A program made the translations under genes and the position numbers. 64,000 bases of DNA from Podarcis bocagei (taxonomy: Eukaryota): NCBI GenBank assembly GCA_964188305.1, contig OZ076885.1; one strand, 5' to 3'. Numbering within the stretch: position 1 is the stretch's first letter; each line of letters begins with the position of its first letter. Under the pieces are notes generated by a model that did no database searches, was not told the DNA's origin, and saw only the letters and a list, made by a program, of their open reading frames with translations. This document shows, piece by piece, positions 1 through 64,000 of the stretch.

Positions 1-2548
1 AATTTTTAGTAACTGCTGAGAATTCCCGCCCCCCTTTTACTTCAGAAACTATTCTAAAAATATTGCCATCTGTTAGTTTGAATTTAGATTAACTTTACAG
101 TTACTGATCTGAATGCATGGTGCCTTACCTAACCTTTGTATGTATACGTGGGATAAAAATGTGCAGGAATAAAAAATTGTGCTGCATATTTGCAGGATTA
201 AAAGAATTAGCAACGAGAAGAACATGAAAGCAAGTGGAGCTGAATGTGTACTACTTTATAATATAATATAAAAATGAATGACTTTTTATATTATTATTAT
301 TTATTAAATTTGTTACAGAAAATCTTAATGGGAGAAGTGGATTTTGGAGGGTACATACCTCCATATATTCAGGTGCCCAAAAATCTGAAAGTTGAGTAAT
401 AACAGACCCAATAAGTAAGAGATCAATAAGCTCCACTACTTTTATGGCAAAGGATGCCTGTTGTAGGCCATTCTGATGTCTAAACAGGTATATGAAAATA
501 GTGAGCTTTATCTCTAAAACAACTATGCAGGATATTTAGCAATATAGTGCCAAACAAGAAATGCATGTAGGGAATATGCATCAGTGTTACACCTGGGGTC
601 ATTGAAAAACACAGCCCATGCAAAGAAGTTCTGAAGACCCTTATATGTACATAATATGCCTGTGTTTCATACGTTAGTATGTTTGCATAGGTTTGAAAAG
701 TTATAGTATTTTTATTTAAGAAGTGATGGACCTGTTCAGAAACCTACCTGTCCTCCAAATGGACTGAATTCAGAGGACCATATGTAACAGGACTGACAGA
801 AGTTGATTTTCCCACCCCTCGTCACCTTGGCAGCACCCCCCACTCCAAATATTCCACAAGGGGTGAGAGACCCTGCTGAATGGGTTGGGCTGTGGTTCTG
901 AGGGACTGAGGTGGGAAATGGGATTCCTGAAACTAGGACAGCACTCACTGAGTAGTGCCACACAGAAGAAGGCTGTATCACTTTACTTAAATCCCTGGTA
1001 AGAATACCGAAGTAGCTTGATTTATGGAAACATGAGCCTTTCTTCCTTCAGAATAGGTAATGTTCCACATTTTGAGCATGGCTGGAACATTGATCTGAAC
1101 TGTCTTTTCTAAATGATCACAAGTGCTGACAGGTAGAAAGTGGGAGCAGCTTTCCTGAGCTAACTAAGGCGCGAAAAAGAGACCTTACAGAGCTGGTCCA
1201 TGTACCTTCCTCTTACTGGCTGAAGAGAGCACATATTTTCTCATTTTTTTCCTTTTCTCTCCCTACCTACTCTGTGTTGAGTGTGGAGGTCTCTTAAAAA
1301 AAATTTAAAACCTGATATTTGTAATGCTTCCTTATTAAATCAACCCACATGATGGACAATGGTTCTCTGGTACAATGTATAACTCTAATGTAAATAAAAC
1401 TTGCTTGCCTGAAAATACTTTGGCCCTGGATCAGAGCAGAGCCCCTCGTAACTTGCATCCCTGTGGGCTGGTGCTTTCTTTTCAGCGATGAAAAATATAT
1501 TACACTTTCCTGAAGTCAGAGTTCAGCCATGCCATTTCCCTTGTAGTCTTTGCAAGTCACATGCTTCTCTTTGTTTTAAATTAATAAAATCCTAAATCTG
1601 AGTTCAAGAATAACAGTTAACGGACTCTTTCAACAGAAATTCAACCTCAAATTATTTCCACATGTTGCCTTTTGCTAAAGCTGTGCTTAAAATATGCTCA
1701 CAATTAGACAGTGTTTGGCAATTTCTACCCTTCCCCCCCCCCGCCCCTCTTGAATTCAGAGCTTATGTGGCCTCTGTTTGGGGCGGGGGGGGGGGGTTCT
1801 CAAACTGTGTCACCACCTTGAGGTTTCTTGGCATATGGCAGTCATTTATTCACTTTCTGTTGTCAGTTATTGGGGCCACATAGGTTGTGTGGGGATAAGA
1901 GCTACCGAATTGTGGGTAGGGCAGGAGAGTTGTTATTTCCTCACACTTGCCACACGATGTTCCTGGAGAAGAATGGGGTGAGGATTTGTGCTTTAGATAA
2001 ACGTATGTATGCTGACCTAGGGAGGAAATTTTGTGTGTCTACTGGTTTTTCCTTACTAGAGCTTTAGAAGCTTTTGCAAACTTAAGTTCTATCCACATTG
2101 GAACTAGTGGTAGGTTGGGCAAGCTTCAGGCTTGTTAGAGCCACTCTGTGATTTTTTACCAGAACCCCCAAGTCTACCAGCCAGAGCCAAGTGCAAAAGG
2201 CATAATATTGCTAGAATTAAAGAACAAGGGTGCCTCTAGGCACATTCTGAACCCGGGAAATTGTCCTTAGTACCAGAATTGAACTCAGCTCACATTCCTT
2301 ACACATACAAATCTAGCCCTGGTTAGCATGGGGAACCTGTCGCCCTCTATATGTTTCTGGAATACTGCACTCTTATGGTCCCTGACTCTTAGCCATGCTA
2401 GCTGGAGCTGATAGGAATTTAAATCTAGGATCTGATGGGGGGGGGGGCTACAGATTCCGTAGCCATGGATTAAAGCAGAAAGGTAAATGAAATCAATTGT
2501 GCTAATACAATCCCCTTGCATGAGCGCAAACATCTCTTTAGATCCTAG

Positions 2549-2749
<201 letters not shown>

Positions 2750-5700
2750 GTTCTCTCCCTGTCTTTTGATAGACAAGGCACACTCCTCAGAACTCTGTGT
2801 GGCTCAAAGACCAAGGTTCTTGAACCAAACACTGACGGACTGCTTAGCATAAACAGAATGACTTCTTACTCACAAAACTGAAGTGGCAACAACAGCTAGA
2901 ACTGGTGTGTTGTGAAAAGCAAAACAAAACCTGGCTTTTCTTCCTATTGCTTTAAGGTCTTGCCCTAGGGAGGAGTTTGGCTTACATTTTTAAAATGCTG
3001 ATTCCCTATTTGTTTGTCACGATGAGATCGCGGCGGCCACTGTTGGCAGTGCTGCAAGGTGGGCATTGCTAAGGATGCTGCAATGCTTCTGTCACGACGT
3101 TTCCTTTTTCATGACTACAGTCTAACCTCCTTGAGAGTGCAAGACCAGCCAGTTTATTCAGCTAAGGCTTCTGATGAAATCATTGACAGCTAGCTAATTT
3201 GAATATATTTAACATGAAATAATCAACCAAAGTCTTTTCCTTGTCCCTTTACGTAGTGCTTTTTTTTTTTTGTCTTTGTTATTACAATGGTGGTTGACTT
3301 GCCTCTTAATGACTGTTAGTCAGTTCTTTAAGGGACAAAGCAGGAATCCTCCTAGGGCCTTTATCCATCTTGATATTTCAGACTGGGTTCCAAGTGTTCC
3401 TTCGTTAGAGTAAGTAGCAAATAACATTTCAGAGCAGGGTAGAACTTTGTGGACATTTCCCTTTCCCTGTATAGAATTCCTTCAGCTCCAAGGTGTCCCC
3501 ACAATTCCAGTTTCCAGGATGAGTTCTAGTGTTGCTTGTTGGATTAATGAGTGTTTGTCTTTAGCTCTGGGGTGTGTGTGTGTGTGTGTGTGTTTGTGGT
3601 CAGATGAAGAACCAGACTGGGAGGGAGTAGCATTCCAAACCACCTTCCTTTTCCTCCTTTCACATATTCCTGCTCTACTTTTTGGCAGAGCTAATGATGC
3701 AGCTCTTCAGAACCTAAATGCTGATGGTCTGCCTCCTCAGAGGGCCTTTTGTGATACTTGAATTGCTCTTGCTATATTGATACCAATTAGGTGTTTGCTG
3801 TGGCCACAGAAGGTAGGCAGCAGAAGGCAAAATCCCATTACAACATGTATGTATTTTTTTGAAGTTGCTTTTGTAGCAACCTGTGTATCAAGAGCAATTC
3901 CCAAATACACAAAGGTGAGGGGTGGGAATGAGACTATTAGTCTGGTGAGTTTCTTTGTGCGAGTGGAAGCAGCCATTTTATTAGCACAATATGAAAATAC
4001 TTTGATCTTTGGATATTTGCCTCAAAATATTTAAGAATAGCCTTGGAAGCAAAAAAAGAAATATGCCTTGTTCACTTTTTAGAAAAATCGTGTTGGAGAA
4101 TTTGATTCTCAGAAGCATACTAAACTAAGAAAAGAGTTGCCGTTGACTATGTCTTCCAGTGAATTCAGTTACAATGGCTATTATTTAATTTACTAGAAAT
4201 CATATATAGGCTGTTCATTGGCAGAAGTGCAGTGTGCTGTTTTCACACATATGCATTATGAAGTCAGAGTATTCATGGTTCACCTTCATACTCTTTAACC
4301 ATGTAATTTTTTTAACTTTTTGCACGGAGGAAACCTCCCCACTTGTACATTTCCAGTAAATTATTGCAAAGGATTATGCGTAACAGTAGAAAATTCTGAG
4401 CAGCTGAAGATCTGCCAGCTTGCTTAAGGAGCCTCTGCTTAGCCTCTCAATATGGCAAATACTTCAGCTAGGTCAGGGCAAGGATTTCCAAAGTCTGATT
4501 CAGAATTAAGGAATAATAATACTTGACCAAAGAACAGATTGTAGTTGCTAATATTGTGCAGTGCCACTTGCCAAGGCCTGAAACAAAGGCAGAACTAAGA
4601 TTTTGCAATTGTGTTTCCAAGTCATATGCTGGCACGGAGTTTTTGATCATGTGTTGAACATGTTAGATATTTTGAAACTTAACAGTAAAATAATAATAAT
4701 TTTATGCTGTATATATTGAGCCATGTGGCCTTAGCACCAAGAGCCAAATGCACAGGAAGTGGGAAAGAGTCAAAATAGCATCTAAAAGTTTCTATTTCAC
4801 CTAAATTCTTGGTATCCCACAAATAACTTGAAATGTGTTCACTATAAACTGGCTTTGCTGGAAATAGTGGTCTTCATTTCCACTAGATCTCAACTATGCT
4901 TCTTTTGGGGACCTGCCACCATCCTCCATCTGTGTCAATGCCAGATCACAATATAATAATATTATATATCCTAATAATTCCTAAGACCTTCTGCCCAGGA
5001 TTACTGAGAGTACTGGGAATGACAACCCTATGTTTCTGTATCAAACTGCTTAAGGGCGGGACCATGCGTAGCTGTTTCAGGAAGCATTGGTGTTGCAGGC
5101 AGTGCCTTCCGCAGCAAACATGTCAAGTGCAGCGATAAGATATTTTGGTGTTTGTTCCAACATTCATAAAAGTGGTGCTGCCCTAACCTAGTTTACACCA
5201 GGACTGCTGTGGGACCTGTGGCCCTCTAGATGTTGTATGGCCACCGCATCCATTATCTCTGACCATTGACCATGCTGATAGATGAGAGTTGGGAGTTCCA
5301 ACAATGACCTGGATTTCCCTTCCCTAGACAGGACCAAATATAAGGATTTAATAGTTTAAAAATCAATTCCTTGGGATTCAGCTAAGGAACTGCCTGCCCT
5401 TGTACTCAACTGACTTCATCCCAACATCAGGGGATGCAGTGCAGTTTGGCAAGACTGCTAGTTCAACAGCTGAAAAGCTTTCATTAAAAAAAAATAATCA
5501 ACTATTCTGTCTTCATAAATACGCATGCTGCCATGTGCATGTGTGTGTGTACACACAGTCTTAGGATGATACAAAGCTACTTTGAGCGGAAAGCGGGTGT
5601 ATGAAATAAAGGCAGGCCATTTTTAAGCATGTTTTTGTTAACATTTTCCACAATTGCATTAGCAGAAGTACTTCAGTAACATCTTCAAGGGGAACTGGAC

Positions 5701-8700
5701 GACTTAGCTGGATGAATGAGGTCAGGTGGTATGTCTGAAAGCTGAACTGAATCCTTAAACTGTACAGGAGGATAATGTGATACTCCCCAGGAAAGGTTTT
5801 TGTGTGTGCTTTGGGTGATGGGTAGGGAAGAAGGAAAATGCAGGAGACAAATGCCTCATCTGCTGTTTTTCTTTTGCTTTGTATCCTTTGGTAGAGTTGG
5901 ATGCCAGTATCAGGTGGGGCCAATATATCAGAATATCCAGTACCCGATATTTAACATAAGATTTATTTGACACAGTGTCAGCATGTCTCTTGTATTCTAA
6001 TGCTGTCTCCCACCACACACCAATATTTTCCAAGTCTTCTCATTCCAGGAAAGATTATAGTATTGGTTTGGGGATTCATACGGTTCCCACACTCAACCTA
6101 CAATGTGGTATGATATGGCTGATGGGCATGAACGACAACTTCCCTAGGTTTTGAAAGGGCAGTTTGTTGCCTGTATGATCAATCTTTGGGAAAAGCAGGT
6201 AAAATTGTATTTTTTGCAGGACGTTGGGTGGTCTTCTTCTGAAAGAACTGATTTCTTGCCAAAGAGATTATTACAAAATATCAAGATTGCACTCCAGACT
6301 TGCTTGGCTTCATAATCTAGACAGCTTATCCAGAAGGGGACAGTGAAACATCACAGCCCTCACTATACCAAATAACAGATTGCTTGTGTTGGAGCAAGCG
6401 AGCTTGAACCTTACGCTTCTCTGAAACCCACATTATCAGAAGCAGCTGACATGCTCTTGCGTGTTGAATTTCACGTACAAACGGAAAGACCAGGAATACC
6501 CAAGAAAGATCACTTTTGGTGGTGGTGCGGGGGCGGGGTATGTTTGGTCTCTGAACCTTAATTTGTTGGAGGTAAGGTGTTTCTCCCCACAAGGGCAAGC
6601 ATAGAGAGCAAGGGGAAAGGAACAAACATTGCAGGGGTCAAATCCACATTGGCCTGCAGAGATATATAGTTGGTGTATTTAGCAGTTGTTTTCCTTCGTG
6701 CCCCAAATACCACATTGCAACATACAGGGCTGTATATCCGCCTGGCAACTTGTGGTTTTCCTCAGCTGCCCCTCCGGGGTGATTATCCACACCTGCCCTC
6801 ACTTTTAAAACAGGGGTGAGCCTTTGAAGGCTACCTACTGCTGTGAGTCTGGCTGCCTTGGGACCAGAGTTTGAAATATATGGGACCATCCAAAACTAAT
6901 TGTTTTTATTTCTTATTTTTGCTGAAAATGAGGGTTTGAGTCGTGTAGCTTATGTACTTCCTGAGAGGTTATTCCACCCCCCACTCCCCACATTCTTTGT
7001 ACTGTGGTCTAAGTTCTAGAGTCAATGTGACACAGCGTGTTGCAGAGAAAACAGACATTGTCTTTCCAGTGCTTGTCTTTTCCAAATGCACATAATTGGG
7101 AAATGCTCAGGTTCCTGCTGATGGATATTTTAAAGGATGCTTATGCTGAAAGATGCACTTGCACGCTTGAGATTTGTTGTGTTGTGCATTTTGTACTTTA
7201 ATGTCTGAAAAGGAAAGTGGAAATCTCTGCAGTGTCTGCAGTAGTGATGCACATTTCCTGTGTTTGCATTGGGGGGCAATGGGAGGAATATTAATTAGGC
7301 TTAATGCTATTCTTTTTTTAATTAAAAAAACCCCCAACTTTAAAATGTTTTTGTGCTTGGCACAGCTGAAATGTATCCAAAGAACAGAAATTGTTTTCAG
7401 ATATTCTCTTCCATTTAGTAATTTAAGATGATACAGGGTCTGTTCACATGTAGATAGGTCAGTCTATCAAGCTAAAAGTGGTGCAGGATGACAGCTAATT
7501 CTTATCCCAGTTTCCCAGAGTTGTAGGTTCACACACAATGTTTTACCATGCACACACTTATCTACTTGACATTTTCCACAGAAAATGTTAAAATAATGCA
7601 CCTTCATGGTGATAGTTGGTATATTTCATCAAGGGACTTATACTTTCTCCCTAAAGCAGTAAATACCAACAGTCACCTCATTGAGGGTGAAACGAATGTT
7701 CCATCATTTAAATCTTAATGTGATTTACATTGGGCTGGCTTCATCATATCAGAACGAATGTGGGAAATTTGCTTGTTAACATACATCCTGGGAGGTTTAT
7801 AATATGAAGCATTCTTGTGGTCTTACTCTCCGTTTGATGGTGTGATTTTTAGATTTGCTGCTTTGAGCTCTGTTTGTTTGTGAAAAAGGTTGAAAGGGCC
7901 CATGCCGGGTTTAAGAGCTGCTCTTGCCCCTCTGTGTTGCGCTTGACTTGATCAAATGGATCTTTTTTTACGGGGCTGCTGTAAAGCTAATGATCTAATG
8001 GAAAACTTAACTTATTTATCTATGGCAAGTGTGTTTCTGGAGCAGCTGGGATGTGCCAAGAAGTGACATGACTACCAAAACACTTTCCACAAACAAAAGT
8101 GCACTGAAATATGCAAACCTTCCCTGTGTTGTCCATTTGCCAAATGTGCCGACCTTGGCCAGTATTTCAGCAACCCCTGCCCTAAAAGTATCTCCTGCAT
8201 TTATGTGCAACTATAGAGGTGGTCAGATTTAGGAGGAAAGTGGAGGCAGGACCTACCATATGGAGCCTGAAGCTCAAGGCTAATTTATTGGTCTCTAAGC
8301 TAATGGTGGCCCATATTTTTATAGCCCTAGACTTGCCCTCGAAGCCACAAGTTCTAAGTCTTAAATTGCACTGTGCTCCTATGCCTCTCTGTTGGTAATA
8401 ATGTACATATAGCCTAGATTTTTTTGTAGATATTAAATTTTAAATGACATTTTTAATTACCTCCCCCCAAAATACTTCCCTTCCAGACATGACTTTTTTT
8501 ACACCTTGAACAATTAACACGAAGTTGGGTACCATGTGGGTAGGGAAGAAGAAGAGAAGCAGATCCTACATTGGCTTTTAAGTAACAATGCATGTTAAGC
8601 GGAAAGAGAAACTGTTTGACAAAATCTAGCTATGTTCTGCTTAATAAAGAATTCACCAATATTCTGTGTGAGCATTTTATTTAACGAAGTTTATTTAAAT

Positions 8701-9010
8701 ACAGGTTAGCGACAGCAACCTCTAAATGGTTTGCATAATAGAACAATTTTGAATCTTTAAAAAGCAACAATGAAAGCCAACATTAAAAACAGGTCAGCAC
8801 GAAAACAATTTTTAGCAGGCATCAAAAACAATACGGTGAAGGTAGGCCTGTCTAATATCAGTGGACAGGGAGTTTCCAAGTCTACATGCTGTCACAATGA
8901 AGGGTGAATTGCTTGCAAGTGTGGAGTGAACATTACGTGGCCGTTGTGAGAGGAGTGTGTTGCTCTTGAAGTTATTGGGAGTACTGTATATGCTTGACAA
9001 TACTCTGGGC

Positions 9011-9587
9011 CAGTGTTTCCCAAAATGGGCAGTACCACCCCCTGGGGGGGGTGCTGGAACAATCCGGGGGGGGCAGTAATAGCCTTGGTTGCAATTGTGG
9101 AGCATTGAATAAAAATAAGGGCAGTGGAAGCATAAAGAGAATAAAATTTTGAAAAACCATTCGTACATATTTGATCTGTTGTGTAACAACACTTTCAGGA
9201 TGGTGACATCGCCTCCCCTGGATCCTGCTGCCGTGCAAGAGGTTTTCCCAGGCTTTAGTCAGGCCTGGGAAGTGGATTTCAGCTGGCCTGCTTATTTGGC
9301 CAGTGGCAGGCATGCTGTGGCCCTGGGGTGGATCAGACTGAGCTGGCAGGCTTCACTCCGGTCCGCCTCATGGGTTTTTACAATATATTTCTTGTAAGAC
9401 ATAGGCAGAAATATAGATACATAAAAGAAGGCAGATTTGTCACTGCAACTTTCTGTTTGCTTAAAGAAGGTAGATTTCCCGGGGGGGGCACTGAGGGTTT
9501 TTTCCTGAAAAGGGGGCAGTAATAATAATTTATTATTTATACCCCGCCCATCTGGCTGGGTTTCGAAATAAAGCTTGAGAACCTCTG
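9011..9587. mobile_element. Degenerate hAT (Charlie-like) non-autonomous DNA transposon with a nested short L2 tail (~9521-9564)
   Basis: Ends CAGTGTTTCCCAA / TTGAGAACCTCTG are imperfect TIRs. Flanks ctctgggc / ctgtggac are a 6/8 TSD match. The nested piece aataataatttattatttataccccgcccatctggctggg matches the L2 tails at 24060-24125 and 53585-53640. Confidence 0.5.
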
Positions 9588-10855
9588 CTGTGGACCATTG
9601 ACTAGCATCCACTGACTTGGAGAGGTTTGCTTGGGATAAGGTGAAAGCTGAGGGATCAGGGTGGGACTGGCTCTTGTTTTCTTTTTACTGGGAATGACTG
9701 GGGGAAAGATACAAGTCTCCCCAGTACCCTTTTGTTGATTAACATAATATAACCTTTACAATTAAGCATATGTGATACAGGTTCGCCCCAGCCTGCAAAC
9801 CAGACTTCTTCGCAGTGATGCATCTTGGGTTTCTTACAGTAAGGGTGCATTACCACCCTCCACCACTGGGTGGCTTCTGTTTTTGTATGGCTTTGCACCT
9901 ACACGTCCATGCCTTGCACCTGCGAAGCCTTCTGAGCATTGACATGGTTCCATGCATGTGCCAAAGTAGGCTTTTGACCCCAAAGAACAAAGAAATGGGC
10001 TATTCCTCCTGCACAGGTTTGTCTGCTCCCTTTTTACCCTTAAAAAGTAGTTTAAACAGGTTTTTCAAGTCCTGTACAAGAACACCCTTGCCCTGTGGGT
10101 GCATGATTCTTAAACCGTGAAGAGAACACTGGTAAAATGATTATGTTGAACCAAGCTCTTATAGGACTCCCCTGGCTATATTTTGTGTATATGTTTTAAC
10201 AGGAGTGGGTGCCCCTTGGCTTGCGGTGTGGTTTGTCCCTAGGACAATAATCTTTTGCCATGGTTATGTTGCTTTCCTGTTTTATTTCTTAATCTTGCTT
10301 TAGTTTTGTCCAGTTCAGGACGCTTATATGAAGAGCCCTGTTGCATCAGGCCAAAAACACATCTTAGTCCAGCATCTGTTGGCTAACCAGATGCCTATGA
10401 GAAGCCCACCTGCCGGATTTGAGTGCACCAATGCTCTTCAACTTTCATTTATTCTGTCTTAATTAGGAAGCTTCACTAGAATAAAAGTTTAAGAAGCCAA
10501 TACCTTGCTGTGTGGCTACTTGTTCCTGTTACAAATCCTGTTGTTTATAGGTGGCCTATAGTGTGGTAATACCACTGTTGCTGGCATCTTGTCTGTCTCT
10601 CTCTCTAGAGACAATGGGGTATGCCATTGGGGTTGAATTCAAAACTGTTGAAGCGTTACAGCGCCTGCTGTGGCTGGAGAGAAGCAAGAGACGTTTGGTT
10701 GCAGCTGGGGCAGGTGAAGGCATTCAATTTCGCTGGGGCAGATGTGCCCTGGCAATACTACCAAGAAGGTAAATACTGACCCACAGGCGAAGAGGAGAAG
10801 TGGAGCAGGAAGGTTGCTCAAGTGAGGAATAGGTGCAAAGTATGTGAGACATGAA

Positions 10856-11159
10856 GGGACGGGGGTGGTACTGTGGGTTAAACCACAGAGCCTAGGACTT
10901 GCCGGTCAGAAGGTCGGCTGTTCGAATCCCCGCAATGGGGTGAGCTCCCGTTGCTCGGTCCCTGCTCCTGCCAACCTAGCAGTTCGAAAGCACGTCAAAA
11001 TGCAAGTAGATAAATAGGCGCGTTTCCATGCGCTGCTGTGTTTCGCCAGAAGCAGCTTAGTCATGCTGGCCACATGACCCGGAAGCTGTATGCCGGCTCC
11101 CTCGGCCAATAAAGCGAGATGAGCGCCACAACCCCAGAGTCAGTCACGACTGGACCTAA
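10856..11159 (+). mobile_element. Sauria SINE (lacertid type) with its 3' tail cut off
   Basis: gggac...tgtgggttaaaccacagagcctagg...gagctcccgttgctcggtccctgctcctgccaacctagcagttcgaaagcac...gagatgagcgccacaaccccagagtc; close paralog at 26773-27085. Confidence 0.85.
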
Positions 11160-11370
11160 AGACTCCCTTGAAAAGACCCTGATGTTGGGAAAGATGGAGG
11201 GCACAAGGAGAAGGGGACGACAGAGGACAAGATGGTTGGACAGTGTTCTCGAAGCTACCAGCATGAGTTTGACCAAACTGCGGGAGGCAGTGGAAGACAG
11301 GAGTGCCTGGCATGCTCTGGTCCATGGGGTCACGAAGAGTCGGACACGACTAAACGACTAAACAACAAAA
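11160..11370 (+). mobile_element. BovB (RTE clade) LINE 3' end
   Basis: Encodes DSLEKTLMLGKMEGTRRRGRQRTRWLDSV...LREAVEDRSAWHALVHGVTKSRTRLND*, the typical RTE/BovB ORF C-terminus, followed by a short (caa)-type tail. Confidence 0.9.
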
Positions 11371-13299
11371 CTGGCAGCTTGTCTTACCACTGGGGGGGGG
11401 GGGGAACCACCACACTTCCCTTAACCAGGTGCCCTCCAGCTGGTCTGGACTACAATTCCCATCAGCCCCAGGCAAAAACAAACAAACAACGGACCCGCCT
11501 TAAGAGACAGCAGGATTCCCCCCTCCCCCCAGAAACAGCCACCCTGCGCGATGTTGCTCCTAAACAGCATGCGACATGTTTCCTTCGAACTCGCTTCACG
11601 GATCCCACTTCATGTCTTTCCCTATCTCCCTGCAATACAGATACGAAGAACATGCCGCTTTCTGAGCCCGCGCGCGCTGGCAGCCCGCGCTTCGCTTCCT
11701 TTCCCTCGGGCCGCTCATTCATTCATTCGGCCTGTGGGGAGGAATCCTGCAGACGCGTCGGATAAAAGCCGCGGGGCGAGTGCGGAAGATTCCTCCCCGG
11801 TAGGAAGGGCAAAGAGCTGCAGAGGCAAGCCCGGCTCGGGAGGAGGAGACTGCGAGCGCGCTGCCAAATCCGAGAGGGGGCAGATCCGCGCCCCGGAGCC
11901 CGTCTGATCTCGGCGGGAGGAGGAGGAGGAAGAGGCCGTTGGCGAAGAAAGGGGCGGCGGGCAAGATGAAAGGGAGCTGAGCCGAGGGGCGGCCGGCACT
12001 TGGCACGAGTCTGCGCAGGGAAAGAAGGACGGGTGGCGGCGGCGGCGGCAGCGGAGCAAAGGGGACCTGGGTTGCCTCGCAGAGCTCTGGGCCGGGCCGG
12101 GGGCAAAGCGCCTCGTGCCGGAGGAGTCGCAACTTCGGGCGTCGAAGGGACGCCTCGGCCCCCGGGGAAACTTTGCGAAGAGCCGTCGAGAGGGAGGAAA
12201 GAGCCGAGCGCCTTCAGAACAAAGAGTCCTTCGCCTGCGGAGCCGGGCGGGGGGCGGAGAGCCGGGGCAAGCGAGCGCCCCCCGCAAAATGCCAGCTCCA
12301 CCAGAGGCGCCTCGTCCGCGGCCCGAGCGGAGCCCTTTGCCGCGACGCCAGCCGCAGCCGAGGTAACCTCGGCTGCTGCGGGCCGAGGAGCGGCTGGCTG
12401 AGGCGGAGCGGCGCCGAGCGGCGGGAAGGGAAAGCGGCGAGACTCGGGCTCCTCCCGTTCGGGGCTGAGGTGGCGGCGACGACAGCGCCAACGTCGCCGA
12501 GAGGATCCCGGGTGCATGGAGCCGGCGGCGGAGACTGGAAGCGGGAGCTCTGCGGAAGGGAGGACGACCCTTCCCCGCGGCGCCAAAGGCAGCGGTTTGT
12601 GGCCCCTGGAGGAAGGAGGGGAGCGGCTCGGCGGGATCAGCGCGCCGCGCGCTCCGGAGTTGTTTCAAGGGACTCCGGGGACCGGGCGCGGAAGGAGGAG
12701 ACGCCGGATTGCGCAAAGGATTATCGAAAGGGGGGACCGCGAGTGAAAGAAGGGAATCCCCACCCCCCCACACACACACACTCCCCGTCGGCTCTCCTCT
12801 CTTCCACATCTCGGATCCTCCTCCTCCTCGCTTTCTCCCCAGTTACTCTCCAGCATCATTGGCCCGGCCACCACCAGCAAGGGCGAGTAAATTAAAACGT
12901 GCTCAGCAAACTGCAAGAGAGATCAGAGGGACAGTGGAAACGCGAGCCGCGGAGGGGGGGCGCCGTGCGTGCGCGTGTAGGGGAGAGAGAGAGAGAGAGA
13001 GAGTCCTTCCCTCCCCTAATCTTTTCTCTCGCGCCCACTCTGGAGCTACTCTGCTTCTCTGGACCTTTCCAGAGACGCAGTCTCGAAGCAGAAGGCTGAA
13101 AAAAGGATTGCTCTCGCTTGGGTTTTTGTTTTTTTTCCTGGTTTTTTTCTCATCTGTCTTCTCCGTTCTCCTCCTTCAGGGTCTGTGTTGGTTGGTTGGT
13201 TTCTTGCGAGACCGGCGAGGTTGGATTATTGGTGCGCGCTGCCCGCCTTGTGAGTAGTGTGTGCTTGGCAAGGAGGAGCGGTGGAGTTGGGAGGAAGAG

Positions 13300-34854
<21,555 letters not shown>

Positions 34855-37800
34855 CGCAGAAAAAAAACCCCAAAAGACGTGGAGAGCAGAACATTTTTGG
34901 TCTCCCGCGCGACTAGGGAGTATAACAGGGCCTCTTTTCTTCTCTCTCCTCCCCTCAGCTTTTATGTCAACAAAGGCCTCCGCTTCAGAATGGCTACAGA
35001 GCCGCTGCTTGTTTTGCATTCCCTTGGTAACCAGGTAGTCTGTAGGAAACCTTAGTGCAAACTCTACAGTGGCTTCTGCCCTGTCTTCTACATAGGGGCC
35101 TCCAGTTTCTTTCCTGACTTCCTCGTTACCCAAAAGTTGCCACAATTGGCCCAAATGGGCTGTACCAGAAGGCTTGCTATGGCCATCCTGAGGGATTATA
35201 GGGAAGAGCCAGAGGGAAGGGGGGAAAAGGTGTCTTTCAAAAGGCCCATTGTGACTCGTTTTATACTGCACACAAGCTGTCGCACAAAGGCAGACTGGGA
35301 GATCTTATGGCCTAAAACTCTAATCGGGTGCTTGAAGGTTTTGCATAGAGTCTGTAAGCAGTCTCAAGGTGGATGACTCAATACACCTAAATTCTGTTTT
35401 TAGCTAAAAGGGAAACTTGGTTGGACATATTGAGAGTGACAGATCTGGCTTCAAGCATCTGTTGTCTTGATGTAGTCCTGGGGCAAGAGAAAGGATGATG
35501 TTCCACACAGTTTGGGAGAAACTGGGATGGAGGGGTGCTGGATTGTGTGTGCGTGCTTTGGGATGTAAGTTCTGGGATGTATTGTGAAAACACATCCCCT
35601 AAAGTGGATGAGTGGCAAATGAAGCCAACCCTTCTTGCTGGGTTGATAGAACAATCTGGGTCTCATTTCTACCCAGCAAGTCTGATAAGGAAGCAAGCAA
35701 ATGTTTTAAAACTTATTCTTCTCTTCAGGCCAGAGGCAGGGCAGAAAACTAAGCCCAACTCATTTATAAGACTCCAGGGGAGGAACTGAACATCTTGCCC
35801 TTCTGATCATTTTGTCAACACAAGCATTTCGGCTTGCAAGACGGGACAATCCTGAGCACAGTTCCCCCCCCCCAAAAAAAAACCCTGAACCAATTGGAGG
35901 GGCAGGGGGAGGAGAGTTGGGGGCAGGGTGAAGTCCTTGTTCAAGGCTTCTGCTGACAAGACTCAATAGTTGAATCCTAAGCCAGGTCCTCGGAAAAGTA
36001 GCAGTTCTGAGCAACCTCAGTCAATAGCATGGGAAAGAACAAAGTCCATGTCCTCCAGCCAAACCATTTCAATTTCATATACCAGAGGTAGCCAACACAA
36101 TTCTTTCCAGTTGTTGGACACCACCTTCAACATCTGGAGCTCCAGACAGCACAGCCAGTAGTCAGGGATGATGGAAGCTGTAGTTCAGCCACATCTAGCC
36201 ACCCCTGATATAGAACTTCATTCTGAGTTTTGGATCTGATGTTTGGCAGAGGATTGGTTGGAACAACCCAGTCATGGATTTCTCACATTGCTGTTTGGTT
36301 TCTCAACTTGGGAGGGAAAGATCCAACTTCCAATTTTCATCTTTCTGTTTTGTTTTGGGATTTTAACTTTTGGTCTAGTTCCTTTATCATTGGCAGTAAA
36401 GGGACGGGTTTGCCTCTTGATACAGTGGATGACAGCTGGGTTGTGAGTGAAGGAATTAGTCCTAGAGCTATTGGTGCTCTAGAGCTTTAAATAAAGCAAG
36501 CCCACAATTCTGTGCAAAGTAGTTGTGCAAACTTGCATATCTGTCTTGCACAATTTAGTCTACTTTTCCTAGTTTTGAAGAAGGGCAAAGAGCCATCAGA
36601 CTGAATCCCTTGTTTTCTCTTCCATTTTGTGAAATTTTGCCAGGCATCAGCTGGAAAGGTGTTCCTTTTTTTTAAAAAAAATAAACTTAAAATTTTAGGG
36701 TGCTAAATTTTGTACTCAGTACCAACTTCCACATTTGCATGCAGAGCATAGCCGCCACCATTTTAGTACACTCTGGTAGCCAGAAAGTCTGCCTAGGCGC
36801 TCCTAATCTTTTCTCTGTACTTTGAGAACTAGGAGGTTTCTCTTCTCTTAATATTAAAGGTCATATTTTCAAGATTCTGTATTATAATGTAGCTTCTGCA
36901 TTATCTATCATGCAGATTCCTACGACAACGTTCACCCTTCCCTGATGCTCTGTAAGGTGTTTGCCAGCTTGGGGACACATCTCTCGTTCCTGCTGAAGTC
37001 AATAGCAATAACTCTTAATTGGTTTGCAATCAAGTAAGATTGCTACTTTGACCTTTATACCAAGGTTCTTTTGAGCCGAGGCCACATTCATGCCATACTT
37101 TTAAACCACTGTTACCATTTTAAAAAGTTGTGGCTTCCCTCAAAGAATTATGGGAGCTGTAATTCATTCAGGATGCTGAGAGTTGTAGGAGAAGCCTATT
37201 CCCATCATAGAGCTCCTACAATTATTTGGGAGGAGCTGTGATTATTTATAGTGGTAGCCTAGTGCTTAAAATGTATCATGTGAAAGTGGATTTGGCCGCT
37301 GACTCCAAGGACAGGAGCCTTTTGTTGGACGATGATCCAGAGTCCAGAACCATCTTCTTTCACAGGACATGCACAGCCAGAAATTGGAGGCTTGTGTGCT
37401 GTCCCTTCTTCTACCAGTTTTATTAGTGATGTCTTAAGTTTATGGAACTTCATCTTACGGCCTTTAGTCCCCTTTAAGTGATGATTGGCCTTAGAGGCAT
37501 TCCAGCAAATTTTGTTGTGTGTTCCTGGCGGCACAACATGTCTGGCAGACTCCATGATGGACAAGCCATGATCTCAAGATGTTTGGACCACTCAAAAGAC
37601 TGTTGGGGGAGAGGAGAAGTAGGTCAGCTTGGGCATTGCAACAAGGCCCTTCTTTCTTTTTAGAGTATCTCCTTAAAAAAAACCAAAGCCTCTCTTTCTC
37701 CCTTAAAGCTCACGCTTATTGCACAGGACTGACACAGGCTGTGGGACTGGGATGGTTCTGCTATGGCATCTAGTAGCTACATTAGGAATCAGTAGGTCTG

Positions 37801-40552
37801 CTGTCTTATCTGGACTTCCTGAGTGAAAAATGTACCTGCGATCCTGGAAATAACGAAGGTGCTAGGGAGTTTTGTCCTATTCTATTGCTCGCTTCTATCT
37901 TCTGCTTCTGTCTCCAAACAGAATCTTAAGCTGGTGCATTTTGCTGCATTCAGTGGCTTGGCTTGTTTATGGCTCTACCTTGTAAGTTGCTACCATCAGA
38001 TGCTGTCATTCTCTATCCCAGGATTAGGTGAGCTTTTCTGTTGGGGGCCACATTCCCAGGCAGGAATAGTCTGTCAGGGGCCACATTCCAACAGCACGTG
38101 GGACCCAGAGTCAAAGGTAGGTGGGGCCACCTCCTTGCTTTCTCTCTCTGCCACCCTCTTTCCCCATATTTTTGCTCTGAAACTAGGTCCAGGACTATGT
38201 CTTGGGGCCACAGGTCACGTCCCCCTCCTCCTGCTGCCCTTTTTTTGTGGCATCTTCTCTCAGCTCAGGCTGTTGTGCTAATAAAACCAAAAAGTGTGCT
38301 GGCAGAGAAAATAAGTGTTTAGGAAGAAGAAGCATAATGAAATAAATTTGAATACTTTGGGGACTACAGCAAGTGCAGGCAGATGAATGCGGAAAGTTGC
38401 TGGTGAAGCCAAAATGAAAGCTGCAGCCTGCCGCTTACTGATTTTTGTACTTCCAGAGCTTTCTTATTCCACACCCCTCCTATTCCCTATCACAGCCCTG
38501 CTCACATCTGATATAGCGGGGTCCGTTGTCAATAAATGTTGATCTTTAATTGCTCACAGGCAAAGAATAGCCAACTGTTGACCCACTGGCAAAATGTGTC
38601 CCACAACAAAAGGTAGGCATAGCTTGACCCGGCAGTGGGTGGAGCCAAAGTGGGTGGAATTTGAAGGCTTGCAAAATAGCTCTCACCCCTCAATCCCTTC
38701 TCTCTCTCTGTCTTTGCTCACATACAAACACGTAAAGGGGAAGTGATTTTTAGGAGGACTTCTCAAAGAGCAACAGTGAGACTAGATAACAATGGGGAAA
38801 GCCTTAGCTTTCATCATTGGGTGGGTGGAGCATGTATGAGTCACAGATGCCTGTCGGAGTTTGATCTCTCTACCACTAGCGTATCAAATGCCACTGTTTT
38901 CACAAGCACCTTAGACTCCCAGAAAGTGTTGCGGTCTCATTTGGGTGAGTATATACCAAGGAACAAGGGTTTATTTTTATACCATGTAACTAAGATTCTG
39001 TCTGGCGATTTCTATTTAAGCTATATTAAAAAGAAAAGAAAAAAGTATTGTATATTGTCCCTGCCACATAATTTTATTGCTATATCAGCACACTGTTGTA
39101 TAAAGATATTGTTAGTTCAACAAAAATGGCATTAACGAGATCTCCTTTATCTGAATTTAGATGAAAGCACTTTATTTCAAAGTACATGTGTTTGTGACCA
39201 ACATTATTCAGATATAATATTGCTGGGCGGTTTAGTTCATTTTGAAATGGACGACGCAGCCCCAAATGATGCGCATTTTAGTTACGTGTCATTAGCTCCG
39301 TCAGTCAGGACCCAGGGAACTTTGCAATCTCCCTGGGCATTCTGTTGGGTGAACCTAGGAGAAAAGGGGCATCCAGGTATTTTCTATCAGGGCAAGGACA
39401 CACAGAGAAGGAAAACCCCAGAAGAATCTTTGTTCTAGCTTGGCTAGGAACCACTCTTTCCTGTGGCATTTTGAGATTCCTCGCTGGGTGGGGTGGGGGT
39501 GGAGGTGGGGAAGGGTCTTTTGGGAACTGCACACTGCCTTGTTTTCCAAAGAGGAGTGAATGTTTTTGATGTGGTTCTGTGGATTGGAGGATTGGGCCAG
39601 GTTCCTACTTCATGGCTGGTTCACTCGTCCCAAGTTTTTCCACTGCTTTTCAGTCTTTTCCTTGTACAGTATTTATTGCTTGTAATGATTATGATAGCAG
39701 AAAGGAATGGACATTCTAGCAGTGCTGAATGAGACCTCGCTCTTGGAGGATATATGTGTGTGTGTGAAGTGCCAAAAGGTAAGCAAGATGACCGTTGTCT
39801 CTTTAAATGAATAAACTCTATTGTTAACAAACTGCAAATAGCCCATGTCTCCGTTATTCAGGGCTGGTGGAAAGTGAAGACCCTTTCTGCACCTTAATCC
39901 TCCAGGGTTTGTAGAATCAATCAAGAGCTGGAACTCTTAATCTCTTGTTTCACCAGATCTCCAGGGTAATGAAGTAGGTAGCAGCTCACAGCTACGCTCC
40001 AAAGCCAGTTGAGCTGTGTTAATTACCAATTAATATATTGGTTAAGTACAGGAGAATATGATGTACTCCTAACTTCTTGAATGAAGCCTGACTCTCTGTG
40101 ATGACAGTGATCATTTTATTAGTGGCAGCGTTGGCACCCTCAATATAACTAAGAAGGCAGCAATGGTCTGTTGCCCAGTTTTCCTACCATGAATTTCATG
40201 CAGAATTCTCTTACCATCTCTCTCAAATTCACCCATCTCGTATCGCAGGCTAGCAGCCCCTTCTTGTGATCCAGCCAACTGCTGCTTAGTTACCTTATAC
40301 AGCTGAGCTGGGAAAGGCTGCTGTAGTCACAAGTAGCCTACACTGGCCTACATGTTCAGTGGTCTGAGCAATGGTTGCTTTTCTGAGGAAAAGCAGCATA
40401 TATTTGCATGCAACAGTTTAGTGTTTTGAGATGATGTCAATGAAATGTTATCTCCTAATTTCTGAGCCTAAAGCAGATTCTCCTGCTACACTTAACCTAT
40501 TTTACAACTGTGAGGCCTAGAAACGTCAAGAAAAAGGCGAGACTTTCAATTA

Positions 40553-40794
40553 CAGTGGTACCTCGGGTTACATACGCTTCAGGTTACATACGGTTCAGGT
40601 TGCAGACTCCGCTAACCCAGAAATAGTACCTCGGGTTAAGAACTTTGCTTCAGGATGAGAACAGAAATCGTGCTCTGGTGGCGCGGCAGCAGCAGGAGGC
40701 CCCATTAGCTAAAGTGGTGCTTCAGGTTAAGAACAATTTCAGGTTAAGAACGGACCTCTGGAACGAATTAAGTACTTAACCCGAGGTACCACTG
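40553..40794. mobile_element. Tc1/mariner (pogo/Tigger-like) MITE
   Basis: TIR CAGTGGTACCTCGGGTTA / TAACCCGAGGTACCACTG; TA TSD. Confidence 0.9.
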
Positions 40795-42240
40795 TATATC
40801 TTTACATAACACTTGATATCCTACAGTTCCTGCCCTATAACTCTGCTGTCCTGATAAGTCAGTAGCAGTAACATTTCATTGCTCCATGAATTGCTAACTT
40901 CCCGTGCGCCCCCTCAAAAGCCGGAGCCAGCTGTAGCCTAAAGAGTTTAGGAGGGCATCTATTTGTTCTGCCTCAGGACTCCAGAAACATTCCAGCTGGC
41001 CTCCTGCAATAGAGCAACATTAAAGTCCCCCTGTATCTGGTTTGTCTTCAGACAGGTTTACAGCTGGACTAAAGCCTGAGGATGGACAAGGACTTGAAGC
41101 AAAGCCAAGGGAGGCTAGTCTTTCAATGGGCAGCTGGATCCCCCTTCAGATAAGAATGCAAAGCACTCTCCACTGGGACCATGAAATGGGTGTGAGCCAG
41201 CAGCTAAATGTAGCCAGCATCAGATTTCAAAGTCTTCTGTGAAGCTATAAAGCGAGATCCAGCTGCTTGGGAGTGGGTGTGTATTTAAGCAACAGGGTGC
41301 TACTGAAAAGTTTGATGACAAGCCCAGAAAGAAACCAAAGCCCTGTTCACAAAGCAGGCACTTCTCAAACAGCTGCCCTGGGTGGGGATAGAGCAATAGC
41401 GTATAGTTGATTTACATCATCCAGCTGAAATTCTCTGCAGAAAAGCTGTAATGAGAACTTTCGTGGGGCATTTAATTTCCCTCCGATTAGCTGAAGACGC
41501 CAAAGCTCCCTTGACTTGCTAATTCACTTCCTATAAAACTCACTTTAGTCTTTTGTACCTCAAAATACACCCAACCATTCTCCACCTGGCAAATGGGGGA
41601 AATTGCCATTTAACCCTGTAAGACCACAGCTGATCTAGAAATCAATACAGTTAAGAACAAAGCCAGTAACATAGTCACTTGTGCCAGTGTTGCACAAGGA
41701 AGTCGGTGCAGCTCTAGTACAAGCTCACTATCCTAATTCCTTGGGTATTAGCCAATACAAGGCCGGAAATCACAATGAAGCCCAAAAAATGTTCAGTTAC
41801 TAAAGATCATGAACATGCTATTTTAGCAAGCAAATACAGTTTCAGATACGTACAGTAAATGAGTTGCTGGTTCCATGCCCAACACACAAAGCAGTTTTTT
41901 TTGTAGACGAGGCCTGTTTGTTATAAGGGCTGCAATTCTGATAACTGAAAATGGATTAGACATTAGCATTGCTCTAAGAACCCAATTTCCAGGGTTTTTT
42001 CCTTTCTCAAAAGCAGCATCAATAGAAGTCTGACTCTGATCCCACAGTGGATGTGGGAAGCTTGTTGAGCCCTTTCTCTGCTAGGTTTTGAGAAAACTAA
42101 TGCTGGAAGGGAGACAACTACAGCCTGAACATCCAGACATTTTTCAGTCCCATTTTGGGTTGGGAATGGTATGTTATGAGACAAAGCCTTATTTTTCTAT
42201 ATAACCTCTATTTTTCGGGGGCTGCCACCTTTGAGGTGCA

Positions 42241-42481
42241 CAGTCAAACCTCAGTTCCCGAATGACTCCATTCTGGAATGTTTTGGCTTCCAAACCCCGA
42301 AAACCCGGAAGTAAATGCTCTGGTTTTCGAATGTTTCTCGGAAGCCAAATGTCCAACATGGCTTCCGCTTGAGTGCAAGAAGCTCCTGCAGCCAATAAGA
42401 AGCCGTGGCTCGGTTGTCAAACATTTCGGAAGCCGAACAGGCTTCCGGAATGGATTATGTTCGACAACCAAGGTTTGACTG
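42241..42481. mobile_element. Tc1/mariner-like MITE, second subfamily
   Basis: Ends CAGTCAAACCTC / AAGGTTTGACTG; 3' flank TA, 5' flank CA. Confidence 0.65.
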
Positions 42482-44549
42482 TACCCTTGGGCTTGACTGC
42501 CCTTGAACATGCCAGGGACAAAAATGTATACTCAACTGTCTTATGCTCAGGAAAACCCAATTACTTTTCTTATCAAACATATTTCAAAACTTCTCATCTA
42601 AACCTTCTTTTGGACTACCACTCCATCAACACCAGCTAGCACAGAAAACTGCTCTAGACTCTTTTCATTCTTTTATAGCGTCAGGCCCTAAATACAAGAT
42701 GTGTAATAGAAACTTGCTGCAGCAGCAGCAGCAGCTGTGTAATTTTAGTGAACAATTGTATTTCATAGAGCCATCCGTCATACTGTCCACATGCGTAGGA
42801 TTTACGGCTGGGACTGTCTTACTTTGGCAGGAGAATTGGGAATGACTTCTCCAGATAACCACTGCAAATCAGTTTTCCAGCCATTGATCTTAAGCTTCTA
42901 AATATTTGAACCCCATTCTTTAGTCCAGCAATTTGTTCTGGCAGAATGTAAACACATAGCATAAGCATAACTAAACCTACTGCAGCTGCTTTTGAAATCT
43001 AGAGAGAATTAAGTGCTACCTTGTCACAAACCGACATCCCATTATGTTGGGCAAAACTGCCATCTTGTGAGCAACTTGCCACAATAAATACCAAAGGCAA
43101 ATTTTAAGCTAGAAAGAATCCAATAGAACAGCAGCGCTTGGATGTATAGAGTAACAAGATTTGTCACATTACATTTCATAAGCAATAGCTTACTTCTGGA
43201 AGACCTATCAATCTCCATACAGGCATCTTAGTAGGCCAGCCTGTTCCTTGCTGACAATTTTGGCCATTACAGGTTTTAAGAAGTTAATGCACACATTTTC
43301 TTCTTGGATTTAGTCTTAGATATGTCCCACACAGTAAGGACATTGCTGACATAATGGTAGTTTACCAAGCATAGACTAACCCAAAGTGTAAATGAAATCC
43401 TCGCTTGAATCACATCACAGCTGCCACAAACTGAGGCAACAATCAGAAATAGACCAGATCAGAAATGTCACACCAGATGTCTCTTCCAATAGTCAACAAC
43501 ATTGTATTAGAGGGGTGTGGCGCATCTTTAATTAGCACATCAAACCCTCCCTCCCACTTTTAGACTTAGCTCCTCGTTTCCTCAATATGTCAACAAAATC
43601 TGAACACAAAACTGCAAACTCTTTAAAAAGAAGCCTGCAACAGAAATAGCAACAAAGTATGCAAAATAAGTTTGTTGTAGATATTTGCACCAATTTAATT
43701 TAATTGTAGAATGTGGGGCTTTCAACTGTAAAATTTTGGAATTATTCCCAAGAATGCAGTTTTGGATAGGCTAATGGAACATCACTTACATCCTCCAAGA
43801 CTGTATTAGAAGCACATGTTGAATCACTCTTAGTCGCTATCACCATCTCTCTGCAAAATGTGTAACACAGCCTGTTCTTTTTGGAGTGTGGCAGAAGCTA
43901 CATCCTCCAACAATCCTATCATGGCACAATTCTGAAGAGATCTGAGGACCGCAGTTACAGCACATGAAAAGGCTTTCTATCCTATGCCTTTCAGTTTTCC
44001 TGTTGTAATTAACAGTCCAAATGCATTTTATGCAACAATTCCCCACCACCACCACCATGGGAAAGGCTCTAGCACTGTAAAAAACCCACAGATATATTAA
44101 CTTCTATACATGCATATAATGCTGAGGTCATATACAACTGTGGCTTAATATGCTGCTGCCCACAACTCTCAATGCTTTCATTCTGCTTCCTTTTAAAGGG
44201 GTTTAATAAGGTATAACTTGGAAAGAGCCAGGATTTGATGGGCATTAAAGATTTCTGCTACTAATGCCTGTTCACAGATAAAAGGCCACCACAGAGATAA
44301 TACAGCTGAGCACCCGTCCGAAGAAAACAGGAAATATGTCATTAGTCCAAGATGTGTTGCAAACTTTTCTAAGGAATTTCTGGAAAGCAAGGGGGGGGGG
44401 GAATGTCCTAAACCTGCAAGCTGGAATACGAGGCCTCTGTCTTTTGCCTTCTATTCTCTATTATAGAAGTAAGACTATTACTTAGCTGAAATATCTTCCC
44501 TCCTATCTCTCTACTCAGATAAGAGCCAGTACGTCTTCTTTAAGTTATG

Positions 44550-44555
44550 TTTATT
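44550..44555 (-). promoter_or_regulatory. Probable AHSA1 polyadenylation signal AATAAA
   Basis: First AATAAA I found on the minus strand, ~230 nt after the AHSA1 stop. Confidence 0.55.
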
Positions 44556-44787
44556 TAGCAATACGGGTGTATATACATTTATGAGAATCCACCTTTTGAA
44601 TCCCCTGCAGCAGGAGACATGCATGAGCAGTGACAAGTTGGAATCTGTGCTGCTCAGTGGCCTTCAAGGCCATCCGGCCATCCTGCTTATCACAACAGTG
44701 AAACAAAGGATAAGAAAGGGACAGACAAGAAGCAAATCAGTTCACACGGCAGAATCTTTGGGTAGAGACTCTCCGCAGTAGCCAGTG

Positions 44788-44960
44788 TTAAAACAATCGG
44801 GCTCCATAACCAAATGTCTGTTTTATGCCCTCAAAATAGTATCGTTGCCAGCCCTCCCTTGTTCTCTCTTCTTCGTTGGCTGGGATGCCCCTTCCTTCCA
44901 GGCGGATTTCTGTTTCACCAGCTTTGTCGATGAACGTCAAAGTGATGGTTGCAAAGTGTC
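44788..44960 (-). CDS. AHSA1: AHSA1 exon 9 (stop)
   Basis: GHFATITLTFIDKAGETEIRLEGRGIPANEEERTREGWQRYYFEGIKQTFGYGARLF*. Confidence 0.95.
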
Positions 44961-47900
44961 CTAAAAGAGCCAAAGAAAAACCCCAACATTCAGCAGGGTG
45001 ACACAGCCTGGAGAAACACAGCCAGACAAACTATCTGCTTCTTTCCTGATATGGTTAAGAGAAGAAACCTGCTCTTCTTCCCAAGATCGCAACAGCTGGG
45101 AAACACTCAACTCTTAACCAATCTACCCTTTAAATACGTCATATCCTGTATGATAGGGCAGATTCCCAGTAATAAGTACAGCCAATGCACCAGTTGCCGT
45201 ACAGGCCAAGCAAAAACATAGCACAACCAAGGCCAAGGCTAGTAACCAACTGAGAAATGCTTGTGCTTTCAATTTAATGATGGGCACCACTGCTAGTACA
45301 ACATAGTCAGAGTATAGCTGAAACATATGTAGTTTTCTACTTTGTTATATGAAGTAGAATAACTTACCCTCTGGCCATGTTTTAAATCTCCACTTCATTG
45401 CAATCTGCTTCTCAGGAACCTGGAAAGGAAGGGAAGCCTAGTTATCTACCAGGTATATTTTCATTTGAATACCAAGAGAGTGACAGAGATTATACTGAAA
45501 AAAGCTGGGGTGTGTGTGTCAATATTATGTGAGAGTAGCTCAGGGTCTAAATACATATAACGCTTAATGAGTAATGTGCAACTACATCTCTTTTTTCTAT
45601 AATTAACAAGCGCAACAGAGCAACTGTTATCAGAACTGCACTGTGCAAAGAAAGGAGGTTCTGTCTGTCTGTCTGTCTACTTCCTCCTCCTCCTTTCCCA
45701 GTCCAGGACTCAAGGCAGCTTATGCACATAAAACAGAAATAGCTAAAAACACAATAAAGACAATCATTTAAAGGTAATGAAATATAAATAGAGTAGTGTT
45801 TAAAAGATCCATTAAGAACACCAACAACAGCAATAAAAACATCACAAAACCAGTCCTTTCCTCAAAATACCAACTCCTATTGTAGAGAGATTTATTGAGA
45901 TCAAAATGATCTAAGTTTAGCTACAGTTCACCAAGCTTGCCTTCATAACATTTCTTCTCTGAACCAGACATGGTTCAGAAATAACCACAGTTTAGAAGGA
46001 TGAAGGTTGCCGTGCGTACACTGTCTCCTCCCCTCCCCTCCTGCTCTGTAGTAAATAACCTCCAGGATTTCTTAAACTGATTACCTCTTACATCTAAACC
46101 AGGAAAGCATCATTTTCATTCTGACAGTGCAAAGGGGAAGGAGGAAGGAGCATAAAGGTGCAATGCTTGTGTCTGCCTAATCAAACTGAGTTTGTTATGT
46201 CTGAACTCGGCCAATATTATCCATTTGTTTTTTGGAAAAGATGTGTATTTCCAGCTAAACCATCAGCAACACAAAAGAGTCTATCCAATTTTAGACTTGG
46301 TAAGGTAGTACAGGCATTAGCATTATTATTATTATTACTATTATTATTATCTGTACAACACCCTTCATCCAAAGATCACAGGGCAGTTCGCAACATAAAT
46401 GTTCAGAGCATTACAAAAGAAACAGATCATGGGCTAAAAAGAAGGCACGTCCCAGCTACTGAGCAACAGAAAATGTATTGTCAACAGTACTTACTAGTTC
46501 AGTGAACTCTCCAGTGACACTGCCATCTAGCAGCTGGAATTTTCCTCCTTTGTCAGCCTCCAAAAAGGCAGGTGAGTGAGTAAAAGCCTGGACCATCTGC
46601 AGAAAAAAAATTTATGATCAGTGAGTCAAGTAGCAAGGTGACCCATTGCATTAAAATGGCTATGACTTCCACCCAATCTACTGAAACAACAGAAATAGAT
46701 GCTTGATTCTAGCACTCTGGAATCTGAGTCCTGATTCCAGTACCATCTCCACTGGGGACGGGGGCACTTTCAAGGATGAAAGTAGCACCTCTTGGCTGCC
46801 ACTTCATTTCCAAATAAGCAGAAGCAAATGCTCATCTCTGTGGGAGCTTGTTTGGAAGTAGGTCTCCTGCTGAAAGAACATATAACCCTTCCAGACTGAG
46901 AAGAAACAAAGTGACCCATAACCCCTGAAATATCTCCTAGAGGCCTAGAGGTCGCTTCTGCTGCAGAGTACCAACCACAACACCCTCTGTGTGCGAGCTA
47001 ATAGGAGAAACATGGGGAGGACATTAGTCTAAGCAACCAGTAGAGATATTTATAACCAAATCTAATCTAAGAAGCATACAAGGACTTCTCGACAGAAAAG
47101 GACCTATAGACAGACCTGCAACTTACCTCTTGTGTGATAAACACTCTATACAGTTCATCTGGAGATGTTAAGAAAACGTCCTTCAAGTTTATCTTGCAAG
47201 TAGGAATCTTGACTCCTACCGATTTGGATTTAAGTGCATTGCCAGCAACTGGTTCAGTGGTCTAAAAATAGAATAAGTTACAATGAAAAACATATATTAA
47301 CTGATAGTTTATTTTTTTAGTTGATTTACAAACTTTTTTTAAATAAAAGAACAGCACTCAAAATACAATCTAAAAATTGTGAAAACAATAGAAACTATAT
47401 GCAATACAAATCAGTACAAGCACAACCTAAAAGCCAGATGCAATCAATATAAAACCAGCATAAAAAGCAAGCAAGCGGGGGGTGGGGGGTGGGAATTGTA
47501 TACATGTAAACAGCACTAGGAATGCAGTGTAACACTATGGCGCTCCCAAGACCCCCAAGCCTTGCTGCACTAGCAGAAATCCTTGGGCAGGCTCCCACTA
47601 GCAGAGCTAGTAGCTGAATCCCGCTCCAGACATGGGAAAATAAAAATATCTTCACCTGGTAGCTAAAGGTCCACAACGTAGATGCCAGGCAAGCCTCTGC
47701 TGGGAAAGCATTCCATAAATGGGATGCCACCAAGGAAAATACTCTCTCCCTAGGCCACTTGCCTCATTTTGCTTGGGGCGGGGGGAGATTTGGAGCAAAA
47801 TAATTAATCCAGAACCCTGCTAATAAGATGGCTCATTCCCTGCAGCTGCTGCAAGAGCAAGGCACCAACCTGCAGCCACTTTTCTTCCTCACTGGACTCC

Positions 47901-50900
47901 AGTAGTCCCCAATCTTCAAGATACTGCAATCTGTTTTTGTTATACTCCCTCAAGAATTTTGGTCCAATTGTATGCCACAGAATATTCACATTCCTATCAA
48001 AACTGCTTAGTGCCCAGAGCTACTTCATATGCCACACCACTAAGTCTGCTGCCACTAGGAGTGTAAAGTAGCCCTGTGCCTTATTCTTCATTCCATCAGA
48101 GCAAAGAAATGTTAACCTATAAAATACACCTGGAATCTTGGGCTCTTACCTTCCGTTCCTCTGCTTTGCATACAGGCTGAGGTGGGAGCTCTGATTGTTC
48201 ACCATTCACTGTGGGTAAGATCATGCCTTGGGTAAACTCTGAAAGGTATTAAAATCTCATTATTCCATGCAAAGCATCTAGAAAGAAACCACATTTCATA
48301 ACAATCATAGCTGTAAGAAAGCATCATTAAAGGAAGGCAGGATGTCACAGAAAATGGGATAAGAAAGCTACCACACACTTTGATAAATTTATAACACTGG
48401 AACTTATCAGTTCAGACCTCCAAGAGGATGTACTGAAAGCTATACAAATGCTTTTGAGAGCAAGAAAGAGGGTCAAACAATAATTGCATGATACTATATT
48501 AGAGACATGCAGCCTAAAGTTCGACTGGTAAACTCAGGGCAGGTATATATAATTTTCAGACCACAACTCCAAGTTCTCTAGTGCAGATATGCACTAATGT
48601 GGCCCACAAGGCTCCCCCCCCCCCCAGCGATGTGGTGGCAGTTTCCTTGGTGCTACTTGAGACAAATAATCCATAATAATTACTATCAGCACTGAAATGG
48701 AAAACGGTAATTCTTCACATCCTTGAACGGAGTCTTGCCTCACCAGATTTACTTTGGTAGACAAGCAGAGGATGGAGAAGGTCCTTGAGGTATCACAAGT
48801 CCTAAGCCATTTAGAGCTTTGCAAGTGATAACCAGTACTTTGAACTGCACTCAGGAACACCCTGACAACCAGTGTAGCTGCTACAGTATGGGACTGACAT
48901 TCTCCCCAAACCTGTTACATGTTAGAATTTTAGCAGTAGCATTTTGTACTAGCTGAAGCTTCCAAAGAATCTTCACAGGAAGCCCCACACGGTTTGCTAC
49001 AGTAATCCAGGCAATATGTAACTAAAGCCCTACACACTCACTCTCCACCACTCATGCCAAGGAAAGAGGAGACCAGCCCATTGGTCTCTGGCTGCTTCTG
49101 CCATCATTTCTGCAGCCCACCCACCACCCTCCCCATGTTGGGGGCTGCATGTCTTCAGTGGGGAGCCTGCTCTACTCAAATAAGCTCTCCACAAGATTAA
49201 AAAGCCTGAAAGATCAGGGTGTGAATCATGCAGGGAGCCTACTGAAATAGAATAGGCTCCTTGCTGCAGACATTCAGTCACCAACATGGTGTTAGGGGGA
49301 GTGGTGGGTGCTGCAGAAGGAAACGGTGCCCGGGGATGCAGGAGAGGACAAGGCCAGAACAGGTGAACAGGGGTTAAGATGTATGACAAAGATAGACAAG
49401 TTTATTCTAAGCAAACTATTTCTAACACATTTCGAAACTCCTTCGTCCTCCACAAGAACAGCTTTGACTCGACTATTTCTTTTACCCCTCTGTACTTACC
49501 TGTTTTGAGAGTGCTAATGTAAGTTTCCAAAGCACTGCTGATCTGATTTACACCTTCATGCTTCATCAAAGCTAGCAGGTTGGTGTCTGGCTCATCTTTG
49601 GCAAGACTAACGCTGATCTGAGAAGAAAAGGGGGGGGGGGATTCATACGGTTCCAACAGGACAAATCTGTTTTCACTGCACATACTCCTCCACCCTGTAC
49701 TGCATACATGAAATTATTTTTACTTAAAAGACGGTAGCTGTTTGTGGATTTGAATGGTAGAAATCAGATATGAACTTATGGGGCTTAAAAATAATAAAAA
49801 GATGAAGAGAGATAAAACTTGGGACTACTCGGATATCTGATCCCTCTTCAACGAAGCAGAAACCAGGAAAATAATCTGTAACTGTGTTCTTACCTCAATT
49901 TCATCAACATCATTTTCATCCGACAGATTGGGAATCTCCACATATCCCTTATACTTCACACCTGTATTTGAAATGCCTGTGAAAAGCAATATACTGAATG
50001 AATTGCTCAATTTCGCTTTCTAACAGCAACTTCTGACATGTTCTGGCATTCTAGAAAAGTCTCTAAATTTCCTTTCTCTCTTCCCTTGGAGAAGGGGGTT
50101 ATTATCTGCTTCCTAACTATTTGAAAAGACTGTAGAAATTCTGCTTTTTGACAATTCAACCTCCAGAACTCTACAACAAGATCACATTACGTAGCTAAAA
50201 ACAAAGCAGGAAAACTCACCTGTCCAAGCCAGCTTGATATTCCACTCGTAAAAGAAAATCAGCTTTCCTTTGCGGTTATTGATTGAGGCTTCTCCATCCA
50301 ATTTACTCACTTCTGTCACTTCACAAGTTCCCTCTGCATTCTCTGCTCTAATAGCCAGAAGCAAACTTTTCAGTTTCTCTGAAGACCAGTTAGATGCATC
50401 TCTTTCAGTCCTAAGAAAAGAACAAAATTCTCAAAATGTAAAAAGGCAGTAATGAACAGCTGGTGCTTTTCAATGCTCCAGTGTTGCAAAGTTAGTTTTC
50501 AATGCATTGATTACACCCCCTTTGTCCCATTCCCTGGAAACACATGGTATCTGGCTATATATCTTGAAAAGTTACACTTCCAAAACTGACTTCTTTTAGG
50601 GACACATGGAAGAGGGTAACCAAGGGTTTGGACTAACCACTCTGTATACCTCTACACCAGCGGTGGTGAACTGGATTTGGCCAGTGGGTCAGATTGCTAT
50701 CTTTCCCACCTCTAGTGGGCTAAGATTGACAGGTGGGCAGAACCACAAACTTGTCGATCACTTGACATCAGATTACCTTTTCTGCTTGCAAGGGTCTTTG
50801 CATATCACTTCACAAGACAGCACTTTGAAAGGGGCTTCTCATGACCCGCCAATTGCTGAGGCTTGCTAAAACCCTTTCAAAGCACTGCACAATATAGTGC

Positions 50901-53900
50901 TTTGAAAGGAGCTTCTGAAGTGCTGTCTATCTGAAGCACTTCACACTGAACTTTTCAGTTGCTAACAAACTCCCTTTTGGCTAAGCCAGGTTTCTACCTG
51001 CTCCACACCTGATGTCATATGATGTTAGGTGTAGGGCAGTTGGGCATAGCTAGGACAAAATAACCTTTTTACTTAATTCCCACCACTCAGCAATTAACCA
51101 ATTATGTCCAATATACATCTATATACATCTATAAAGGAGGGCTCCAACCATGACTAAGAACCCATACCACCTATTTAACTTTGGCTGATCAATTTCCTCA
51201 GCCCCATTCTGAATCTGTTACTTTACTTCAGCAGGATTATGAACCAGGAACAGCTAGACAACATAAGAGTTAGATCCACTGGGAGGAATTCAACGTCACC
51301 CTCTTCTGGTTGTTCCATTAGTGCAAGCATTCCTGCTTGCCAGACAGAGCAATCCCCCCTCTCCTTCCCCCATGCACTGTTCTTGGGGTTCTCCAGAATG
51401 GACTGGGTGTGTGTGCAGGGGGGGGGGCAAGGCCTCACTATACTAGCAAGAGCTCTGCTGGTGCACAGGGCTAGCTGAATCCAGGCCACTTTAATTAATG
51501 TGCATGAATAACTAAGTGCACTAATTTCAAAGTATAACTTAGTTATCCAGTCCTATGCTTCTAATACAATAGGATGGCTCAAGCTTGAGATATACAAGCC
51601 CCAAAACTTCCTTCTTAACTCTTAACTTCCTAGCTGTGGTGCAAGCAAAGCATATTGTGGAAGCTCTCACTACTGTCTAGTAAATTTCAGGCATGGCCAA
51701 ACTTGGCTCTCCAGCTGTTTTGGGACTACAATTCCCATCATCCCTGACCACTGGCCCTGTTAGCTAGGGATGATGCAAGTTGTAGTTCCAAAACAGCTGG
51801 AGGGCCAAGTTTGGCCATGCCTGCGTCTAGTTAGACGCAGATACAATTCCAAGGTCAAATCACTGTTGCTGTGGAACCTACCTTTTAATTTCATTTAAAA
51901 ATTATATTTTTTGGTAAAACAATCTGGCAACATGAGAATGGCATCATACACACGCTTAATGAGTAGTCCAATCCCAGCAGGTTCCTATATTTCAATGAAA
52001 GAACAGGATGTACAGTTCTAGCCAACCCACAGGATTATCTTGAACCACTAGGTGGATGGACGGAGTGAACTCACAAACAGCTGAGATCATAGCTGTTAAT
52101 CTACCCAGGAGAAGTAACTTGTAACATGACAGAAACAGATTATACAAACAGATTTCCCCTTTCCTTAAAATACAAGAGCTAAATTCCAATACATCAGGCT
52201 TCTGCTTTGAAAACCAATCTAGACAAAATGTTTCTGTAGAATCTGCATGTAAAAACAAAGAGTGCTTCATAAGTTGAAGATGGCTATGTGTTTCACAGCT
52301 GCTTGAGTGTTGCTGCATTAGCATTACATACCCTTGGAAACTACAGCTTGCTCACCACTGCAGAATGAGCTGCTGGCTCACTTCATACTGCCTATGTCAC
52401 TGGGTTTTTTTCTTTTTGGCTCCGCACCCCCCCCCCCCAAGGTTGGGGCAGGAGGACAGAAGAAACTGCTGCTAACTGGAGAGCTCTCCATGGTTCTAGA
52501 GAAGTACACACACCTTCCTCGGATATGAATTAACCATGATGCTCAAAGAGACAGGGCATATCTCCCCTGTGGTTTAATTTAACTGGCAAGTTCCCAGAGC
52601 AGGGAACCTACAGTATTTATCCTTCCTCCTTTAAAGTCTCCTGCAGCTGAAAAAATAGCTGCTCACTCATCACAAATTAAGAGCATGGTGATCATGTTTC
52701 TAGTTGTCTAAAGATGCAGAAGAGCCTGGATTTAATAAGGAGCAAAACTGATTGGACTGAAAATCTCAGGAACAGGATAGACTTGGTAGATATAGTCACA
52801 AAAGGGTAGGACTGGACTTCTTTATACTAATCCTGAAAGCCGGGGGTTGCTACTAGGGATGGAAGAAGATACCGTTTTCTGTTCCACCCTGTATTTATCA
52901 CATGCAGCATTTTCTCCATTCTGCTGCAGTTCATCTTCTGCCAAAACTTGCATTATTTGTCTCACTGTGCACTGTGGTAAAATTATGTAACTTGCGTATT
53001 ATAATTACACTGTTGTTACTTTATCCCACCCCATTCATTTTTATGCAAAGGAAACACAATGCAAATGTGGGGTGGTGGTGGCATAATCGATTACATACAA
53101 TTTGCAGATAGAAAGCAACAGCAAACACTGGTCATATTTGCCAGATTGATATCCATTACAGACATGAGACAAATAAGCAAACACTAGCAACTTCTACTTG
53201 GGTTTCATCAGAGGTCTCCAGCATCCTTAAGCGGCTGTTCACCAGAGTCCATACCATAATAAATCAAGGTGTAAAGTGCCATTGGTACTTGGTCTTTGCA
53301 CTGCTGGCAAAATGCCATATTTACACAAGCCACACTGTGCACAGCAGCTACTTGAAAATATTGTGCATAGTTCACTCCTTGCCCAGGTCAGTAAGTGTGG
53401 TGGCAATCGCATGAAAAGATTTTCAATAAGAAACAAAAAATAAAATGCTATACATAATAGCAGATGTACATGACCAAGTGACAATATGAAGGCATCCTAC
53501 ATCTGCAGGTTTTTCTGGTTCATTTCTATTGGACTAGAAAAATGACTTTATTACAGCAGCACACAAAAATTATTCTAGTTCATATAATAATAATAATTTA
53601 TTATTTATACCCCGCCCATTTGGCTGGGTTTCCCTAGCACTCTGTCTCCCATAGTGACTACTGAAAAGCTTACATACATGATGTGAGAGCAACAGCCACC
53701 CTCTCTGCTATCAGTGTCCTGCACTCAGGAATATTACTTCTGTGTTTTGAAGCTCCATTTATATGAAAATTGTTGTCAAATCATCCATGAATTTGTATGT
53801 GGCAGAATTGCTAGTTTGCTTAAGACAACTTGCTTCACCATTTTTCAAATTAAGACTGATTCCTATCTTGTCATCATTAATTCCACATTAAGGAAGCAAT

Positions 53901-54845
53901 GAATGAAATCCTCCCCCATTCTCAAAATGCTCCTGGAACAGTTTCCCTGGGTACCACCACTTCCTGTCTACCCACTTTCTCCAAAACTACCACACCGCAA
54001 ATCAGTGTGAAAAGCAATCAGATACAGCAACCCAGCTAAACAAAAAGCATGGCTTTGCATGTCAGAAACACAGTAAGCACAAACACACCATTAAAAATGA
54101 CAAGGCGCTTCCTATTCTGGAGAGTGCTCATGCAGCACCAGATTATGATACAGGTGGAGGGGCTGCCTCCCTGTTGAAAACTACTTTTATTCAGCAGGCA
54201 CTCGCTGGCTTTGCCAAATGCTGCACCTGGCCAATAGAAAAGACTGCCAACGTTTTTGTTTGCTTTAACCAGTCCCCAGCTCCCATGCACTTCAGCGCAG
54301 CTTGATCTGAAAGTAGCTAGCGATCATATTTCTTTTTCCATGCCAAAAAGCACCCAAACTCTCACTAGCTGCCCTTCTACAGATCCAGCTGTTTGGTTTT
54401 TTTTAAGGAGGTTAAACCAGGCCAGGGAGGTTTCTCTGTCTCCCCTCGCCCCTGTAATCTTTTACCACACTTATTTGAGAGTAAGGTCCACCGAACCCGA
54501 AGGGAAGTGACTCCGGCGCGAACACGCATAAGCGGTGGAGAATCTCGTGCGAAGGGGTCAGAGGCAAGAGACAGGGAGAGAGAAGCAGACACGCGTCCCC
54601 GCAACCGCGGGGGCGTGGGTGGTTGTGGGTGTGGCGGTGGCAGCACGGCCGCCCTTATTCCCCCAAAGCCCTCAGGGGAAGAGCTGCATCCCCCCCCCCC
54701 AAACACGAGCCACTTCTCCTCCGCCCCCCCCAGCCCCCGCTGCCTTCCCGGCCCCCCTCGCCCACCAGTGCCAGTTGTTGACGTTGGTGGCATCCGCGCG
54801 CTGCTCCACAATCCAGCGCGGATCTCCCTCTCCCCACTTGGCCAT
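44788..54845 (-). CDS. AHSA1: Activator of HSP90 ATPase 1, complete model complement(join(44788..44960,45368..45419,46495..46596,47127..47261,48150..48238,49500..49617,49894..49976,50220..50410,54766..54845)); 1023 nt, 340 aa
   Basis: MAKWGEGDPRWIVEQRADATNVNNWHW (NxNNWHW motif), NNRKGKLIFFYEW (RKxK motif) and C-terminal GWQRYYFEGIKQTFGYGARLF. All introns GT-AG with consistent phases. Confidence 0.95.
45368..45419 (-). CDS. AHSA1: AHSA1 exon 8
   Basis: VPEKQIAMKWRFKTWPE; ag/gt boundaries. Confidence 0.9.
46495..46596 (-). CDS. AHSA1: AHSA1 exon 7
   Basis: MVQAFTHSPAFLEADKGGKFQLLDGSVTGEFTEL; ag/gt boundaries. Confidence 0.95.
47127..47261 (-). CDS. AHSA1: AHSA1 exon 6
   Basis: TTEPVAGNALKSKSVGVKIPTCKINLKDVFLTSPDELYRVFITQE; ag/gt boundaries. 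Confidence 0.9.
47620..47760 (-). mobile_element. Old L2 fragment
   Basis: Translation VASHLWNAFPAEACLASTLWTFSYQVKIFLF resembles the L2 ORF2 C-terminus. Confidence 0.5.
48150..48238 (-). CDS. AHSA1: AHSA1 exon 5
   Basis: EFTQGMILPTVNGEQSELPPQPVCKAEERK; ag/gt boundaries. Confidence 0.9.
48770..49030 (-). mobile_element. Old L2 ORF2 fragment
   Basis: Degenerate ALVT..LDYC..GLP...WKLQLVQNA...QLHWL signature on the minus strand. Confidence 0.55.
49500..49617 (-). CDS. AHSA1: AHSA1 exon 4
   Basis: ISVSLAKDEPDTNLLALMKHEGVNQISSALETYISTLKT; ag/gt boundaries. Confidence 0.95.
49894..49976 (-). CDS. AHSA1: AHSA1 exon 3
   Basis: ISNTGVKYKGYVEIPNLSDENDVDEIE; ag/gt boundaries. Confidence 0.95.
50220..50410 (-). 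CDS. AHSA1: AHSA1 exon 2
   Basis: TERDASNWSSEKLKSLLLAIRAENAEGTCEVTEVSKLDGEASINNRKGKLIFFYEWNIKLAWT; ag/gt boundaries. Confidence 0.95.
51688..51823. mobile_element. Hairpin hAT MITE
   Basis: CAGGCATGGCCAAACTTGGC / GCCAAGTTTGGCCATGCCTG perfect 20-bp TIR and largely palindromic throughout; no clear TSD. Confidence 0.8.
54766..54845 (-). CDS. AHSA1: AHSA1 coding exon 1
   Basis: MAKWGEGDPRWIVEQRADATNVNNWH(W); donor TG|gtgggc. Confidence 0.95.
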
Positions 54846-54944
54846 CAGCGCCTCGCCGAAGGACTCGCCGCTTCTGCCTTTGCCCGGCTGGCTGGCTGGC
54901 TGGCTGGCTGGCGAGCGCCCGTCGCCCTCGCTCTCTCGCCGCGC

Positions 54945-54964
54945 GTCTGGAAGCTACTAGAAGC
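54945..54964. promoter_or_regulatory. Heat-shock element upstream of the AHSA1 start codon
   Basis: The minus strand reads gcTTCtaGTAgcTTCcaGAC, alternating nTTCn/nGAAn units. AHSA1 is an HSF1-inducible co-chaperone gene. Confidence 0.6.
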
Positions 54965-55421
54965 GCCGCCGGCAGCCGCGCCGCCTCCCAGCTTCCGGCA
55001 GCCGCCGGAGAGCTTCCTTCCGTTGCCCCCCCCCCGCCGCCGCTCCTTACTCCCCCAGTACCATAGAGGTGGAGCTCTATAAGCGTGATCCAGAGACACG
55101 CGCAGCCTGGGCAGGGGAGGAAACTGACATGAACACCCGAGGGAAGGGGGAGGCACGTTATTGGGACAGAGTGCATAGACGTGAATACAGAGTCTATATG
55201 TTGCCTGCCTCGCTTCTGGGTGCAAAGGTGACAGCTCCCTGTGGGAAATCCAGGATTTGAAGCGGCCGAGTGTCCACCAGAAACAAAAGAGCCTCTCGAC
55301 AGGCTCTTTCCTACTCAGACCTGTTTTCGCGTGGGAATTAAAGACTTGAAGCCGCATCTACGCCGTCTAAGTGAGGGTTGGGGCTGGGGGGGTCTAGAAT
55401 TTCCTAATCTCTGCTGGGAAG

Positions 55422-55511
55422 CATAGCTGTCAACGTTTCCCTTTTTTAAAGGGAAATTCCTTTATTCCGAATAGGATTCCTCGCAAGAAAAGGGGAAAGT
55501 TGGCAGCTATG
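55422..55511. mobile_element. 90-bp hAT MITE
   Basis: TIR CATAGCTGTCAAC / GTTGGCAGCTATG (12/13); perfect 8-bp TSD CTGGGAAG at 55414-55421 and 55512-55519. Confidence 0.85.
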
Positions 55512-58126
55512 CTGGGAAGTGTCGCTCTATTTTTGGAGAAAATCCAGCTTCCTTTAACTGAAAGGGAGGAAGTTCACCGCGGAAGTGAAGGACTGCGGTG
55601 GTGTGTAACTCTTCGTTTTAATCTCTGCAACTCAGCCTGTGAGGCACGTAAAGGCCTCGAGAGACAGAGGTTCGGACTGGCCTCCCACTGCCATGTCGAC
55701 GTTCCTTGGCGTGTTTCACCTTGGAGATGCCAAGAGTTAGGGAGACGCCGCCTGTCAGCCTGCCTCCATTCATCCCTAACGCTGGAGTTCTTTGGACTAC
55801 AACTCCCGTCATCCTTGGCTGGGGCTGATGGGAGTTGCAGTCCAAAACCACTGAGGGGGTGGGGCAAAGGTTTCCCGCCACGGCGCTGCGGCGTTCCGTC
55901 CAAAGCTCATCAATGCCCGGGCTGTGTGCGTAGGCGTAACATTTGCGCGCCACTCTAACCTTTCCTTACCTCTGTGGCTCCTCCCTGCTTCTGGTTGCCG
56001 CTTGTCTGGGCCCGGAGCCCTTTCACTCCCAAAGCCTAACGAAGCAGCACAGCCCTTTTCAAAAGAAGCGGCGCGTAAACGGAGGAGTTTTGCCTCCGCC
56101 CATGACCCGTAGTGACAGAAGCGGAGCGGGGGAGGAAGGAGAGCGAGAAAGGCTCGGCGCTGAGGGCAGCCCGGCTTCCTGCCTGGGAAGCGCAGCACAG
56201 CCTCTCCCGATGTAAAGCGCCGGCCTGAGAAACGCCGCCGCGCCGCGCTCTGTAGTCGAAATCGATGGCTGGGGAAGCAGCTGGAAAACTACCTCTCCCG
56301 TGATGCTTTTCGAAAGCAACCGCCTTTCTCTTTCCCTGCCTGAGGAGCCGAGGAACGCGGCCCGCAGAAGGGCGCAGGCCACAGCGCCGAGCATGGACGG
56401 GGGACCTGCGTGGTGCTGATTGGATCCCTGACCGGCTGGTCGTCGCTCCCCGTCCTGGCGGCCCTGCTCCTCCGAGGGTAGGCGGCTGTCTTCTCCCTCC
56501 GTCGCGGGAACGGGGTCTCCGGCGCTTCCTCTGGCGTGGGGCTTTCTGAGCGAGGAGGCGCAAGACCGTGTCCTGAGGCAAGTCATCGGGTGGAGATGCA
56601 CCGGGCTCCTGCTTTCTGCCTCGCCCCTTCCTGGCACTTGGGCTTGGCCAGAAGAGGTCCCAGCCGATTATCTCATGCCCACCCCCCGCCAGCAACATTG
56701 GCCGCTGCTGTTTATACGGAGTCATGAAGATGGACATCGGGATCTTCCGCCCCTGGGGACGCTGCTGCCTGAGGCAGTCGCCTCACCTTGCTTCATGGGT
56801 GTCCCGTCCCAGCCCTGGTCCCCCGTGTTGCCTGCTGCTGCCTTACATTCTAGCATAGGCGCCTCTCTCTAACCTTTCTCTCTCTCTCTCTCTCCCCCTC
56901 TCTAATGAGATCGTAGTCTAATATAGGCAGAGAGGCAAGTAATGGAGGAGACGCAATGAGAAGAAAGGTTGGGTGGAATGGACTTGCATGTTTCTTAAAG
57001 TCATGTTGCAGTGGAAACTTATGGGGAAGATGGGGCTACTGCCCCCCCCCCCGCTGTGGAGGCCAATCCACCCAGTGCCAATGGGGCAGTGCCCCAGCAG
57101 CATCAGTCCGGCCTTAAGACAGCTGCCAGCCTATTTGCCTTCTTGCTTATATTCAGTCCAGGGAGTGGCGCTTCCTGTCAGCTTCTCCTCCTCATAGAAC
57201 TGAGCAAGGAAGAGCAGGAAGGAGATGAAACTAGAATGGGATGGCTCTACCTCACACTGATCTTAGCGTGACCTGCTGTTGGCCTCCTTGTCTTCTGCCT
57301 TGCCAGCTGCAATGGGCACCATTCACCACTCTCTCTCCCACTAAGTGGTGGGAAGTTAAGGCCAAATATCACAAATGCAGATTTGCTTGCAGATTTGTTC
57401 TGGCAGCAGGTGTAGGATTGCCTCCTGTGTCATTTCGAGTGGCGTGTTTTTAAACATGCCGTATTGGTCAGATCGATCAGTTGCTCAGTGAAAGACAATA
57501 AGCTTCAGAGTGAGCCAGTAAAAATAGATCAGCTATACCTTGAAGCTGTACTGATTTCTAGCCATCCTTGAATTTAGAGCTATTGTATGCAAATATTTGA
57601 TTCAGGATTATTAAACTGTGGCATCAAGAAAACAAGTGTAGTGTCTCTGAGGTTACTCTTGATGTCAATTTTGGCCACACTTCTATGGCTGGTAAATCTG
57701 CTTTGCTTTACTTAAAATTAACAGCACAGAGGAGCACTTTTCAAGACACTTCCTAGGCAAAGTGCCACTGAGAACTTAACCAGACTTTAAAAAATAAGCC
57801 TATAATTGAGCTGGTACCGCCATTTCACAGTCTTTGGTTTTCCTTATCTGTTTGCTACATCCTAAATTTATTTTGCATATTCCCTGATGGTCAATGCATT
57901 TTTGCAAAAATAAAACACGACCTACGGTGTGGGTCTCTTTCTGAGGAGCTTGAACAAATGCAGTTGTATTGTAGGACTTGGCTGTAGACAAGGAATTATG
58001 TGATGTGCTCTGGGTGGAAACTGGAAGCATGTAGATATGGGTCATGGATAGTGAGGTGGTCAGGGATTATTTCTTAATGAACTAAAGGTAATATATATGC
58101 AGTAAAGAAAAAAGTCTTATTTTCAG

Positions 58127-58219
58127 ATGAACAGAATAAAGGTTGATGAGGAAGAATACTGGCACAGTTCCAAGTGTAAAGCATTTACGTTTGATGATGA
58201 AGATGATGAGCTTTTTCAG
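58127..58219 (+). CDS. VIPAS39: VIPAS39 first coding exon
   Basis: ttttcag|ATG...CAG|gtacag. Confidence 0.9.
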
Positions 58220-61200
58220 GTACAGTTCCTAGTCAGAACAAACTGAGAATGCACTATGCAGTGTCTCCTTGCCTGAAATGTTACGGGAAGCAGAAATCTG
58301 CATATAGTGTAGTCTTTTTTAAATTATTGATGGATATGTTTCCATTGAAGGAATTAAGAAAGTAAAATTGAGGAATTGCTATACAGTGGTACCTCGGGTT
58401 ACGTTACCTTCGAGTAGCATAATTTTGAGTTACGAACGCAGCAAACCCAGAAGTATATACTTCCGGGTTTCGCCACATGCACAGAAGCGGCGCCTCCGCA
58501 TATGGACTTTTCAGGGTAAGTATGGACCCTGGGACGAATTAAGTTCGTATCCGGAGAGTGCACTGTATTTATATGAGCAGGAAGCATCATGTATGATTGA
58601 ATGTGTGCACTTCACAAGATGTAAGATGTGTGCACTTCACAAGATGCACAGAACTGGGATTCCTGATCATCTCATTCTTCATTCATTAACAGAACACGTT
58701 TCTAGCCCTTGTGGTTGTGAAGATGTGCTTGAAAGTGAGCTTGCATCTGCAGGTTCAGAAATTTGGTATCGTGCAAAAGCATCTTTCCCTACATCATAGC
58801 CTCCAATAGTCCTTACTCCAGATATATATTTTAGTCCTTTCTTGCCACATCATTTTTTCAAAAATCTATTTTCCTGCTACTAAATTGTTCCCTGCCAAAC
58901 CATTTTAATGTCTTGTAAAAGTTGAAAAATGGGTACCCAATAAAACAATGTAATAGTGCTGCAGGGCAAATATGCATTATTTTAAATGAGGTGTGAACTT
59001 GGCTTGTAACATTCTTTCACAATTTGCATCTGGTATATAAGGATTTGTTTGACTTTTTGTGGGTGGCATGTATCTAACACTTTTATCTATATTTTGAAAT
59101 GAATATTTTAGATTTTAAAAACTATTTAGAGGTCTTTTGTTGAGTAAGTGGTATACAAATTTTGATGGATAAATAAATTCAACTTGTGCACAAACATAGA
59201 ATACATCTGTTCTTGGGATGCCGGTTCTTTAGAATGAAAGTGTACAGTCTATCTGGGTGGAATAGGGCTTGCCTTCATTTTCACTTTGGTTTTGTTCATA
59301 GCTGAAGGAGTCGAAACGAACAGTGAACAGCCTCCGAGATATTGTAGATGATGACGATGATCTTGAGAAGTTCAGCTGGAGTGGGGAGCCTGTGGGCAGT
59401 AAGTGGAGCAGAATGTTTTTGCATCTATCACCCATTCTTTGAATCTGAATTTGATTATTGCTGCCCACTGACAAGAAAAATCTCATTAGAGCTACAGTCG
59501 TTAGAGCTACACCTACTAGGAAATATGGCCTACTGAGGTTTAGTGTGCTTAACATTGAGCAGGAAAAGTGTCTAATGGTTTCATACATTACCACAATTGT
59601 TTATTTTGCCTGTTGTGTGCTTGAATTCCCCCTACCCGTTTCTGATAAGTGGAAAGTGTGCAAACAAGGCCAAACAAATGCAGGGAGTAAAATGACTGCT
59701 TCTTTCAAAAACAAGTAGATTGATGGTACATTATGGGGGGGGATCCAAACCATGGTGTGTTTTGTGAAAACCCGGCTTGTTCCTTCACTCATTCTTCACT
59801 ACTTACCCCAAATCCTGAGTGCATCATTCCTATGAGCCTCCCTATCAAAGAATTTCCCATGAAGGTAGTCTGTGCTTTGAATATTCCTGATTTTCCTGTT
59901 TTCCATGTGTTTTCCAAGAAAGAGAGTTTTTTAAATATCAAGGGTAGTTTAAGAGTTAAATGTCTCGTATGAGGTGATGATTTAGAAAAGCAAAACATAA
60001 GAACCAGGCCCAAAATCATGTATTCCAGAATCAATAACCCTTCTAGAATTTTAAAAGCCTCATCTTATGCTTGCTAGAGAATTTACTCAGATAGTGCTCT
60101 TTCTCTCTCTCTCTCCATAGGCATTTCCTGGTCAATCAAGGAGACCGCCTCCAGCAGCAACAATAGTGCTGAGGGAAGAGACTTGGGTGGGCAAAGAGGC
60201 TCTTCTTCATACGGAGCATTTCCCAAGCAAGCCTCTTCTTACTCACTGAGCAGCTTTTTCAAAGGTAGGACCTTTACTGGGACTTAGAATCACAGAATTG
60301 TAGAATTGGAAAGTACCCTGCAAGTTTTCTAGTCCAGCCCCCTGCAATGCAGGAATCCCAACTAAAGCATCCCTGACATCCAAGGAAGTAGAGATCACTA
60401 GCTGCCGAAGGAGTCCATTGCACTGTTGAACATCTCTTACCACCAGAAAGTTCTTCCTGATATTTAGTTGGAATCTCCTTTCTTGTAACTTGAATTCATT
60501 GGTTCAGGTCCTATCCTATTTCTTCCATGTGACAGCCCTTGAGATATTTGAAGATGGCTACCATATCCCAGGCTAAACATACCCAACTCAACCATTCCTT
60601 ATAAGTTACAGATAGGTAGCCGTGTTGGTCTGCCATAGTCAAAATAAAAAATTCCTTCCAGTAGCACCTTAAAGACCAACTAAGTTAGTTCTTGGTATGA
60701 GCTTTCGTGTGCATGCACACTTCTTCCTTCTGTTTCAGTGTATCTGAAGAAGTGTGCATGCACACGAAAGCTCATACCAAGAACTAACTTAGTTGGTCTT
60801 TAAGGTGCTACTGGAAGGAATTTTTTATTCCTGATAAGGCTTGATTTCCAGACCCTTAATGATCTTGGTCACCCTCCTCTGCATATGATCCAGCTTGTCA
60901 ATACCCTTCTTAAATTGTGACTCCCAGAACTGGACACAGTATTCCTAGATGTGTAATGGGTTTTCAGTGTGAGGTGATGAATCTAGCTTTCTTAGCCTTT
61001 CTTACTTGCTCTTTCTTTTCAGGAAGAAACAAACATGGGAGCTTTCAGTCACTTTCAGATGGTAAGAATCTAGATCTTTGTCCCCAGATTGCTTGAATGG
61101 TTGGCTTCTCCTTGCACAACAGTGGAAATTCGCTCCACTTTCTCCATTTCCCTGGCTAAAATTCTGACCATCTCTCTCCTTGAGTACTGCAAGCTGCTTC

Positions 61201-64000
61201 TTTCTGGCTTTCCCTTCCCACCACAGTACTTCCATATCTATTCAGAGCCCTACTTCCCAAACAGAATATATGGGAAGGTAGCTAACAGAGAGTAGCCTCC
61301 GAGATCATTATATAATTGTACCCTTGAAGCTGGCACTCCTTGCTCCCTTTTGGCTTTTAGAAAGAAGGTGATAAGTTGTGTTTGTTGCGGTTTAGTCATC
61401 CAGGATTTTCTTTCTAATGTTTTTACAACTTCTGGTTGTAACTGGTGCTGTTTTATTGTGACTTCATAATTTTGATGGTGCTTCTGTTTCAAATGCAGTG
61501 TTTTTGAGCTACTTGGTGGACCAAAATGACGTGGAAAGGAGGGCTCTAAATTGTGTGGGGGTTTTTTAAAAAAATGCTGTCGTTCTCTCTTCAGCTCTTA
61601 CAGACACAGGATTTAAAAGTTACGCCCCAGAACTGCGCAGACCAAAAGCAGACTATAAGGTAGGTATAATTTTGGAAGCCTAGATTCAGGACAACATTAA
61701 GGGGTGAAAGGGTTTGAAGCTGCAAACACTCCTCTTCTTCGCCCAAGGGCTGTCTTCTGGATGCTCACTCCACAGAGACTAGGGCTGTGATGCTGTGCAT
61801 GCTTATTTGAGTGTAAGCCTCATTGAACATACTTGGATGATGTCAGGAGGTTTACAGCACAATCCTGTGCAGGTTCCACTCTGTTCAAGTGGGACTTGCC
61901 CCCAGGTACTTGTTCACAGAATTGCTGTCTTAGAAGCTCTCTACCTTTAATAAGCAAGGAAATTCTCTCTAGTGGGTGGGAAAGGAAAGTGGGGAACCAT
62001 GCTCCTGCATTGTCCCTTTTCTGGAAACTGCCATCATAACAATGTATTAATTTTGTCCATTTAAATAATGGATAGCAAATCTCACTGAACATGTTGGCAT
62101 CAGGGACGACTAATGTGTAGTGGGCATCAACCTTTATTTTTTTACATTTATATTCTGCCTTTCATCCAGCCTGGAACCCAGGGTGGCTTACATGGGGTTT
62201 CCAGGCAGTCTCTGCACTGATCAGACCCAAACCTACTTTGCTTCTGCAGGGTGGTAGCCTCATGGGGCCTTCAGACCATACCCAGGGACCATGCAGCTCT
62301 TCAACTTTCTTTCACTGTCAGTGACCAGCGGCATAGCCTGGCACGATACACATTCAATTTTAAGCCAATCCTAATGCATGGCAGACCATATGCACCCCCC
62401 CCCCCCGCAGGCTTGCAGCCCTTTACTTGCAGAACATCTTAAATATGTCATCCCTCCCACAAAGCTGTCTTCACAGGCTGTGGCTGCTTTTATTGTGCTG
62501 TGTTCCAGACCTGTTTTGGGTGCTTTTGCGTGCAATACTAGTCGCAAATGACTCTCCTATGAGTCATTTGATGGGATGCAAGCAATGTTACTTCTGACAC
62601 CCTGCTGTTGGGGTATCTCAATCATACCTATAAGACGAAGGAGTTTGTCCGAATCTGTGCTTCTCAAAATATTTTGAGTGTTAAAGGCATCATGTTTTTG
62701 TTTTGTTACATTTCAGGATTACAGCAGTGACTGGAGCCCTAAAGACACAGTAAGACGGCTGCAGAGAGGCAAGGTGAGACTCTTCTTCCCTGCTTCTGAA
62801 AGGGCCAACCTTTGAATTTTTGGGTGGTGCTCCCATGCATATCCATTTCTTCTGCTCCTGCATGTCAACGCTGGAGATGTGGCTGTTGGTGGCTTTTCAG
62901 AGTTCTCTGTAAAGAACAGCCCTGTAATTTCCCTGTCTGAAAAGGAGGAGTTGAGGTCCTGCAAATGTCAGGAATGCCAGGGGATTATAGCAGAGGTAGC
63001 AGACTCTGCTCCATAATTGAAGCATGTCCCAAATGGCAAGGAATAATACGTTATTTCACTGACAGCTTTGGAGCAGGTATCCTGAGAAAGCATCCATAGA
63101 TCTGGTGCAGGGCTCTTGATGCTTTCCGTTGGTAGATCAAAGGGGAACTAAGTTATTTTTTGTGAATATAGAGGTAGTACACAAGCTGCTCCTGGCTGCT
63201 TTAGAACTGGCAATGAGCTGATATGCCACACAACATCTGTGTTTAGGAAACCTTTCTGTAACCTTTAGAAAGTGAATTCTTTGTTCCATTTTAGTCTTAG
63301 AGGTTAGGATGAGAAAATGGGGGTATAAGAAAGGAAAGTTCCCAGGGGCTATAAAGGCTCAGTTTCTGTTTAGTTTTTTATACCTACCACCCACTAATGC
63401 ATATTTCTTGATGGTTTAATTTCATTACCACCCACCAGTGCTCGATGGAAGGAGGATTCAGCTTGTGTCGCAGAACCCCCTACTGCCCACCTAGAATCCT
63501 GAAATGCCCACTAGTGGGCAGTAGGGACCAGGTTGACAAGCCCTGATTTAGACAGTGGGTTCTTAACAGAGACTTTGCGTAGTGATCTAAGGCCTGCAGT
63601 TGGGATAGAGTGACCAAAATTCTTTTTCTGAAAGAGGATTCCTGTTGTACAAATCCCCCAGTAAGGACTACCTTTCAGTGTGTGTATCTGCTCACATTGC
63701 AAATTCATGGATATAGAAGCACATGATAAGCTGTTTGTCTTGGTGGCTCAGAATAATTTTAATTGTGCCAAGACTACCACTCTGGCAACAAAGGCTTCCA
63801 TTGGTATATTTTGGCTCCTGAACCGCATGGAGAACAAATGACACATACAAATGATTAACCAACTGCAGCTCCTCTTCTGAGGAGTTTTATGATGAGCCAC
63901 CTGTGTAGCTGTCTGTCTGAAGCAGGCCTCCACTCAGATAATCCAGGTTCCTCTCTAATCCTTCCATTATTGTCATTCCGTTCTAGATCTGCTCACTGGA
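58127..64000 (+). CDS. VIPAS39: VPS33B-interacting protein (spe-39 homolog), 5' part: join(58127..58219,59302..59398,60121..60264,61023..61061,61595..61659,62717..62773,63987..>64000)
   Basis: [44 protein letters not shown]...[16 protein letters not shown]...YSLSSFFKG...[23 protein letters not shown]; GT-AG junctions with consistent phases; head-to-head with AHSA1. Confidence 0.92.
58384..58565. mobile_element. Tc1/mariner-like MITE
   Basis: ta|CAGTGGTACCTCGGGTTACG ... degenerate right TIR ending CACTG|ta. Confidence 0.7.
59302..59398 (+). CDS. VIPAS39: VIPAS39 coding exon 2
   Basis: [32 protein letters not shown]; catag| ... |gtaagt. Confidence 0.9.
60121..60264 (+). CDS. VIPAS39: VIPAS39 coding exon 3
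   Basis: [47 protein letters not shown]; ccatag| ... |gtagga. Confidence 0.9.
60606..60826. mobile_element. Penelope-like element remnant with inverted pseudo-LTR structure
   Basis: Perfect 84-bp inverted repeat (60643-60726 / 60746-60829). Candidate TSD attccttataag (60594-60605) / attcctgataag (60827-60838). Contains a hammerhead core. Confidence 0.75.
60740..60777 (+). ncRNA. Minimal type I hammerhead ribozyme motif
   Basis: GUAU-CUGAAGA-A-GUGUG(CAUG)CACAC-GAAA-GC-UC^-AUAC: stem I 4 bp, CUGANGA box, stem II 5 bp, GAAA box, palindromic AGCU stem III, UH cleavage site after 60773. Confidence 0.65.
61023..61061 (+). CDS. VIPAS39: VIPAS39 coding exon 4 (39 nt)
   Basis: [13 protein letters not shown]; long pyrimidine tract then cag| ... 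|gtaaga. Confidence 0.85.
61595..61659 (+). CDS. VIPAS39: VIPAS39 coding exon 5
   Basis: [22 protein letters not shown]; ttcag| ... |gtaggt. Confidence 0.9.
62132..62290 (-). mobile_element. 5S rRNA-derived SINE-like fragment
   Basis: Minus-strand gaagcaaagtaggtttgggtctgatcagtgc..agagactgcctggaaacccc aligns by eye to the 3' half of 5S rRNA (GAAGCTAAGCAGGGTCGGGCCTGGTTAGTAC...GAGACCGCCTGGGAATACC). An A-rich tail follows. Confidence 0.5.
62717..62773 (+). CDS. VIPAS39: VIPAS39 coding exon 6
   Basis: [19 protein letters not shown]; tttcag| ... |gtgaga. Confidence 0.9.
63987..64000 (+). CDS. VIPAS39: VIPAS39 coding exon 7 (start only, truncated by the window edge)
   Basis: ttctag|ATC TGC TCA CTG GA (ICSLE), the expected continuation. 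Confidence 0.75.

Follow-up and report, generated by a model that had tools for sequence, protein, structure and literature searches.

An intron of VIPAS39 carries a short head-to-head pseudo-LTR (pLTR) insertion of a young Penelope-like retrotransposon, likely formed when both strands of a staggered target cut each primed a cDNA; its hammerhead ribozyme is predicted to be locked in a hairpin and inactive. We give this reading a probability of roughly 0.8. The insertion lies in a 64,000-nt stretch of Podarcis bocagei DNA (contig OZ076885.1 of assembly GCA_964188305.1), referred to here as the window. The locus, which shows no sign of acting on VIPAS39, is an ordinary copy of a known kind, since the letters of the ribozyme occur about 8,000 times in the genome and its fold here is predicted to be inactive. 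As one of thousands of like copies it is minor in itself. The family to which it belongs is a dense record of a step that published papers call unresolved, namely the formation of inverted ends in Penelope-like elements and the role of the hammerhead.

Comparison of the two arms, at 60643-60726 and 60746-60829, reveals reverse complementarity at 84 of 84 positions around a 19-nt loop, as the preliminary description of this DNA had reported. The fold of 60580-60850 is predicted at -167.2 kcal/mol (z -23.5), and none of 200 shuffles was equally stable. Positions in the element are numbered below from the C of CUGA (window 60744), which is 0, so that -6 is 60738, -17 is 60727 and +29 is 60773. 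The left arm (60643..60726, minus strand) is a tailed pLTR copy, 5'-truncated at +2. The insert exceeds the arms because the left copy adds a one-sided Penelope tail of 37 nt (60606..60642, minus strand; element about +86 to +123), present on that copy only; the whole stub is about 220 bp and noncoding. The outer end of the tail would mark the first fixed start of reverse transcription. The right copy (60727..60829, plus strand) is tail-less and runs from -17 to about +85. It includes the loop, 19 nt of native element sequence that are absent from the tailed arm; a loop-spanning 30-mer occurs 4,687 times in the genome. The right copy is the same as a natural copy of the element (L062) except for one T fewer in the T-run, and its last ATT is common to the right target duplication. 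A MITE or other DNA transposon was considered and rejected: the tail is on one side only and the junction differs in every copy, in place of symmetric terminal inverted repeats and a fixed interior.

The insertion is flanked by a 12-nt direct repeat, also noted previously, at 60594..60605 (plus strand, beginning with ATT) and 60827..60838 (plus strand), with 11 of 12 positions matching. Two paralogs of the surrounding repeat (L205 and L206) are continuous through the insertion site and hold a single copy of the 12-mer, and the direct repeat is therefore a true target duplication. At the mismatched position both paralogs have C, the left copy in the window has T and the right copy has G; the mismatch is one later or repair-borne change, and argues against a very recent insertion.

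A minimal type I hammerhead is encoded in the right copy at 60740..60777 (plus strand). Stem I is formed by 60740-43 and 60774-77, CUGAAGA lies at 60744-50 and is followed by an extra A (60751), stem II (60752-65) is a 14-nt palindrome, and GAAA (60766-69) precedes a palindromic AGCU stem III, all on the plus strand, with the predicted cut after C60773 (+29). The letters and the cut site are as first described, and the sequence has every element of the minimal type I pattern: CUGANGA, GAAA, NUH, an extra base before 10.1, G10.1-C11.1, a palindromic helix III and a helix I of 4-5 bp. In the accessible text of PMC4209133, the minimal type I hammerheads of metazoan Penelope-like elements have the same core boxes, extra nucleotide (9/10.1), G10.1-C11.1 pair, short helix I and palindromic helix III. 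Helix II has 5 bp and a palindromic tetraloop in the window vs 7-8 bp in Schistosoma mansoni (PMC4209133). The same text describes minimal hammerheads that are paired on opposite strands at a spacing of 100-700 bp, and comparable motifs in turtle and snakes; unlike those pairs, the window has a full core in one arm only. The left arm, on the minus strand, begins at the G of CUGA and so lacks both the CU and the 5' strand of stem I, which agrees with the earlier remark that the opposite-strand copy lacks CUGA. The search with Infernal-type hammerhead models that had been proposed as a check gave a negative result, with no match to the Rfam hammerhead covariance models at E<=10. Such a result would be unsurprising for a motif whose helix III is unstable.

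Folding predictions for the ribozyme depend on its context. The 38-mer alone is predicted at -6.8 kcal/mol (z -0.44), with probabilities of about 0.7 for stem I and 0.98 for stem II, and stem III is unstable. With the left arm included, as the hairpin or as the whole intron, the predicted probability of both stem I and stem II is 0.00; 32 of the 38 positions in the ribozyme are paired with the left arm, and the duplex is predicted to form once transcription reaches 60760. For the right copy by itself (60727-60840), the probability of stem I is already 0.00 owing to pairing within the element. The 64-kb window has no further sense core with which a dimer could form, the other copy being antisense and without CU. 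Between two ribozyme copies, pairing through the stem II palindrome (60752-60765) is predicted at -25.2 kcal/mol vs -2.5 kcal/mol through stem III, and may bear on dimer formation.

The host gene was correctly named in the preliminary description. Some 4 kb downstream of the window lies an exon with 100% identity to lacertid SPE39 proteins, and a lacertid SPE39 protein maps to six exons within the window (58124, 59302, 60123, 61010-61063, 61585-61659 and 62711), although single exons compared with Pfam and PDB gave no match. The VIPAS39 (SPE39) intron holding the insertion is 60265..61022 (plus strand, GT..AG). Stranded RNA from a related species joins 60264 to 61023, with 17 and 21 reads in two runs and none in a third. 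In the three related-species RNA runs, of which 6-12% each was read, 60946-61001 is without cover and the hairpin reads are family-wide; no pile-up is listed at the cut site or at -6, in libraries of a type that shows ends poorly. The arm junction at 60718-60738, in VIPAS39 sense, is pyrimidine-rich and ends in CAG, a possible cryptic acceptor that is partly in the duplex.

Within the intron, the insertion splits an older repeat (60285..60945, minus strand), paralogs of which are unbroken at the site. This host repeat is of high copy number (4,789 first-look genome candidates, other copies being 70-86% identical over the main matches) and has very high DNA depth. Nesting in a repeat thus stands as first described, and the label CR1 is tentative: the repeat is putatively CR1-like, and the L206 paralog presumably retains a degraded ORF2-like frame. 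In four DNA runs from three related organisms, contigs break inside repeats, and joints that span the site may be derived from paralogs. Many stranded RNA reads map to 60470-60560 in the CR1-like sequence, and in two runs a single foreign flank dominates, which suggests one paralog elsewhere with high expression.

The parent family can be recognized from longer copies elsewhere in the genome. A search with the 224-nt insert gave 600 candidates, and 40 of 40 that were scored match nearly the whole hairpin at 92-100%. Many of 30 inspected loci continue upstream into a common sequence, in which a GIY-YIG endonuclease is encoded, its GIY-YIG motif being preceded by a C-x4-C-x2-C linker. Longer copies have a reverse transcriptase (RT) in the same open frame: the sister copies L061 and L062 match PF00078 and PF01541 above curated cut-offs, with some 190 nt from the end of the frame to the same ribozyme. 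At 19 of 20 loci the ribozyme comes after the ORF, and in L032 the pLTR and tail run into an ATG-started frame of 118 aa, a partial tandem. An RT followed by a C-terminal GIY-YIG, which characterizes EN+ Penelope-like ORFs, is therefore found on sister copies, the stub itself being noncoding; these copies join the same pLTR to a frame with RT, CxxC linker and GIY-YIG, and the Penelope-like origin proposed earlier is borne out. The 38-nt ribozyme has 7,948 exact copies genome-wide and a 29-nt piece of the tail has 6,302, compared with 0 for the controls of each. The family is young, since 40 copies match a 194-nt piece of the ORF at 100%. Many 5'-truncated copies among L061-L080 keep near-identical RT-endonuclease frames of up to 651 and 682 codons from stop to stop, partly flank, suggesting that the family is recently or still active. 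Copies with such long open frames make it a candidate source of active Neptune-type protein and of polymorphic lacertid markers.

A CX2-5CxxC linker between RT and endonuclease is common to Neptune and Nematis in the available portion of PMC8557442, and Neptune and Poseidon are found in vertebrates, according to the part consulted of 10.64898/2026.07.22.740005. As the host is a vertebrate, the frames suggest that the parent family is likely Neptune rather than Nematis. The parents described in PMC8557442 likewise have RT, a CX2-5CxxC linker and, at the C terminus, a GIY-YIG, and Neptune/Nematis-type EN+ insertion units (PMC8557442; Pen2a_Av, PMC3846280) likewise comprise a hammerhead pLTR, an inverted 5'-truncated copy, a tail of 30-40 bp at one end and a target duplication. 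Unlike the units seen in the accessible text of PMC8557442, the VIPAS39 copy is without coding sequence and the lizard arms mostly stop at the 5' edge of the ribozyme. The one-sided tail is itself known from PMC8557442 and PMC11167929, as far as their available text goes. A literature search returned no paper on this lacertid family, subscription papers, Repbase reports and supplements lying outside its scope; PMC4209133 in its reptile alignments and PMC11167929 in its figures may already contain a close motif or the same distribution of ends.

The form of the insertion across the family was determined in 90 of the first 100 listed tail matches, taken in order of position on one contig; three matches in one cluster and the last seven were left out, and one mis-fetched locus was dropped (n=89). 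This sample leans to young copies because an exact 29-mer was required, and it includes two head-to-head loci that share flanks (L087 and L102). An inverted tail-less arm is present in 67 of the 89 tailed copies (the script gave 68, one being a palindrome self-hit), and the hairpin is thus the normal insertion form of the family. The inverted partial pseudo-LTR of the earlier account is accordingly confirmed, as a right tail-less copy and a left 5'-truncated tailed copy in the window and as an inverted arrangement in the 67 sister copies. Of 68 sister insertions, 49 are flanked by target duplications of 12-15 nt. Outer ends are fixed in position, with the tail ending near +119 to +125 and the tail-less arm at +82 to +92 in 58 of 68, and the left end of the tail is nearly constant among 30 inspected loci. 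The inner ends vary independently (n=68): the tail-less arm extends further 5' in 35 insertions, the tailed arm in 15 and neither in 18, and the difference is sometimes hundreds of bases. The junctions between arms show microhomology and repeated templated pieces. In L103, L021, L026 and L030, short templated pieces are repeated at the head-to-head joint; such pieces are expected of iterative RT jumps or of polymerase theta end joining. L087 (G000:C1:494076) and L102 (G000:C1:1880257), 1.4 Mb apart, are the same insertion with the same flanks, each with its own mutations, and represent a segmental duplication after insertion.

The points at which the arms stop provide information on the RNA template. 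Among 157 arm ends, 68 are at -12 to -1, 41 at 0 to +20, and 3 at -13 to -50; another 26 are still further upstream, and 19 are beyond +20. Across the genome, a start at -6 preceded by a non-native pyrimidine is seen in 2,315 copies, and 54 start at the cut site with a non-native purine, compared with controls of 34 (+28) and 55 (+34), the count at -6 and the controls having been made with these different wildcards. In full pLTRs, an initiator-like TCAGT with its centre at -7 is preceded, at a distance of 30 nt, by a TATA-like box (-37). In the window, TCAGT is at 60735..60739 (plus strand), and the 2,315 copies begin at the equivalent of 60738; this predicted start is likely the 5' end of the element RNA. 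A TATA and initiator pair is reported for a rotifer pLTR (PMC3846280) and a TATA-less internal promoter for Drosophila virilis Penelope (PMC2377424), in the sections available. TG precedes -5 in 20 of 31 non-native junctions, with shared sequence of at most 2-3 nt, and this fits a 2-nt slip at the RNA end better than a spliced leader. A spliced template is not supported, as the exon end from the sole donor-like site (-145) is found in none of the 31.

Cleaved RNA was rejected as the template. Beyond the comparison of cut-site starts with their controls, 26 of 30 cut-site starts inspected are truncations, and 9 of them are joined through the ATAC microhomology of stem I. Four of 68 tail-less arms seemingly start at +30 to +36, of which only L122 is clean at +30. 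As arms stop just upstream of the ribozyme and there is no excess at the cut site, the templates were probably mostly uncut. The right arm in the window starts at -17, upstream of the proposed RNA start, and needs a longer transcript; ends in this zone are rare (3 of 157).

The perfect match between the window arms had been attributed either to a young insertion or to homogenisation of the arms. Arm pairs without substitution make up 31 of 60 that could be compared, the window included, and over +25 to +70 the arms are identical in 40 of 50 pairs. The remaining pairs have 47 changes in one arm only in 4,806 overlap bases, several of them at the CpG at +21/+22. These one-arm changes speak against homogenisation, which is not needed, as the youth of the family explains perfect arms; the young age is retained for the family. 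Five variants in 50 insertions are common to both arms, vs a shuffle mean of 0.24, a number reached in 2 of 20,000 shuffles. Both window arms have six T in the T-run in place of the usual seven, a variant shared from their source.

In L1 twin priming, reverse transcription is primed from both target strands, and the product has a 5' inversion within its target duplication. The L1 inversion derives from separate parts of a single RNA, whereas in the lizard family one stretch is copied into both arms and a perfect hairpin results. In the lizard family, the endonuclease would nick both target strands about 12-14 nt apart; priming would occur from one 3' end where the tail of the RNA ends (about +123) and from the other at the U-run (about +85), helped in the window by the shared ATT. 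Both cDNAs would run toward the RNA 5' end, mostly to just upstream of the ribozyme, and end joining would link their far ends head to head, with mostly uncut RNA of one source as the templates. In VIPAS39 pre-mRNA, the 84-bp duplex would then prevail over the fold of the ribozyme, and splicing of the intron would be normal. The reading of two cDNAs is suggested by the source variants that arms share and by the fact that either arm can be the longer; twin priming would in this case be read from its genomic products. A literature search by title or start of abstract, with subscription papers and Repbase reports outside its scope, gave no paper on Penelope twin priming.

The available text on Poseidon of Anolis carolinensis describes cutting and extension of both target strands with a preference for ATT, two internal RT starts that bound the tail, a predicted dimer, and insertion that does not need ribozyme cleavage (PMC11167929). 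The lizard family likewise has two fixed internal starts bounding the tail, ATT at the target and no sign of cleaved RNA as template. The ORF of the anole element starts in ribozyme stem II (PMC11167929), whereas the likely ORF start in the lizard family is about 130 nt downstream of CUGA (L032); in addition, the lizard protein has a CxxC linker, which Penelope and Poseidon lack. The balance of these observations leans slightly toward a fuller account, in which the lizard stubs record insertion by a dimeric enzyme that makes two strong-stop cDNAs from both cut strands, starting at two fixed sites on uncut RNA of a single source and running to the pLTR start, with a 2-nt slip that often adds TG, before head-to-head joining. 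If this strong-stop reading is true, inverted pLTRs are explained without antisense self-priming, and the hammerhead does not set the template's 5' end. For the in vitro system already described (PMC11167929), sharp predictions follow from the statistics of arm ends.

It is possible that a single cDNA or antisense template instead folds back and copies itself into the second arm, as proposed for rotifer Penelope elements from an antisense template in the part of PMC3846280 available. This would also account for source variants shared by the arms, and some junctions are exact palindromes or centred on the 14-nt stem II palindrome (L088, L100 and L111). A fold-back copy, however, cannot hold sequence missing from its template unless the loop is later deleted, and either arm can extend further 5' (35 vs 15), sometimes by hundreds of bases. 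In addition, both outer ends adjoin a duplication and correspond to two fixed positions in the RNA. We therefore regard self-priming as improbable relative to priming from both cut strands.

The hairpin has also been viewed in terms of its effect on VIPAS39. On a reading developed from the preliminary description, an active ribozyme would cut the VIPAS39 pre-mRNA, and the insertion is tolerated thanks to silencing by the antisense arm upstream. The pairing of that arm, transcribed first, with 32 of 38 positions and the fall of both stem probabilities to 0.00 are in keeping with this, as is the under-representation of tandem retrozymes in Xenopus introns in the portion seen of 10.64898/2026.07.22.740005. 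Any head-to-head insertion, however, transcribes its antisense arm first in either orientation, so masking is automatic in a family in which 67 of 89 copies have this geometry. Stem I is predicted to be unpaired in 60727-60840 even without the left arm. Furthermore, the lone S. mansoni minimal hammerhead gave no cleavage in vitro (PMC4209133, in part) and cleavage by the anole hammerhead needed the element's protein (PMC11167929, in part); with no dimer partner nearby, masking is probably redundant. Self-masking thus stands as a structural prediction and is not supported as the explanation of tolerance in VIPAS39: it would be a by-product of geometry, not an adaptation, and selected masking is very unlikely. 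Co-option of the hairpin as a dsRNA element that tunes VIPAS39 through A-to-I editing, small RNAs or a cryptic exon seems more improbable still. ADAR could plausibly act on a perfect 84-bp duplex in a sense intron, and the loop has the pyrimidine-rich CAG; yet the family is young with thousands of copies, and nothing distinguishes the VIPAS39 copy. All 23 Rfam hits to microRNA precursors fall below their gathering thresholds, and three RNA runs of a related species, which may or may not carry the insertion, list no joint at the loop acceptor (60738).

The VIPAS39 stub was also compared with non-LTR retrozymes, which are likewise hammerhead-bearing, noncoding and related to pLTRs (10.64898/2026.07.22.740005, available text). 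Retrozymes are direct tandem repeats that allow dimer cleavage in that account, whereas the stub is an inverted pair with a single core; it was therefore rejected as a retrozyme, which would have direct tandem monomers with a type I hammerhead in each. Beyond the shared tail, two main tail-end variants (56 and 27 distinct loci) mark subfamilies, and some copies extend about 6 nt past the tail end, a possible third start point.
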